Source: Alphaproteobacteria bacterium | Lineage (GTDB): Bacteria > Pseudomonadota > Alphaproteobacteria > UBA828 | Direction: 5' to 3' | Assembly (NCBI GenBank): GCA_965221125.1 | Contig: CBDCRW010000004.1 | Location: forward strand, 768,001-832,000 | DNA: 64,000 nt | Shown here: positions 1 through 64,000 of the stretch, piece after piece | Layout of the letters: each line of letters opens with the position of its first letter | Numbering within the stretch: position 1 is the stretch's first letter | Translations under genes and position numbers: made by a program | Notes under the pieces: generated by a model | The model's database searches: none | What the model saw: the letters and a program-made list of their open reading frames with translations, nothing else | What the model was told of the DNA's origin: nothing

Positions 1-2
1 CG

Positions 3-383
3 AGCGAACGGAGAAACGGCGCGGGAGGAACGCATATCTACGATGCGGTACCCTTCGACTCTGAGACTATTGAAAGATCATTTATTGCAGGGCTTGAAAA
101 GCGCAAGGACGTGAAATTGTACATCAAACTGCCGTCTTGGTTCACGGTGACAACGCCGGTGGGAGAATACAATCCAGACTGGGCAGTGGTGATGGATAAC
201 CCGGACAGCGGGGATGACATGCTTTACCTTGTGCGCGAGACCAAGGGTACGCTAAGTCTCAACGATTTGAGGCCCAATGAACGGCGCAAGATAGCCTGCG
301 GTCGACGACATTTCGGGGATGCGCTCAAGGTGAGCTACGGTGTGGTGACGGGAGTGGATCAATTGCCCGGTGGCGAGGTATAG
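3..383 (+). CDS. res: Type III restriction-modification endonuclease (Res subunit), C-terminal part; gene starts upstream of the window
   Basis: Frame is open from base 3: IYDAVPFDSETIERSF..LE..VKLYIKLPSWFTVTTPVGEYNPDWA...ETKG...ERRKIACGRRHF. This matches the C-terminal PD-(D/E)XK nuclease domain of Type III Res proteins. Confidence 0.85.
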   Translation, partial: SERRNGAGGTHIYDAVPFDSETIERSFIAGLEKRKDVKLYIKLPSWFTVTTPVGEYNPDWAVVMDNPDSGDDMLYLVRETKGTLSLNDLRPNERRKIACGRRHFGDALKVSYGVVTGVDQLPGGEV

Positions 384-421
384 GCAATGACTGTCGTGGC
401 TTTGGCAAGCGGGGTGCAGCC

Positions 422-1426
422 GTGGTGAGGTCTTCGGGAAGAACCGGAAGTCGAACGGGAACGAAAGACGTGGTCCTGTGGAGGCGGCTGACGAATACCG
501 ATTTCAAGGCGATGAATGGACTGGCGGCGCCGCACGGTCGAGGCGGGGGAGCCATGCACATCGCTCTTGGTGTCGAATCGGATGACTTCCCCATACGCCA
601 ATTCCTACAAACGCGAAAGACGGAGGTCACTATAGTAACACAGGGTTGGCGGGGTCACCACGAGGAAGCGCAACTGACCTTTTCGGGCAATCCGGACCGT
701 CGGGGCGGTGAATGGCGCATTACGGATCAATATTCCCACAGGCACCCGGCATGGACATCAGGCGCCGGTTTCCCAGGCACATATGACTCTGGCGACCCTC
801 CGTACGTGCTTGTTTTCAGATCGCAAGATCAATTCCACGTCCGGCTAACGAGTGCGAGCGAGCTTCTATCGTTAAAGAGCGACGCGCCGCGGCGGTCCCG
901 CTCAGATCCCAAAGGCATTGGCGAGGTAACGCCAGGCCTTGCTCTACACTTCAATGTGCCGGAAAAATCGTCTCTGGACTATTTTGAGAAGCAGCAAGTA
1001 GAGGAACCGGAAACGTTCGATCCAAGCGATATCGCAGATGCGCGCGAGAAAACGTTCGGAGCTATTCTACGGCGACAGGGCCAACAACAATTTCGCCGGA
1101 AATTGCTGCGAGCCTATCGCAACACGTGTGCGATTTCTGGCTGTAGTACCCTTTGGGTATTGGAAGCAGCACATATCACTCCATACAGAGGGACAAAGAC
1201 AAATACGCTTGGGAACGGTCTCATACTGCGCGCCGACGTTCACACTCTATTTGATCTCGGACTGATATCGGTACACCCGTCCGCATTGGAAGTCAGAGTA
1301 TCGAGATTGGTGCCGGAGCAAGAATATTCGTCTCTGGACGGACGGCCGCTCGCGGTACCCAGAACAAAGTCCGCACAGCCGAGCAAGGCCGCCCTGCAGG
1401 ACCATTTTCGTCGGTTTCGTGGATAG
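422..1426 (+). CDS. HNH endonuclease with an uncharacterised N-terminal domain (putative restriction or defence nuclease)
   Basis: C-terminal RRQGQQQFRRKLL..Y..CAISG..LEAAHI.PY....N...NGLILRADVHTLFDLGLI is an HNH_2-type signature. It lies directly after res. Confidence 0.85.
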   Translation: MVRSSGRTGSRTGTKDVVLWRRLTNTDFKAMNGLAAPHGRGGGAMHIALGVESDDFPIRQFLQTRKTEVTIVTQGWRGHHEEAQLTFSGNPDRRGGEWRITDQYSHRHPAWTSGAGFPGTYDSGDPPYVLVFRSQDQFHVRLTSASELLSLKSDAPRRSRSDPKGIGEVTPGLALHFNVPEKSSLDYFEKQQVEEPETFDPSDIADAREKTFGAILRRQGQQQFRRKLLRAYRNTCAISGCSTLWVLEAAHITPYRGTKTNTLGNGLILRADVHTLFDLGLISVHPSALEVRVSRLVPEQEYSSLDGRPLAVPRTKSAQPSKAALQDHFRRFRG

Positions 1427-1840
1427 GCTTCGGCAGCAATTGGAATCGTGATCGCCGTGGAGATGAAGCCGTCTCCATCGTGCCGTGGTGGGAAACGGCG
1501 GCGGATACCCCCCGGACATCTGACCGCCACGCCGCACGCTCAGGGCCGGTCGCATCCTCTCGATGGTGTGAACCCGCATGGTGGAGACCGCGTCCGAGGG
1601 AAGCGGAGCGGTCCGCCTGCGGCGCGTCATGCGGTCGGCAAGACCCTGATACGGTGGCCAACCCAGGAGCGGTGCACTGTGATCGGCGGAGGAGGGGCAT
1701 CACGCCGTGAGGGCGGGCGTCGCCTCGCGCAGGCGAGTGGGTAATGTTGGTGGTCTTGGGAGCGGTCTCTCCGGCGGTGGTGCGGAGGACCGACTCTCGG
1801 TCTTCCGGATCGTCACGGCGGACGCCGGCCCCTGCGGAAT

Positions 1841-4132
1841 TCACTCTGATGACGACCGCGTTGTCCACGCACGAGACTTGCCAAGATCTACAAGCTGATG
1901 CGTCACGGAAACTTTAATTGCATTTTCTTCATCCTTTGGAACAATATATTGATGAAAGGCCGGTGGAATAAAAAAGTACACGTGGTCCCTATAGTACTGC
2001 AAACGCGACGAATCCAGTTCAATCGCCCCGTGAGGTTCGGCCACTCCATGAATGAGCTCCTCTAAAGTCACATGATAGAGGAAGGCGGTATCTAACTCAT
2101 CCGTGCCCGACCAAGTAATGCAGTTCGCAAACCAGACCACTGCAAAGGTTGAAAACGTGCGAATTATTTCCCCAAACGCCTTTGACGCGGAAATTGGAAT
2201 ACGTATGTAGAATCCCCCTAACTCCGTTGAACCATGGCTATCAACAATCTGGAGTAGCTTTCCGGGAACATCGGCTACGCCACCATCGTTGACTGCTTGA
2301 GTTTGATAATGTTGGTTATCCGAAGATACTTGAACCTGGGTGATGTCTTGCGCACTAACAATTTCAACTTGCGCTCCGAGACTTCGTCTTCTTACACCCT
2401 CTTGGGACGGACCCATCATCGAGGTCTCTATCTCACTCGGGACCAACTCCCAGAGTTCCGAGTGAGACTTTGCAAACGCTTCCAAATCTACTGCTCCATC
2501 GCCAAAAAACTTCGTGCTCCTTCTCTTAAGAGTATCCCCGAGATACTCCCTACTAAACGCTTCGATCATTGACCAAAGCAGTGGGGAGTAACCGAGTGGT
2601 CTTAGTTTCGCGAACTCCGCATGTCTCGTATCAACGTACACCACCGTTTTTCCATGTTCCTTTTTGTCACTCCAAAATATAGGAACATCCAAGGTCAATT
2701 TGCCCGGAAAAAAGGCAAATGTTTCTGGCTGATATAATCTCCTTATCGCCATATCCAACTCGGCAAGCAGTGCCCGTTCGAAGTCGTCTAACTCCACGTA
2801 TGGTTCCAAACGCTCAATCAAATTATCGAACGCGCTAGCCCTACAGAGTTGAGTGAGGTAAGAGATTTCGGCTCTGCGTCTATTCCTGTCCCCAGAAATA
2901 CACACCACAACATCCCCTTTGGCTTGAAGAACTTCCGCGGCCGGGGTTGTTGTGCTGGATAGTGAATAGAACACTCTCCTTTCCTTCGACATCTCCTCGA
3001 CATCCGATAAAAGAAGCGATCTACCATCTAAAGCGCGCACTCTGAGCAAGGCTAGCGAAGATAGGTCACCCGCTGCCAATATATCCGGAAGAAGCCTAAT
3101 GTGTTCGGAAAGTAACTCTTCATCCTGAACGACAAGGTTGCGCGCGTGGGCCTCGACGCACCGGAACATCTGTGTAATTTTTGAAAGAGACTCCGCATTC
3201 ACAGTATCTCTGCCCGCGGTCGGCGCCACCATATCTGAATCGAACCAACCGCTAATACCAATGCGGGAACTAATGTTTACCTCACAAATTCTAAATCCTC
3301 GCTTGAACGTGCGAACCGCGCCGTTCTCGAGCCGTACAAATCCCGCAAAGTCGATTACCTTCTCTGACTCCGTGGCGTCGATGAACTCAGCCGCCAAACT
3401 AGCTCCCTCGTCCTTGTAGAGGCGATAGGAGAACCGAACAGACCCTGCACGGTCCGTCAAGACTCCCGTAACCGGTGTGTAATTCTCACCTATTGAGGTC
3501 GTGCGCCCGCCGGAGATTCGGGTGCCGTCAAAATAGATTGGTTCCTCCACGTTGGATACAAATTGCTTTATGTACTCGAGCAACTGTTGTTTGTCGAAGT
3601 CTGATGCTGCTAATCCCACAACGACAGTACCGTGTGAATCCAACTGAGCTGTTTCCCGATACTTCACCGTTGGAAGCTGGCCCGCTAAAGTATCAAACTC
3701 ATCCTTACTAAGAGAAGTCTCGTGAGCGACCGAACAAGCTGTAGTACGTGAAACGACGGTTAGCTTCTCGCATACACCAAAGTTAGCGAATCCACCAATC
3801 CCGAACGTGCCTATGCATCCTGCACGCTTTGCCTCTTGCGTGTGCTTTCCACTTGCACCCATAGTCCAAAAATTTTGTCTTAGCTCATCCTTCGTCATTC
3901 CATTTCCGTCATCCTGGATCTCGCACCGATTGCCTTCAATCCGAATATCAATTCGATAGCCGGACTTCACGGACCGGTCATCCCGGGAGGCTTGAATGCG
4001 TACGGCGTCAATAGCGTTTTGTAGATTCTCTCTCAGAAACGCAAATTGATTGTCGTAGATGTGGCTAGCGATCGTTTCCAAAACCCGCGGAAAATCCACA
4101 CCAACATTGAAGTCGGCTTGATCAGACATCAC
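1841..4132 (-). CDS. Divergent Hsp90/HtpG-like GHKL ATPase with an extended C-terminus
   Basis: GHKL boxes FLRENLQNAIDA, DDGNGMT, IGTFGIGG and HGTVV. HtpG-like N-terminus VDFPRVLETIASHIYD and middle-domain PTAGRD loop. AT-rich sequence. Confidence 0.8.
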   Translation of the reverse strand: MMSDQADFNVGVDFPRVLETIASHIYDNQFAFLRENLQNAIDAVRIQASRDDRSVKSGYRIDIRIEGNRCEIQDDGNGMTKDELRQNFWTMGASGKHTQEAKRAGCIGTFGIGGFANFGVCEKLTVVSRTTACSVAHETSLSKDEFDTLAGQLPTVKYRETAQLDSHGTVVVGLAASDFDKQQLLEYIKQFVSNVEEPIYFDGTRISGGRTTSIGENYTPVTGVLTDRAGSVRFSYRLYKDEGASLAAEFIDATESEKVIDFAGFVRLENGAVRTFKRGFRICEVNISSRIGISGWFDSDMVAPTAGRDTVNAESLSKITQMFRCVEAHARNLVVQDEELLSEHIRLLPDILAAGDLSSLALLRVRALDGRSLLLSDVEEMSKERRVFYSLSSTTTPAAEVLQAKGDVVVCISGDRNRRRAEISYLTQLCRASAFDNLIERLEPYVELDDFERALLAELDMAIRRLYQPETFAFFPGKLTLDVPIFWSDKKEHGKTVVYVDTRHAEFAKLRPLGYSPLLWSMIEAFSREYLGDTLKRRSTKFFGDGAVDLEAFAKSHSELWELVPSEIETSMMGPSQEGVRRRSLGAQVEIVSAQDITQVQVSSDNQHYQTQAVNDGGVADVPGKLLQIVDSHGSTELGGFYIRIPISASKAFGEIIRTFSTFAVVWFANCITWSGTDELDTAFLYHVTLEELIHGVAEPHGAIELDSSRLQYYRDHVYFFIPPAFHQYIVPKDEENAIKVSVTHQLVDLGKSRAWTTRSSSE

Positions 4133-5876
4133 CGTTCTCCAACCGTGTCAGGAGATCTGAATCCCCAATTGAGCCCGCAACTCGCGTTGCTACGCCCTTG
4201 AGTTGACTGAAGGGCACGCCCAATGAGCGGGCCCGCTCCAAATGCTCCGAAGCGCGCTCATAATTGTCAACGTTCAGGCAACAGGTGGCGTCCAGGAAGT
4301 GATCTTGACCGGTCGCGTGCGGATACTGTAACAGGCGTTGGGATGCTTGGGCTGCCTCATCGTGATTACCTTGGGCCAAATGCAACTTTGCCAGAGCACG
4401 TAGTGCAGCCATTTCGTCTATTTCAGAAAGATCGCGTTGTTGTAACATGCGATGCAGTATAGTCACCCCGAAGTCAATTGAACCTCCCTCAGCGAGCTTG
4501 AGGGCTTGTAGAACGACTTGGTTTCCTCCAGAAGATTCGCTGCCACCGTCAAGCAGGACCTGTAGAATCCGTTCACAGTGCTCCTCTCGCTTCGCTAGCG
4601 ACGATTGAGCATGCGCGCTATCAGCGCAATCCGTCATGGCTTCGGAATAAAGATTCAAACACTGCACGATAGCGTTGTCCCATTGGTCTCGGCCCCAACA
4701 CGCCTTCCAGTGGATGAGAAATACGAGGCGTTTAATGCTCTGAGCAAGAGTAGTTTCGGCCGCCAGTGGGTCGGCCAAGGAAAGAAAAATGAGTTCGTCA
4801 CCATACAATATCGGAATTTCTGTAACTTTTTGTGACACCAAGCAGGTCAAATAATTGGTATAGGGAGTTGGGTGCGAGGAAACGATAGAGGAAACATCAT
4901 GCAAGTTGATCGAGTAGTCTCGTCGATCGGTTAATGTCCAAGACACGGGCTCTTGCTTCTCCCATGTCTTATTGTCATTCCTGTACTTGTGGACAACACA
5001 TTTTCCATCGCCTGTTAGTAGGTCTACAACTCCGTAGCCGTAACAGTTGGCTGACAAGCGGCTCTCATAAGATGCACCAGCCGTAAAGACTTTCAATTGA
5101 TTTCCAGCTTGAGACACGGTCTCTACTGAATCTTCGTGGACGTGGCCTCGAAGTAGAAGATGACAGTGTTCGGCAGCAAGATGCTTGATCGCTGTATGCT
5201 CAAAGGGGGCGAGCCAATCCAGTGGATGGTGCATAAGTCCTATGACTAATGACGGTTCAGAAAGTTTCGAGGAAAGGTCAATCAATTGTCGTTCGCCAAC
5301 CAATATGGAATGAGAATCGGTTTCTCCACCTTCTGATAGCCAAGTGGAGTCTATGAGGAGAACGGCAATGCTTAGACCGTGTATGTCGTGTTGAACAGAG
5401 TGTTGATAGCTAGTCTCGGAATAACGGTGTTCGTTACACAGTCTATTTGCAAATTCTCGGAATGCAGACTGTCTACGAAACAAAGTGCGACGCCGAGCTT
5501 CGTTACCAAGAAATTTGTCTACCTGGGTACTATCCTTTAAAAGAGACCTAGCGCCAGTAAAGGCATCGACTTCGATGTCTCGATTGATGTCATGGTTGCC
5601 TGGCACAAGCAATAATTTATCACTAGGGACACCAGTGTTTGCCAATAGTTGGCGGAGAAAGTCCTCAACGATCAAATACTCTTCAGTTTTCCCAGAAAAG
5701 GCCAAGTCGCCCGTAATGAAGATGAAGTCAAGAGGGATTCCAGTACAGTAGCGGTTGGATATGTCAGTTAAGAGGCTCTTGAGAACCACATCTTGGGACC
5801 ACTGCTCACTTTCCTTGAGATGAAAGTCGGATAGGTGGAGCCAACTCAATTGTTTTTGCAACGAAATGCTGGTCAT
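4122..5876 (-). CDS. Calcineurin-like metallophosphoesterase with C-terminal TPR-like repeats
   Basis: All five metallophosphoesterase motifs are present: LHLSDFH, ITGDLA, VPGNHD, MHHP and RGHVH. The C-terminus has TPR-like helices (ALRALAKLHLAQGNHDEAAQASQRLL, NYERASEHLERARSLG). It overlaps the ATPase start. Confidence 0.85.
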   Translation of the reverse strand: MTSISLQKQLSWLHLSDFHLKESEQWSQDVVLKSLLTDISNRYCTGIPLDFIFITGDLAFSGKTEEYLIVEDFLRQLLANTGVPSDKLLLVPGNHDINRDIEVDAFTGARSLLKDSTQVDKFLGNEARRRTLFRRQSAFREFANRLCNEHRYSETSYQHSVQHDIHGLSIAVLLIDSTWLSEGGETDSHSILVGERQLIDLSSKLSEPSLVIGLMHHPLDWLAPFEHTAIKHLAAEHCHLLLRGHVHEDSVETVSQAGNQLKVFTAGASYESRLSANCYGYGVVDLLTGDGKCVVHKYRNDNKTWEKQEPVSWTLTDRRDYSINLHDVSSIVSSHPTPYTNYLTCLVSQKVTEIPILYGDELIFLSLADPLAAETTLAQSIKRLVFLIHWKACWGRDQWDNAIVQCLNLYSEAMTDCADSAHAQSSLAKREEHCERILQVLLDGGSESSGGNQVVLQALKLAEGGSIDFGVTILHRMLQQRDLSEIDEMAALRALAKLHLAQGNHDEAAQASQRLLQYPHATGQDHFLDATCCLNVDNYERASEHLERARSLGVPFSQLKGVATRVAGSIGDSDLLTRLENGDV

Positions 5877-6409
5877 TTCGGGCCCCGGTACGGAAGCGAG
5901 CTGTTGGGACTAGCGTTTGGAGATAGCTGTGATGGCGTGGAGAGGAAGCAGAAATGTGGATTCCCTGGCGAGACGTGTAGGGTGTCGAATTCAGTTGTTT
6001 GGAGGTGTAGCGTGCGGTAGGTAAGCTTCATGGCCCTTAAGTCTTGTTGCACACTGACGGGGTATTGAGGGGAAAGAGAGTTGGTGCGGGGCTTCTGCTC
6101 CCGAGGGTGAGGGGTCGAGGTTAGTTCATTGCCGTGCAGTCGAAAGCGGCGGATGAGGAGTATTAGCCGAGTCAAAGCAGGTGGGCAACGCCCACTCCGC
6201 ATGACCGCGCTGGATCGGAGACGAACTAGAGCCACTGCGAGAACCGAGTCAGGTCGGTAGGGGCCGCGACGGTTCCGGGGACAGCAAGGATCACGAGGTA
6301 GTCTTGAACGGAGATGGGTGGCGCCACGAGTAGTTCTCGTATCGTGCGCGTGGCATCGGAGAATGGACCGGGCACCAGGCCGAGGTGGTTGGACAGAAAG
6401 CCGACGGGG

Positions 6410-6496
6410 TGCCCCAGTCCTTGCCTCGGACAGCTCAATGCAATCGTTCTAGACGTGCTCCCAGCGCAGGAACTGGATCTCCGACAACCGGCAGGC
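6410..6496 (-). pseudogene. Tyrosine recombinase/integrase fragment (catalytic Arg region)
   Basis: Reads ACRLSEIQFLRWEHV*NDCIELSEARTGA, matching the integrase pattern GCRxSEIxxLRWxxV..IxLPDxKTG, with an in-frame TAG. Confidence 0.7.
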
Positions 6497-6548
6497 CGAG
6501 GGTGTCCTTGAACCCGGCGTTGGGCCCGGGGTCGAGTGCTGGTGCGTG

Positions 6549-6745
6549 TCATGCGGTATCGAGGTCGCGCTCGATGCTGTTGCCGATGCGCGCCGCAGGC
6601 GTCTCCACGGTATCGCGGGCGAGATGTGCATACCGGGCGATTGTCTGAACCTGCGTATGGCCGAGCAGCTTCCCGATCAATGGCAGCGCCTCGCGCAAGG
6701 CAAGGGTACGCGAGGCGAAAATACAGCGTAGGTCCTGATCCAATT
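6549..6745 (-). pseudogene. Tyrosine recombinase/integrase C-terminal fragment
   Basis: QDLRCIFASRTLALREALPLIGKLLGHTQVQTIARYAHL is a degenerate HDLRH..LLGH..T.RYAH box II. No intact 5' part is present. Confidence 0.8.
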
Positions 6746-7106
6746 GTTTTGGCGGGTCGGCGAAGTCAGATGCGGGTCCGGGGAAGCAGCAGAATTCGAT
6801 GACGAGGACATGGAGGGCCGGCCGGGGTCTGGAGGTTGAACGCAACCGCTTTCGGCACGAAGACAAACGCTGCGCACGTTTCGCCTATCAAATCGAGAAA
6901 TCGAGGAATTCCGCGGGGTTGCGCGCACCCTCGCCGCATCGGGCCGCCATTCTGACGAAACGAGGGCATAGATGAGCGTGGGCGACAGCTACGGCCACGG
7001 GAAGGGCCGGTTGACGCCGCGGTGGGGCGGTCCTATGCCCCGAAGGATCGGGGGCAGGCCGACGGGACAGGGTGGTGAGCGAACGAATCGCACGGCTGCG
7101 TATTGA

Positions 7107-7328
7107 GCTTCAAGAACCGCTCCTGACCCGGCGCCGGCCTCCCCTGCGGACCGGTTGCCCCGGTGGGCCAACAGGAACCCCCCACGCGGCTTCGCTTCGC
7201 GTAGCGGGAGGCGCTACACGAAGCCGCGCGGGTCCCCCCTATTGACTACCGGGACAACCTCCGCTGTGCCTCTCAGGGGGGTCAATTTTGCACGCCGATA
7301 GGGGGTCAATCTTCAAAGCCGATTGACA
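7107..7328 (+). mobile_element. IS21-family right-end remnant (last istB codons, hairpin and terminal repeats)
   Basis: Ends in ...TTGACA at 7328 (TGTCAA on the minus strand). Two tandem 24-nt GGGGGTCAAT...GCCGAT repeats lie at 7277-7300 and 7301-7324. FKNRS* at 7109-7126 resembles an IstB C-terminus. Confidence 0.7.
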
Positions 7329-7609
7329 CCGCGGCCAACGACAACGGCGACGACCTCGGCCGCCGACGCATGGAGGTGCGGTTCGGATACGGCTTCGCGA
7401 TGTTGGGCGGGCGGTTCACCGGTACGCCTGAGGTCGCGCTCGGCCTGTCGGACACGAGCCGCGACTACGGCCTGGGCTGGCGGTTCGTCCGCGAGGGTTC
7501 GGGGCCGGGCTCACTCGAACTGTCGCTCGAGGCGCGCCGGCGGGAGAGCGTCAATGACGACCTCCCTCCCGAGCACGGCATCGGGGTCAGGCTGACCGCG
7601 CAGTTCTGA
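7328..7609 (+). pseudogene. C-terminal fragment of an autotransporter/outer-membrane beta-barrel protein, truncated at the IS21 end
   Basis: AANDNGDDLGRRRMEVRFGYGF..GGRFTGTPEVALGLS..RDYGLGWRF...LELSLEARRRE...EHGIGVRLTAQF has amphipathic beta-strands and a terminal Phe. The frame begins at the IS end. Confidence 0.7.
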
Positions 7610-7619
7610 TGGCGGTGGC

Positions 7620-8318
7620 TCAGCCGTCCAGGAGGCCCAGTGCGCGGGCGAGCGGCGGTGCGGCGCGCCAGGGCGCGGGGCCGGCGGGAAGACGGGGTAC
7701 GACCCTGATGGGCAGCGGCCCGGCGTGCCGCGCGATGGTCGCGGCGGTCTCGGCGGGCGGCACCGGGCTTTCCGGGGATTCGCTGATGACGAGGCCGGCG
7801 ACGGGGACGCCGCGCCCGCGGATGGCCGCGAGCGTGGTCAGCGTGTGGCTGATGGTGCCGAGGTAGCTGCCCGCCACCACCAGCGCGGGCGCGCCGAGCG
7901 CGGCGATCCAGTCGAGCACGGTGTGCTCGTCGTCGAGCGGCACCATGGCGCCGCCGATGCCCTCGATCAGCAGCGGGTCGCCCGCGGCGGCGCGGCACCA
8001 TGCGACGATCTCGGCGAGGTCGAGGCGGCGCCCCTCGCGGGCCGCTGCCATGTCGGGCGAGAGGGGCGCGGCGAAGCGCCAGGGCGCGATGGCGGCGACC
8101 GCGTCGGCGCTCACCGCCTCGGCGGTCACCGCCTCGCCGAGGCTCGCGAGCAGCACGCCGGGGTCGCTCTCCGCCAGCGTCGCCGGATCGTAGCCGCTCA
8201 GCACCGGCTTGAGCGCGCGCACCGGCCGCCCGGTTGCGCGAAGCTCGTGGCAAAGCGCCGCGGTGACGAGGGTCTTGCCGATCTCGGTGCCCGTGGCGGT
8301 GACGAAGAGCGTGCTCAC
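7620..8318 (-). CDS. bioD: Dethiobiotin synthase
   Basis: LFVTATGTEIGKT P-loop, ALKPVLSG, LIEGIGG and YLGTISHT. The GTG start overlaps the bioF stop (GTGA). Confidence 0.93.
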   Translation of the reverse strand: MSTLFVTATGTEIGKTLVTAALCHELRATGRPVRALKPVLSGYDPATLAESDPGVLLASLGEAVTAEAVSADAVAAIAPWRFAAPLSPDMAAAREGRRLDLAEIVAWCRAAAGDPLLIEGIGGAMVPLDDEHTVLDWIAALGAPALVVAGSYLGTISHTLTTLAAIRGRGVPVAGLVISESPESPVPPAETAATIARHAGPLPIRVVPRLPAGPAPWRAAPPLARALGLLDG

Positions 8319-9478
8319 CGCGCGGCTCGGTCGAGGATACGTTCGCGCACGATGTCCGCCAGCCGCGCGATGTCGGCATCGTCGTGACCGGCGCTGAAGG
8401 TGAGGCGGAGCCGCGCCGTGCCTTGCGGCACCGTCGGCGGGCGGATCGCGGTGACGAGGAAGCCCTCGTCCTCCAGCAGCGTCGACACCGCCAGCGCGCG
8501 CTCCGGCGCGCCGAGCAGGATCGGCACGATACAGCTTTCCGGCGCCGGCAGGTTGAGCCGGGCGCAGAAGAGCGCGGCCTTGCGGAGCGGCGCCGCGACC
8601 AGGTCGGGATCGTTCGCGATCAGGTCGAGGGCAGCGATGCTGGCGGCGACGGCGCCGGGCGGCAGGCCAGTGGAGTAGATGAAGGGGCGCGCCCGCGTGC
8701 GGATCAGGTCGATCACCGGCTGCGCCGCGCAGAGATAGCCGCCGTAGCTGCCGACCGCCTTCGACAGCGTGCCCATCTGCAGCGGCACCTCGGTCTTGGC
8801 GCCGCCCAAAAAACTCGAGCCGCGCCCGCCGCCGACCACGCCGATCCCGTGGGCGTCGTCGGTCATCAGCCACGTGTCGTGGGTTTCCGCGATTTCGGCA
8901 AGCGCCGCCACCGGCGCGAGGTCGCCGTCCATGCTGAACACGCCGTCGGTCAGCAGCAGCGCGCGCTCGTGGTCGGCGCGGTGGGCGGTCAACAGCTCCT
9001 CCACGTGGTCGAGGTCGTTGTGGCGGAAGATGTCGACGCGCGCGCGGGAGAGGGCGGCGCCCGCGCGGAGGCAGGCGTGGCTCAGCTCGTCGGCCACGAT
9101 CAGGTCGCCCGTGCCGACGAGGCTCGGGACGATGCCCAGGTTGGCGAGGTAGCCCGAGCCGAAGACGCAGGCGTCGTCCGTGCCCTTGAGCCGCGCGAGG
9201 CGGCCTTCAAGCTCGGCGAAGAGGGGATGGTTGCCGGTGACCAGGCGCGACGCGCCGGCGCCGGCGCCCCACCGCTCCGTGGCCTCGACCGCCGCCCGCT
9301 TGACCGCCGGGTGCTGCGACAGGTTGAGGTAGTCGTTGCTGCAGAAGGAGATCAGCGGGCGCCCGTTGCGCTTCACCCGGACGGGGCCGATCGGCGCGGT
9401 CTCGTGCACGGTGCGGCGCAGTTGCCGCTCCGTGAGCGCGGAAAGCTTCGCCTCGGCGAAACGTTCGAGCGTGTCCAT
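8315..9478 (-). CDS. bioF: 8-amino-7-oxononanoate synthase
   Basis: FCSNDYLNL, GAGASRLVTG, FSMDGD, DDAHG, GTLSKA and IRPPTVP motifs; adjacent to bioD. Confidence 0.93.
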   Translation of the reverse strand: MDTLERFAEAKLSALTERQLRRTVHETAPIGPVRVKRNGRPLISFCSNDYLNLSQHPAVKRAAVEATERWGAGAGASRLVTGNHPLFAELEGRLARLKGTDDACVFGSGYLANLGIVPSLVGTGDLIVADELSHACLRAGAALSRARVDIFRHNDLDHVEELLTAHRADHERALLLTDGVFSMDGDLAPVAALAEIAETHDTWLMTDDAHGIGVVGGGRGSSFLGGAKTEVPLQMGTLSKAVGSYGGYLCAAQPVIDLIRTRARPFIYSTGLPPGAVAASIAALDLIANDPDLVAAPLRKAALFCARLNLPAPESCIVPILLGAPERALAVSTLLEDEGFLVTAIRPPTVPQGTARLRLTFSAGHDDADIARLADIVRERILDRAAR

Positions 9479-9522
9479 GCGCCGCGTCCCCGCGCCGGTG
9501 CCCGCGGCCGCGCCCGTGCCGG

Positions 9523-10935
9523 CTAGAGTTCCCCTTCGCGGCGCAGCATGCGGATGGTCTCACGCAGCGCGTCGGCGGTGACCGCGAGGTCGTCCGCCGT
9601 GTTGGCGGCGGACGTCATGCCGCCGGGCCAGCCCTGGATGTCCACCCCGTTCACCAGCAGGCCGAGGCGGATCTTGTTCACCAGCGCCGGCGGGCGATCC
9701 TTGAGCTCCGCATAGTCGATGGTAAGCGGATCGAAGGTGGACGGCGTGATCGCGCGCCCGCGCGGGTTCATGAAGAGGTGGAAGGACGAGAACGTGCCGT
9801 AGACCGACCAGGGCACGCCTTCCTCCTCCAGCACCGCGTTGAGGCCGGCCCGAAGCGCCGCGCCGAAGGCGGACGCCCGCTCGCAGGCGTCCGAATCCCG
9901 CACGATGGTGAGCGCGGCCGTGCCGGCGGCGGCGGAGACGGGGTTCGCGTTGAAGGTGCCGGGATGGAAGATCTTCTCGCGGCCGCTCTCCCTGGTCGCG
10001 AAGAAGTCGAGGTCGTCGAGAATGTCCCTGCGCCCGGCCACCGCGCCGCCGGGCAGCCCGCCGGCAACGATCTTGGCGTGGGTGCTCATGTCGGGCGTGA
10101 CGCCGAAGTGCCCCTGCGCGCCGCCGGGGGAGACGCGGAAGCCGGTAATCACCTCGTCGAAGATCAGGATCGCGCCGTGCTTCGCCGTCAGCTCCCGCAG
10201 GAAGCCCAAAAACTCGAAGGCGTGGGGCACGAGGCCGAAGGAGCCGCCGGTCGGCTCCAGGATCACCGCAGCGATGTCGTCGTCGGCCTCGAAGGCGGCG
10301 CGCGCGGCCTCCTCGTCGCCGGGCGGCAGCAGGATCACCTGGGCGGCGAGGTCGGGCAGCACGCCCGCCGTCGGCGCGCCGTCGAAGTGCGAGGTGTAGC
10401 CGGAGGTCATGTGGTCGTGCCAGCCGTGGAAATGGCCCTTGAAGCGCACGATCTTGTTCCTGGCCGTGTGCGAGCGAGCGAGGCGGAGCGCCATGTGCGT
10501 CGCCTCGGTGCCGGAGGACGTGAAGCGCACGCGCTCGGCGCAGGGCACAAGCTCGCGCACGATCTGCGCCCAGCGGACCTCGCGCTCGTGGTTGGCGCCG
10601 GGGTGCGTGCCGTCCGGCAGCGCCTCCTGGATGGCGGCGAGGACCTCGGGCCGGCCGTGGCCGAGCAGCAGGGCGCCGTGGCCGCCCGCGTAGTCGACGT
10701 ACTCGTTGCCGTCCCGGTCCCACTTGCGCGAACCCTCGGCCCGCGTGACGTAGATGCCGTAAGGCTCCAGGTGGCGCGCATCGTGGACGATGCCGGACGG
10801 CAGAATGTCCCTCGCCTCGGCCGCGAGCGCCGCCGACGCCGGCGTCTTCGCCCGGTAGGCCTGGATGATGCCGGAGTTGGAGGCGAGGATTTCGGCGCCC
10901 GCCCCAGCGCCCGCCTGCGTTGCCACCGTGCTCAT
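9523..10935 (-). CDS. Class III PLP aminotransferase, glutamate-1-semialdehyde aminomutase (HemL)-like
   Basis: DGNEYVDY, LLGH, FTSSGTEAT, GHFHGWHD, LIFDEVITGFR, AKIVAGGLPGG and GTFNANP motifs. Start taken at MSTVAT. Confidence 0.85.
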   Translation of the reverse strand: MSTVATQAGAGAGAEILASNSGIIQAYRAKTPASAALAAEARDILPSGIVHDARHLEPYGIYVTRAEGSRKWDRDGNEYVDYAGGHGALLLGHGRPEVLAAIQEALPDGTHPGANHEREVRWAQIVRELVPCAERVRFTSSGTEATHMALRLARSHTARNKIVRFKGHFHGWHDHMTSGYTSHFDGAPTAGVLPDLAAQVILLPPGDEEAARAAFEADDDIAAVILEPTGGSFGLVPHAFEFLGFLRELTAKHGAILIFDEVITGFRVSPGGAQGHFGVTPDMSTHAKIVAGGLPGGAVAGRRDILDDLDFFATRESGREKIFHPGTFNANPVSAAAGTAALTIVRDSDACERASAFGAALRAGLNAVLEEEGVPWSVYGTFSSFHLFMNPRGRAITPSTFDPLTIDYAELKDRPPALVNKIRLGLLVNGVDIQGWPGGMTSAANTADDLAVTADALRETIRMLRREGEL

Positions 10936-10991
10936 CCTCCGTTCCGCTCGACGTGGGCCTCGCCCATGTCGCAGTCGATGTCGATCCCCAT
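10932..10991 (-). pseudogene. 19-codon ORF resembling the N-terminus of PxpA/LamB-YcsF
   Basis: MGIDIDCDMGEAHVERNGG*, compared with the family start IDLNCDMGE. It has a GGGGAG RBS, and its stop overlaps the next ATG. Confidence 0.45.
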
Positions 10992-11200
10992 CGTCTCCCC
11001 CGCTGTTCCGTCGCGCGTCCGCCTCCCGCCGCCCGCGGCGCGACGAGCACGATCGTTCAACCGTAGCAGCAATGCGCTGCAATCTCGATTCCGTCGTCGG
11101 CTAACCTGCCCGGCCGCGGCCCCGGCTATGCACCGGCCCGGTTCCTTTGCGCGCCGGAACCGTGTGCTTATATGTCAAAGGAGTCGGAGCCCGAGTCGCA

Positions 11201-12013
11201 ATGAATGCGCCCGCCGATGCCGTGATCAGGGCAGGTCGTTCAGCACAACGCGCATTCGAGCGCCTGCAGGGGAATCGGGCGGCGGCAGGCATCCTCTCCT
11301 TCACCGGCCTCGTGCTCGGAACGCTGCGCGATCTCGCGCCGATCATCGCGGTGGTTGCGGTCTTCCAGGTCGCGATCCTGCGCCAGCCGTTTCCCGATCT
11401 TGGCGGCATCATCGGCGGGCTCGTGCTCGTGATGCTGGGGCTCGCGCTGTTCATCAAGGGGCTGGAGATGGGCCTCTTCCCGCTCGGCGAGGGCCTGGCG
11501 CAGGGTTTCGCGCTGAAGGGCAGCCTCGTCTGGCTCCTCGTCTTCGCCTTCGCGCTGGGATTCGGGACCACGGTCGCGGAGCCCGCGCTGATCGCGGTGA
11601 CGGACGAGGCGTCGCGCGTCGCCGCCGATGCGGGCGTGATCGCCGCCGGCGCCGACGCGATGGAGGCGTACGCGCTCGGCCTGCGCTACACGGTCGCGGT
11701 CTCGGTCGGCGTCGGCATCACGCTCGGCGTGCTGCGCATCCTCAAGGGCTGGCCGCTGCACTACTGGATCATCGGCGGCTACGTCATCGCGGTGGGCCTC
11801 ACCTTCCTGGCGCCCGACGAGATCGTCGGCATCGCCTACGACTCCGGCGGCGTCACCACGTCGACCATCACCGTGCCCATGGTGACGGCGCTCGGCGTCG
11901 GCCTCGCGGCGTCGATCCGCGGGCGCAATCCGCTGATCGACGGCTTCGGCCTCATCGCCTACGCGAGCCTCACGCCCATCATCTTCGTGCTCGTCTTCGG
12001 CATGGTGTTCTGA
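11201..12013 (+). CDS. DUF1538 family multi-pass membrane protein
   Basis: [37 protein letters not shown] and DGFGLIA motifs; hydrophobic. Start uncertain. Confidence 0.85.
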
Positions 12014-12024
12014 GGGGCGGCGCC

Positions 12025-12810
12025 GTGGAACTGCTCTCCCGCATGGCCGAAGCCGGCCTCGATACGGTGCGCGACATCGTGCCGCTCATCGCCATCGTGC
12101 TGTTCTTCCAGATCGTCGTCCTGCGCCGGCGCCTGGCGAACCCCGGCCGGATCATCGTGGGCTTCGTCTATGTCACCGTCGGGCTGGTGCTGTTCCTCAT
12201 CGGGCTGGAGGAGGCGCTGTTTCCCCTGGGCAAGACGATGGCGGCGCAGCTCACCGACCCGGCCTTCCTCGGCCTCGCCGAGGGCGCGAGGGCGCACTGG
12301 CTCGACTACGGCTGGATCTACGTGTTTGCGGCGGCGATCGGCTTCGGCACGACCATCGCGGAGCCCTCGCTCATGGCCGTCGCCCGCAAGGCCGGCGACG
12401 TCTCGGGCGGGACGATCAGGCCGTGGGGCCTGCGGATCGCGGTCGCCACGGGCGTCGCTGTGGGCGTCGGGCTCGGGACCGTGCGCATCGTCACCGGGGT
12501 GCCGCTGCACTACCTGTTCATGGCTGCCTACGTGATCGTCATCGTGCTGACGATCTTCGCCTCGCGCAGCATCATCGCGCTCGCCTACGATTCCGGCGGC
12601 GTCACGTCGTCGACCGTGACCGTGCCGCTGGTGGCAGCCCTCGGCCTCGGCCTCGCCGCCAACGTGCCGGGGCGCAGCCCGCTGCTCGACGGCTTCGGCC
12701 TCATCGCGTTCGCATGCATCTTTGCCGTCATCGCGGTGCTGGGGTTCGCCCAGCTCTCGTCGGCGCTGGCCGCCCTGCGCAGGCGCCGATCATCCGGGAA
12801 AGGAACCTGA
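12025..12810 (+). CDS. DUF1538 family multi-pass membrane protein (second paralogue)
   Basis: [36 protein letters not shown] and DGFGLIA motifs. Only the 3' part of the 9778-12810 ORF is real. Confidence 0.85.
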   Translation: MELLSRMAEAGLDTVRDIVPLIAIVLFFQIVVLRRRLANPGRIIVGFVYVTVGLVLFLIGLEEALFPLGKTMAAQLTDPAFLGLAEGARAHWLDYGWIYVFAAAIGFGTTIAEPSLMAVARKAGDVSGGTIRPWGLRIAVATGVAVGVGLGTVRIVTGVPLHYLFMAAYVIVIVLTIFASRSIIALAYDSGGVTSSTVTVPLVAALGLGLAANVPGRSPLLDGFGLIAFACIFAVIAVLGFAQLSSALAALRRRRSSGKGT

Positions 12811-12813
12811 CCA

Positions 12814-13164
12814 ATGCGCTTCAAGCTGATCATGGCGCTCGTGAGCTCGGATGAGACCGAGTCCGTACTCGCCGCCGGCCGCCGCAGCGGCGCAACCGGT
12901 GCTACAATCGTCACGGGCTGCCGCGGCGAGGGGCTCGAGCCGCAGCAGACCTTTCTCGGCTTGAGGCTGACCGGCCAGCGGGACATCCTGCTGTTCCTCG
13001 TCGAGGAGCACATGAGCCGGACCGTCCTTGAGGGGATTGCCACGGCCGGGGCCTTCGAGGAGAAATCGGGGACGGGGATCGCGTTCCAGATCGCCATCGA
13101 AGACGCGGTCGGCCTTTCCCATCAGATTGCCGAGATCAAGCACGAGATCGAGGACCAGATATGA
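12814..13164 (+). CDS. P-II family (GlnB-like) signal protein
   Basis: KLIMALV, GATGATI, RGEG and GTGIAFQIAIEDAVGL motifs; 116 aa. Confidence 0.85.
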   Translation: MRFKLIMALVSSDETESVLAAGRRSGATGATIVTGCRGEGLEPQQTFLGLRLTGQRDILLFLVEEHMSRTVLEGIATAGAFEEKSGTGIAFQIAIEDAVGLSHQIAEIKHEIEDQI

Positions 13165-13619
13165 GCAGAAAGGCGAGCACGGCCAAGGCGGCACCGCAGG
13201 GGGAGCGGTTCAACACGGTGCGCGCCGTGATGTCGCCCATGCCGGCGCCCATCAACGGCATGGCCACGGTTCACGAGGCCCTGGTGCTGATGCGCGAGAA
13301 CAACGTGTACTCGCTCGTCGTCGAGCGCCGCCGGCCTGGCGACGAGTACGGCATGGTGGTGGTCTCCGACATCGCCAACAAGGTGATCGCGCACAACCGC
13401 TCGCCGGACCGGGTGAACGTCTACGAGATCATGTCGAAGCCGGTGCTGACCATGAGCGCCGACATGGAGATCAAGTACGCGATCCGCCTGCTCGGCCGCT
13501 TCGGACTCTCGCGCGGCGTGGTGGTCGACGGCAACGAGGCGGTGGGCTTCGTCACGCTGACCGACATGGTCTTTCGCTTCTACGAGCAGGAAGCGAGGCG
13601 GCAGGAGGCAAGCGGGTAG
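13161..13619 (+). CDS. CBS-domain (Bateman module) protein
   Basis: VRAVMS..ATVHEAL..M and VYEIMSKP..VGFVTLTDM form a tandem CBS pair. ATGA overlap with the P-II gene. Confidence 0.85.
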   Translation: MSRKASTAKAAPQGERFNTVRAVMSPMPAPINGMATVHEALVLMRENNVYSLVVERRRPGDEYGMVVVSDIANKVIAHNRSPDRVNVYEIMSKPVLTMSADMEIKYAIRLLGRFGLSRGVVVDGNEAVGFVTLTDMVFRFYEQEARRQEASG

Positions 13620-13629
13620 GCCGGCCGAC

Positions 13630-14433
13630 ATGGTTGCAGCGGCACAGGATTCCGGCTCGGCAAAGTCGGCGGACGCCATGCCGCGGGCGGCGCTGGTCAC
13701 CGGCGCCGCGGTGCGCATCGGCCGTGCCATCGCCGAGGCGCTGGCGCAGGACGGGTGGGCGGTCGCGGTACACCATCGCGAGTCGGGCGATGCCGCGTGC
13801 GACGTCGTCGCGGGCATCAAGGGCGCGGGCGGGCGCGCCGTGGCGCTCAGGGCCGATCTCGCCCAGGAAGCCGAGGTCGGGACCCTGGTGGCGCGCGCGA
13901 CGGAGGCGCTCGGGCCGCTCGGCTGCCTCGTCAACAACGCCTCGCCCTTCGAGAACGACGACCTGCAAACCGCCGACCGCGCGAGCTGGGACCTCCACAT
14001 GGAGGCCAATCTGCGCGCGCCCTTCGTGCTGACCCAGAAGTTCGCGGCAGCGCTGCCGGCCGACGCCGAGGGCTGCATCGTCAACATGCTCGACCAGCGG
14101 GTCCGGAACCTGACGCCGCATTTCATGTCCTACACGCTCAGCAAGGCGGCGCTCTGGACGCTGACGCAGACCGCCGCGCTCGCGCTCGCGCCGCGCATCC
14201 GGGTCAACGGCATCGGCCCCGGCCCGACGCTGCCGAGCGCCCGGCAGAGCCCGGCGCACTTCGCCGCGCAATACGAGGCCACGCCGCTGATGCGCCCCAT
14301 AGCGCCCGCCGACATCGCGGACGGCATACGCTTCATCCTTGGCGCCCGCGCGCTCACCGGGCAGATGATCGCGCTCGACAGCGGCCAGCACCTCGGCTGG
14401 GCGATGCCGCAGGGGGAGGTGATCCTGGAATGA
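13630..14433 (+). CDS. SDR oxidoreductase, pteridine reductase/FolM-like
   Basis: TGAAVRIG, VNNAS, YTLSK and VNGIGPG motifs; coupled to folB. Confidence 0.85.
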   Translation: MVAAAQDSGSAKSADAMPRAALVTGAAVRIGRAIAEALAQDGWAVAVHHRESGDAACDVVAGIKGAGGRAVALRADLAQEAEVGTLVARATEALGPLGCLVNNASPFENDDLQTADRASWDLHMEANLRAPFVLTQKFAAALPADAEGCIVNMLDQRVRNLTPHFMSYTLSKAALWTLTQTAALALAPRIRVNGIGPGPTLPSARQSPAHFAAQYEATPLMRPIAPADIADGIRFILGARALTGQMIALDSGQHLGWAMPQGEVILE

Positions 14434-14819
14434 GCACGACCTCGACTCCGGGTTCGCCTGCGGCCGCGCGGCGCTGCCTGCTGATCCGCGATCTGGTGCT
14501 GCCGTGCTCCATCGGGGTTCACGAGCACGAGCGCCACGCCACCCAGCGGGTGCGGATCAACGTGCGGGTGGAGGTCACGGACGACGAGCGGCCCATCGAC
14601 GACAGCATCGCCAACGTCGTCTCCTACGAGACCATCGTCGACGGCATCCGCGCCATCGTCGCCGGCGGCCACATCAACCTGGTGGAGACCCTTGCCGACC
14701 GCATCGTCGCGCTCTGCCTCGCCAACCGTCGCGTGAGCGGCGTGCGGGTGCGGGTGGAAAAGCTCGACCTCTACCCGGATGCGGACGGGGTCGGTGTCGA
14801 GGTCGAGCAGAGCCGCTAA
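14430..14819 (+). CDS. folB: Dihydroneopterin aldolase
   Basis: IGVHEHE..TQRVRIN, VVSYE, LVETLA and RVEK motifs; ATGA overlap with the SDR. Confidence 0.88.
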   Translation: MSTTSTPGSPAAARRCLLIRDLVLPCSIGVHEHERHATQRVRINVRVEVTDDERPIDDSIANVVSYETIVDGIRAIVAGGHINLVETLADRIVALCLANRRVSGVRVRVEKLDLYPDADGVGVEVEQSR

Positions 14820-14968
14820 CTCTCACGCAGAACCCGGCCGGCCGGCCCTTCGACATCCGCACCAAAAGCGGTACGCTCGCATCCATCCCCGGTACGGTGG
14901 GGCTGAACGGCATCCCGACGATGCTCATCCAGCACCACGAGGCGGTGCAATAGCGGGGGAACGCGCTC

Positions 14969-15823
14969 ATGAAACCTGCCCCATTCGCCTATATCAGGCC
15001 GGAAAGCCTCGAAGACGCCATCGGCGTGCTGGCCGAGCACGGGGAGGAGGCAAAAGTCCTCGCCGGCGGCCAGAGCCTGATGGCCACCCTGAACATGCGG
15101 CTCTCCGCCCCTGCGGTGCTGGTCGATATCGGCTGCGTGCCGGGTCTTGCCGGCATCGAAGAGGTTGGCGGCGGCCTTCGCATCGGTGCCATGACCCGCC
15201 ATGCGGAGGTGGAGGCCTCGGACCTCGTGCGCTCGCAGGCGCCGCTCATCGCCGGTGCCATGCCGCACATCGCCCATCCGGCGGTTCGCAATCGCGGCAC
15301 GTTCGGCGGCTCCATCGCATTGGCTGATCCGGCGGCCGAGCTCCCGGCCTGCGCGGTCGCCCTCGGCGCGCGGATGACGATTGCGGGCAACGGCGGCACG
15401 CGGACCGTGGACGCGGACGCGTTCTTCCGGGGCCTCTACGAGACCGCGCTCGAGCCGGGCGAGGTGCTGACCGCCGTAGACGTTCCGGGCATCGGCGCGG
15501 GCTGGACGTCGGGCTTCATGGAACTGGCGCGCCGCCACGGCGACTACGCGATCATCGGCCTCGCCGCCCATGTCGAGTCCGACGACGGCAGGTTCGGCCG
15601 CGGCCGCCTCGTCTTCTTCGGTGCGGGCGAGCGGCCCGTCTCCGCCGTGCGGAGCGCGGCTCTGCTCGAAGGCGAGAGATGGTCGGACGCCCTCGGCGAC
15701 CGGATCGCCGATGCGCTCAGGGAGGAGCTCGACCCGCCCGAGGACCTGAACGCGGATGCGGCGATGCGCCGGCATCTCGCCGGGGTGCTCGCCAGGCGGG
15801 TGCTGGCCCCGCTCGCGGGCTGA
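14969..15823 (+). CDS. Molybdenum hydroxylase FAD subunit (CoxM/XdhB-like)
   Basis: MKPAPFAY, AGGQSL, IAHPAVRNRGTFGGS and RRHGDYA motifs. Confidence 0.9.
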   Translation: MKPAPFAYIRPESLEDAIGVLAEHGEEAKVLAGGQSLMATLNMRLSAPAVLVDIGCVPGLAGIEEVGGGLRIGAMTRHAEVEASDLVRSQAPLIAGAMPHIAHPAVRNRGTFGGSIALADPAAELPACAVALGARMTIAGNGGTRTVDADAFFRGLYETALEPGEVLTAVDVPGIGAGWTSGFMELARRHGDYAIIGLAAHVESDDGRFGRGRLVFFGAGERPVSAVRSAALLEGERWSDALGDRIADALREELDPPEDLNADAAMRRHLAGVLARRVLAPLAG

Positions 15824-15835
15824 GGGAGGGGAGCG

Positions 15836-16318
15836 ATGGACAGGACTGTCGAAATCGGCCTGCGGGTCAACGGCGAGCAGACGATGCGCCGCATCGAGGC
15901 GCGGATGAACCTGGTGGACTTCCTGCGCGAGGAACTCGGCCTCACCGGCAGCCACGTCGGCTGCGAGCACGGCGTGTGCGGCGCCTGTACCGTGCGGGTG
16001 GACGGGCGCATCGTGCGCGGCTGCCTCATGCTGGCCGCGCAGGCGGAGGGCGCCGACGTCTGGACCATCGAGGGGCTGAGCGACACGGGCGAGATCCGTG
16101 ACCTCCAGGAGGCGTTCGTCGCGCGCAACGCGCTCCAGTGCGGCTACTGCACCCCCGGCATGCTGCTGACCTTGGCCGAGCTGAGGGAGCGCAATCCCGC
16201 CGCGAGCCGGCAGGAGGTCCGCGCGTTCATCTCCGGGAACTACTGCCGGTGCACGGGCTACGAGGCGATCGTGGACGCGTTCGAGATGGCCCGCGCCGGC
16301 GCAGGAGGCCCGTCATGA
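15836..16318 (+). CDS. Molybdenum hydroxylase 2Fe-2S subunit (CoxS-like)
   Basis: GCEHGVCGACTV, QCGYCTPG and GNYCRCTGY motifs. Confidence 0.92.
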   Translation: MDRTVEIGLRVNGEQTMRRIEARMNLVDFLREELGLTGSHVGCEHGVCGACTVRVDGRIVRGCLMLAAQAEGADVWTIEGLSDTGEIRDLQEAFVARNALQCGYCTPGMLLTLAELRERNPAASRQEVRAFISGNYCRCTGYEAIVDAFEMARAGAGGPS

Positions 16319-18702
16319 CCGATCTCGTCGCGGACCGCTGGCTGCTCGACCGCCCGAACTCCTACATCGGCCGATCCGTTCCGCGCCCCAATGCGCCCAG
16401 GCTCACGGAAGGGCGCGGCGCCTTCGTCGACGACATCGAGACAAGCGGGCGGACGGGGCACGCGGCCTTCGTGCGCTCGCCCCACGCGCATGCGCGCATC
16501 CGGTCCATCGACGCGGAGGCGGCGAGGGCGGCATCGGGGGTGATCGCGGTCGTGGACGGGCGCGCGCTCGCGGCGATCCACGACCCCTGGGTCGGCGTGC
16601 TCACGCATCTCGAAGGCCTCAAGTCCGCGCCGCAATACGCGCTGCCGCTGGACACGGCGACGTGGCAGGGCGAGGCGGTGGTGGCCGTGGTCGCCGAGAG
16701 CCGCGCCAGGGCCGAGGACGCGGCGGAGCTGGTCGAGATCGACTGGGAGGTGCTGCCGGCCGTCACGCAGGCCGAGACCGCTTTGGACCCCGCCACGCCG
16801 GTCATCCACGAGAGCCTCGGCGACAACCTCGCCTGGCGGCGCAACGTGGATTTCGGCGATATCGAGGGGGCTTACGCGGAGGCCGACCATATCGTCGAGG
16901 AAACCTATGTCTTCGCCCGGCACACCGGGGTGTGCGTCGAGCCGCGCGCCATCCTCGCGGACTGGAACCCGGGAGAAGGGCAGCTCACCGTGTGGCACAA
17001 CAACCAGTGCCCGCACATGGTGCAGAACATCCTCGCGACCCATTTCCGCCTGGACGAGCACCGGGTCCGCGTCATCGCGCGCGATGTCGGCGGCTCGTTC
17101 GGGATCAAGGTCCACACCTATGCGGACGAGATCGCGACGGTCGGGCTCTCGCTCCTGCTCAGGCGGCCGGTCAAGTTCGTGGCGGACAGGCTGGAGAGCT
17201 TCCTGTCCGACATCCATGCGCGCGACCAGCGGGTCGTGGGGAAGGTCGCCGTGAACGACGACGGCACCATTCTCAGCTTCGAGATCGACGCGCTCAGCGG
17301 GATCGGCCCCTATTCCATGTATCCGCGCACGAGCGGCATCGAGTCGAACCAGATCGTGAACCTGACGGGCGGCCCCTACGCGTTCGACCACTACCGGGCG
17401 CAGGCGACCGTCGTCTTTCAGAACAAGAACATGATGTGCCAGTACCGCGCGGTCGGACACCCGGTCAAATGCGCGGTGACCGAGGGGCTCGTGGATGCGG
17501 CGGCGCGGGCGACCGGCCTCGATCCGGCCGAGATTCGCCGCAGAAACCTGCGCGCGGACGACTCCTATCCCTGCCGCTCGGCGCAGGGGCTCCCGTTCGA
17601 GAACCTCTCGCACCAGGAAAGCCTCGCGAAGCTCCTGGAGGCGATGGACTACGACGCGCTCAAGGAGGAGCGCGACGCCCTCCGCGCCGAGGGGGTCTAC
17701 CGCGGCATCGGGCTTGCGAGCTTCATCGAGGTGACGAACCCGTCGGCGATGTTCTACGGCGTGGGCGGCGCGCGCATATCCGCCCAGGACGGGGCGACGA
17801 TGCGGCTCGACGCCAGGGGCAACGTGTTCGTCGCGACGGGTGCGACCGAGCAGGGGCAAGGCATGGAGGCGGTGATCTCGCAGGTCGCTGCAACGGCCGT
17901 CGGCGTTCCGCCCGACCGGCTCAAGATCGTCACCGGCGACACGGAGCACACGCCCTACGGCGGCGGCACATGGGCCTCGCGCGCGGCCGGCATCGGCGGC
18001 GAGGCGGTGGCCCAGGCGGGCCGCGCGCTACGCCGGCAAATCCTGCGCGCAGCGGCGGTCATGCTCCAGGAGGAGGCGGAGAACCTGGACATCCGGGGCG
18101 GGGTCGTGGTGGACAGGGCGACCGGCGCCGAGCGCATCGGCCTCGATGAGGTCGGGCGCGTCTGCTACTACCGGCCCGACACCCTGCCGGACGGCTTCCA
18201 GTCGGAGCTGGTCGCGACCCGTCACTACGTCCCGCGCAAGTACCCCTTCGCCTTCACCAATGGCGCGCAGGCGTCGTACCTGGAGGTCGATGTCGAGACC
18301 GGCTTCATCTCGCTCCTGGATCACTGGTGCATCGAGGACTGCGGCACCGTCATCAACCCGCAGCTCGTGGACGAGCAGATCCGGGGCGGCATCGTGCAGG
18401 GGCTGGGCGGCGCGCTCTGGGAGCAGTGCGTGTACGACGGCGACGGGCAGATGCTCAACGCCACCATGGCGGACTATCTCGTGCCCATGGCGGCGGAGCT
18501 GCCCGACATGCGCTGCGGCCACGTGGTCTCGCCCACGTTCGAGTCCGATCTCGGCGCCAAGGGGGTGGGCGAGGCCGGCACCTGCGGCGCGCCGGCCGCG
18601 GTGATGAATGCGCTCAACGACGCGCTGGCACCGTTCGACACGCGGCTCACCGACATGCCGTTCACGCCCCAGAAGGTGCTGCGCGCGCTCGGCAGGATCT
18701 GA
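16315..18702 (+). CDS. Molybdenum hydroxylase molybdopterin-binding large subunit (CoxL/XdhA-like; substrate unknown)
   Basis: RSPHAHARI, VGGSFGIK, QGQG, INPQLVDEQIRGG and AKGVGE motifs. The active-site loop reads QYRAVG. Confidence 0.9.
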   Translation: MTDLVADRWLLDRPNSYIGRSVPRPNAPRLTEGRGAFVDDIETSGRTGHAAFVRSPHAHARIRSIDAEAARAASGVIAVVDGRALAAIHDPWVGVLTHLEGLKSAPQYALPLDTATWQGEAVVAVVAESRARAEDAAELVEIDWEVLPAVTQAETALDPATPVIHESLGDNLAWRRNVDFGDIEGAYAEADHIVEETYVFARHTGVCVEPRAILADWNPGEGQLTVWHNNQCPHMVQNILATHFRLDEHRVRVIARDVGGSFGIKVHTYADEIATVGLSLLLRRPVKFVADRLESFLSDIHARDQRVVGKVAVNDDGTILSFEIDALSGIGPYSMYPRTSGIESNQIVNLTGGPYAFDHYRAQATVVFQNKNMMCQYRAVGHPVKCAVTEGLVDAAARATGLDPAEIRRRNLRADDSYPCRSAQGLPFENLSHQESLAKLLEAMDYDALKEERDALRAEGVYRGIGLASFIEVTNPSAMFYGVGGARISAQDGATMRLDARGNVFVATGATEQGQGMEAVISQVAATAVGVPPDRLKIVTGDTEHTPYGGGTWASRAAGIGGEAVAQAGRALRRQILRAAAVMLQEEAENLDIRGGVVVDRATGAERIGLDEVGRVCYYRPDTLPDGFQSELVATRHYVPRKYPFAFTNGAQASYLEVDVETGFISLLDHWCIEDCGTVINPQLVDEQIRGGIVQGLGGALWEQCVYDGDGQMLNATMADYLVPMAAELPDMRCGHVVSPTFESDLGAKGVGEAGTCGAPAAVMNALNDALAPFDTRLTDMPFTPQKVLRALGRI

Positions 18703-18788
18703 GCCGCGCGTCCGTCACGCCCGCAGGGTCATGCGAGCGCGGTACGGTCGGCCGGGGACGAGGCCCGATCCCTGGCAAGAATCTCGCG

Positions 18789-19673
18789 CTAACGCAGGAC
18801 GCGGCCGGCGACGGCGTCGAGGCGCTTCACCATTGCCGCATCGCGGGCCTCGGGCGCCGTGATCGCGGCGTTCTCCAGCGCGCGGTCGCAGCCAGAAGGG
18901 CAGGGGCCGCGCCGGGCCGCGAGGGCCTCCGCAAGCGCCGCCACGAGGCGGCGGGCGGCGGCCGCGTTCTCCTGCAGGGTGCGCACGATGGCGTCGACCG
19001 TGACGGCGGCGTGGTCCGGGTGCCAGCAGTCGTAGTCGGTGACCATGGCGACGGTCGCGTAGCAGATCTCCGCCTCGCGGGCGAGCTTGGCCTCCGGCAT
19101 GTTGGTCATGCCGATGACCGAGCACCCCCATTGCCGATAGACTTCCGATTCGGCGATCGTCGAGAACTGCGGCCCCTCCATCGCGAGGTAGGTGCCGCCC
19201 CTGACGATACGCTGCCCGAGGTTGTCTGCGGCCGCCAGCAGGTGGTCGCCGAGGCGCGGGCACACGGGCTCGGCCATGGAGACATGGGCGGCGAGCCCGG
19301 CGCCGAAAAAGCTCTTCTCGCGGGCGAAGGTGCGGTCGATGAACTGATCGACGAGGACGAAGTCGCCGGGCGCGATGTCTTCGCGCAGGCTGCCCACCGC
19401 GCTCAGCGAGACGATGTCCGTCACGCCCGCACGCTTGAGCGCGTCGATGTTGGCGCGGTAGTCGACCGCGCCGGGCGGCAGAGGGTGGCCGCGGCCGTGG
19501 CGCGGCAGGAACGCCATCTCGGTGCCGGCGAGGCGGCCGAGAAGCAGCGAATCGGAGGGATTGCCGAAGGGCGAGCGGACGTCGATCCGCTCGGTCTCGC
19601 TCAGCCCCTCGATCTCGTAGAGGCCGCTGCCGCCGATGACGCCGAGACGAACCGGGGCGGTCGGCTCAGTCAC
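18789..19673 (-). CDS. mtnP: S-methyl-5'-thioadenosine phosphorylase
   Basis: GVIGGSGLY, LPRHG, EGPQFST, IGMTNMPEAKLARE and VTDYDCW motifs. Confidence 0.92.
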   Translation of the reverse strand: MTEPTAPVRLGVIGGSGLYEIEGLSETERIDVRSPFGNPSDSLLLGRLAGTEMAFLPRHGRGHPLPPGAVDYRANIDALKRAGVTDIVSLSAVGSLREDIAPGDFVLVDQFIDRTFAREKSFFGAGLAAHVSMAEPVCPRLGDHLLAAADNLGQRIVRGGTYLAMEGPQFSTIAESEVYRQWGCSVIGMTNMPEAKLAREAEICYATVAMVTDYDCWHPDHAAVTVDAIVRTLQENAAAARRLVAALAEALAARRGPCPSGCDRALENAAITAPEARDAAMVKRLDAVAGRVLR

Positions 19674-19682
19674 GGCCGCGCG

Positions 19683-20351
19683 CTAGCCCAGATGGCGTGC
19701 GAGGTGGGCGAGGGAACGGTCGCGGGCCAGCGCGGCGGCGTCCGCGTGGTGGTCCGCCCGGCGGTCGCAGTTGAAGCCGTGGCCCGCGCCCTGATAGACG
19801 TGGACGGTGACGTCCGGGTGGGTGGTCTTGATCTCGTCGACGTCGGCCATCGGGATGCCAGCGTCCTCGGTGCCGAAGTGGAGCATCGTCGGGCAAGTGG
19901 GAGTCTCTCCCACGAACTCGATGATCTGTCCGCCGTAGTAGCCGACGGCCGCGTCGAGCTCCAGGCGGCAGGCGGAAAGCCAGGCGAGCGAGCCGCCCCA
20001 GCAGTAGCCCACCACGCCCGTCTTCGGCGCGCCTTCGAGCGCATCGACGCCGGCCTCGATGTCCATGACCGGGCCGTCCCAGCCGATGTCGGCCTTGAGC
20101 CCGCGACCTTCGTCCACCGTCTCGGCGCTATAGCCCAGCTCGATCCCCGGCTCCTTGCGGTCGAAGAGGCATGGCGCCAGCACGAGGTAGCCTTGGGCCG
20201 CGTAGTCGTCGCACACGCTCCTGATGTGGTCGTTGACCCCAAAAATTTCCTGCACGAGCACGAGGCCCGCGCGGGGCTCGCCATCGGGCGCAGCGCGATA
20301 TGCGTTGAGAACGTGACCATCGTCCGCGGTCAGCCGGACAACTGCGCCCAT
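19683..20351 (-). CDS. Dienelactone hydrolase family protein
   Basis: QEIFGVN, GYCWGG nucleophile motif and GHGF. Confidence 0.9.
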   Translation of the reverse strand: MGAVVRLTADDGHVLNAYRAAPDGEPRAGLVLVQEIFGVNDHIRSVCDDYAAQGYLVLAPCLFDRKEPGIELGYSAETVDEGRGLKADIGWDGPVMDIEAGVDALEGAPKTGVVGYCWGGSLAWLSACRLELDAAVGYYGGQIIEFVGETPTCPTMLHFGTEDAGIPMADVDEIKTTHPDVTVHVYQGAGHGFNCDRRADHHADAAALARDRSLAHLARHLG

Positions 20352-20457
20352 CGTGGGTGCCTCCCTGATCCTCAGCCGTTCGGCGCCTGTCCCTGCGCCG
20401 CAACCTCACATAGCAGACAGGGCATACCAGCGCCACTCACGGCCGTGCGCCGCTCCG

Positions 20458-21561
20458 CTACACGTTGAAGCGAAACAGCATGACGTCGCCGTCGCATACG
20501 ATGTAGGAGCGCCCCTCCTGGCGCATGCGGCCCGCGCTGCGGGCGGCCTGCTCGCCGCCGAGTGCGATCAACTCGTCCGCGGCGATGGTCTCGGCACAGA
20601 TGAAGCCGCGCGCAAAATCCGTGTGGATGCGCCCGGCTGCTTCGACCGCCGTGCTGCCCGCGGGGACGGGCCAGGCGCGCGCTTCCGTCTCGGTGGCGGT
20701 GAGGAAGCGGATCAGCCCGAGGAGGCGATGGCCGGCATGGATCACACGGTCGAGGCCGGGCGCGTCGAGGCCGAGCGATTCGAGGAATTCGGCCTTCTCG
20801 GCCGGGTCCTCCAGCAATGCGATCTCCGCCTCGATCGCGGCCGAGATCACGACCACTTCGGCGCCGGCGGACGCGGCGTGAGCGGTGACGGTCCGGCTCA
20901 TGGCGTTGCCCGCCGCCGCGTTCGCCTCGTCGACGTTCGCGACGTAGAGCACCGGCTTCGCGCTGAGCAGGTTGAGGGCCGAGAATTCGCGTTCGGCCGC
21001 CTCGTAGGGTGGGTCGAGCCCGCGCGCCGGTCGGCCGTTCTCCAGCAGGGCGAGCGCGGGCTCGATGGCGGCGAGCCGCTCCTTCGCTTCGCCGTCGCCC
21101 CCGCGGGCGCGCTTGATGGCCGACTCGCGCTGACGCTCCAGGCTTTCGAGATCGGCCAGCATGAGCTCGGTCTCGATCAGCGCGATATCGCGCAGGGGAT
21201 CGACCGCGCCCGAGCCGTGCGCGACTTGCTCGTCCTCGAAGCAGCGGACCAGGTGGAGCAGGGCGTCGACCTCGCGCACGTGACCCAGAAAGCGGTTGCC
21301 GAGCCCCTCGCCCTTGCTGGCGCCTTCGACGAGGCCGGCGATGTCGACCACCTCCAGCACGCTCGGCACGATCTTGCGCGAGCCCGCGAGCCGGGCCACC
21401 GCGACGAGCGCCTCGTCCGGCACCGGCGCGCGCCCCACGTTGGGCTCGACCGTGCAGAACGGATAGTTGCCGACCTCGGCCGCGCCGCTCGCCACCAGCG
21501 CGTTGAAGAGCGTGGACTTGCCCACGTTGGGCAGGCCCACGATGCCGCAGCGGAAGCCCAT
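20458..21561 (-). CDS. ychF: Redox-regulated ATPase YchF
   Basis: GIVGLPNVGKST, DIAGLV, GEGLGN, IHTDF and MRQEG motifs. Confidence 0.95.
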   Translation of the reverse strand: MGFRCGIVGLPNVGKSTLFNALVASGAAEVGNYPFCTVEPNVGRAPVPDEALVAVARLAGSRKIVPSVLEVVDIAGLVEGASKGEGLGNRFLGHVREVDALLHLVRCFEDEQVAHGSGAVDPLRDIALIETELMLADLESLERQRESAIKRARGGDGEAKERLAAIEPALALLENGRPARGLDPPYEAAEREFSALNLLSAKPVLYVANVDEANAAAGNAMSRTVTAHAASAGAEVVVISAAIEAEIALLEDPAEKAEFLESLGLDAPGLDRVIHAGHRLLGLIRFLTATETEARAWPVPAGSTAVEAAGRIHTDFARGFICAETIAADELIALGGEQAARSAGRMRQEGRSYIVCDGDVMLFRFNV

Positions 21562-21562
21562 T

Positions 21563-22231
21563 CTAGCGCTCTTGCGGCTGCTCGCCGCCCGCCTGCGGCC
21601 GCTTCGCTCCCGGCGGCGGCGCGAGGAGGGCGACGCGGCTCATGAAGGCGCTGGCGTCCCCGGCCATGACCAGGGGGAAGGCGTCTGCGATGGCGTCGAG
21701 AGTGGGCGCGAGCCACGCCCGGTCCGACGCGCCGAAGCTCGAGAGCACGTGGCCCGTCATCCGGTCGCGGTCGCCGGGGTGGCCGATGCCGATCCGCACG
21801 CGCCAGAAATCGGCGCCGATGTGGGAGCGGATGCTCCGCAGCCCGTTGTGGCCGGCGACGCCGCCGCCCATCTTCGCGCGTACCTTGCCGGCGGCGAGGT
21901 CGACCTCGTCATGCAGGACGATGACGGCGTCCGAGCTGAGCTTGTGAAAGCGCATGGCGGCGCCCACGGCGCGGCCCGATTCGTTCATGTAGGTCTGGGG
22001 CTTGAGCGCGAGCACCGCGTCGTCGCCCACGCGGCCTTCGGCGATCTCGCCGTGAAAGCGCGTGCGCCGCCTGAACGCGCCGAAGCCCTGCGCCGTCGCC
22101 AGCGCGTCGAGCGCCATGAACCCGACGTTGTGCCGGTGCCGGGCCGCGTCGGTTCCGGGATTGCCGAGGCCCACCAGCAGGCGGGCGGGGGCGCCCGCCC
22201 GGGTGGCGCGGGAGCGACGGAAAAAGGCCGT
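21563..22231 (-). CDS. pth: Peptidyl-tRNA hydrolase (start codon uncertain)
   Basis: LVGLGNPG, RHNVGF, KPQTYMNESG, GHNGLRS and RIGIGHPG motifs; lies between rplY and ychF. Confidence 0.92.
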   Translation of the reverse strand, partial: TAFFRRSRATRAGAPARLLVGLGNPGTDAARHRHNVGFMALDALATAQGFGAFRRRTRFHGEIAEGRVGDDAVLALKPQTYMNESGRAVGAAMRFHKLSSDAVIVLHDEVDLAAGKVRAKMGGGVAGHNGLRSIRSHIGADFWRVRIGIGHPGDRDRMTGHVLSSFGASDRAWLAPTLDAIADAFPLVMAGDASAFMSRVALLAPPPGAKRPQAGGEQPQER

Positions 22232-22232
22232 G

Positions 22233-22916
22233 CTACGACTCCTCGCCTTCGGCGTCCGGCGCGGCCTCGCCTTCCTCGGCGCCTTCCTCGTCGCCTTCCT
22301 CCAGCTCCTCGCCCTCTTCGCCTTCCTCCTCATCGACCGGCTCGACGATGATGGTGGGCGCGGCGATGGTGGCGACGGTGAAGTCGCGGTCGGTGATGGT
22401 GGGCGTCACGCCTTCGGGCAGATCGATCTGGCTGATGTGGATGCTGTCGCCGATCTCGCTTCCGGCCACGTCCGCCACGATGAACTCGGGGATCGCCTCC
22501 AGCGGGCACAGCAGCTCGACCTCGTGGCGGACGATGTTGAGCACGCCGCCGCGCTTCAGCCCCTCGGATTCCTCCTGGCCCTCGAAGCGGACCTCGACCG
22601 AGACCGCGAGCGCCGCGCCCTTGACGTAGCGGATGAAGTCGATGTGGAGCGGCGCATCGGTGACCGGATCGACCTGCACGTCGCGGGGCAGGACGCGTAT
22701 GACGTCGCCGTTGACCTCGAGGTCGTAGAGGCGGGCGAAGAAGCCCCGGCGGGCCAGCTCGCGCTCCAGCACGTTGTAGTTGAGCGAGACGGAGAGCGGC
22801 TCGCCGCCGCCGCCATAGACGATGGCCGGCATCCGGCCCTCGCGCCTGAGCGCCCGCGCGCCCCCCTTGCCGCGCGGCTCGCGCGGCAGCGCCTCGATGG
22901 TTATCTGGTCGCTCAT
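22233..22916 (-). CDS. rplY: 50S ribosomal protein L25/general stress protein Ctc
   Basis: GKGGARALRREG.PAIVYG, DVQVDPV..LHIDF and GLKRGG motifs; acidic tail. Confidence 0.95.
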   Translation of the reverse strand: MSDQITIEALPREPRGKGGARALRREGRMPAIVYGGGGEPLSVSLNYNVLERELARRGFFARLYDLEVNGDVIRVLPRDVQVDPVTDAPLHIDFIRYVKGAALAVSVEVRFEGQEESEGLKRGGVLNIVRHEVELLCPLEAIPEFIVADVAGSEIGDSIHISQIDLPEGVTPTITDRDFTVATIAAPTIIVEPVDEEEGEEGEELEEGDEEGAEEGEAAPDAEGEES

Positions 22917-22949
22917 GGTCGTGCTTCCCCAGTATCCGTGTTCCGCACG

Positions 22950-23882
<933 letters not shown>

Positions 23883-23988
23883 CGGTGACGGTTCCCTGGA
23901 TTTAGGACGGGGTGAAACCAGCCGGGCCGCGCTGCCGGCCCCGAAGGCGCGCGGACTGTATCAACCCGACCCTGCCCTGTAAACGGCG

Positions 23989-25161
23989 TTACTGAAGCGC
24001 GGCGGAGACCACGATCGAGACCGCGATGGGCGCCTCGGGCCGGGGCTTGCTCGGCGGCGCGGGGAGCGGCCTGAAGAGCGGCGCGGGCGCCGTGGATCTC
24101 GCTTCGACCGTGAGCGCAATCGGCGGATCGACCGGCGTCGCGATGGCCCGGAGGGGAGGCGCTTGGCTCGGTGGTTCGGTCGTCTGCCCGGTCGACCGGG
24201 GCGATGCGTCGATGGGCGGCGCCAGCGGAACCGCGGCCTGCGGCTCCGCGGGCGTCTCGCGCCGGGATGCCGATGCAAATTGCGGCGCGGGCGCGTGCTC
24301 GAGCAGTTGCGCGATTCCCGGCGCGCCTGCCCGCGCCACGATCCTGGCCAGCGCACCCCAGGCGCCGGTCAACTGCGCCGCCGAGACGCGGTTGCTCTGG
24401 GTGACGGTGCCGAGCCTCGTGCCGTCTGGCTGCAGCACGTCCCAGGCGATGGTGAGCGCCGCGTCGTCCGATGCCTCGTCGTCTCGTGCCACCGAGACCC
24501 GGCCCAGGATCAGATGCGAGTCGTCCTTGCCGTCGTCGGCGACCGCGACGCCGATGCGGGCGAGGGAATCCCGCATGGCGCGGGCCAGCGCGATACCGCC
24601 GTCGCCCGGCGCGCCGTGCACCGCTTCGAGCACCACGGGCACCGCAGGCCGCGCGCGCTCGTCCTCGGCAATCGGCGGCTCCAGGGTATCGGTGATCTGC
24701 CGTGCGGCCCGCGCGGCGATGGCGGCCAGATCGGGCGCGGTTTCGTCGATCCGCGCCGCATCGAGCGATGGGTCCTCGAAGCGAAGCGCGGTCGCGCCGT
24801 CGGGCGTGACCAGCGCCCACCTCAGCTTGCGCGTGACCGCCGAGACCTGGCCGGCCAGGACGATGCTGGCCCGTCCGCCGGCATATGTGCTCGCAGGCAC
24901 GTCGCGCACCTGAAGCGCGGCGACGACCTCGTTTGCCAGCTCGGCGGATCGGGGTTGCGGCAAGCCGGCGATGGGCAGCACCAGGATGCTCCCCCAGGCG
25001 ATGTCTCCCGGCGCCGACCAGGCTTGCAGGCTCTTCTCGGCCGGCTGGAAGGGCCGGGGCAGGTCGCCGCAGGCCGCGAGGGCCATGCACAGAAAGAGGG
25101 CCAGCGCACACGGCAACGTCATGCGCCGCCGTGCCGTCGCTGCGCCGGCCCGATCGGTCAC
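23989..25161 (-). CDS. Putative lipoprotein with a Pro/Ala-rich tail
   Basis: Signal peptide with lipobox LAAC followed by GDLPRPFQP; co-oriented within the lgt-prs run. Confidence 0.65.
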   Translation of the reverse strand: MTDRAGAATARRRMTLPCALALFLCMALAACGDLPRPFQPAEKSLQAWSAPGDIAWGSILVLPIAGLPQPRSAELANEVVAALQVRDVPASTYAGGRASIVLAGQVSAVTRKLRWALVTPDGATALRFEDPSLDAARIDETAPDLAAIAARAARQITDTLEPPIAEDERARPAVPVVLEAVHGAPGDGGIALARAMRDSLARIGVAVADDGKDDSHLILGRVSVARDDEASDDAALTIAWDVLQPDGTRLGTVTQSNRVSAAQLTGAWGALARIVARAGAPGIAQLLEHAPAPQFASASRRETPAEPQAAVPLAPPIDASPRSTGQTTEPPSQAPPLRAIATPVDPPIALTVEARSTAPAPLFRPLPAPPSKPRPEAPIAVSIVVSAALQ

Positions 25162-25238
25162 GGACCCGACGCCGTCAGAACGCAGCTCGCCACGAGGCCG
25201 ACGAACAGCAGGGCGCCGAAGATGATCACGTAGGGCAT
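25158..25238 (-). CDS. Putative 26-aa single-pass membrane protein
   Basis: MPYVIIFGALLFVGLVASCVLTASGP*. It starts 1 nt after the pgeF stop, and its stop overlaps the next GTG. Confidence 0.5.
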   Translation of the reverse strand: MPYVIIFGALLFVGLVASCVLTASGP

Positions 25239-25239
25239 C

Positions 25240-26016
25240 TCAGGCGAGCGCCACGATGGAGATGTTGCGGCCGTAGTCGGGCTCGGCGCGGTGGACGCTC
25301 CGGCGATAGCTGAAGAAGCGGGTCGGCTCGGCGCAGGTATCGCCGCCGGTCATGTCCACCGCCGCAAGACCGAGCCCGCGCAGGCGGCGCGCGACATAGC
25401 CCGCGATGTCGAAGAGGAAGCGTCCGTCCCGCTCCGCCGGTGCGAACAGGTCTTCGTCCTGCGGGTTGCGGGCGAGGAAGGGGGCGGGAAACTCGGGCCC
25501 CACCTCGTAGGACGCCGTGCCGATGGCGGGGCCGATCACCGCCCGGATGTCGTTCGCCCGCGCGCCCAGGCCGAGCATGGCCGAGACCGCGGCCTCCAGG
25601 ACCCCGTTCAGCGCGCCGCGCCAGCCGGCATGGGCCGCGCCGATCACGCCGGCCTCGCGATCCGCCAGCAGCACCGGCACGCAGTCCGCCGTGAGGATGG
25701 CGAGCGCGAGACCCGGCGTCGCCGTCGCCATGGCGTCGACCCGCGGCGCCTCGTCCCGCGGCCAGGGCTCGGTCACGACGATCGCGTCGGCGCTGTGTAC
25801 CTGGTAGGCGGTGCAGAGCGCTGCGGGCAGCAGCCCGCAGGCCTTCATCGCGCGCGCACGGTTTTCCCGGACGGCCTCGGGGTCGTCGCCGGAGCCGTAG
25901 CCGCAATTGAGGGAACGGTAGAGCCCGTTGCTGACGCCGCCGACGCGGCCGAAGAAGCCGTGGCGGACGCGGCCGCTCGGATCTTCCAGGAGAGGGTGGC
26001 AGAGGGGCTCGATCAT
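25240..26016 (-). CDS. pgeF: Peptidoglycan editing factor / purine nucleoside phosphorylase PgeF (YfiH)
   Basis: HGFFGRVGG, QVHS, LTADCVPVL, HAGWRG and FFSYRR motifs. Confidence 0.93.
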   Translation of the reverse strand: MIEPLCHPLLEDPSGRVRHGFFGRVGGVSNGLYRSLNCGYGSGDDPEAVRENRARAMKACGLLPAALCTAYQVHSADAIVVTEPWPRDEAPRVDAMATATPGLALAILTADCVPVLLADREAGVIGAAHAGWRGALNGVLEAAVSAMLGLGARANDIRAVIGPAIGTASYEVGPEFPAPFLARNPQDEDLFAPAERDGRFLFDIAGYVARRLRGLGLAAVDMTGGDTCAEPTRFFSYRRSVHRAEPDYGRNISIVALA

Positions 26017-27110
26017 GGTGCAGCCGCTTGGCCCAGATGCTCGAAGCCGGGCGGCGCACCCAGCGCCGGGTGGGCGAACGCCAGCGCCTTGAACAGCGTG
26101 CCCATCTCGTCCGCGCCGGTCAGGCGCCGGAGCGCCGCGTCGATCGCCGCCGCCTGCTCGGCGCTCGCATTCTGCTGCAGCCGGGCCGCCCGCGCGTCGA
26201 TCCCCAACGCCCGGAGAAACGCCCCTTGCGGGACCGGGCCGAAGGCCGCGGCGCCCGCCCCCCGCGCCGCCGCCGCCAATGCGCAAAAATCCACGTGGGC
26301 GGTCAGGTCTGCGCTGCCGGGATCGTCCAGCACGCCGTGGCGGCGGTGGCGTTTCACGGCCTGGAGCGTGTCGCCGATGCCCGGCCGCGCGTGGCCGTAG
26401 TCGATGACGAGCGCCGCACCGCCGTCGGCCGCGATTCGCGCGCCGAGGGCCGCGGCAAGCGCGTCCCGCGCCGGCGCCCGCTCGACGATGGCGCCGGCCG
26501 GTGCGGCCCCGAGCCGGGCGTCGTCGGGGCATGCCGTGCCATTGACGGCGAAGTTGAGAGACTCGGAGCCCGGTGCGAGCGTGACCATGCGTTCCCGCCA
26601 CGTATCGCCCACGCGCTCGAATTGCCGGATCGGCAGGGCGTCGAAGAACTCGTTGGCGACGACCAGCACGGGGCCTGCCGGCACGGTCTCGAACCGCTCG
26701 TGCCAGGCCGGCCGCGCATCGCCCAGCGAAGCGGCCTGCTCGGCGCGCAGGGTCTCGCTCGACTCGACCAGGTGCAGGTCGATGGCAGCGCGGAAATCCG
26801 GCACGGTCTCCGCCGCGCGCAGCGCGTCCGCGAGCAGCGTGCCGCGGCCCGGCCCAAGCTCGACGAGGCGCACGGGCCGCGGCCGGCCCATGCTCTGCCA
26901 GACCGCCCCGCACCAGAGGCCGATCAGCTCGCCGAACATCTGGCTCACCTCGGGCGCGGTGATGAAGTCGCCCGCGACGCCAATGGGTCCGCCTCCGCGA
27001 TAGTAGCCATGCGTGGGGTGGTTGAGGCAGAGCTCCATGTAGGCGGCGACGCTGAGCGGCCCGTCCCGCCGGATGCGCTCCCGGATTTCCGCCGCGAGCG
27101 CCGTCATCAT
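26013..27110 (-). CDS. SAM-dependent methyltransferase, MidA/NDUFAF7 family
   Basis: GDFITAPEVSQMFGE, ELGPGRG, ANEFFDALP, IDYG and DLTAHVDF motifs. Confidence 0.92.
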   Translation of the reverse strand: MMTALAAEIRERIRRDGPLSVAAYMELCLNHPTHGYYRGGGPIGVAGDFITAPEVSQMFGELIGLWCGAVWQSMGRPRPVRLVELGPGRGTLLADALRAAETVPDFRAAIDLHLVESSETLRAEQAASLGDARPAWHERFETVPAGPVLVVANEFFDALPIRQFERVGDTWRERMVTLAPGSESLNFAVNGTACPDDARLGAAPAGAIVERAPARDALAAALGARIAADGGAALVIDYGHARPGIGDTLQAVKRHRRHGVLDDPGSADLTAHVDFCALAAAARGAGAAAFGPVPQGAFLRALGIDARAARLQQNASAEQAAAIDAALRRLTGADEMGTLFKALAFAHPALGAPPGFEHLGQAAAP

Positions 27111-27922
27111 TCCGCTCGACTGTCCAGCCGCGGCACCGGCGGGATGCGCAGGATGAGGAAGAGCCCGAGCACGATCATCGGGAGCGAGAGAAGCTGCCCC
27201 ATGGTGATGCCGGACACGATGAAGCCGAGGAAGGCATCGGGCTCGCGGAACAGCTCGGCGATGATGCGGGCGACGCCGTAGCCGGCGAAGAACATGCCGG
27301 CGACGGTGCCGGGCCGCTGCGTGATCCGCTTCGTGTGCGCTGCGACGGCCAGGACCGTGAACAGGACGATGCCCTCCAGGACCGCTTCGTAAAGCTGGCT
27401 CGGGTGGCGCGGCTCGGGCCCTCCGTTCGGGAACACCATAGCCCAGGAGACATCGCTCACCCGGCCGTACAGCTCACCGTTGATGAAATTGGCGATACGG
27501 CCGAGGAAGAGGCCGATCGGCACCTGCGCGCAGACCGCATCGGCGACGGAGAGGAAGCGGATTTTCATGATGCGGGTGTAGAGGACCACGACGACGATCA
27601 CTCCGAGGGCGCCGCCGTGAAAGGACATCCCGCCCTGCCAGATCACGAAAATCTCTTCGGGATTGGAGAGGTAGTACCCCGGCTGGTAGAACAGCACGTA
27701 GCCGAGCCGGCCGCCCAGCACGACGCCGAGGGTGCCGAACACCAGCAAGTCGTCGGCGTGGCGCTTCGTCAGCCCGTCGATGCACCTGCCTGCAAGGTAG
27801 CGCACGTACTGCCAGCCCAGCACGAGGCCGACCACGTAGGAAAGCGCGTACCAGCGGATCGCGACGGGGCCGATCTCGACCGCCACCGGGTCGATGGTGG
27901 GGAAGGCGAGGGCGAAGGTCAT
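27107..27922 (-). CDS. lgt: Prolipoprotein diacylglyceryl transferase
   Basis: IRWYAL, GGRLGY, GGMSFHGG, GRIANFINGELYGR and RHPSQLYE motifs. Confidence 0.95.
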   Translation of the reverse strand: MTFALAFPTIDPVAVEIGPVAIRWYALSYVVGLVLGWQYVRYLAGRCIDGLTKRHADDLLVFGTLGVVLGGRLGYVLFYQPGYYLSNPEEIFVIWQGGMSFHGGALGVIVVVVLYTRIMKIRFLSVADAVCAQVPIGLFLGRIANFINGELYGRVSDVSWAMVFPNGGPEPRHPSQLYEAVLEGIVLFTVLAVAAHTKRITQRPGTVAGMFFAGYGVARIIAELFREPDAFLGFIVSGITMGQLLSLPMIVLGLFLILRIPPVPRLDSRAE

Positions 27923-28905
27923 CGATAGGGGTCGTCCCTGCTCAGATAGTCGCGCACGTAGGTGCCCACGCCCGCCTCGATCGTCGTGAACGGCAGAGCG
28001 TAGCCCGCGCGCCGCAGCCGCTCCATCCGCGCTTCCGTGAAATATTGGTAATGCGCACGCATCGACTCGGGCATCTCCACGTACTCGATCGACGGAGCTT
28101 GCCCGAGCGCGGCGAAGAGCGCACGCGCCAGATCGGAGAACGGCCGCGCCTTGCCGGTGCCGACGTTGAAGAGGCCGCTCACCTGGCGGTTGTCCAGCAG
28201 CCAGAGCATGACGGCGACGCAGTCGCCGACCCAGACGAAGTCGCGGCACTGGCCGCCGTCCGCATGGCGGGGGTCGTAGGACTTGAAGAGGCGCACGGGC
28301 CGCCCTGCCGCGGCGTCGGGATAGACGGTGGCGACGACGCTGCGCTGGCCGCCCTTGTGATACTCGTTGGGGCCATAGACGTTGAAGAACTTGAGGCCCG
28401 CCCATTGCGGCGGCCTTGGCGCGCCCGCTGCGAGCGCATGGGCGATGCGGCGGTCGACGAGGTGCTTGCTGCGGCCGTAGCCGTTGAGGGGCTTCAGCCG
28501 GGCGAGCGCGGGGATCGAGGCGTCATCGTCGAAGCCGCACGAGCCGTCTCCGTAGGTCGCGGCCGAGGAGGCGTAGATCAGCGGCACGCCTTCGGCCGCG
28601 CACCAGCGCCAGAGCGCCATGCTGAAGCGGTAGTTGTTGCGGGTGAGCAGGCTTGCGTCGGTCTCCGTCGTGGACGACGTGGCGCCCAGGTGAAAAACCG
28701 CACGCACCGCGCCCGCGTGATCGGCGAGCCAGGCGGGGAGGCCGGCCGGCTCGACCACGGCCTTGAGGTCGCGCTTGGCAATGGTCCGGCCGTCGCTACC
28801 CGCGCCCGGCCGGTCGCAGACTACCAGCGGCTCCTCGCCGCGCTCTTCCAGGGCGGCGACGAGGTTGGACCCGATGAAGCCCGCGCCGCCCGTGACGATG
28901 ATCAT
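27919..28905 (-). CDS. hldD: ADP-L-glycero-D-manno-heptose 6-epimerase
   Basis: MIIVTGGAGFIGSN, YASSAATYG, YGRSK, FFNVYGPNEYHKG and YQYFTEA motifs. Confidence 0.92.
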   Translation of the reverse strand: MIIVTGGAGFIGSNLVAALEERGEEPLVVCDRPGAGSDGRTIAKRDLKAVVEPAGLPAWLADHAGAVRAVFHLGATSSTTETDASLLTRNNYRFSMALWRWCAAEGVPLIYASSAATYGDGSCGFDDDASIPALARLKPLNGYGRSKHLVDRRIAHALAAGAPRPPQWAGLKFFNVYGPNEYHKGGQRSVVATVYPDAAAGRPVRLFKSYDPRHADGGQCRDFVWVGDCVAVMLWLLDNRQVSGLFNVGTGKARPFSDLARALFAALGQAPSIEYVEMPESMRAHYQYFTEARMERLRRAGYALPFTTIEAGVGTYVRDYLSRDDPYR

Positions 28906-28944
28906 GCCGCTGCGTGCCGCCTTCCCGTTTCACTCGGCGCGGCG

Positions 28945-28974
28945 GTTATAGGGTCCCCCCGGCGCCGCCGGCAA
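28945..28974 (-). promoter_or_regulatory. Candidate sigma70 promoter for the hldD-lgt operon
   Basis: Minus strand reads (C)TTGCCG-N18-TATAAC about 40 nt upstream of hldD, in otherwise very GC-rich DNA. Confidence 0.4.
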
Positions 28975-28980
28975 GCACTG

Positions 28981-29081
28981 CGCGCCGGCTCTGCCGGGCC
29001 GAAGGCCCGGACGGCGCGACTGCGCCGCGCGCCGAATGGCGCGTAGCCAAGCGAGCGGAGCGAGCGCCCGGCGCCTGAGGG
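28981..29081. repeat. REP/MITE-like palindromic intergenic element
   Basis: Nested inverted repeats CGCGCCG..CCGGGCC-GAA-GGCCCGG..CGGCGCG, CGCGCC-GAAT-GGCGCG, and a GCGAGCGGAGCGAGCG motif. Confidence 0.45.
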
Positions 29082-29121
29082 AAACGAAAAGAGTCCGGAG
29101 GAGAGACAGGCGGATTTGGGA

Positions 29122-30000
29122 CTAAATCGTCCGCAGCAGCCCGCCCGTGACGAGGCGCAGTTTCTGCGTGGCCGTGAACCTGATCCGCCGGCCGGCGACG
29201 GGGAAACCCGCCCGCTCGATACGGTCGAGATAGGCCTCGTAGACGCTCCGCATGAGGATGGCGGGGCGCATGGAGCGGCGTTCCGAGCGCGGCAGCGCCT
29301 CGCTCGCCGCGCCGAAGTGCCGGCGCGCCATTCCGCCGAGGGAGCGGCACACCTTCTCGACGCCGGGCGTGCGCCCGATCGCCTCGGGCCTGATGCCCGC
29401 GAGGCCCTGCTTTTCCAGCAGCTCCTGCGGCAGGTAGATGCGGCCGCGCTTCGCGTCCTCCGCCACGTCGCGGAGGATGTTGGTGAGCTGAAACGCCTGG
29501 CCCAGGTGGCGCGCGAAGGTGGGGATGGTGCGCGCGCGGTAGCCGAAGATCTCGACCGAGAGCAGGCCGACGCACCCCGCGACGCAGTGACAGTAGCGTT
29601 CGAGCTCGGCCAGCGTCGGCCGCAGCATGGCGCCGCCACCGTCCATCTCGAAGCCCTCCAGGATCTCCATGAAGTGCCGCTCGGCGAGGCCGAAACGCTC
29701 GACCGGGGCGGCGAGGGCCCGCGTCACCGGATGGCGCGGCGTGCCCTGGTAGAGCGCCCGCACCTCGCCGCGCCAGGCATCGATCAGCGCGCGCGACTCC
29801 TCCGGGTCCTCGATCTCGTCGGCGACGTCGTCGGTCTCGCGGCAGAAGGCGTAGAGCGCCAGCATCGCCTCGCGCTTCTCGCGCGGCAGCAGCATCATCG
29901 GCAGGAAGAACGAGCTCCCCGACGCCCGCGTCACCTCGGCCACGTAGCGCTTCGGGTCCGGGGCCTCCGGGATCGGCAGGCTGACCTCCTGACTCACCAT
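29122..30000 (-). CDS. hpnD: Presqualene diphosphate synthase
   Basis: SGSSFF..LLPREKR.A..LYAFCRETDDVAD, YC..VAGCVG and QLTNILRDVAED..RGRIYLP motifs. Confidence 0.88.
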   Translation of the reverse strand: MVSQEVSLPIPEAPDPKRYVAEVTRASGSSFFLPMMLLPREKREAMLALYAFCRETDDVADEIEDPEESRALIDAWRGEVRALYQGTPRHPVTRALAAPVERFGLAERHFMEILEGFEMDGGGAMLRPTLAELERYCHCVAGCVGLLSVEIFGYRARTIPTFARHLGQAFQLTNILRDVAEDAKRGRIYLPQELLEKQGLAGIRPEAIGRTPGVEKVCRSLGGMARRHFGAASEALPRSERRSMRPAILMRSVYEAYLDRIERAGFPVAGRRIRFTATQKLRLVTGGLLRTI

Positions 30001-30878
30001 GCTTGGGCGATGCCCCTCAACGCAAGGCCCACGCGGGCGGGCGTCGGCACCCTGATCCGCCCGGCGAGGGGGTCGCCATTGCCGAGCCTGCGATGGAGCG
30101 CCCAGGCCAGCCTGACGATCACCGCGCATTCCCAGCGGAAGCGCCGGCGGCGGACCGAGCCCGGCATCGCCTCGGCGCGGCGGAGCAAGACTGCCGTGTG
30201 CTCCAGGCAGCGGTCGATGGCTCGGCGCACCGCCGGCGACGCCCGCTTCTCGGCGAGCATTTCCACACCGCCGCCTGCTTCCTGCAGCCAGGGCTCTGGC
30301 ACGTACACACGGTCCAGCGCGAGGTAGTCCTCGCCGCAGTCCTGCAGGTGGTTGAGCACCTGCAGCGCATTGCAGAGCGCATCCGAGCCCTCGATGTCGG
30401 CATGTTCGCTCTCGCCGTGGATGTCCATCATCACCCGGCCGACCGAAGCCGCCGAGCGCTGGCAGTAGTCCATCAGGTCGTCCCAGTCGGCGTAGCGCAG
30501 CTTGGTCGCGTCCTGCATGAAGGCGGAGAGCAGGTCGCGGCCGTTCTGCGCCGCGCACCCAGTCTCGATCAGGCTGCGGTGGTAGGGAACCGCCCAGTCG
30601 GGGAGCGCCGCTTCGTCCCTGCCGAGGGCATCGCTCGCGGCCTGAAGCCGGGCCACCTTCTCGGCCGCCGGGATGGTGGGCGAATCGGCGATGTCGTCGG
30701 CCTTGCGCGCGAACAGGTAGAAGGCGTGCACGTGGGGCCGGCAATCGGGCGGGATGAGGAAGGAGCCGACCGGGAAATTCTCGCTGTTCGCGCGGATCAG
30801 CGCACTGATGTTCTCTTCGCGCTCAGCCGGCGCCGAATCGCCCGGTGTCTCCACCGCCGCAGTTGCCGTCGTCGCCAT
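29994..30878 (-). CDS. hpnC: Hydroxysqualene synthase
   Basis: ENFPVGSFL, FARKADDIAD, LLSAFMQD, YCQRSAASVGR and LQVLNHLQDC..D...DRVY motifs. Confidence 0.88.
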   Translation of the reverse strand: MATTATAAVETPGDSAPAEREENISALIRANSENFPVGSFLIPPDCRPHVHAFYLFARKADDIADSPTIPAAEKVARLQAASDALGRDEAALPDWAVPYHRSLIETGCAAQNGRDLLSAFMQDATKLRYADWDDLMDYCQRSAASVGRVMMDIHGESEHADIEGSDALCNALQVLNHLQDCGEDYLALDRVYVPEPWLQEAGGGVEMLAEKRASPAVRRAIDRCLEHTAVLLRRAEAMPGSVRRRRFRWECAVIVRLAWALHRRLGNGDPLAGRIRVPTPARVGLALRGIAQAW

Positions 30879-30898
30879 GTGCCCCGCGCCCCGCGCCC

Positions 30899-32125
30899 TC
30901 AGCCGGCGTCGGCGAGCAGCCGCTCCGCCAGGCCCCGCGCGGCGCGGTCGATCTCGTACACGTCGTCGAGCGCAGCGACGGCGCGATGGTTGGTCCGCTC
31001 CAGGCAGCGCTCCACCGTCTGCGCGATCTCCAGGAAGCCGATCCGGCGATCCAGGAAGCCGCCGACCGCCACCTCGTTGGCGGCGTTGAGCACGATGGGC
31101 GCGCTGCCCCCTTGCGTCAGCGCGTCCCGCGCGAGCCTGAGCGCCGGGAAGCGCACCGGGTCCGGCGGCTCGAAGGTGAGGCGGCCGAGCTCCGCGAGAT
31201 CGAGCTTCGGCGAGGGTGCCGCGATGCGGGCCGGCCAGGCGAGGGAATAGGCGATGGGCGTGCGCATGTCGGGCGTGCCGAGCTGCGCCAGCACGGAGCC
31301 GTCCACGTAAGCCACCATGCTGTGGATCACCGACTGCGGATGCACCAGCACCTCGATCTGCTCCGCGTCGACGGGGAACAAGTGAAAGGCCTCGATCATC
31401 TCGAGGCCCTTGTTCATCATGGTTGCCGAATCCACCGAAATCTTGGCGCCCATGTCCCAGTTGGGGTGGGCGACGGCCTCCTCCGGCGTGGCCTTCGCCA
31501 TGGTCTCCATCGACGCCTCGCGGAACGGCCCGCCCGAGGCGGTGAGCACGATCTTCTCGACGCCGTCCGAGCGCTCGAAGTCGAACACCTGGTAGATCGC
31601 GTTGTGCTCCGAATCGACCGGGAGCAGCGTCGCCCCGCCGCGCTCGACCTCGGCCAGCATGAGCGAGCCGGCGCAGACCAGGCACTCCTTGTTGGCCAGG
31701 CCGATGATGGCGCCCTGCGCGGCTGCGGCGAGCGTGGGCCGGAGCCCGGCCGCGCCGACGATCCCGGCCATGACGAAATCGGCGGGCGCAGCGGCGGCCT
31801 CGACCAGAGCCTCGGGGCCGGCGGCGATAGCAGTGTCGGTGCCGGCGAGAGCCTCCTCGAGGGCGCCATGGAGAGCGGGATCGCCGATGACGGCCTGCTT
31901 CGCGCCGACCTGGCGCGCCTGCTCGGCGAGGCGCTCGACGCTCCGCTGGGCGGTCAGCGCCTCGACCTCGAACGCGCCCGGGTGGCGGACGATCAGATCG
32001 ATGGTGTTGCAGCCGATCGAGCCGGTGGAGCCCAGGATGGTGACGCGCCTGGGTTCCGCCCCCTCGGCGGCGGCCGGGATGTACGGCTCGGGCGAGACGT
32101 CGACGGTCGCGTCCATCGGCGCCAT
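30899..32125 (-). CDS. dxr: 1-deoxy-D-xylulose 5-phosphate reductoisomerase
   Basis: LGSTGSIG, LANKE, PVDSEH, TASGGPF, HPNWDMGAKISVDSATMMNKGLE and NAANE motifs. Confidence 0.96.
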   Translation of the reverse strand: MAPMDATVDVSPEPYIPAAAEGAEPRRVTILGSTGSIGCNTIDLIVRHPGAFEVEALTAQRSVERLAEQARQVGAKQAVIGDPALHGALEEALAGTDTAIAAGPEALVEAAAAPADFVMAGIVGAAGLRPTLAAAAQGAIIGLANKECLVCAGSLMLAEVERGGATLLPVDSEHNAIYQVFDFERSDGVEKIVLTASGGPFREASMETMAKATPEEAVAHPNWDMGAKISVDSATMMNKGLEMIEAFHLFPVDAEQIEVLVHPQSVIHSMVAYVDGSVLAQLGTPDMRTPIAYSLAWPARIAAPSPKLDLAELGRLTFEPPDPVRFPALRLARDALTQGGSAPIVLNAANEVAVGGFLDRRIGFLEIAQTVERCLERTNHRAVAALDDVYEIDRAARGLAERLLADAG

Positions 32126-32250
32126 TCACAATTCCCTTCGTCAGCCGGAGACTTCGCGTCCCATAGCGATTATCTTTCCAGCCCTCTCTCGCCATCGCAA
32201 CCGCAAAGGCCGACGCGGCGACCGAGGGACCCGCGCCGCCGGAGGACGAC

Positions 32251-32583
32251 ATGAGCCTGACGAGCAAGACCTGCGTGCCCTGCCGGGGCGGCATTCCGCC
32301 GCTCGAAGAGTCGCAAGCGCAAGAGCTTCTGGGCCAGACGCCCGGATGGGAGCTGATCGACGACGCCACAAAGATCCGCCGCACCTTCTCGCTCGGCGAC
32401 TTCGCCGAGTCCATGGCGCTGGTGAACAAGGTGGGCGACCTCGCCGAGGAGGAGGGCCACCACCCGGACATCACCTTCGGCTGGGGCTACTGCACGGTCC
32501 TCTTCTACACCCACAAGATCAAGGGCCTGCACGAGAACGACTTCATCATGGCGGCCAAGGTCAACGCGCTGGCCGGGGGGTAG
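32251..32583 (+). CDS. phhB: Pterin-4-alpha-carbinolamine dehydratase
   Basis: CVPCRGG, AEEEGHHPD and TH..KGLHENDFIMAAK motifs. Confidence 0.92.
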   Translation: MSLTSKTCVPCRGGIPPLEESQAQELLGQTPGWELIDDATKIRRTFSLGDFAESMALVNKVGDLAEEEGHHPDITFGWGYCTVLFYTHKIKGLHENDFIMAAKVNALAGG

Positions 32584-32601
32584 GAGAGCCGGCCCCAAGG
32601 C

Positions 32602-33105
32602 TCACGACCCCAGTAGCGCGTCCACCTCCGACATCCGCAGGACGAGCATCAAGGGCTCGCGATCCGAGAACGGACGGAAACCGAACCGTCCGTAAAACGA
32701 CTTTGCCCGCTCGTCGATGGACTGCACCACGATGGCGCGGGCGCCGATGACCTCTGCCGCAGCCCGTGCGCGGCGGACGGCGTCGATCAGCAGGTCCGAG
32801 CCGAGCCGCCGGCCCTGGTAGGCGCTGTCCACGGCAAGCTGTCCCAACAGGATGACCGGGACCGGCTCGGGCATGTTGCGGCCCACCCGTGACGACAGGC
32901 GCTGCCTCTCGATGGCGCTGGCGGCCAGGCTGTAGAAGCCGGCCACGCGCTCGCCGTCGCAGGCGACATAGGTGCGTGCGCCGCCCCTGGCTTCGTTGAG
33001 GCGCGCCTTGCTCTGCAGCCAGGCGTCGAGGCCAGGCACGCCCGACGAGAACTGCGAGACGTCGTGCCGAGGGACGAGCGGCTCCGGTGCCGCTACCGCT
33101 CCCAC
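32602..33105 (-). CDS. GNAT-family acetyltransferase toxin (TacT/AtaT-like)
   Basis: PEPL..HD...FSSG..LDAWL, RNMPEPVPVILLGQLAVD..YQG..LG and A..FY..FGF motifs; downstream of a DUF1778 gene. Confidence 0.88.
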   Translation of the reverse strand: MGAVAAPEPLVPRHDVSQFSSGVPGLDAWLQSKARLNEARGGARTYVACDGERVAGFYSLAASAIERQRLSSRVGRNMPEPVPVILLGQLAVDSAYQGRRLGSDLLIDAVRRARAAAEVIGARAIVVQSIDERAKSFYGRFGFRPFSDREPLMLVLRMSEVDALLGS

Positions 33106-33350
33106 TGTGGCCGGCGTGCGAAACGCTCCTTCACGGCAGGATCGATATCGACCGGCGCGTCAAGCGCGGCGGCAAACGCGTCCCAGGCCTCGTCGTCAAG
33201 GGCGATGATCGGACGCTCGTTCAGGGTCTCGATTGCCGCCGCCTCGCTCGACCGCAGCACGAACTCGGTTCGCGTGACGCCCCTGATCGCCGCCGCGCGG
33301 TCGATGAAGGCGAGGCGTTCTTCGGACATGCGAAAGTTAACCTGGGCCAT
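33093..33350 (-). CDS. DUF1778 ribbon-helix-helix antitoxin (TacA-like)
   Basis: VNFRMS...IDRAA..GVTRTEFV...L....WDAF..ALD.P pattern; overlaps the toxin gene. Confidence 0.88.
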   Translation of the reverse strand: MAQVNFRMSEERLAFIDRAAAIRGVTRTEFVLRSSEAAAIETLNERPIIALDDEAWDAFAAALDAPVDIDPAVKERFARRPQWER

Positions 33351-33459
33351 AGCGGCGTCCTTCGTGCGGCTTGCAGACTTGGGACTATCGCAGAGGGGCG
33401 TATAGCATGTGTATAGAAAATCGGAAAGGACCCGCCGTCTTGGATGGCGGACCGGCGGC

Positions 33460-36400
33460 CTACGGCGCGGAGCTTCCGGCGAGCGCGCAGAGGTCCCGCA
33501 GGATGCGCTGCACGCCCTCCAGCCGCGCTTCGGTATCGGGCCAGCGGCGCGTGACGATGAGGCGGCTGTCGGGGCGCAGCCGCACCTCGTTCTCCGGTGC
33601 CGACACGTAGCGGACCAGCGCCGCCGGCTCGCCGAAGCCGCCGTCGCGAAAGCTCAGCACCGCGCCTTTGGGCCCGGCCTCCACACGCTCGATGCCGCTG
33701 CTCCGGCAAAGCTGCTTGATCGCCATGATCTCCAGCAGGTGGTGAACGGAGTCCGGTGGCGGGCCGAAGCGGTCGGTCAGCTCGTCGACGAAGGCGTCGA
33801 TTTCGGCCTGATCTTCCAGCGCCGCAACCCGTCGGTAGAGGGTGAGCCGCACGTCCAGGTCGCGCACGTAGCTCTCCGGGATCAGCACGGACGTGCCGAG
33901 GCTGATGGTGGGCGACCAGCGCTCTTCCGGCGGCGCCTCGCCCCCGGCGGCGGCGCGCGCCGTCGCCACGGCCTCCTCCAGCATGTGCTGGTAGAGCTCG
34001 ATGCCCACCTCGCGGATATGGCCCGACTGCTCCGGCCCGAGCAGGTTGCCCGCCCCCCTGATGTCGAGGTCGTGGCTCGCCAGGCTGAAGCCGGCGCCGA
34101 GCCCATCCAGCCGGTGAATGACCTGGAGCCGCTTGTGCGCGGTGTCGGTGAGCCGATGGCCGGGCGGCAGCGTCAGATAGGCGTAGCCGCGCAGCTTCGC
34201 CCGTCCGATTCGCCCGCGCAGCTGATAGAGCTGGGCCAGCCCGAAGCGGTCGGCGCGATGCACGATCATGGTGTTGACCCGCTGAAGGTCGAGCCCCGAT
34301 TCGATGATCGCGGTGGAGACGAGGACGTCGAACTTGCCGTCGTAGAAGTCGCCCATGATCGAATCCAGCGCACGGGCTGCGAGCCGGCCGTGGGCGACGC
34401 CCACCTTCACCTCGGGCACGAGCTGGCGCACGCGCTCGGCCACCTCGTCGAGGTCGGCGATGCGCGGGCACACGTAGAACGTCTGCCCGCCCCGCAGGTG
34501 CTCGCGCATCAATGCCTCGCGCACCACCACCGGGTCGTAGGGCAGGATGAAGGTGCGCACCGCGAGGCGGTCCACCGGCGGGGTCGCGATGACGCTCATG
34601 TCGCGCACGCCGCTCAGCGCCATCTGCAGCGTGCGCGGGATCGGCGTCGCCGTCAGCGTCAGCACGTGGGCTTCGGCCTTGAGCTGCTTCAGGCGCTCCT
34701 TGTGGGCGACCCCAAAATGCTGCTCCTCGTCCACGACGACGAGGCCGAGGTCGTTGAAGGCGATCTGCTTGCCCAGCAGCGCGTGGGTGCCGATGACGAT
34801 GTCGATCTCGCCGCCCGCGATGCCGCGCTTGACTTCCGCCTGCGCCTTGGCCGGTACCAGGCGCGAGAGCTGCGCGATCCGCACGGGCAGGCGGGAGAAG
34901 CGCTCGCCGAAGGTCTGCATGTGCTGCCGGCTGAGCAGAGTGGTGGGGGTCAGCACCGCGACCTGCTTGCCGGCCTGGATCGCGTGGAACGCCGCGCGCA
35001 GCGCCACTTCCGTCTTGCCGAAGCCGACGTCGCCGCAGACCAGCCGATCCATTGCCCGGCCGGCGTCGAGGTCGCCGATCGCCTCGTCGATGGCGCGGGC
35101 CTGGTCCTCGGTCTCGACGTAGGGGAAGCCCGCGCAGAAGGCGTCGTAGAGCGCGCCCGGCGCAGCGAGCTTCGGCGCGGGCCGAGTCGCGCGCTCGGCG
35201 GCGAGCCCGATGAGCTGGTTCGCCATCTCGCGGATGCGCTGCTTGAGGCGTGCCTTGCGCGCCTGCCAGCCGGCACCGCCGAGCCTATCCAGCGCGACGG
35301 GCTGGTCGGCCGAGCCGTAGCGCGACAGCAGCTCGATGTTTTCCACGGGCAGGAACAGCCGGTCGTCGCCGTCGTAGAGAATGCGCAGGCAGTCGTGGGG
35401 GGCGTGGTCTACCTCCAGCGTCACCAGTCCGTCGTAGCGGCCGATGCCGTGGTCGACGTGCACCACCAGGTCGCCGTCCGCGAGCGCCGCCGCGTCGACC
35501 AAGAAATTCTCGGCGGGCTTCCGCCGGCGTCGCTCGGGCCGGCTCGCGCGCGCGCCCAGGATGTCCTGCTCGGCGATCACGGCGAGACCCGCCGAGACGA
35601 ACCCCCGCTCCAGCGGCAGCACGGCGGCTGCGACGATTCCGGGCGGCAGCGCGCAGGCGCCGCGCCAGTCGGCGACCGGCTCGATCCCGTGCACGCCGTG
35701 CTCGCGCAGCAGGCGGACCATGCGGTCGCGGCTGCCGGCGCCTGCGCTCGCGATCAGGACCCTGCGATTGCTCTCCTGCAGCCAGTCGATGTGATCGCTC
35801 ACGGTCTCGAACAGCGCCCCGCCCCGCTGCGCCCGCTCGGCGACGAAGTCGCGACCGTCGCGGGCGCCTGCGTCCGCGCCGCCTTCCGTCTCGACGAAGG
35901 GCGAGCACTGCGCGACCGGGCGGCGTGCGAGCAGCCGCGCCCATTCCTCCGCATCGAGAAAGAGCGACTCCGTCGGGACCGGGTGATAGGGCGCGTCCGC
36001 GACCGATGAGGCTCGCGGGTTCGCGCGCGCATCGTAGAAGTCGGCGATGGTCTCGAAGCGGTCGTCGCGCGCTTCCATCGCGCGATGGTCGAGCAGCACC
36101 GGGCCGTCCGGCGAGTAGTCGAACAGCGTCTCGAGCCCGTCGTGGAAGAGCGGCAGCCAGTGCTCGATGCCGGAATAGCGCCGGCCCGCGGAGACCGCCT
36201 CGTAGAGCGGGTCCTCCCCGGTCACCGCCCCGAACCGCCGGCGATAGGCCGAGCGGAAGCGGGCGATCGACTGCGGGTTGAGCAGCACCTCGCTGACCGG
36301 CGCGAGATACAGCGCATCGGCGGGCTCGGCGCGGCGCTGCGACACGGGGTCGAACCAGCGCATGGTCTCGATCGTGTCGCCGAAGAAGTCGAGCCGCACC

Positions 36401-36957
36401 GGGCGCTCGGCATTGGGCGGGAAGATGTCCACGATGCCGCCGCGCACGGCATAGTCGCCCGCGTCCATCACCGTGCCGGTGCGCACGAACCCGTTGCGTT
36501 CCAGGTAGCCGAGCAGGGTCTCGGTATCGAGGGAGGCACCGGCCGCGAGCGGCAGCGTCGCGTCGGCGAGCATGGTGCGTGGCGGCACACGCTGGAGCGC
36601 GGCGTTGACCGTGGTGAGCACCACCCTGGGCCGCGCCGCACCGTCGCCCAGAAGGCGGACGAGACCGGCGAGCCGCCGGCTCGCGATGTCGGCGCGGGGC
36701 GAGACCCGGTCGTAGGGCAGGCAGTCCCAGGCCGGGATGGTGACCAGGGCGCATCCGGGATCGAAGAAGGCGAGCATCGCGGAGAGCCGTGCGAGCCTCG
36801 CGTCGTCGCGGGCGACGTAGAGGGCTGGTGCCGCGTGTGTCTCTGCCAGCTTGAGCAGCAGCGCCGCCGCAAAACCCTCGGGCACGCCGCCGACGGTGGT
36901 GGCCTTTCCTAGCGCGGTGAGCGCGCGCACGCAGCGATCGGGAACGAGGACGCTCAC
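33460..36957 (-). CDS. mfd: Transcription-repair coupling factor
   Basis: AVRGGIVDIF, VHVDHGIGRY, CGDVGFGKTEV, DEEQHFGV, QLYQLRGRIGR and DLDIRGAGNLLG motifs. Confidence 0.97.
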   Translation of the reverse strand: MSVLVPDRCVRALTALGKATTVGGVPEGFAAALLLKLAETHAAPALYVARDDARLARLSAMLAFFDPGCALVTIPAWDCLPYDRVSPRADIASRRLAGLVRLLGDGAARPRVVLTTVNAALQRVPPRTMLADATLPLAAGASLDTETLLGYLERNGFVRTGTVMDAGDYAVRGGIVDIFPPNAERPVRLDFFGDTIETMRWFDPVSQRRAEPADALYLAPVSEVLLNPQSIARFRSAYRRRFGAVTGEDPLYEAVSAGRRYSGIEHWLPLFHDGLETLFDYSPDGPVLLDHRAMEARDDRFETIADFYDARANPRASSVADAPYHPVPTESLFLDAEEWARLLARRPVAQCSPFVETEGGADAGARDGRDFVAERAQRGGALFETVSDHIDWLQESNRRVLIASAGAGSRDRMVRLLREHGVHGIEPVADWRGACALPPGIVAAAVLPLERGFVSAGLAVIAEQDILGARASRPERRRRKPAENFLVDAAALADGDLVVHVDHGIGRYDGLVTLEVDHAPHDCLRILYDGDDRLFLPVENIELLSRYGSADQPVALDRLGGAGWQARKARLKQRIREMANQLIGLAAERATRPAPKLAAPGALYDAFCAGFPYVETEDQARAIDEAIGDLDAGRAMDRLVCGDVGFGKTEVALRAAFHAIQAGKQVAVLTPTTLLSRQHMQTFGERFSRLPVRIAQLSRLVPAKAQAEVKRGIAGGEIDIVIGTHALLGKQIAFNDLGLVVVDEEQHFGVAHKERLKQLKAEAHVLTLTATPIPRTLQMALSGVRDMSVIATPPVDRLAVRTFILPYDPVVVREALMREHLRGGQTFYVCPRIADLDEVAERVRQLVPEVKVGVAHGRLAARALDSIMGDFYDGKFDVLVSTAIIESGLDLQRVNTMIVHRADRFGLAQLYQLRGRIGRAKLRGYAYLTLPPGHRLTDTAHKRLQVIHRLDGLGAGFSLASHDLDIRGAGNLLGPEQSGHIREVGIELYQHMLEEAVATARAAAGGEAPPEERWSPTISLGTSVLIPESYVRDLDVRLTLYRRVAALEDQAEIDAFVDELTDRFGPPPDSVHHLLEIMAIKQLCRSSGIERVEAGPKGAVLSFRDGGFGEPAALVRYVSAPENEVRLRPDSRLIVTRRWPDTEARLEGVQRILRDLCALAGSSAP

Positions 36958-37259
36958 GGGCGGGGGTCGCGGCGCCGTGGGTGCCGCTTCAGGGCCTCGC
37001 GCCTGAGGCGCGCCATGAACGGCGTGTCGTGTTCTTCGGGCACCGGCGTTCGCCCGCTGATCCAGTTCGTGATGTCGACGTCGTTCGCGCTCAGCAGTTT
37101 TTCGGCCTGCGTCACTTCCTCCGGTGGGAGCGCGTGGCCGAGCCTGGCGATGACATCGCCGACCAGGAGGTCGGTCTCCTTCGTGCCGGTGCGCGCCGAG
37201 CGGTAGCGCAGCCGCCTGCGCCTGGTTTCGATATCGAGGCCCTGGGTCACGGTCGGCAC
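36954..37259 (-). CDS. sdhE: Succinate dehydrogenase assembly factor 2 (flavinylation factor)
   Basis: RRRLRYRS..TGTKETDLL (a variant of RGxxE); directly upstream of mfd, as is usual in Alphaproteobacteria. Confidence 0.82.
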   Translation of the reverse strand: MPTVTQGLDIETRRRRLRYRSARTGTKETDLLVGDVIARLGHALPPEEVTQAEKLLSANDVDITNWISGRTPVPEEHDTPFMARLRREALKRHPRRRDPRP

Positions 37260-37281
37260 GGCCCCGGCGTTGCTGGCGCGC

Positions 37282-38475
37282 TCAGCCGGCGGCGACGGCG
37301 GCGGGGTCCCGGCCGACCAGCCGGCGGTAGATGTCGGGATCGGTGGCGCCTTCGCTGCCGATGACCAGCACGCGCGACGCCTCGCTCAGACCGAGCGCGT
37401 CGCGCGCGTCCGTGTCTCCCGCTGCGGCGATCAGCCCGCCGAGGGCAGCGGCGCCCGACTCACCCAGCACCAGCGCCGGGTCGCCCTCGGCCGGCGCGGC
37501 GGCGCGGCGCATGGCATAGACGGCGCCTGAATCGTCGAGCGCCATGAAGGCGAAGGCGCCACGCTCCAGCACCTGCCATGCCAGCGGCGATACCTCCGCC
37601 GCCGCGAGGCAGGCCATCACCGTGTCGAGATCGCCGGAGGCGGGAGCGGGCCTGCCGGCGAGCGCGCTCTGGTAGAGGCAATCGGCGCTCGTGGGCTCGA
37701 CCACCACGCCCTTCGGGCTGTCAGCGCCGAGGTCCTGACGGAAGGCGCCGATCACCGCGGCGGCGAGCCCGCCGACGCCGGCTTGCACGAAAACATGGGT
37801 CGGGCCCGGTCCCGCCAGCGCCGCCCCGATCTCGTCCACCAGCATGGCGTAGCCGTGCATGACCCGGCTCGGCGCCTCGTCGCCGCCGGCGTGCGAGGTG
37901 TCGGAGACCAGGAGCCAGCCCTTGCGTGCGGCCTCATCGGCGCAGGCTTCCACGGCTTCGTCGTAGCTGCCGGCGATGCGCACGATGTCGGCGCCTTGCG
38001 CTCTGATTGCGCGCTCGCGGCCCGCGCTCACCGGCCCCGGCAGGAACACCGTGCACCTGGCGCCGGCGCGCCGCGCCCCCCAGGCCACGGCGAGCCCGTG
38101 GTTGCCGTCGGTGGCGCAACACACGGTCATGTCGTGGATGCGGGAGGCGGCGCGGCCCGCGGCAACGTCCGCGATGGAGACGTCGTCGCCCAATCGCTCG
38201 CGCAGCAGGTGCACCACGGCATAGGCGCCGCCGAGCGCCTTGAAGCTGCCGAGGCCGAAGCGCCCGCTTTCGTCCTTGAGCCACAGGTCGCCGACGCCGA
38301 GGGCGCGGGCGAGACCCGTCAGCCGATGCAGCGGGGTGGGCCGGTAGCCCTCGAAGCCCGTGATGGCGGCGCGGGCCGCGGCGCGGCGCTCCGGCAGGAT
38401 CACCGGGCCGCCGCTGTCGCTCGCCGCTGCGGGGGCGTAGCGCGCGTTCACGTGGAGGAGGAAGGGGGCAGCCAT
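37282..38475 (-). CDS. dpaL: Diaminopropionate ammonia-lyase family PLP enzyme
   Basis: Y.PTPL, KDESGRFGLGSFKALGG, ATDGNHG, SDTS, QAGVGG, GESG and SEGATDP motifs. Confidence 0.88.
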   Translation of the reverse strand: MAAPFLLHVNARYAPAAASDSGGPVILPERRAAARAAITGFEGYRPTPLHRLTGLARALGVGDLWLKDESGRFGLGSFKALGGAYAVVHLLRERLGDDVSIADVAAGRAASRIHDMTVCCATDGNHGLAVAWGARRAGARCTVFLPGPVSAGRERAIRAQGADIVRIAGSYDEAVEACADEAARKGWLLVSDTSHAGGDEAPSRVMHGYAMLVDEIGAALAGPGPTHVFVQAGVGGLAAAVIGAFRQDLGADSPKGVVVEPTSADCLYQSALAGRPAPASGDLDTVMACLAAAEVSPLAWQVLERGAFAFMALDDSGAVYAMRRAAAPAEGDPALVLGESGAAALGGLIAAAGDTDARDALGLSEASRVLVIGSEGATDPDIYRRLVGRDPAAVAAG

Positions 38476-38496
38476 GACGGAGCTTGAACGCCGGGC

Positions 38497-39474
38497 TCAG
38501 CGCAGGTCTGCGAGCAGCGGCATGACCTGGTCCGCGAAGCGTTGCAGGTGCGCCGCCTTCTCGCTTTCCGGCGCGAGCACGTTGATCACGAGATGGCGCA
38601 TGCCGGCGGTGTGGAATGCCCGGATCGCCTCCGCCACCGCTTCCGGCTCGCCCAGCGCGCAGTAGCGCTCGGCGGCACGCGAGAAATCCATCGCGTAGCG
38701 GACGCTCAGGAACTCGGCAGCGAAAGCGAGGGCGCTCTCGCGATCCTTGTCGAGCCGCACGAACAGCAGGTGCGACGTGCCGAAGCGGTCCAAAGAGCGT
38801 CCCGATTCGGCTGCTGCGGCTGCAATGGTCTCGAGCGAGCGGCGGTAGCGCTCGGGATCGACGACGTAGGACATCCAGCCGTCGGCGATCCGGCCCGCGC
38901 GGCGAAGCGCGGGGTCGGCGCGGCCACCGCACCAGATCGGCGGGCCGCCAGGCTGTGCCGGCGGCGGAGCGATCGTGACCTCGGGGAAGGGATAGAAGCG
39001 CCCGTCATTGGACGTGGCCTCGCCGGACCACAGCTTGCGGAGCACGCGAATCCCCTCGCTGAGCCGGGCGCCGCGCTCCTCCACCGGCACGCCGCAGAGC
39101 TCGAATTCGAAAGGGAACTCGCCGCCGACGCCGACGCCGAAGATCACGCGGCCGTTGGAGATCGTATCGAGCGTCGCGACCTGCTTCGCCACCGGCGCAG
39201 GATGGCGGAGCGGCAGCAGATAGACGGCCGTGCCGATCCTGAGCCGGTCGCTCAGCGCGGCGGCCTGTGCGAGCTGCACCAGCGGATCGAGGATCGGCCC
39301 CGCGAAGGCCACGTGATCGCCGGACCAGATCGAATCGAAGCCCAGCGAGTCGAGCAGCCGGACCACTTCGGGCAGGTCGCGGCCGGCTGCCGCCCCCTCC
39401 GCATCGTCGTATCCCGTCGGCGCCAGAACGTGCTGGTAGCCGATGCTCAGTCTCGGCTCGAGGGGTAGGTCCAC
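38497..39474 (-). CDS. LLM-class flavin-dependent oxidoreductase
   Basis: GFDSIWSGDH, LPLRHP..VAKQVATLD..S.GR, GVGVGGE and PPIWCGG motifs. Confidence 0.9.
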   Translation of the reverse strand: MDLPLEPRLSIGYQHVLAPTGYDDAEGAAAGRDLPEVVRLLDSLGFDSIWSGDHVAFAGPILDPLVQLAQAAALSDRLRIGTAVYLLPLRHPAPVAKQVATLDTISNGRVIFGVGVGGEFPFEFELCGVPVEERGARLSEGIRVLRKLWSGEATSNDGRFYPFPEVTIAPPPAQPGGPPIWCGGRADPALRRAGRIADGWMSYVVDPERYRRSLETIAAAAAESGRSLDRFGTSHLLFVRLDKDRESALAFAAEFLSVRYAMDFSRAAERYCALGEPEAVAEAIRAFHTAGMRHLVINVLAPESEKAAHLQRFADQVMPLLADLR

Positions 39475-39631
39475 GGCCGGCTCCCGCGTCGATGAAAACG
39501 GCGGCGCACTCTAGAGCTTTTCCGCCCTAGACGGAAACGCTCCAGCTCTTTGTCGCTCACGGTAGCGGGCCTTCCTGCGATTCCGCGCGCCTTCCGGCGC
39601 GACAGGCCGGATTGGGCGCCGCGGACACGGA

Positions 39632-40933
39632 CTACGTGTCGTTCAGGCCGGCATAAATGGGGAAGCTCCGGCAGAGCGCCCGCACCTCGGCGCAGACGAT
39701 CGCCTCCAGCGCCTCGTCGCGCGCGCCGGACGCCGCCATGGCGTGCAGCACGTCGGCGATCCAACCGCCGATACGGCGGAACTCGGCCTCGCCGAAGCCA
39801 CGCGTGGTCCCTGCCGCCGAGCCGAAGCGCAAGCCGGAGGTTACCGTGGGCGGCTCGGTGTCGCCGGGGACGGCGTTCTTGTTGCAGGTGAGGCCGGCGG
39901 CCTCCAGGCTGTCGGATGCCGCGGCGCCGGTGAGACCGAGAGGGCGCAGGTCGGCCACCAGCAGCGGCGTGTCGGTGCCGCCGGAGACGATGGACACATT
40001 GCGCGCCATCAGCGCCCCGGCGAGCACTCTCGCGTTGGTCAGCACCTGCGCCGCATAGACCTTGAACGAGGGCTTCAGCGCCTCGCCCAGGCAGACCGCC
40101 TTCGCCGCCACGGCGTTGAGGATCACGCTGCCCTGCACGCCGGGGAAGACGGCGCTGTCGAGCTTCCGCGCGAGCGCCGGATCGTCGGTGAGAATGATGC
40201 CGCCCCGTGCGCCGCGCAGGTTCTTGTAGGTGGTTGCCGTCGTGACGTGGGCGTGGGGCAGCGGGCTCGGGTGCACGCCGCCGGCGACGAGCCCGGCGAA
40301 GTGGGCCATGTCGGCGAGCAGCAGGGCATCCACCGAATCGGCGATCGCCCAGAATGCGGCGAAGTCGATGGCGCGCGGGTAGGCCGAGCCGCCGCAGATG
40401 ATGAGCTTGGGCCGGTGTGCGCGCGCGAGGCGCTCGACCTCGTCCATGTCGATGAAGCCGTCGGCGCCGATGCCGTAGCGGACCGGGTTGAACCACTTGC
40501 CGGTGAGATTCGGCGCCGCCCCGTGGCTCAAATGGCCGCCGGCATCCAGCGCCATGCTGAGCACCGTGTCGCCCGGCTTGAGCACCGCGAGGAAGACCGC
40601 CTGGTTGGCCTGGCTGCCGGAATGGGGCTGCACGTTGGCGAAGCCGCAGCCGAAGAGCGCCTTGGCCCGCTCGATGGCGAGGGTCTCGATCCGATCGGCG
40701 AACTCGGCGCCGCCGTAGTAGCGCCCGCCGGGCCGGCCCTCCACGGTCTTGTTGACGATGATGGAGCCGAGCGCCTCCAGGCTCGCCTGGCTGACCAGGT
40801 TCTCCGACGCGATCAGCTCGATCCCGTCCTGCTGGCGCTCCAGTTCGCCCGCAAGCGCCTCGTAGACCTCGGGATCGGTCGCTCTCAGGTTGTCGAGAAA
40901 ATAGCCCGGCTCCAAAGCCCGAGACTCGCTCAT
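39632..40933 (-). CDS. glyA: Serine hydroxymethyltransferase-family enzyme (divergent active site)
   Basis: [29 protein letters not shown] and SGLRFG are conserved, but NKTVEG and TTYKNLRG replace the canonical NKYAEG and TTHKTLRG. Confidence 0.85.
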
Positions 40934-40940
40934 GGGCCGG

Positions 40941-41723
40941 TCACGCGCCCGGCGCGAGCAGGCAATCGTCGGCGAGTGCTGCCACCGGCGTGAAGTCCGT
41001 GTGGTGTTTGTATTCGGGCCGGGCGAACGCGGTCTGGGCGTTGGCGACCGGGTTGAGGATGAGGGAGAAGATGGCGCGATCCCAGGGCGACATGTTGCCC
41101 GGCGAGCCGTGGACCATCAGGTCGCCGAAGATGAGCGCGGTGCCGGGCGGGCCGATCGCTGGCGTGATGCCGCCGTCTGCGATAAGGCCGCCGACCGTCT
41201 CGCGGTCGACCACCCAGAGCGGGTAGCTCGTGCTCGTCACGTCGTGGAACGTGGGCAGCGGCTCGTGCCGGTGGGAGCCGGGGATGAAATAGAGCGGCCC
41301 GTTGTAGTGGCTCACCTCGTCCAGCAGGATGTGCAGGTTGAGCGCCTGCGGCGCCGGCACGCCGTCGTCCCTGTGGTGGGTGGCGAAGTCGTAGTGCCAC
41401 TGCCAGACATCGCCTTCGAACGCGGCCTTCACGTTGACCTTGACCTGCTGGATGTAGAGATCGTCGCCCGCGATCTGCCGCGCCGGCTCGACCAGGCGCG
41501 GGTGGCGCACCAGGCGGTCGAAGAGTTCGCTCCGCTGGTGGAGGCCCATGACGGTGCGGGCCACCGCGCCCGTCTTCTCGCGAATGTTGGCCTCGCACTC
41601 CTCGTCGAAGAGCGGCGCCAGCGCAGCGCGAATCGCCGCCACCTCGTCAGCGGAGAACAGGCCGGGGAGGATCAGAAGGCCGTCTCGGCGGAAGGTCTCA
41701 AGCTGCGCGCCGCTCAGCTTCAA
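40941..41723 (-). CDS. Fe(II)/2-oxoglutarate dioxygenase, PhyH/EctD/proline hydroxylase-like
   Basis: [34 protein letters not shown] and VHGS..N.SPWDR motifs. Confidence 0.85.
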
Positions 41724-41826
41724 CGAACGGGTCTCGCCTGTCGCTCGCGTGTTGCGAAATGCCGGGGCTGCGCCCTCCCGCCACGGGGAGGGAGGGCGCC
41801 CGCCCCTGATGCAGTAACCGGCCGGC

Positions 41827-43125
41827 CTACTCGGCGGCAGCGGGCGTTGCGCTGCGCCGGCGCTTGGCCAGCGCGATCTCGTTCGGCGCGCGGTGATAGG
41901 CGCCGTCCTTCATGATCATCAGCAAGTTGTCCGCATCCTGCATGATCGAGACGTCCTTCGTCGGGTCGCCGTCGACCAGCAGCAGGTCGGCCAGATATCC
42001 CTCCTTGACCTGGCCCACGTTGAGGCCCATCAGCTCCCCGCCCCACTTGGTGGCGCCGATGAGCGCCTCGGCCGGCGAGTAGCCGAACGCGTTCACGAAG
42101 TGCTCCAGGTCGCGGGCGTTGGTGCCGATCGGATTCCAGGCGAAGCCGTAGTCGCCGCCCGGCATGGCGCGGATGCCGCGCTTGCGCACCTCCTGATAGG
42201 TGCGGACCGTGTGCTCCATCTTGTAGAAGAGGTTGTAGCTCTCGGCGACCTCGCGGGTGATGCCCCACTCCGAAGCCTCGTACGCGGTGGTGTAGACCAC
42301 GCCGAACGCCGGCGCCATGAAGATGTCCTTCTTCTTGGCCTCCAGCATGTCGATGGTCTTATTGGTCGCGTAGTCCGCGTGGTAGATGATGTTGATGCCG
42401 TGCTTGAGCGCGAGCCGCACCGCCTTGTCGGCCCTCGCGTGGGTGAGAATGTTGACGCCCGCCTCGCGCGCGACCTCGACCGCTGCAGCGACCTCGGCAT
42501 CGAAGTAGGTGATCCTCTCGGACTGGCCGGGGTGGGCGAACTCGTCGCCGGAGATGTTGATCTTCAGGTTGTCCACGCCTTCCCGCACGCACATGCGGCA
42601 GGCCTTGCGCACCTCGTCCGCCCCGTCGGCGATGTAGCCCACCGATTCCTGGTGCATGTGCCACATGCGCTCGTCGCCGAGCCCGCCTGAGGAGACGATC
42701 TCGGGCGAGGCGGCCTTGATGCGCGGGCCCGGATAGCGCCCGGCGTTGATCACGTCGCGCAGCACCGGCTCGATGCGGAGCTTGTTGTAGCCGACGCCGG
42801 CTGCCGAGAAGAGGCTCGTGAAGCCCTGGTCGAGCATCTTCTTCGCGTTCTCGAGCGCGAGCACCATGTGCTCCTCGGGCTGGAGCCGCCCGATCTCCGG
42901 CAAGCTGGTGCAGTCCGTGTAGCAGACGTGGGAGTGGGGCTCGATCATCCCCGGCATCAGCGTTGCGCCGGCGCCGTCCACCACGTTCGCGCCGTTGGCC
43001 CTGATCTTGCCCTTGCCCTTGGCGACCTTCTTGATGAGGTTGCCTTGCAGCTTCACCTCGCCCGCATAGGGGCGCTTGGCGTTGCCGTCGAAAATCCTGA
43101 CATTCGTGAAGAGCGTCTCTGCCAT
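41827..43125 (-). CDS. Metal-dependent amidohydrolase (Xaa-Pro dipeptidase-like)
   Basis: LMPGMIEPHSH, GVDNLKI, THA, GGD and GYLADLLLVDGDP motifs. GGAGG RBS before MAETL. Confidence 0.87.
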   Translation of the reverse strand: MAETLFTNVRIFDGNAKRPYAGEVKLQGNLIKKVAKGKGKIRANGANVVDGAGATLMPGMIEPHSHVCYTDCTSLPEIGRLQPEEHMVLALENAKKMLDQGFTSLFSAAGVGYNKLRIEPVLRDVINAGRYPGPRIKAASPEIVSSGGLGDERMWHMHQESVGYIADGADEVRKACRMCVREGVDNLKINISGDEFAHPGQSERITYFDAEVAAAVEVAREAGVNILTHARADKAVRLALKHGINIIYHADYATNKTIDMLEAKKKDIFMAPAFGVVYTTAYEASEWGITREVAESYNLFYKMEHTVRTYQEVRKRGIRAMPGGDYGFAWNPIGTNARDLEHFVNAFGYSPAEALIGATKWGGELMGLNVGQVKEGYLADLLLVDGDPTKDVSIMQDADNLLMIMKDGAYHRAPNEIALAKRRRSATPAAAE

Positions 43126-43354
43126 CGTTTCAGCCTCCGCCTCTGGCATGCGCCATTGCGGTCTGTAGGCCCATGCCGCAGGAATCCCTTCGTCGCGCCG
43201 CTTCGGGCGGCGCCCGCCGCTGCGCCAAGCTTAGGCGCCTGCCCCGGCGCTCGCAATCGCTAACCCGCGCTGGCAGCCGATTTCGCGCGGCCGCGCTGTA
43301 CATCGCAGCATGGCCGGTCTATGACCCGCAGGCCACCGGCGGGAAGGGAGACCC

Positions 43355-44077
43355 ATGATCGATCTGCACTACTGGCCGACGCCCAACGGCAAGAAGGTGA
43401 CCATCCTGCTGGAGGAATGCGGGATGCCCTATCGCCTCGTCCCCTGCCACATCGGGAAGGGCGATCAGTTCGAGGACGCGTTCCTCGCGATCAGCCCCAA
43501 CAACCGCATGCCGGCGCTGGTGGACCACGACCCGCCCGGCGGCGGCGCGCCGGTCAGCGTCTTCGAATCGGGCGCGATGATGATGTACGTCGCCGAGAAG
43601 GCCGGGCGCTTCTATCCGCAGGACCTGCGCGGGCGCTACGAGGTCAACCAGTGGGTCATGTGGCAGATGGCGAACCAGGGGCCCAAGTTCGGCGAGCGCG
43701 GCCACTTCAACCGGCTCGGCGACGACGAGGGCGACCAGAGCTACGCGCTGACCCGCTTCAGCAACGAGGTCAACCGGCTCTACGGCGTGATGAACAACCG
43801 GCTCTACGACCGGCCTTACCTCGCCGGCGACGACTACACGATCGCCGACATGATCTCCTACCCGTGGACCGTGTACTGGGAGGCGCAGGGGCAAGACCTG
43901 GACGACTTCAAGTATTTTAGGCGCTGGTACGAGGAGCTGTCGGCAAGGCCGGCGGTGCAGCGCGGCATGGAGGCCGGCGCCGACCTGCCCGAAGACCCCG
44001 ACACGATCCCGGAGGAAGAGAAGCAGCGCCGCCACGCCCTGCTCTACAACCAGCGGGCGCGGCCTGCGCCGGGCTGA
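43355..44077 (+). CDS. Glutathione S-transferase, YfcG/YghU-like
   Basis: TPNGKK, ISPNNRMPAL, FESGA and YTIADM..PW motifs. Confidence 0.9.
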   Translation: MIDLHYWPTPNGKKVTILLEECGMPYRLVPCHIGKGDQFEDAFLAISPNNRMPALVDHDPPGGGAPVSVFESGAMMMYVAEKAGRFYPQDLRGRYEVNQWVMWQMANQGPKFGERGHFNRLGDDEGDQSYALTRFSNEVNRLYGVMNNRLYDRPYLAGDDYTIADMISYPWTVYWEAQGQDLDDFKYFRRWYEELSARPAVQRGMEAGADLPEDPDTIPEEEKQRRHALLYNQRARPAPG

Positions 44078-44092
44078 TCGTCCGCGCGCCCG

Positions 44093-45124
44093 TCAGGTGA
44101 CGGGCTTCCAGTCGCCGGCCGGCTTGAGCTTCCTGGCCTCGGGGATCACCTCGGCGCCGAAGCGCTCGATCTGATCGAGCTGCTCGGAAAGATCGCCCGA
44201 CGGGCATTCCAGCATGCACACCACCATCGAGTAGCCGGCGTCTGCGAAGCGCGCGAGGTCCTCCAGGATCTGCTCGCCGGTGCCGGTGCAGGTGCGGCGG
44301 TCCGTTGCCTGCGCGGCCGCATCGCCCGCGTCGGTAATGCGCGCCGACGCGGCGCAGTGCATCAGGAAGTCGGAGGGACTGCGGCCCTGCGCCTCCAGCT
44401 CTCGCTTCACTTCGTCCTGGAGGTGGGCGAAGCGGCCGGGCTCGACATGGGAATCGAGGAACAGCGGATAGAGCCCGTTGCAGAAGCGCGCCGCGCGCCG
44501 CGCACCCCGGATCGTGTTGCCGCCGAAGACGATGGGCGGGTGCGGGTCCTGCTGCACCGGCTTCGGATCCTGCGAGACGTTCCTGAAGCTGTAGTAGTTG
44601 CCCTCGAAGGTGGCGAGGTCGCCGGTCCACGAGGCCTTGTAGATCTGGATGCACTCCTCGGTGCGCCGGTTGCGCTCCTCGTAGTCGATGCCGACGGCGT
44701 CGAACTCCTCGACCATCCAGCCGACGCCGACGCCCAGCATGAGCCGGCCGCCGGACAGGTGATCCACGGTCATGAACTGGCGCGCGTCCGAGAGCGGATG
44801 CCGGTAGGGCGCAATGAGCACGCTGGTGCCGAGCTTCAGCGTCGTGGTCCGGGTCGCGACGGCGCCCATGACGACGGCGCCGTCCAGCATGTTGTGGCGG
44901 CGCTGGTAGGCGCGCTGGCCGGACTGGTTGGCCGTGTGGAAGCTCTCGGAATCGAAGGGCATGCAGACATGGTCGGGATACCAGATCGAGTGAATGCCCG
45001 CGCGCTCGGCGGTGAGCGCCACCCGGATCGGGTCCATCTCCTCCACCGGCGTGTGGTGGAGGAACATGTTCACATCGTCGCGATAGGATTGACCGTGGGT
45101 GTTCCCGTAAAGCCCGACTTCCAT
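44093..45124 (-). CDS. LLM-class flavin/F420-dependent oxidoreductase
   Basis: SIWYPDHV, LGTSVLIAPYRHP, SGGRLMLGVGVGW..EF and PKPVQ..HPPI motifs. Confidence 0.88.
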   Translation of the reverse strand: MEVGLYGNTHGQSYRDDVNMFLHHTPVEEMDPIRVALTAERAGIHSIWYPDHVCMPFDSESFHTANQSGQRAYQRRHNMLDGAVVMGAVATRTTTLKLGTSVLIAPYRHPLSDARQFMTVDHLSGGRLMLGVGVGWMVEEFDAVGIDYEERNRRTEECIQIYKASWTGDLATFEGNYYSFRNVSQDPKPVQQDPHPPIVFGGNTIRGARRAARFCNGLYPLFLDSHVEPGRFAHLQDEVKRELEAQGRSPSDFLMHCAASARITDAGDAAAQATDRRTCTGTGEQILEDLARFADAGYSMVVCMLECPSGDLSEQLDQIERFGAEVIPEARKLKPAGDWKPVT

Positions 45125-45252
45125 GATGCTGCCCCTTTCGTTCGCCCGTTCTTCGGCGCGGCGGGATTATGCCGCCGGGACCGCCTGCCTGGAAGCATCG
45201 CCGGGCGCGGGGTAGCCTCGCGACGCCAAGCGATCACGGAAGGATAGCGACG

Positions 45253-46713
45253 ATGCGGGTCTTCATCGCCTGTCTCGGGACCGAGACCAACACCTTCTCG
45301 TCGTTGCCGACGGGGGAGCAGACCTATCGGGACACGGCCGTCTTCGACGGCGATGCGACCCGCCACGAGCCCTCGCCCTTCAGCCTGCCGCTGCACGTCT
45401 GGCGCAGGCGCGCCGAGGAGCGGGAGCACGAGGTCGTCGAAGGCTTCTGCGCCTTCGCCCAGCCGGCGGGGCGGACGATCCGCCGCGTCTACGAGGGCTA
45501 TCGCGACCGCATCCTCGCGGAGGCCAGGGCCGCGCTGCCGCTCGACCTCGTGCTCGTCAACATGCACGGCGCCATGGTGGCGGAGGGCTACGACGACTGC
45601 GAGGGCGACCTGCTGGCGCGGCTGCGCGAGATCGTCGGCCCCGACACGGTGATGGGCGGCGAGCTCGACCTCCACTGCCACATCACGCCGCTGATGCTGG
45701 AGGCCGCGACGGCGCTCATCACCTACAAGGAGTATCCCCACATCGACATCGCAGACCGGGCGGAGGACCTGTTCCGGCTCTGCCACGACGCGGCGCTCGG
45801 GCTGACTGCGCCGGTCATGGCCGCCCATGACTGCCGCATGATCAGCATGTGGCGCACCACGAGCGACGAGATGAAGGCCTTCGTCGCCGACATGAAGGCG
45901 CACGAGGGGCGGGACGGCATCCTCGCGGTCTCCTTCGGTCACGGCTTCCCCTGGGGCGACGTGGCGGAGGTGGGGGCCAAGACGCTGGTGGTGGCCGACG
46001 GCGACGCCGGCAAGGCGGCTGCGCTCGCCGCCGACCTCGGCGCCCGGCTCTGGGCGATGCGCGAAGAAACCCGGCCCACCGCAGTGGCTATCGACGAGGC
46101 GCTGGACCGCGCGCTGGCCGCGGACGCCGGGCCGGTGGTGCTGGCGGACGTCTCGGACAACGCGGGCGGCGGCGCGCCGAGCGACTCCACCTTCATCCTG
46201 GAACGCCTGATCGCGCGCGGGATCGGCGATGTCGCGAGCGGACTCTACTGGGATCCGGTGGCCGTGCGGTTCTGCATGGAGGCGGGGGAGGGGGCCCGGC
46301 TCAAGCTGCGCATCGGCGGCAAGTGCGGCCCGGATTCAGGCGATCCGGTGGACCTCGCCGTCACCGTCGAGCGCATCGTCACCGGCGCCGCACAAACCTT
46401 CGGCTCGGCCCGCAACAGGATGGGCGATGCGGTGTGGGTGCGGGCGGACGGCGGCCTCGACCTCGTGCTCAACACCGTGCGCACGCAGGTCTTCCACCCG
46501 GACGCGTTCACCGCCGTGGGGCTCGATTCCCAGACCAAGAAGATCGTCGTGGTGAAGTCGACCCAGCATTTCCACGCGGGCTTCGCGCCCATCGCGTCAG
46601 AAATTCTCTACGTCGCCGCACCGGGGGCGATCGCGCCCGACTTCGCGGCGATCCCCTACACCAAGCTCGCGAAGCCCTACTGGCCCCGCGTGGAAGACCC
46701 GTGGGCGGCATAG
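45253..46713 (+). CDS. M81 family metallopeptidase (MlrC-like)
   Basis: ETNTFS, HGAMV, ELDLHCH, KEYPHID, DNAGGG and VVKSTQHF motifs. Confidence 0.9.
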   Translation: MRVFIACLGTETNTFSSLPTGEQTYRDTAVFDGDATRHEPSPFSLPLHVWRRRAEEREHEVVEGFCAFAQPAGRTIRRVYEGYRDRILAEARAALPLDLVLVNMHGAMVAEGYDDCEGDLLARLREIVGPDTVMGGELDLHCHITPLMLEAATALITYKEYPHIDIADRAEDLFRLCHDAALGLTAPVMAAHDCRMISMWRTTSDEMKAFVADMKAHEGRDGILAVSFGHGFPWGDVAEVGAKTLVVADGDAGKAAALAADLGARLWAMREETRPTAVAIDEALDRALAADAGPVVLADVSDNAGGGAPSDSTFILERLIARGIGDVASGLYWDPVAVRFCMEAGEGARLKLRIGGKCGPDSGDPVDLAVTVERIVTGAAQTFGSARNRMGDAVWVRADGGLDLVLNTVRTQVFHPDAFTAVGLDSQTKKIVVVKSTQHFHAGFAPIASEILYVAAPGAIAPDFAAIPYTKLAKPYWPRVEDPWAA

Positions 46714-46723
46714 GGAGGGGAAA

Positions 46724-47479
46724 TCAGTGGAAGTAGGCGCCGCCGTCGACGACGAGGGTTTGCCCGGTGATGAAGGCGGAGTCCTGCGAGGCGAAGAAGA
46801 CCACCGCGCCCACGATGTCGTCCGGGTGCTGATCGCGCTGGAGCACGCGCGCCTGCCGTGAGATGTCCTGCAGCTTCTCGAGCTGGTGGGGATTGTCCAG
46901 CACGCCGTCGGACAGGGTGAACCCCGGCGCCACGGCGTTGACCCGTATGTCGGCGGCGCCGAGCTCCTTCGCGAGCGCCTTGGTCATCGCATTGACGGCG
47001 CCCTTGCTCGCCACGTAGTGCAGCATGAAGGGAACGCCCTTGAACGGCGTCCCCGACGAGACGTTGACAATGGAGCCGCCGCCCTGCCTGCGCATGGCAG
47101 GTGCGACCGCGCGGGCCGCCATCGCCTGCCCGATGACGTTCACGTCGAGCACGCGCCGCCACTCCTCGACGCTCAAGTCCTCGAAGGGCGTCATCTTCAG
47201 CGTGGAGTAGATCCCGGCGTTGTTGACCAGCACGTCGATGCGGCCGAAGGCCTCCAGCGCGGCGTTCGCCATGGCCTCGGTGTCGCTCCGGCTCGACACG
47301 TCGCAGGGGACGCCGATGACGTTTCTGCGCGCATTGTCGAGCGCCGTCACGGCTTCCTCGGCGCCGTCGCGGTCGGCGATGACCACCTTCGCCCCTTCGG
47401 CGAGCAGAGCTTGCACGATCGCGCGTCCGATCCCCATCGCGCCCCCGGTGACGATCACGACCTGTCCGCTGCACCGCAT
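46724..47479 (-). CDS. SDR family oxidoreductase
   Basis: TGGAMGIG, VNNAG, YVASKG, NAVAPG and VDGG motifs. Confidence 0.9.
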   Translation of the reverse strand: MRCSGQVVIVTGGAMGIGRAIVQALLAEGAKVVIADRDGAEEAVTALDNARRNVIGVPCDVSSRSDTEAMANAALEAFGRIDVLVNNAGIYSTLKMTPFEDLSVEEWRRVLDVNVIGQAMAARAVAPAMRRQGGGSIVNVSSGTPFKGVPFMLHYVASKGAVNAMTKALAKELGAADIRVNAVAPGFTLSDGVLDNPHQLEKLQDISRQARVLQRDQHPDDIVGAVVFFASQDSAFITGQTLVVDGGAYFH

Positions 47480-47493
47480 GTCCGCTGTTCCTT

Positions 47494-48165
47494 TCACTTG
47501 AGCGTGCGAGCCGTCCATGCCGGATCGAGCGTCACGGGCATCTCGGCAAACACCCGGTAGCGCTGCGACTTCGGCTTGTCCCGGTCTGCCGCGTTGACGT
47601 AGCGAATGGACGACGCGCCGAGCAGGGCGCGCGGCAGGATCATCGCCCGAATGAAGCGGCTGGGGACGCTGGCGGACGCCTGGGCGAAGACGGGTTCCGG
47701 TCCGCTCTCGAACCAGGCGCCGCCGGGGCCGTAGGAGCAAGACCGGCCTTCCGTGTCGATCCTGATTTCTCCCTCTCGCAGACATCTGATTCCGGGGCCC
47801 TGGTGCGTGTGAAGGAGGGCCGTTCCGCCGGGCGGGAACGCGACGCTGTCGAGCCGGATCAGGAGATCGTCGGCGATCGCGGCTGGATCAATGCGGCCGG
47901 CCAGGCGGAGGGTCGTCCGGCGACCGTATGCGCTGGCCCGCGCGTCGGAAGACCCGGCCTCCCAACGCCAGACCGTGGCGCCGTCACGGCCGGCGCACAG
48001 CGTCGCCGCCTCCGCCGAAACGACGCCGTCGTCGCAGGGGATGTCCTCTCCGTCCACGGCGATGCTGCCGGCCGAGACGTAGATCGCCCTCGGCGCGGGC
48101 TCCTCCAGCCGGACGACTTCGCCGCCGAACAGCGTGTCCTCGAACAGCCGCAGTTCGCAGGGCAT
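47494..48165 (-). CDS. Cupin-fold protein
   Basis: DSVAFPPGG.A.LHTHQGPGIRCL..G pattern; co-oriented within the operon. Confidence 0.7.
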   Translation of the reverse strand: MPCELRLFEDTLFGGEVVRLEEPAPRAIYVSAGSIAVDGEDIPCDDGVVSAEAATLCAGRDGATVWRWEAGSSDARASAYGRRTTLRLAGRIDPAAIADDLLIRLDSVAFPPGGTALLHTHQGPGIRCLREGEIRIDTEGRSCSYGPGGAWFESGPEPVFAQASASVPSRFIRAMILPRALLGASSIRYVNAADRDKPKSQRYRVFAEMPVTLDPAWTARTLK

Positions 48166-48191
48166 GGTCCGGACCGCGGGAGCGCGGGAGA

Positions 48192-49307
48192 TCAGTCACC
48201 GTCGAAGATGATCTCGGGCAGCAGCGCCGAGACCACGAAGTTGGGCGCGTCCACGACGTTGCTGACCCGGAGGTCGACGGCGACGCTGCAGATCACGTAG
48301 GCCTGCTCGCGGCTGTAGCCGCGTTCCTGCAACAGCTCGATCATGTTCAGGACCGCATTGCGGCAGGCGAGCGTCAGGTTCTCGCCGTCGTTCTCGCCGT
48401 CGTCGGTGATCGGCATGCCCATGACGCCGAGGAAGCGCTGCGGAACGGCGACTTCCGGCGGGACGAAGTAGTCCTCCTGCGAGAACACCGGCGCCTGGAA
48501 CCTGCGCGACGCCGCGAGGCCCTTGTGCAGCCTGAAGCGCACCACAGCGGTGGCGCCCATCTCCACGGCGGTCACGCAGACCTCGCCGTCGCCCTGCGCG
48601 AAGTGCCCGTCGCCCGTCGAGAAGAGGGCGCCGTGGACGTAGACCGGCAGCACCAGCTTCGAGCCCTTGGTGAGCTGCTTGACGTCGAAGTTGCCGCCGG
48701 CCTCGCGGGGCGGGAGCGTCCGCAAGCCGTGCAGGCCGCACGCGCCGCCGGGGACCGCGCCCGCGAGATCGGGCGGGAACACCAGGCCGCCCTTGTCGAG
48801 CAGCCGCTGCTCCCGGTCCGTCCATGCGGCGAGCGCCTCGGGCGAGGGTGCCACGCCCGAGACGCCCATGAAGGGTCCGCCGGGAACGCGCACGCCGGGG
48901 ATCTGGTCGGACGTGGCCCAGCCGTCGGCGATCGTCCAGTGCACCAGGAAGGCCTCGGTCATGACATCGCGCAGGAAGCCGAGGCCGGGAAAGATGCCGC
49001 TGAAGGCGATCGGTTGCGCCTCGATATCCAGGAATTCGATCTCCAGGGCGTCGCCGGGCTCGGCGCCCTTGACGTAGATCGGCCCGGTGAGAGGGTGTAT
49101 GGCGCCCGCTTCGATAGCGTCGAACACGGACACGGTGGCGTCGGGCGGGATCTGGCCGTCGAGCGCGTCGCGCGTCTCCATGACCACCTCTTCCCCCTCG
49201 TCGACCTCGAGCACGGGCGGAATGTCGGGATGGAACCTGTTGTGACCGACGTGCGGCTCCTCCGCCAGGGGCTTGCTGCGGTCGATGCGAATCGCGTGCA
49301 TGGTCAT
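48192..49307 (-). CDS. Acetamidase/formamidase family protein
   Basis: HNRFHPDI, HPLTGPIYVKGAEPGD, GGNFD and GDGHFAQGDGEVC..AVE motifs. Confidence 0.9.
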   Translation of the reverse strand: MTMHAIRIDRSKPLAEEPHVGHNRFHPDIPPVLEVDEGEEVVMETRDALDGQIPPDATVSVFDAIEAGAIHPLTGPIYVKGAEPGDALEIEFLDIEAQPIAFSGIFPGLGFLRDVMTEAFLVHWTIADGWATSDQIPGVRVPGGPFMGVSGVAPSPEALAAWTDREQRLLDKGGLVFPPDLAGAVPGGACGLHGLRTLPPREAGGNFDVKQLTKGSKLVLPVYVHGALFSTGDGHFAQGDGEVCVTAVEMGATAVVRFRLHKGLAASRRFQAPVFSQEDYFVPPEVAVPQRFLGVMGMPITDDGENDGENLTLACRNAVLNMIELLQERGYSREQAYVICSVAVDLRVSNVVDAPNFVVSALLPEIIFDGD

Positions 49308-49478
49308 CTCTCCCCCTTGCGGATCGGCGCGCTTGATCTGGTAGCCGGCATGTTAAGATCGTAACAGACAGGCGATGCGGCGGTCATCTTGCGGGCCTGG
49401 TCACGCCGGCAGGCACGCGGAATCAAGGGAAGGCCGACCACAAGGACCAGCGCACCAGCCGCCGGGAGGAGAAAGCCG

Positions 49479-49895
49479 ATGCTCAGCGTGCCGCCAGAGG
49501 GTTTCAGGAGCTACGACCCGGACGGGAGCCCGAACAGCTTCACGCCCCTGCTGAATCTGAACATCGCGAACGCCGGGGTGGTGGCCTGCCTCGAAGTGTT
49601 CCCGCAGGGCGGCGAGGCGATTCCGCCGCATCACCACCAGGCCACCGAGGTGTTCCTCGTGCTGGCAGGCAGGGGCGAGGCGCGGATCGGCGCGGGGCCC
49701 TGGCAGGAGATCGGGAAGGGCACCGCGCTCGCCGTCCCGCCGGAGACGACGCACACCATCAAGAACACCGGCGACGGCGACCTCGTCTGCCTCACGATCA
49801 TGACGCCGGGCGAGGACCTGACCGCCCTTCTCACGGGTGACTGCAAGGCCAGCGAACTCGACATCGTCGAGGGCAGGCAGGACGCCAGCGACTGA
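49479..49895 (+). CDS. Cupin domain protein
   Basis: IPPHHH..TEVF.VL.G and VPP..TH..KNTG motifs; GGAGGAG RBS. Confidence 0.8.
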   Translation: MLSVPPEGFRSYDPDGSPNSFTPLLNLNIANAGVVACLEVFPQGGEAIPPHHHQATEVFLVLAGRGEARIGAGPWQEIGKGTALAVPPETTHTIKNTGDGDLVCLTIMTPGEDLTALLTGDCKASELDIVEGRQDASD

Positions 49896-50084
49896 GATCA
49901 ACGAAGGCAGGTCGCAGCGGAGGCCGTTGCCGGAGCGCCTCTTGCGGCGCCGATTTCCTGTATCCCCAAGCTGGCGCGCGCGAGTGGCCGTTGCAGGCGC
50001 GCGTGTGTACAGTCGACGCCGTCCGCGTCCCCTCGCGATCCCCTTGGAGGCGGACGGGGAAAGGCCGGACCGAAGGAGGATCGG

Positions 50085-50864
50085 ATGCTGGGCAGGGTGG
50101 AGAGCATTTGGCGCTATCCGGTGAAGAGCATGCGGGGCGAAGAGGTCGACGAGATCTTCGTCGCCTTCACCGGGCTCATGGGCGACCGGGTCTACGCGAT
50201 CGCCTCAACTGCTGCGCCAAAATCCTTCCCCTGGCACACGGCGCGGGAACAGGAGGACCTGGTGCTCTACCAGGCGCGCTTCAGGCAGCGGGACGGCACG
50301 CTCAAGCCCGACAACATGGAAGAGGCCATGGGCCACCCCGCCAACGTCCACGCGCCCTTCCCCGAGGCCGAGGCCTTCGCCGTGGAGGTCGAGCGGCCCG
50401 ACGGCTCCCTGGTGGAGATCGAGGACCCGGCCTTCCTCGACGGGATCAGGGACAGGTCCAAGGGCGCGCTCTCGCTCCGCTTCACCCAGCGCAGCCTCGT
50501 CGATTGCCGCCCGGTGACGCTCTTCTCGCTGCAGACCGTGGGTCAACTCGCCGACGAGACCGGCATCGACGTTCACAAGCTCCAGTTCCGCGCTAACTTC
50601 TACGTCGACTGGGCGGAGGAGGGGGGCTTCTACGAGGACGAGCTGGTGGGCCGCCGCATCGCCGTGGGCGATAAGGTCGAGCTGATGGTGGTGGAGCGCG
50701 ACCCGCGCTGCAAGTTCATCACCATCCACCCGGAGACCGCCGAGACGACGCCCGCGCTCTTGAAGCACGTCAACCGGACGCGCGACGGCTTTGCGGGCGT
50801 CTACGCCGCGGTCATCAAGGAAGGCCCGGTCAAGGCCGGCGACGAGATCGCGCTGGTGGACTGA
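50085..50864 (+). CDS. MOSC domain protein
   Basis: [26 protein letters not shown] and GVYA.V...G.V..GD motifs. Confidence 0.9.
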
Positions 50865-50911
50865 CGGCGTCCGCCCGGCCACCCTTCACTCGATAGCGGG
50901 AGCATTGCGTC

Positions 50912-54556
<3,645 letters not shown>

Positions 54557-54594
54557 GCGCGCCAGCGCAGGCTGGATGAAGAAGGAGACAGGCC

Positions 54595-54990
54595 ATGACA
54601 CTCACGCTCGATGAGGCCAACCGCATCGCAGCCGGCGCGATCGAACACGCGCGCTCGCTCGATATCCTCGTGTGCGTCGCCGTCTGCGATGCCGGCGGGC
54701 GGCTGGTCTCGTTCCAGCGCATGGACGGCGCCATCTGGGCAGCGGTCTACGGTTGCCAGGGCAAGGCCATCGCATCCGCCGCCTTCGGCCGCCCCAGCGG
54801 CGACCTCACCGAGCGCGCCGATCACCCCACCTTCCGCGGCATCGTCGCGAAAGACGGCGGGCACATGATCCTCGGCCGGGGCGCCGTGCCGATCCTGCGC
54901 GACGGCCAGGTCATCGGCGCCTGCGGGGTCGGCGGCGGCACCGGCGAGGAGGACGAAGAGTGCGCCAGGGCGGGTGTGGCGACGCTCTGA
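54595..54990 (+). CDS. GlcG/HbpS family heme-binding protein
   Basis: VAVCDAGG.L..FQRMDGA, KA and GAVPI...G..IGACGVGG...EDE motifs. Confidence 0.88.
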   Translation: MTLTLDEANRIAAGAIEHARSLDILVCVAVCDAGGRLVSFQRMDGAIWAAVYGCQGKAIASAAFGRPSGDLTERADHPTFRGIVAKDGGHMILGRGAVPILRDGQVIGACGVGGGTGEEDEECARAGVATL

Positions 54991-55018
54991 ACGTGGTTGA
55001 AGAACGGAGCTTCGCCGC

Positions 55019-56707
55019 TCAGCCGTACTTGTAGTCCCGCCGCGCGCCTTCGGGCGTGATCCAGCCTTCGCTCAGGTCCTCGGCGATCATGCCGGGGTCG
55101 CGGTCGGCGGGGTCGCCGTAGCCGCCGGCGCCGGGCGCCACCAGGCGGACGCGGTCCCCCGGCCCGATGGTCGCGTTGGCGAACTTGCTGGGCGAGGTCT
55201 TGCCGAAGGCCTCGGTGAAGGGGCGCCACTCGTTGCTGCCGTCCGCCTGGTAGAAGAGGCCGCCCACAGCCCCCGACCCGCCGCCGAGCAATCCCCAGGG
55301 GCGCTTCTTGTGACGGTCCGAGACCGAGCTCACGGTGATGTCCGTGTCCACGGCGCGCAGCACCTTGGCGAGCGCATGGGCGCCGCGGTAGCGGCCGGGG
55401 CCGGCGGTGTCCGGCTGCAGCGCGTACTCCTCGATCACCCACGGGTAGCGCACCTCGAACACCTCGATGGGCACCATGCGCGAGTTGCCGTTGATGCAGT
55501 TGATGACCTCGTTGCCGTCGGCGAAGGGCCGCCCGCCCCAGGCGGCGCAGGTGAAGTCGTAGCAGACCACGTAGTCGCCGGAGCGCGGGTCCGTCGCGCC
55601 GAAGAGGAAGTTGCTGTGGGTGCCCGCGTCGGTGGCGAACGCGCGCTCCGGCACGCACTGCGCCAGTGCCGCGATGATCGTATACGCGATGCGGATGTGG
55701 GTCTCGGTGTTGCCGCCGACGCAGGTCGCCGGATAGTCCGCGTTCACCATCGAGCCGCCCGGCGCCACGATCTTGATCGGGCGGAAGCAGCCCGAGTTCT
55801 TGGGGATCGAGGGGTCGGTGAGGTGCAGGATCGCGTTGTAGGCCGATGACCACGCCACCGAGAGCACCGCGTTGATCGGCCCCCGCGCCTGCTCGTCCGA
55901 GCCGCCGTAGTCCACCACCACCTCGTCGCCCTGCACGTGGACGTCGACGTGGATCTTGTACGGCCGGTCCTCGATGCCGTCGTCCTCCATGTAGTCCTCG
56001 AAGCTGTAGACCCCGTCGCGGAAGGCCGAGAGCTCGGCCCGCATGCGGGACTCCGCATAGTCCATCAGGTCGTCGGCGGTCTCGCGGAAGGTCTCGGGTC
56101 CGTACTTCTCGATCAGCGCCGTGAGCCTCGCCGCGCCCACGTCGACGGCGCTGATGAGCGCGCGGAAGTCGCCGTAGTTGGCGCGGGGCGTGCGGTAGTT
56201 GGCGAGCATCAGCTTCCACACCTCGACCACGTCCCTTCCGCGCTCCTTGATCTTGACCGGGGGGACGCGCATCCCCTCGTGGAAGATCTCCGTGGCCTCG
56301 CCCGCGAAGCCGCCCGGCACCATGCCGCCCACCTCCGCCACATGGCCGATGGCGACGGCGTAGCCCATCAGCTCGCCCCGGTAGAAGACGGGCTTGATGA
56401 AGGTGTGCTCCGGCGTGTGCATGCCGCCCCGGTAGGGGTCGTTGTGGACGATGACGTCGCCTTCTTCGATCTCGTCGGGCGGGATTTCCTGAGCCGAGGT
56501 CTGGAGGACGAGCGGCAGGCCGCCGATCTGCGAGGGGTTGAACTCGGCGACCCCGATCAGGTCGCCCCGCGTGTTGCCGAGGCCGCAGGTGAAGTCCAGG
56601 CCTTCGTTGAAGATGGTGGAATAGGAGGTCTTCATCATCGTGATGCCCATCTCGCGGCAGATGGACACCATCGTCGAATCGATGATGTTCATGGTGACCA
56701 TGTCCAT
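55019..56707 (-). CDS. Hydantoinase B/oxoprolinase family subunit
   Basis: TSYSTIFNEGLDF, HNDPYRGGMHTPE, HVAEVGG..PG, EIFHEG, GPGRYRG and GGYGDP motifs. Confidence 0.9.
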   Translation of the reverse strand: MDMVTMNIIDSTMVSICREMGITMMKTSYSTIFNEGLDFTCGLGNTRGDLIGVAEFNPSQIGGLPLVLQTSAQEIPPDEIEEGDVIVHNDPYRGGMHTPEHTFIKPVFYRGELMGYAVAIGHVAEVGGMVPGGFAGEATEIFHEGMRVPPVKIKERGRDVVEVWKLMLANYRTPRANYGDFRALISAVDVGAARLTALIEKYGPETFRETADDLMDYAESRMRAELSAFRDGVYSFEDYMEDDGIEDRPYKIHVDVHVQGDEVVVDYGGSDEQARGPINAVLSVAWSSAYNAILHLTDPSIPKNSGCFRPIKIVAPGGSMVNADYPATCVGGNTETHIRIAYTIIAALAQCVPERAFATDAGTHSNFLFGATDPRSGDYVVCYDFTCAAWGGRPFADGNEVINCINGNSRMVPIEVFEVRYPWVIEEYALQPDTAGPGRYRGAHALAKVLRAVDTDITVSSVSDRHKKRPWGLLGGGSGAVGGLFYQADGSNEWRPFTEAFGKTSPSKFANATIGPGDRVRLVAPGAGGYGDPADRDPGMIAEDLSEGWITPEGARRDYKYG

Positions 56708-56980
56708 GGCCGGGACCTCCTCTGCGGCCTCACCCGCGCGCCGGGCGCCGCCACAGTGGCCCACGCCCTTCCGAGCCGCAAGCGGGCGGGCGCGTCGTGC
56801 GGCCTCGAGTCGAATTCAAGGGCCGGAATGCGGTTGACTTTCGATCAACAATGCGCTGGTTGGGGCGAAGCGTCGGATGCCGGCGGTGGCGGTCGCTGAC
56901 TGGAACGCAGAGGAGAGGGGAACAGGGCATCGGAGGCTGTCGACGATTCGGAGTCCGATCCGCCCTGGACCGAGGCAGAC

Positions 56981-57475
56981 ATGCAGACGAAGAGAGAACA
57001 CGACGCAACGCCAGAGATCGGAATTCCGATCACGTTGTTCGACACCGTAATGGAGGACGACGACGGCAACCTGGAAATACCGAACCTGGACATGCTCCTG
57101 GCAACTGTCGCCGTGGCCCGCTCGCTCGCGCCAATCCAGTTGGTGGGGGCGGAACTCCGATTCTTCCGCCATGTTCTGCATCTGACGGGGGCCGAATTCG
57201 CGCGCGCGATCGATCTCAGCGACAAGACCGTCGTTTCGCGCTGGGAGAACGGCAGGACGCGCCCCGGCGGATTCACGGAAAAGGTCATTCGGCAACTCAT
57301 CCTGAACAAGCTGGGCCAGCGTGCGCCGGGCATCGAGATTCCGGAGAACGCGATTCCCGGAATGAGGATTCGCCAGCGCGAGGTTTCGGAGGGTCCGCTG
57401 CCAATGGCTTTCTGCTTCAAGAGCCGTTCGGAAGCGGGCGGCCGGCCCGCAGGTTGCTATGCCGAGGCAGCCTGA
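56981..57475 (+). CDS. Xre/Cro HTH protein, MqsA/YgiT antitoxin-like
   Basis: L.GAELRFFR..L.LTGAEFA..I.....VVSRWENG pattern. Confidence 0.7.
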   Translation: MQTKREHDATPEIGIPITLFDTVMEDDDGNLEIPNLDMLLATVAVARSLAPIQLVGAELRFFRHVLHLTGAEFARAIDLSDKTVVSRWENGRTRPGGFTEKVIRQLILNKLGQRAPGIEIPENAIPGMRIRQREVSEGPLPMAFCFKSRSEAGGRPAGCYAEAA

Positions 57476-57509
57476 CGGATGACCGGGGCTCTGACCGCGA
57501 CTTAGCAGG

Positions 57510-57854
57510 TCAGTCGAAGGGATCAAGGCTCGCCTGCGCCTTGCGCGTGAGCCCAGCGCGCACGATGCGGTAGGAGTCCGCGAGCCGCTTGCGGAGCTCG
57601 TCCTCCGGCAGGTCCCAGGGAATGTTGATCCAGGAGCGGTGGAAGTAGGGCGCCTTGCGGCCGACTCCCATCTCGATCAGCATCTCGGCGGTCTCGACGC
57701 TGTCCGTCTTGATGGAGACGCCCGGCGTCTTCGAGCCGATGCTGGCGAACATCTTGCCGCCCACCTTCCAGGCGTCGTGACCGCCGCCCCAGGGATCCGA
57801 GACCTCGGCGCCGGGGAAGGTCCGGCAGATCGCGTTGACGGTGTCGCGGCTCAT
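57510..57854 (-). CDS. MmcQ/YjbR family DNA-binding protein
   Basis: PGA...PW......WKVGGKMFA, APYFHRSW and LADSY.IV..GL.RK motifs. Confidence 0.88.
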   Translation of the reverse strand: MSRDTVNAICRTFPGAEVSDPWGGGHDAWKVGGKMFASIGSKTPGVSIKTDSVETAEMLIEMGVGRKAPYFHRSWINIPWDLPEDELRKRLADSYRIVRAGLTRKAQASLDPFD

Positions 57855-58076
57855 GCGGCGCCTCGCTCTCGCCCGGCGGATCGGACGAAAATGTCGTCCT
57901 GGCGGGCGGCGCCGATGGTACACGCGGCTCTCGCGCCATGCTCCCCCAATTGAGGGCGGTCGGCTGAACGCATTGCCGCGATGCCGAGGAGGGGTATATT
58001 TCTCCCTGCCGTTGAATGATATGAGTAATATTTCCCCACGAAGCCGGAAATTTACGTCGGCCGTGCCCATTGCGTT

Positions 58077-58105
58077 TCACGATATGCACAATTGGCATAT
58101 CGTGA
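58077..58105. promoter_or_regulatory. Perfect 11-bp inverted repeat, candidate operator
   Basis: TCACGATATGC-acaattg-GCATATCGTGA in an AT-rich divergent intergenic region. Confidence 0.5.
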
Positions 58106-58133
58106 GCCTTCCACGAGCCGCGAGACGAAGGCG

Positions 58134-58580
58134 ATGGCACGCCTTGCAGCCTTGGCGCTGTTGCTCATGGTGGTGTCGATACCCGCGACGGCGGCCGACT
58201 ACGCGTGGCCGGTGGTCCGCGTGGTCGACGGCGACACCGTGGCGGTGGATGCCTCGGCCGACCTGCCGCCCGAGCTGGCCGATCTGCGGGTGCGCCTGCG
58301 CGGCGTCGACACGCCGGAGAAGGGCGGGCGCGCCAAGTGCCCGGATGAGCGCGAGGCCGGGCGGGCGGCGACGGCGTTCACCGAGCAGGCCGTCGCCGGC
58401 GCGTCGACGATCGTGGTGCGCAATCTCGAATGGGGCAAGTGGGGCGGGCGCGTCGTCGCCGACCTCGTGCTCGACGGCCACTCCCTCTCCGAATCGTTGA
58501 TCGCGGCCGGTCACGGGCGGGCCTACGACGGCGGCAAACGCGGGAGCTGGTGCGCGCAGGCTGAGAGCCGGGAGCAGTAG
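58134..58580 (+). CDS. Secreted thermonuclease (SNase) family protein
   Basis: Signal peptide followed by VRVVDGDT, VRLRGVDTPE and GKWGGR motifs. Confidence 0.88.
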   Translation: MARLAALALLLMVVSIPATAADYAWPVVRVVDGDTVAVDASADLPPELADLRVRLRGVDTPEKGGRAKCPDEREAGRAATAFTEQAVAGASTIVVRNLEWGKWGGRVVADLVLDGHSLSESLIAAGHGRAYDGGKRGSWCAQAESREQ

Positions 58581-58676
58581 CGTCCCCGCCCGCGCCATGA
58601 CTCCACGGCGCCTCTCGTTTATCTTCTGCCCCGACCCGCGCGGCGGACGGTCGCCTGGCGCGGAAGGGAGGGACAG

Positions 58677-60089
58677 ATGGAAGGGCAACTCGCAACCAAT
58701 TTGAGCCTGGAGCAGATGGACGTGGAGACCACGCTCCACGCGTTTACCCCGATTCACGAGCATGAGAAGTCCGGCCCGCACATCATCACCAGCGGCGACG
58801 GCATCTACGTCACCGACAACAAGGGCGACACCTACATCGACTCCATGGCCTCGCTCTTCTGCGTCAACGCGGGCTACGGGCGGAAGGAGATCGGCGAGGC
58901 GATCGCCGACCAGGCCCGGAGCTTCCCCTACTTCCACACCATGGCGGGCCATGCCAACGAGCAGCAGATCAGGCTGAGCGACCGCCTCATGGACATCCTG
59001 CCGGACAACATGAGCCGCATCCTCTACGCGAGCTCGGGCTCGGAGGCGAACGACGCCAACGTCAAGCTCGCCTGGATGTACCAGCGCTGCCGCGGCAAGC
59101 CGGAGAAGCGCAAGATCATCGCGCGCAGCATGGGCTATCACGGCGTCACCGGGATCGCGACCAACCTCTCCGGCCTGCCGCTCATGCACGAGGCCTTCGG
59201 CCTGCCGCTGCCGGGCTTCCTGCACACCGACAAGGGCCACTACTACTGGGAGGGCGAGCCCGGCGAGAGCGAGCGCGACTTCTCGAAGCGCATGGCCGCC
59301 GCCCTGGACGAGATGATCGTGAAGGAAGGTCCCGAGACCGTCTGCGCCTTCATCTCCGAGCCCGTGATGGGCGCCGCCGCCTGCGTGGCCCCGGCCGAGG
59401 GCTACTTCGAGGAGATGCAGGCGGTCTGCAAGCGCCACGACGTGCTCTTCATCGCCGACGAGGTGATCACCGGCTTCGGCCGCCTCGGCACCTGGTTCGC
59501 GACCGAGAAGTACGGCCTCGACCCCGACCTGATGACGCTGTCCAAGGGCATCACCAGCGCCTACGTGCCGCTCTCGGCCTCGATCATCTCGGACCGCGTG
59601 TGGGAGGTGCTGCACGAGGGCTCGAAGGACATCCCGATCTTCGCCCACGGGCACACCGCGAGCGCGCATCCGCTCGCCTGCGCCGCCGCCAACGCCAACC
59701 TCGCGCTGATGGAGCAGGAGGACATGGTGGGTAACGCCGCGTCCACCGGCGCCTACTTCAAGCACCAGCTCGAGGAGCGCGTCGGCCCGCATCCGCTGAT
59801 GGGCGAGATCAGGGGCGACGGCCTGATGATCGCGATCGAGCTGGTGGCGAACAAGGCGACCAAGGAAGAGCTCAACCTGGAGTGGGACTGCTCGCACCGG
59901 CTCTTCGACCTCTGCCTGGAGGAGAAGCTGATTACGCGCGGCTTCTTCGGCCACAACTCGACCTCGTTCGCGCCGCCGCTCACGATCACGCCGGCGCAGG
60001 TGGACGACGTGATCGACCGCTTCTCCCGCGGCCTCGACAAGCTCACGGCCGACCTCAAGTCGGAGTACGGCTTCACCCCGCCGGCCTGA
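58677..60089 (+). CDS. Class III (omega-amino acid) aminotransferase
   Basis: SGSEAND, GYHG, EPVMGA, DEVITGFGRLG, LSKGITSAY.PLS and HGHT motifs. Confidence 0.9.
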   Translation: MEGQLATNLSLEQMDVETTLHAFTPIHEHEKSGPHIITSGDGIYVTDNKGDTYIDSMASLFCVNAGYGRKEIGEAIADQARSFPYFHTMAGHANEQQIRLSDRLMDILPDNMSRILYASSGSEANDANVKLAWMYQRCRGKPEKRKIIARSMGYHGVTGIATNLSGLPLMHEAFGLPLPGFLHTDKGHYYWEGEPGESERDFSKRMAAALDEMIVKEGPETVCAFISEPVMGAAACVAPAEGYFEEMQAVCKRHDVLFIADEVITGFGRLGTWFATEKYGLDPDLMTLSKGITSAYVPLSASIISDRVWEVLHEGSKDIPIFAHGHTASAHPLACAAANANLALMEQEDMVGNAASTGAYFKHQLEERVGPHPLMGEIRGDGLMIAIELVANKATKEELNLEWDCSHRLFDLCLEEKLITRGFFGHNSTSFAPPLTITPAQVDDVIDRFSRGLDKLTADLKSEYGFTPPA

Positions 60090-60104
60090 GCGACGGAGAG
60101 AGCA

Positions 60105-60131
60105 GGGCGGCCCTCGCGGCCGCCCGTTCTC
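60105..60131 (+). terminator. Possible terminator hairpin after the aminotransferase
   Basis: GGGCGGCC-ctcgc-GGCCGCCC stem; the U-tract is weak. Confidence 0.3.
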
Positions 60132-60209
60132 GCCGGTGCGGAACCGCCGCCCCGGCCGCGGCGCGGTCCGGCATCGCGACGTTGCTTTATTCCGGGATAT
60201 TCCGGCACT

Positions 60210-60431
60210 TCAATTCGCTCCGAAGCGTACTCTTGTCGCTTGAACGATCGGATCCCTGTCCCTCAGCCGGCGATAGACCGCGTATGGATCTCTCGCGACC
60301 TCGTCGAAGGGCGGATGGTAGGTGACACCGCTCTCGAGTCGCCCGCGAGCCAGCAGCACCTGCATGGCGACCGGCTTGAGGAGACCGGCGACAGCCTTCA
60401 GCGCCTTGTTCAGGTTGGGGAGAATTGGCAA
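60210..60431 (-). pseudogene. Cytochrome P450 N-terminal remnant
   Basis: Y.P.....ARDPYAVYRRLRDRDPI is a typical bacterial P450 start. Similarity stops there, and no heme-Cys motif follows. Confidence 0.55.
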
Positions 60432-60503
60432 GTTTTCTTGCCGTAACCAGAGTGATCGCGGGGATGAGGCGCCATAAGCGCTTGGCCGCGGCCGATCTCG
60501 CCC

Positions 60504-61661
60504 TCAGCCGCCAGCCTCCGGAGCGCCTGCCAGGGACCGTACCAGCCGCACCAGCTCCTCCTGCCGTGAGAACCCGTGCTTGGCGAACACGTGCTTCACG
60601 TGGGAGCGGATGGTGCTCTCCTTGCGGCCCGTCGCCGCCGCGATCTGGCTCACGCTCATGCCCTGGGCCAGCAGCACCGCAACCCGGCTCTCCATCCCCG
60701 TGAGATCGAGGGCTGCCGCGACCACGGCAGGATCGATGGCGGCCCCGTTCGCCGGATCGACGACCAGCACCAGCGCCGCCACCTGCCAAACCGGGAAGTC
60801 CGGCTCCCGGCGGCCCACCGGGCTCACGTGCAGCACCAGCGGAAGCAGGGCGCCCGATCGTCTCACGATCGTCGAGCCGCCGGTCCCCTGCGCCCCGAGA
60901 GGCGGCAAGGCACGGCTGAGCAGCGCCTGCAGGTCGTCGTTGTCACGTGGCGTGCGAGCGAACAGGAGCCCGTCGCTGTCGAGCAGGGCGTCGCCAGTCC
61001 GCAGCACGTCCCGGGCGCGGTCGTTTGCCGCCACGATCCGCCCGCGCGCGTCAAGCTGTAAGATGCCCAGCCGGGTGCGGTCGAGCATCTCCGTCAGCGT
61101 CGCACCCAGGGCATCCGCGCGCGCCAGGGTCTGCTGGACGGTCACGGTCTGGCGGATGTGCGGCAGGAGACGCCGGATCCAGTCGCGTTGCGCGGACGAC
61201 CAGCCCTCCCCATCGACGGGGTCGTTGACCTGCCACACGATGCGCGAACCGTCGGCCCCCTTCAGACGCACGTCGATCGCGTTACCGGCATGGGCAAGGG
61301 TCCGCAGCGCGTTATACGCCTCGGAGGTCTTCCGCTCTTCATCGGTGTAGAGGTCGGTGACATGGAACAACCGGTTGAAAGGGAGGCCCCGCAAGCGGGG
61401 TATCCTTTCGTCCAGGGGATAGAGGGTCTCCAGCCAGAGACGCTCCAGGTCCTGGCGCCTTTCTCCATGATGGTAGATCCACAGGAAGGAGATTCGATAG
61501 TCCTCTTCCGAATCTCCGTCGCCGCTCGCCAGGGTGCTGCCATGCGTGCCGAGGGCTTCGTCAATCAGCGCCGAGGCGCCGAGCCAGCGGGCAGGGTCGA
61601 GTGCCGCCTCGTGCAGCGAGGCGAGGATGCGCTCGAACGCGTTCAGTTCGCTTGTGACCAC
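60504..61661 (-). CDS. LuxR-family HTH transcriptional regulator with PAS-like sensory region
   Basis: C-terminal LTGMESRVA.LLAQG.SV..IA......ESTIRSHVKHVF.K and PAS-like GILQLD..GRIV.AN. Start uncertain (61661 or 61709). Confidence 0.88.
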   Translation of the reverse strand: MVTSELNAFERILASLHEAALDPARWLGASALIDEALGTHGSTLASGDGDSEEDYRISFLWIYHHGERRQDLERLWLETLYPLDERIPRLRGLPFNRLFHVTDLYTDEERKTSEAYNALRTLAHAGNAIDVRLKGADGSRIVWQVNDPVDGEGWSSAQRDWIRRLLPHIRQTVTVQQTLARADALGATLTEMLDRTRLGILQLDARGRIVAANDRARDVLRTGDALLDSDGLLFARTPRDNDDLQALLSRALPPLGAQGTGGSTIVRRSGALLPLVLHVSPVGRREPDFPVWQVAALVLVVDPANGAAIDPAVVAAALDLTGMESRVAVLLAQGMSVSQIAAATGRKESTIRSHVKHVFAKHGFSRQEELVRLVRSLAGAPEAGG

Positions 61662-61829
61662 GGCTTCATCGGCGGGCGCTCCGCAGACCCGACGCCCCTC
61701 GTTTCGCAAGAAGTGCGCTCCCTCGTTGCTGATATCCCCAGCCGCAAATCCGCTGGTTCATGGCAGCGCAACCACTCGCGGCTGCGTTGAGGCCACATGA
61801 ATGGCGAGCTGCCGACATACCGTCACACA

Positions 61830-61889
61830 TCCCCATGTTTGGTGAGGATAATGGACTTGCGGACGTCTGCGCTTCCCCAACATTGGGGA
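61830..61889. promoter_or_regulatory. Two TCCCCA-N4-TGG(G/T)GA palindromes upstream of the LuxR gene
   Basis: TCCCCAtgttTGGTGA at 61830-61845 and TCCCCAacatTGGGGA at 61874-61889. Confidence 0.4.
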
Positions 61890-61973
61890 GACGCGGCGAA
61901 ATTGTCGTTTGCGCGTCCGATGTCATGAGAAGGGCACAGTCGGCCTGCCGCCAATGCGCGACGGGTTACGGGG

Positions 61974-62819
61974 TCAGCGGCTGCGCAGGCGCTCGGAGCG
62001 CCGGCGTAGGAGCTCGATGGTGATGAGGAGGCAGATGGAGACCGCGATCAGCAACGTTGCGACCGCGAGGATCGTGGGGTTGATCTGCTCGCGCAGGCCC
62101 GAGAACATCTGGCGGGGAATGGTGCGCTGGTCCGGCCCGGCGAGGAAGAGCACCAGCACCACCTCGTCGAACGAGGTGACGAAAGCGAAGAGCGCCCCCG
62201 AGATGACGCCTGGCCGGATCAGCGGCAGGACAACCCGGAAGAAGGTGCGGATCGGCCCGGTGCCGAGGCTGATCCCCGCGTTGTAGAGCCCGCGGTCGAA
62301 GCCCGTGAGCGTGGCGGTGACGGTGACGATGACGAAGGGGATGCCGAGCGCCGCGTGGGCGATGATGAGGCCGGGGAAGGTGCCGACGAGCCCGAAGCGC
62401 GTGTAGAAGAAGAACATGCCCGCGGCGATGATGATGAGCGGCACGATCATCGGCGAGAGCAGCAGGGCGGTGATGGTGCGCCTGAACGGCATGTCCGAAC
62501 TGGCGAGGCCGACGGCGGCGACGGTGCCGAGAATCGTCGCCACGATGGTCGCGAAGATGCCGACGATGAAGCTGTTCTGGATCGCCAGCATCCAGTTGGG
62601 CGTCTCCAGGATCGTGACGTACCAGCGCAGCGAATAGGCGCTCGCTTCGAAGGCCAGCATCTCCTCGGTAAAGGTGAAGTAGGGCTGGCTGTTGAAGGAG
62701 AGCGGAATGATGACGAGGATCGGCAGGATCAGAAAGAACAGCACGGCGCCGGCGCAGCCGCGCAGCGCATAGACCCCCAGCTTGTTCCAGATCGTGAAGT
62801 ATTCGGGGAAGCTCGCCAC
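61974..62819 (-). CDS. ABC transporter permease, PotC-like (polyamine/opine family)
   Basis: YSLRWY, LSPMIVP, PLIRPGV.SG.LFAF.TSFDEVV and TIPRQMFSG motifs. Confidence 0.9.
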   Translation of the reverse strand: MASFPEYFTIWNKLGVYALRGCAGAVLFFLILPILVIIPLSFNSQPYFTFTEEMLAFEASAYSLRWYVTILETPNWMLAIQNSFIVGIFATIVATILGTVAAVGLASSDMPFRRTITALLLSPMIVPLIIIAAGMFFFYTRFGLVGTFPGLIIAHAALGIPFVIVTVTATLTGFDRGLYNAGISLGTGPIRTFFRVVLPLIRPGVISGALFAFVTSFDEVVLVLFLAGPDQRTIPRQMFSGLREQINPTILAVATLLIAVSICLLITIELLRRRSERLRSR

Positions 62820-62822
62820 GGC

Positions 62823-64000
62823 TCAGCCGAGCTTGATGTTCTTGGCCCCGACGAGGCGGTCGTAGAGCCAGTAAAGGACGATGATCACGAAGAGGAGGAG
62901 CGTGCCCAGCGCGGCCGCGAGTTCCCAGTTGTTCGACTGCTGCATGTGGAAGGCGATGATGTTCGAGATCATCTGCCCGTCGGTCCCGCCCACCAGCGCG
63001 GGCGTGATGTAGTAGCCGACCGAAATGATGAAGACGAGCAACGCGCCCGCCGATAGCCCCGGAAGAGTCATCGGGAAATAGACCCGGATGAAGGCGGCGA
63101 TGGGCCCGGAACCCAGCGAGAGAGCGGCGCGCATGTAGCTCCGGTCAATGCCCTTCATGACGCTGTAAAGCGGCAGCACCATGAAGGGCAACAAGATGTG
63201 CGTCATCGCCACGATGGTGGCGAACTCCGTGTACATCATCTCGAACGGCTCGTCGGTCAGCCCGATCCCCATGAGGAAGGAATTGACCACGCCGTTCGTC
63301 TGAAGAAGGGCGATCCACGACGTCGTTCTGACCAGGAGCGACGTCCAGAACGGCAGCAGCACGAAGATCAGAAGGATGCCGGCAGCCTTCGCCGGCAGGC
63401 CCGCAATCACGTAGGCGAGGGGATAGCCCAGGACGAGCGTGAGCACGGTGATGATCAGCGCGATCTTCAGCGTCTTGAGATAGAGCTGGATATAGATGCG
63501 TGCTGACTCGCGCTGCTGGATGCCGCCCGACGGGCCTCGTTCGAGGTCGAGCGCCGTCAGGAAGTTCCGTTCGGAGTAGCTGCGGCCGACCTCGCGCACG
63601 GTGGTCCAGAGTGCGGGGTCCGCCCACTTCTTGTTCGCCGCGAGCAGAAGGGCGGCGCCGTCGGCCGCAAGCTCCTCGTCCGCGACGCGGCGCATCTTGC
63701 GGGCGGTCGACTTCACCACGCTTGACGTGCCCGGCAGGCCGCGGTTGAGCTCTTCGGCGAGCTTGCCCGAGGTGCGCTCGTTGGCGAGACGCTTGAGGTC
63801 GACCGCCATGGAGGTCAGCACAGCCTCGCCCGGCACGCCCTCGCCGCTCCAGCCCTGCAGGACCTCCAGCGTGCCGGGGATCAGCTCCACCACGGTCGGA
63901 TTGTGCACGCTGCGGTGCAGCATGGTCGCGACCGGGGCGAAGAAGGCGAAGGCCACAAAGGCCAGCAACGGCAGCACCAGCGCCAGCGCGACCAGGCGCC
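62823..64000 (-). CDS. ABC transporter permease, PotB-like; 5' end lies beyond the window
   Basis: LGYPLAY, LLPFWTSLLVRT, LLPFMVLPLYSVM and YITPALVGG motifs. The frame stays open to the window edge. Confidence 0.9.
   Translation of the reverse strand, partial: RLVALALVLPLLAFVAFAFFAPVATMLHRSVHNPTVVELIPGTLEVLQGWSGEGVPGEAVLTSMAVDLKRLANERTSGKLAEELNRGLPGTSSVVKSTARKMRRVADEELAADGAALLLAANKKWADPALWTTVREVGRSYSERNFLTALDLERGPSGGIQQRESARIYIQLYLKTLKIALIITVLTLVLGYPLAYVIAGLPAKAAGILLIFVLLPFWTSLLVRTTSWIALLQTNGVVNSFLMGIGLTDEPFEMMYTEFATIVAMTHILLPFMVLPLYSVMKGIDRSYMRAALSLGSGPIAAFIRVYFPMTLPGLSAGALLVFIISVGYYITPALVGGTDGQMISNIIAFHMQQSNNWELAAALGTLLLFVIIVLYWLYDRLVGAKNIKLG

Follow-up and report, generated by a model that had tools for sequence, protein, structure and literature searches.

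An Hsp90-like ATPase paired with a TPR-tailed calcineurin-like phosphoesterase: a candidate two-gene conflict module in a restriction-rich island

Closest described systems

Putative anti-phage Hsp90-like proteins that begin with an HD or calcineurin-like head and end in variable C-terminal domains have been predicted (Nicastro, Burroughs, Iyer and Aravind, NAR 2023, as cited in 10.64898/2026.09.30.754977), and the passage of that 2026 preprint concerned with them still terms them 'putative'. No experimental work on any Hsp90-like defence system was found in the literature. The pair described here, located in a 64,000-nucleotide window (the whole stretch of DNA analysed), consists of a GHKL ATPase (P0001) and a calcineurin-like phosphoesterase (P0002). 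Compared with the Nicastro 2023 proteins as the citing passage, our only source for their features, describes them, it likewise combines an Hsp90-type ATPase with a calcineurin-like, nucleotide-targeting head and has a variable region proposed as the sensor, all of this being prediction only. In that description, however, the head is fused N-terminally and the C-terminus is variable, whereas in the pair the head belongs to a polypeptide of its own that ends in a TPR-like tail, the extra C-terminal domain of P0001 is conserved (0.49), and the variable part is the P0002 tail, which has a mean identity of 0.26 and is the most variable portion of the pair. Conservation of P0001 is even throughout (0.46-0.56), the extra domain included, which makes it unlike a diversifying sensor. 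Given the related proteins that the preprint cites, the word 'undescribed' in the original prediction was too strong; the pair is not wholly undescribed but a form of a predicted kind. The claim that it matches no named system fared better, in that no such model in PADLOC 2.0 or NCBIfam was matched apart from the phosphoesterase head, and neither collection holds a dedicated P0001 model.

Systems with a related head have been studied experimentally. According to the DefensePredictor study (PMC13092281), both DS-8 and DS-9 confer phage protection, which is abolished in catalytic mutants of their metallophosphatases. DS-8 (metallophosphatase-NACHT) resembles the pair in its homologous effector head and in coupling the effector to an NTPase, and is experimentally protective; unlike DS-8, a single chain with NACHT, P0002 contains no P-loop family and scores 143.5 bits against a family cut-off of 790. 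For PUA-Cal-HAD, 10.64898/2026.01.15.699771 describes depletion of dNTPs, with conversion of dNDP to dNMP and cleavage of NAD+ by its Calcineurin-CE in vitro. P0002 shares a Calcineurin-CE head with DS-9/PUA-Cal-HAD (DS9_1 2.1e-18), but this head starts at residue ~10 without a preceding PUA and its partner is an Hsp90-like ATPase; no HAD partner gene was found among the conserved neighbours of the pair.

Cal-STAND-TPR proteins, single chains in which NB-ARC or NACHT is combined with TPR or FGE-sulfatase sensors, follow the same order of head, NTP switch and TPR sensor, whereas P0002 lacks a P-loop NTPase and is accompanied in trans by a GHKL ATPase of unrelated type. Eukaryotic Hsp90 with TPR co-chaperones such as PP5 similarly brings together an Hsp90-fold ATPase and a protein joining a metallophosphoesterase-superfamily domain to TPR-like repeats. 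This parallel is an analogy only, as had been proposed at the outset: the domains come in the opposite order, the phosphoesterase belongs to a different clade, and the C-terminus of P0001 has no EEVD, an absence also noted from the beginning. Tiamat (TmtA) is another GHKL ATPase in defence, to which the P0001 N-domain shows a weak match (3e-3). Unlike P0001, in which no such Pfam families were found, Tiamat combines DUF3684 and a C-terminal PD-(D/E)xK NOV_C nuclease in one chain, and 10.64898/2026.09.30.754977 assigns it to a different clade from Hsp90 and the Hsp90-like proteins.

Architecture of the two proteins

The pair forms two overlapping, co-oriented and intact genes, as first described, both of which are open on the minus strand (Table 1). 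The probable start of P0001 is the ATG at 4129, giving an 8-bp overlap with P0002; the same arrangement was found in two other loci (L001 and L006).

Table 1. Features of the gene pair and its neighbours, in window coordinates
Feature	Position	Strand	Basis
C-terminal endonuclease domain of Type III Res	3..383	+	RE_endonuc 1.7e-36, PADLOC REase_III
Restriction-type HNH endonuclease	422..1426	+	HNH_2 9.5e-12; PADLOC HNH 1.8e-16; NCBIfam PT-DNA_restrict 2.4e-11, below cut-off
P0001, GHKL ATPase, 763 aa	1841..4132	-	Open reading frame
P0001 residues 557-763, loop, beta-rich extra domain and tail	1844..2464	-	pLDDT, secondary structure, conservation
P0001 residues 216-556, Hsp90-like middle and C-terminal-domain-like region, invariant PTAGR308 loop	2465..3487	-	Structure match, conservation
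P0001 residues 1-215, Hsp90-type GHKL/Bergerat ATP-binding domain	3488..4132	-	HATPase_c_3, profile, invariant motifs
P0002, calcineurin-like phosphoesterase, 584 aa	4122..5876	-	Open reading frame
P0002 residues 316-584, alpha/beta linker with conserved YLxxL..EVPI motif and helical TPR-like repeats	4125..4931	-	Weak TPR matches, model
P0002 residues 1-315, Calcineurin-CE-type effector head	4932..5876	-	Metallophos, PDC-S60/DS8/DS9_1 matches, metal ligands, fold model
Integrase remnant, right island edge	6359..6737	-	tblastn with intact integrase

P0002 matches Pfam Metallophos (E 2.9e-10), and all five metal motifs that had been claimed for it can be read directly (D17xH19, GD57, GN94H95D, H216H217 and GH245xH247), their residues being invariant or nearly so in 42 partner sequences; the head thus has a metallophosphoesterase fold with the full metal-binding set. 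Its best profile matches were defence heads, namely PDC-S60 (2.5e-40) among PADLOC models, where 'Effector Endonuclease' also matched (1.9e-27), and DS8_antiphage (5.8e-42, residues 14-316) and DS9_1 in NCBIfam, the latter two at domain level only. By these profiles, and by its N-terminal position in NTPase-sensor fusions, the head is assigned to the Calcineurin-CE clade, from which the validated anti-phage systems DS-8 and DS-9/PUA-Cal-HAD also draw their effectors. Fold neighbours comprised SMPDL3A/B, Rv0805 and GpdQ. Weaker likenesses to SbcD (NCBIfam profile, 5.4e-4) and Mre11 structures (fold search, E 3e-6) mean that nuclease activity of P0002 is still conceivable. A P0002-type head occurs in 407 longer proteins, and many of the 120 listed carry PF05729, PF00931, TPR families or PF03781, which we take to be NACHT and NB-ARC NTPases (the first two) and FGE-sulfatase (the last); no GHKL family was found in one chain with the head among these 120.

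For P0001, the original reading of an HtpG-like GHKL ATPase with N- and middle-domain motifs was borne out by a whole-chain model that matches full-length Hsp90. Pfam HATPase_c_3 matched P0001 (E 6.4e-12) and its family profile matched Hsp90 N-domains (E 1e-21), identifying an Hsp90-type Bergerat N-domain. RENLQNAIDA aligned with the ATP-lid motif of yeast Hsp82, and DNGIGM and GTFGIGGF with their Hsp90 counterparts; E35, N39, D74, G78 and G108-G114 were invariant in 69 sequences. The model (pLDDT 80) matched full-length TRAP1, GRP94, HtpG and Hsc82 (Foldseek E 5e-21), with residues 11-542 superposing on HtpG 7-614 (VIA Z 22.1, rmsd 5.5 A, 485 residues) and residues 11-543 on Hsp90 chains into their C-terminal domains (VIA Z 20-22), so that the Hsp90 middle and C-terminal folds are present, at fold level only (14-17% identity). 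P0001 fell short of the curated NCBIfam scores for HtpG (56.7 bits vs 371) and PRK14083 (76.1 vs 455), and Pfam HSP90 gave no match at E<=0.1. Beyond the Hsp90-like part lie a low-confidence or disordered loop (575-620), a beta-rich domain (621-751) and a tail in which D749 and W756 are invariant. Residues ~557-763 fell outside all Hsp90-aligned ranges, with no Hsp90 counterpart found, and a structure Atlas search with the extra domain gave no usable match.

The TPR-like repeats claimed for P0002 were recovered as genuine, helical but weak matches, every TPR family being under its Pfam cut-off (best TPR_14, 20.5 bits vs 23.5); the distant partners L057, L059 and L068 do exceed a TPR threshold. 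In the P0002 model (pLDDT 90), residues 376-581 are all-helical and form stacked helix pairs, consistent with TPR. We propose that the linker and tail act as an adaptor or sensor module.

Complex prediction for P0001 with P0002 residues 350-584 scored 0.60 (runs 0.73, 0.54 and 0.60), against 0.00 for the best of three controls; the runs share at least 51% of contacts, with partner pLDDT at least 74. In calibration, the mark let through 58 of the 80 solved complexes and 2 of the 110 mismatched pairs, but the passes at scores up to 0.60 comprised just 7 of the 80 and both of those mismatches; these counts are approximate here because self-made alignments were used. Solved Hsp90-TPR complexes could also lend likeness to the predicted complex. 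Modelling, which the original prediction had suggested as a check, gave weak support to binding and returned no interface.

Conservation and genomic surroundings

We assessed how closely the two genes travel together. Of 68 genome loci, drawn from many bacterial phyla, 61 have a partner-family gene immediately upstream of the ATPase and in the same orientation (58 found by tblastn with P0002, two C-terminal fragments at contig ends and one DUF4062-headed protein). Two distinct ORFs encode head and ATPase in this window as well as in 42 intact pairs, and in 41 of the 42 loci they overlap or lie at most 3 bp apart. Among metagenome loci of more distant ATPases, 75 of 80 had an abutting upstream ORF: 50 with Metallophos, 3 with PNP_UDP_1 and 22 without a family (17 of these cut by a contig end). 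Pairwise distances of P0001 and P0002 correlate strongly (r 0.94, 43 pairs; reached by 0 of 2,000 permutations), and homologues of the pair thus form a dedicated, co-inherited module, in line with the co-occurrence originally predicted. Neighbour clustering revealed no third conserved gene family, the next non-shadow cluster occurring in 11 loci only. Among distant relatives of the ATPase, L056 and L065 have PNP_UDP_1 in place of this head and L061 has DUF4062; the tail of the L061 partner is homologous to P0002 323-556 (hhalign 99.2%, E 1.9e-19). No fused head-ATPase form longer than 1337 aa was found with P0001, albeit as weak evidence, and a close orthologue of the pair was absent from all 60 relatives examined. 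The pair is also carried on conjugative plasmids.

The pair resides in a foreign, restriction-rich DNA island. As claimed, it is AT-rich relative to its surroundings (GC 0.47-0.51 vs ~0.70 beyond 7 kb); GC climbs to 0.66-0.72 by 6.5-8 kb, where biotin genes follow. The Type III Res gene, HNH nuclease and integrase remnants initially noted as neighbours were all recovered. The Res gene is complete, beginning upstream of the window (912 aa, with Mod alongside, L070), and the integrase remnant consists of two tblastn pieces (E 8e-19 and 1e-11) sharing 57-64% identity with residues 257-403 of the intact integrase that lies 10 kb upstream (L070:7068-8309). The island also contains SspA/DndA-like and PDC-M33A genes together with Type III R-M, HNH and integrase. 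Across loci, flanks were enriched in restriction, BREX, CBASS, Abi and Hma genes, and the suggested defence-island enrichment was upheld: of 144 flanking ORFs, 31, spread over 19 of 36 loci, had a PADLOC match (E<=1e-10), compared with 2 of 42 ORFs elsewhere in the window, a control from a single genome (Fisher p 0.011). In the other 17 of the 36 loci, none of the four nearest ORFs had a PADLOC match.

Proposed role of the ATPase

We favour, with moderate confidence, a two-gene conflict module, most likely anti-phage or abortive-infection, in which the Hsp90-like ATPase is the trans switch for a nucleotide-depleting effector. The Calcineurin-CE head of P0002 would degrade nucleotides or NAD-like molecules, and P0001, an Hsp90-architecture clamp bearing an extra C-terminal domain, would bind it through the P0002 tail, taking in trans the role that NACHT/NB-ARC NTPases have in Cal-STAND-TPR chains. 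At rest, P0001 would keep the effector inactive; a phage cue, sensed by the fast-evolving TPR tail or, more speculatively, captured as an Hsp90-type 'client' by the clamp, may then drive ATP-dependent closure of P0001 and activate or cluster the effector heads, with a presumably abortive outcome.

That the ATPase is a switch and not a folding helper is argued by the head being otherwise fused to NACHT/NB-ARC with TPR sensors and being swapped among relatives. Hsp90 acts on TPR co-chaperones and clients, and a dedicated chaperone, folding, stabilising or sequestering a toxic TPR-phosphoesterase without a sensing or switching role, would suit the full Hsp90 architecture with intact ATPase motifs, the obligate pairing with a TPR-like protein and the weakly supported tail-ATPase binding. 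However, the same head operates without Hsp90 in DS-8, DS-9 and hundreds of STAND fusions, and the unrelated heads PNP_UDP_1 and DUF4062 pair with the same ATPase family, which a common switch fits better than a fold-specific chaperone; P0001 also lacks an EEVD, and a chaperone role does not account for its extra domain. We therefore regard the effector-maturing chaperone of the original prediction as possible but not favoured, and on balance unlikely.

A DNA-targeting pair, in which a GHKL clamp of the MORC/MutL/BbrUII kind is loaded on foreign DNA for cleavage by an Mre11/SbcD-like metallophosphoesterase, seems quite improbable. The P0001 N-domain does match the NCBIfam BbrUII/HgiDII restriction enzyme (9.4e-9) and MutL (3.4e-3), distant relatives match PADLOC REase_II models, P0002 has its SbcD and Mre11 likenesses, and R-M genes adjoin the pair. 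Nevertheless, the N-domain matches are restricted to the shared ATP-binding fold and lie far under cut-offs, the whole-chain fold is that of Hsp90 and not MutL or MORC, and a Pfam search detected no DNA-binding domain. On the effector side, the head is nearest DS8, DS9 and PDC-S60, nucleotide or lipid phosphodiesterases outrank Mre11, and the alternative heads are nucleotide-type families. Least probable, and in our view very unlikely, is a module outside immunity that rides mobile islands in signalling or stress, such as a cyclic-nucleotide or lipid phosphodiesterase gated by a chaperone. Such a role would agree with Rv0805, GpdQ and SMPDL3 among the fold neighbours and with the loci whose nearest ORFs gave no PADLOC match, but validated defence systems contain members of the head clade, and head swapping, patchy distribution and flank enrichment are the usual marks of conflict systems.

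Within the preferred reading of a trans-switched conflict module, a bolder proposition, that an Hsp90-type clamp is itself a nucleotide-driven immune switch and is recruited in trans by a swappable effector bearing a TPR tail, is tentative and rather doubtful. If true, the partnership of Hsp90 with TPR proteins, and likewise its role in the function of innate immune receptors, would have a prokaryotic immune counterpart in which Hsp90 stands in for the STAND NTPase itself, and the conserved D749...W756 C-terminal motif would serve as the docking peptide instead of EEVD.

Linkage and co-inheritance of the two genes

Relatives of the Hsp90-like ATPase (P0001) were found in many lineages (611 in one protein search, about 760 aa at full length), and the pair that it forms with the calcineurin-like phosphoesterase (P0002) extends across many phyla and conjugative plasmids. 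In a set of 68 loci, scanned with one genome per species, a P0002 homologue was detected by tblastn in 58, and three further partners emerged when every ORF was clustered: two C-terminal fragments located at contig ends and a related protein bearing a different head. A partner-family gene was accordingly present in 61 of the 68 loci, upstream of the ATPase gene and co-oriented with it every time, which bears out the co-occurrence expected from the original prediction. The other seven loci comprised four ATPases of 23-29% identity, a degraded copy (L065), a 38%-identical ATPase fragment (L058), and a 28%-identical ATPase with scant upstream sequence (L067). The genes overlapped or lay no more than 3 bp apart in 41 of 42 intact two-ORF loci, the gap being 878 bp in the remaining one (L060). 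Codon 2 of P0001 is an ATG, and a start there would give an 8-bp overlap, as in the closest relatives. ORF clustering revealed no third shared gene family, the lower-ranked clusters being antisense shadows or occurring in at most 11 of the 68 loci.

Pairwise distances for P0001 and P0002 were correlated across 43 pairs (r 0.94, reached by 0 of 2,000 permutations), and the correlation inside the 36-member large clade alone was also 0.94. As judged from the sequences, this shows co-inheritance of the two proteins, and is by itself no proof of contact. The ATPase was the slower-evolving partner (mean identity 0.51, with similar values, 0.46-0.56, in all of its domains), with mean identities of 0.41 for the P0002 head and 0.26 for its tail. 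Decayed copies were also observed: in L016 (3894-10004) the phosphoesterase gene is split by approximately 3.9 kb of inserted DNA, and either the ATPase gene or the partner gene is fragmented into multiple ORFs in L065, L066, L037, and L054.

Gene pair, island genes, and partners with other heads (L070, contig DNA upstream of the window; other L numbers, homologous loci)
Feature	Location	Positions	Strand	Details
Phosphoesterase gene, P0002	window	4122-5876	-	ORF, 584 aa
ATPase gene, P0001	window	1841-4132	-	ORF, 763 aa, overlaps P0002
Type III Res	beside the pair			complete, with Mod directly upstream
HNH nuclease	beside the pair			
Integrase fragments	window	6359-6737	-	
SspA/DndA-like cysteine desulfurase	L070			match at 5e-129
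PDC-M33A-like protein	L070			770 aa
PAPS-reductase-like protein	L070			BrxP/SspD-like
Tyrosine integrase	L070			intact
PNP_UDP_1-headed partner	L056, L065			
DUF4062-headed partner	L061			
TPR-bearing partners	L057, L059, L068			256-508 aa

Folds of the two proteins and exchange of the head

P0002 matched Pfam Metallophos (2.9e-10), and the five metal motifs noted in the original prediction were present, being invariant or nearly so across 42 partner sequences. Its AlphaFold model (pLDDT 90) comprises a phosphoesterase domain (1-315), a small alpha/beta linker (325-370), and helix pairs (376-581). These helix pairs agree with the TPR-like C-terminal repeats that had been proposed, but the approximately one dozen TPR-type Pfam families matched were all below their cut-offs. 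The best structural match of the model was B. subtilis YydB (PDB 9a6c_B, E 6e-20, 496 columns), taken from an integrative YydD-YydB model based on crosslinking; this match suggests that YydB is a phosphoesterase of related type, physically linked to its partner YydD, and a literature search found nothing on the function of either. The best solved neighbours after YydB were SMPDL3A/B, Rv0805, and GpdQ.

P0001 matched Pfam HATPase_c_3, and the top matches of a profile built from 69 relatives were solely Hsp90-family N-domains (E 1e-21), and the ATP-binding motifs aligned in register. Its model (pLDDT 80) matched full-length TRAP1, GRP94, HtpG, and Hsc82 (Foldseek E 5e-21), and comparison with Hsp90 structures (VIA) gave Z 22.1 and an rmsd of 5.5 A over 485 residues. 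The structural match stops near residue 543. The remainder consists of a disordered loop, a beta-rich domain covering 621-751, and a tail in which D749 and W756 are invariant, and these profile and structure searches returned an Hsp90 counterpart for none of them. Scores in an Atlas feature search for the extra C-terminal domain (621-763) were at most 0.77, below the usable level.

Complex prediction with full-length P0001 and residues 350-584 of P0002 gave a score of 0.60 (runs 0.73, 0.54, and 0.60), against 0.00 for the best of three controls, with at least 51% contact agreement between runs and a partner pLDDT of at least 74. Of 80 solved complexes, 58 passed the benchmark mark, as did 2 of 110 mismatched pairs; at scores of 0.60 or lower, just 7 of the solved complexes and both of those mismatches passed it. 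These counts hold only roughly here, since we built the alignments ourselves. Likeness could also contribute to the score because Hsp90-TPR complexes have already been solved. The prediction, which returned no interface, lends weak support to binding of the P0002 tail by P0001, and is a modest addition to the strong prior provided by gene linkage.

Among more distant ATPases the abutting upstream partner was kept and its head changed. The PNP_UDP_1-headed partner matched PADLOC PDC-M60C and the CBASS 'PN-superfamily' effector model. The tail of the DUF4062-headed partner was homologous to P0002 323-556 (hhalign 99.2%, E 1.9e-19), and on that homology this partner combines the P0002-type tail with another head. 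The tail of the PNP_UDP_1-headed partner in L056 had no homology to the P0002 tail detectable by hhalign (E 0.097), and conservation of the tail across all head types is therefore not established. An abutting upstream ORF was also present in 75 of 80 metagenome loci collected with a profile of the distant ATPases: 50 were Metallophos (mostly 480-500 aa), 3 were PNP_UDP_1, and 22 were without a family (17 cut by the contig end and 5 complete, approximately 260 aa). Complete short partners of about 240-264 aa (L082, L084, L085, L087, and L088) matched no Pfam family at E<=1e-5, and may be headless adaptors or unknown effectors.

Two same-genus relatives of the window's genome encode a 29%-identical ATPase, each overlapping an upstream Metallophos gene by 4 bp, and one of the two loci adjoins a BsuBI/PstI restriction-modification pair. 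A same-genus Metallophos partner (L075:7991-9487, minus strand) has a weak C-terminal match to Effector-associated domain 8 (E 0.008, below the cut-off), a hint that a death-like adaptor may replace the TPR.

Genomic island, defence neighbours, and mobility

The window starts within an island of low GC content (0.47-0.58 across the first 6 kb, against approximately 0.70 from 7 kb on), with biotin-synthesis genes to the right of the pair. The Type III Res, HNH nuclease, and integrase remnants previously noted as neighbours were all confirmed, and upstream of the window the island continues for 19 kb or more (G000:C4:750001-769000, features 370-12864). The upstream genes are possibly a phosphorothioation-type module adjoining the HNH, which resembles PT-dependent restriction enzymes. 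No tRNA integration site was found in window positions 1-12000 or in the 19 kb upstream.

We assessed the two nearest ORFs per side at the 36 loci where each flank extends for 5 kb or more. PADLOC matches at E<=1e-10 were obtained for 31 of these 144 ORFs, spread over 19 of the 36 loci, and included Type I/II/III restriction-modification, BrxL/PglZ, AbiEii, CBASS cyclase and effectors, SIR2/PDC-S65, SoFic, and HmaA/B/C. Applied to the rest of the window, a small control from a single genome, this procedure yielded 2 of 42 ORFs, both matching one oxidoreductase model (Fisher p 0.011). The defence-gene enrichment anticipated around the pair was accordingly observed relative to this control. In a Poribacteria MAG (L063:3907-20488), HmaA flanks the pair on one side and HmaB plus HmaC on the opposite side, an arrangement that looks like an insertion into an Hma operon.

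No close orthologue was found in the 60 relatives searched, and the nearest relative (87% identity) was in an alphaproteobacterial MAG. Plasmid-borne relatives were carried by three P. aeruginosa conjugative megaplasmids and one Rhizobium plasmid. The IncP megaplasmid pPUV-9 (L073, 420627-424396) encodes a 483-aa metallophosphoesterase and a 772-aa ATP-binding protein, adjoining an ABC-three-component system and a YaaC-family gene. The pair had no match in GenBank phages, and none was confirmed in IMG/VR using two peptide patterns. A search of sequencing runs listed no RNA run; partial shares appeared in DNA runs of sponge and coral metagenomes, from which we draw no habitat conclusion.

Relation to known systems and proposed mechanism

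The P0002 head matched PADLOC PDC-S60 (2.5e-40) and NCBIfam DS8_antiphage (5.8e-42) and DS9_1 (2.1e-18), these matches spanning the head alone and falling far below the whole-protein cut-offs. Frequent families among the listed long proteins with this head were PF05729, PF00931, and PF13191 (which we take to be NACHT, NB-ARC, and AAA_16), TPR families, and PF03781 and PF13646 (presumably FGE-sulfatase and HEAT). The usual setting of the head is therefore a head followed by a STAND NTPase and a repeat sensor. P0002 has this architecture minus the NTPase, with an ATPase of a different fold encoded adjacent. No GHKL family occurred among the 120 listed of 407 longer proteins with the head. DS-8 (metallophosphatase-NACHT) and DS-9 (metallophosphatase and HAD) protect E. 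coli from phage, and metallophosphatase catalytic mutants abolish defence (PMC13092281). In a preprint, the PUA-Calcineurin-CE-HAD system, equal to DS-9 in its metallophosphatase-plus-HAD composition, is reported to deplete dNTPs, its Calcineurin-CE domain converting dNDP to dNMP and cleaving NAD+ in vitro (10.64898/2026.01.15.699771).

The claim of an undescribed system held in part: PADLOC 2.0 and NCBIfam contain no model for the ATPase, but Hsp90-like anti-phage proteins were already predicted by Nicastro et al. 2023, according to a 2026 preprint, which calls them putative (10.64898/2026.09.30.754977). Compared with the proteins as described there, the head here forms its own chain, this chain rather than the ATPase carries the variable repeat region, and the extra domain of the ATPase is conserved. 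Given these three differences, we file the pair as a new variant of the predicted kind; the split, TPR-tailed form was not found described in a literature search, and may already appear in Nicastro et al. 2023 or its supplements. A single chain fusing head and ATPase was found neither in the 120 listed long head-bearing proteins nor, above 1337 aa, in a weak search with P0001.

The pair is probably a conflict system. For its mechanism we lean towards a gated effector, building on the observed linkage, co-inheritance, intact active sites, fold, head swapping, and context; from these we infer a contact, a cue, a substrate, and an outcome. The P0002 tail would dock on the Hsp90-like P0001 dimer, and the ATPase would keep the phosphoesterase head silent. 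A cue, either bound by the rapidly evolving tail or captured in the ATPase clamp, would trigger N-terminal closure of the ATPase and thereby activate or cluster the heads, after which nucleotide or NAD-type pools would drop and the infection would abort. It is unlikely that the ATPase acts purely as a folding chaperone, and less likely still that the pair combines a MORC-like clamp with an Mre11-like nuclease that targets DNA; a non-immune signalling module is the least probable of these readings.

If the gated pair does protect against phage, P0001 would be the first tested Hsp90-architecture ATPase acting as an immune-system switch, adding an Hsp90-type switch to the STAND, SMC/ABC, and GTPase switches, and a two-chain form would join the growing nucleotide-depleting defence class with a Calcineurin-CE head. 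In the abstract of Nicastro et al. (NAR 2023), HSP90- and HSP70-related modules are reportedly analogues of STAND and GTPase domains. The pair also offers a simple bacterial system for studying the coupling between ATP hydrolysis by an Hsp90 clamp and a partner that bears TPRs. The module is common, as the 611 ATPase relatives from one search indicate, yet generically annotated: on pPUV-9, the public annotation of the pair is just 'metallophosphoesterase' and 'ATP-binding protein'.
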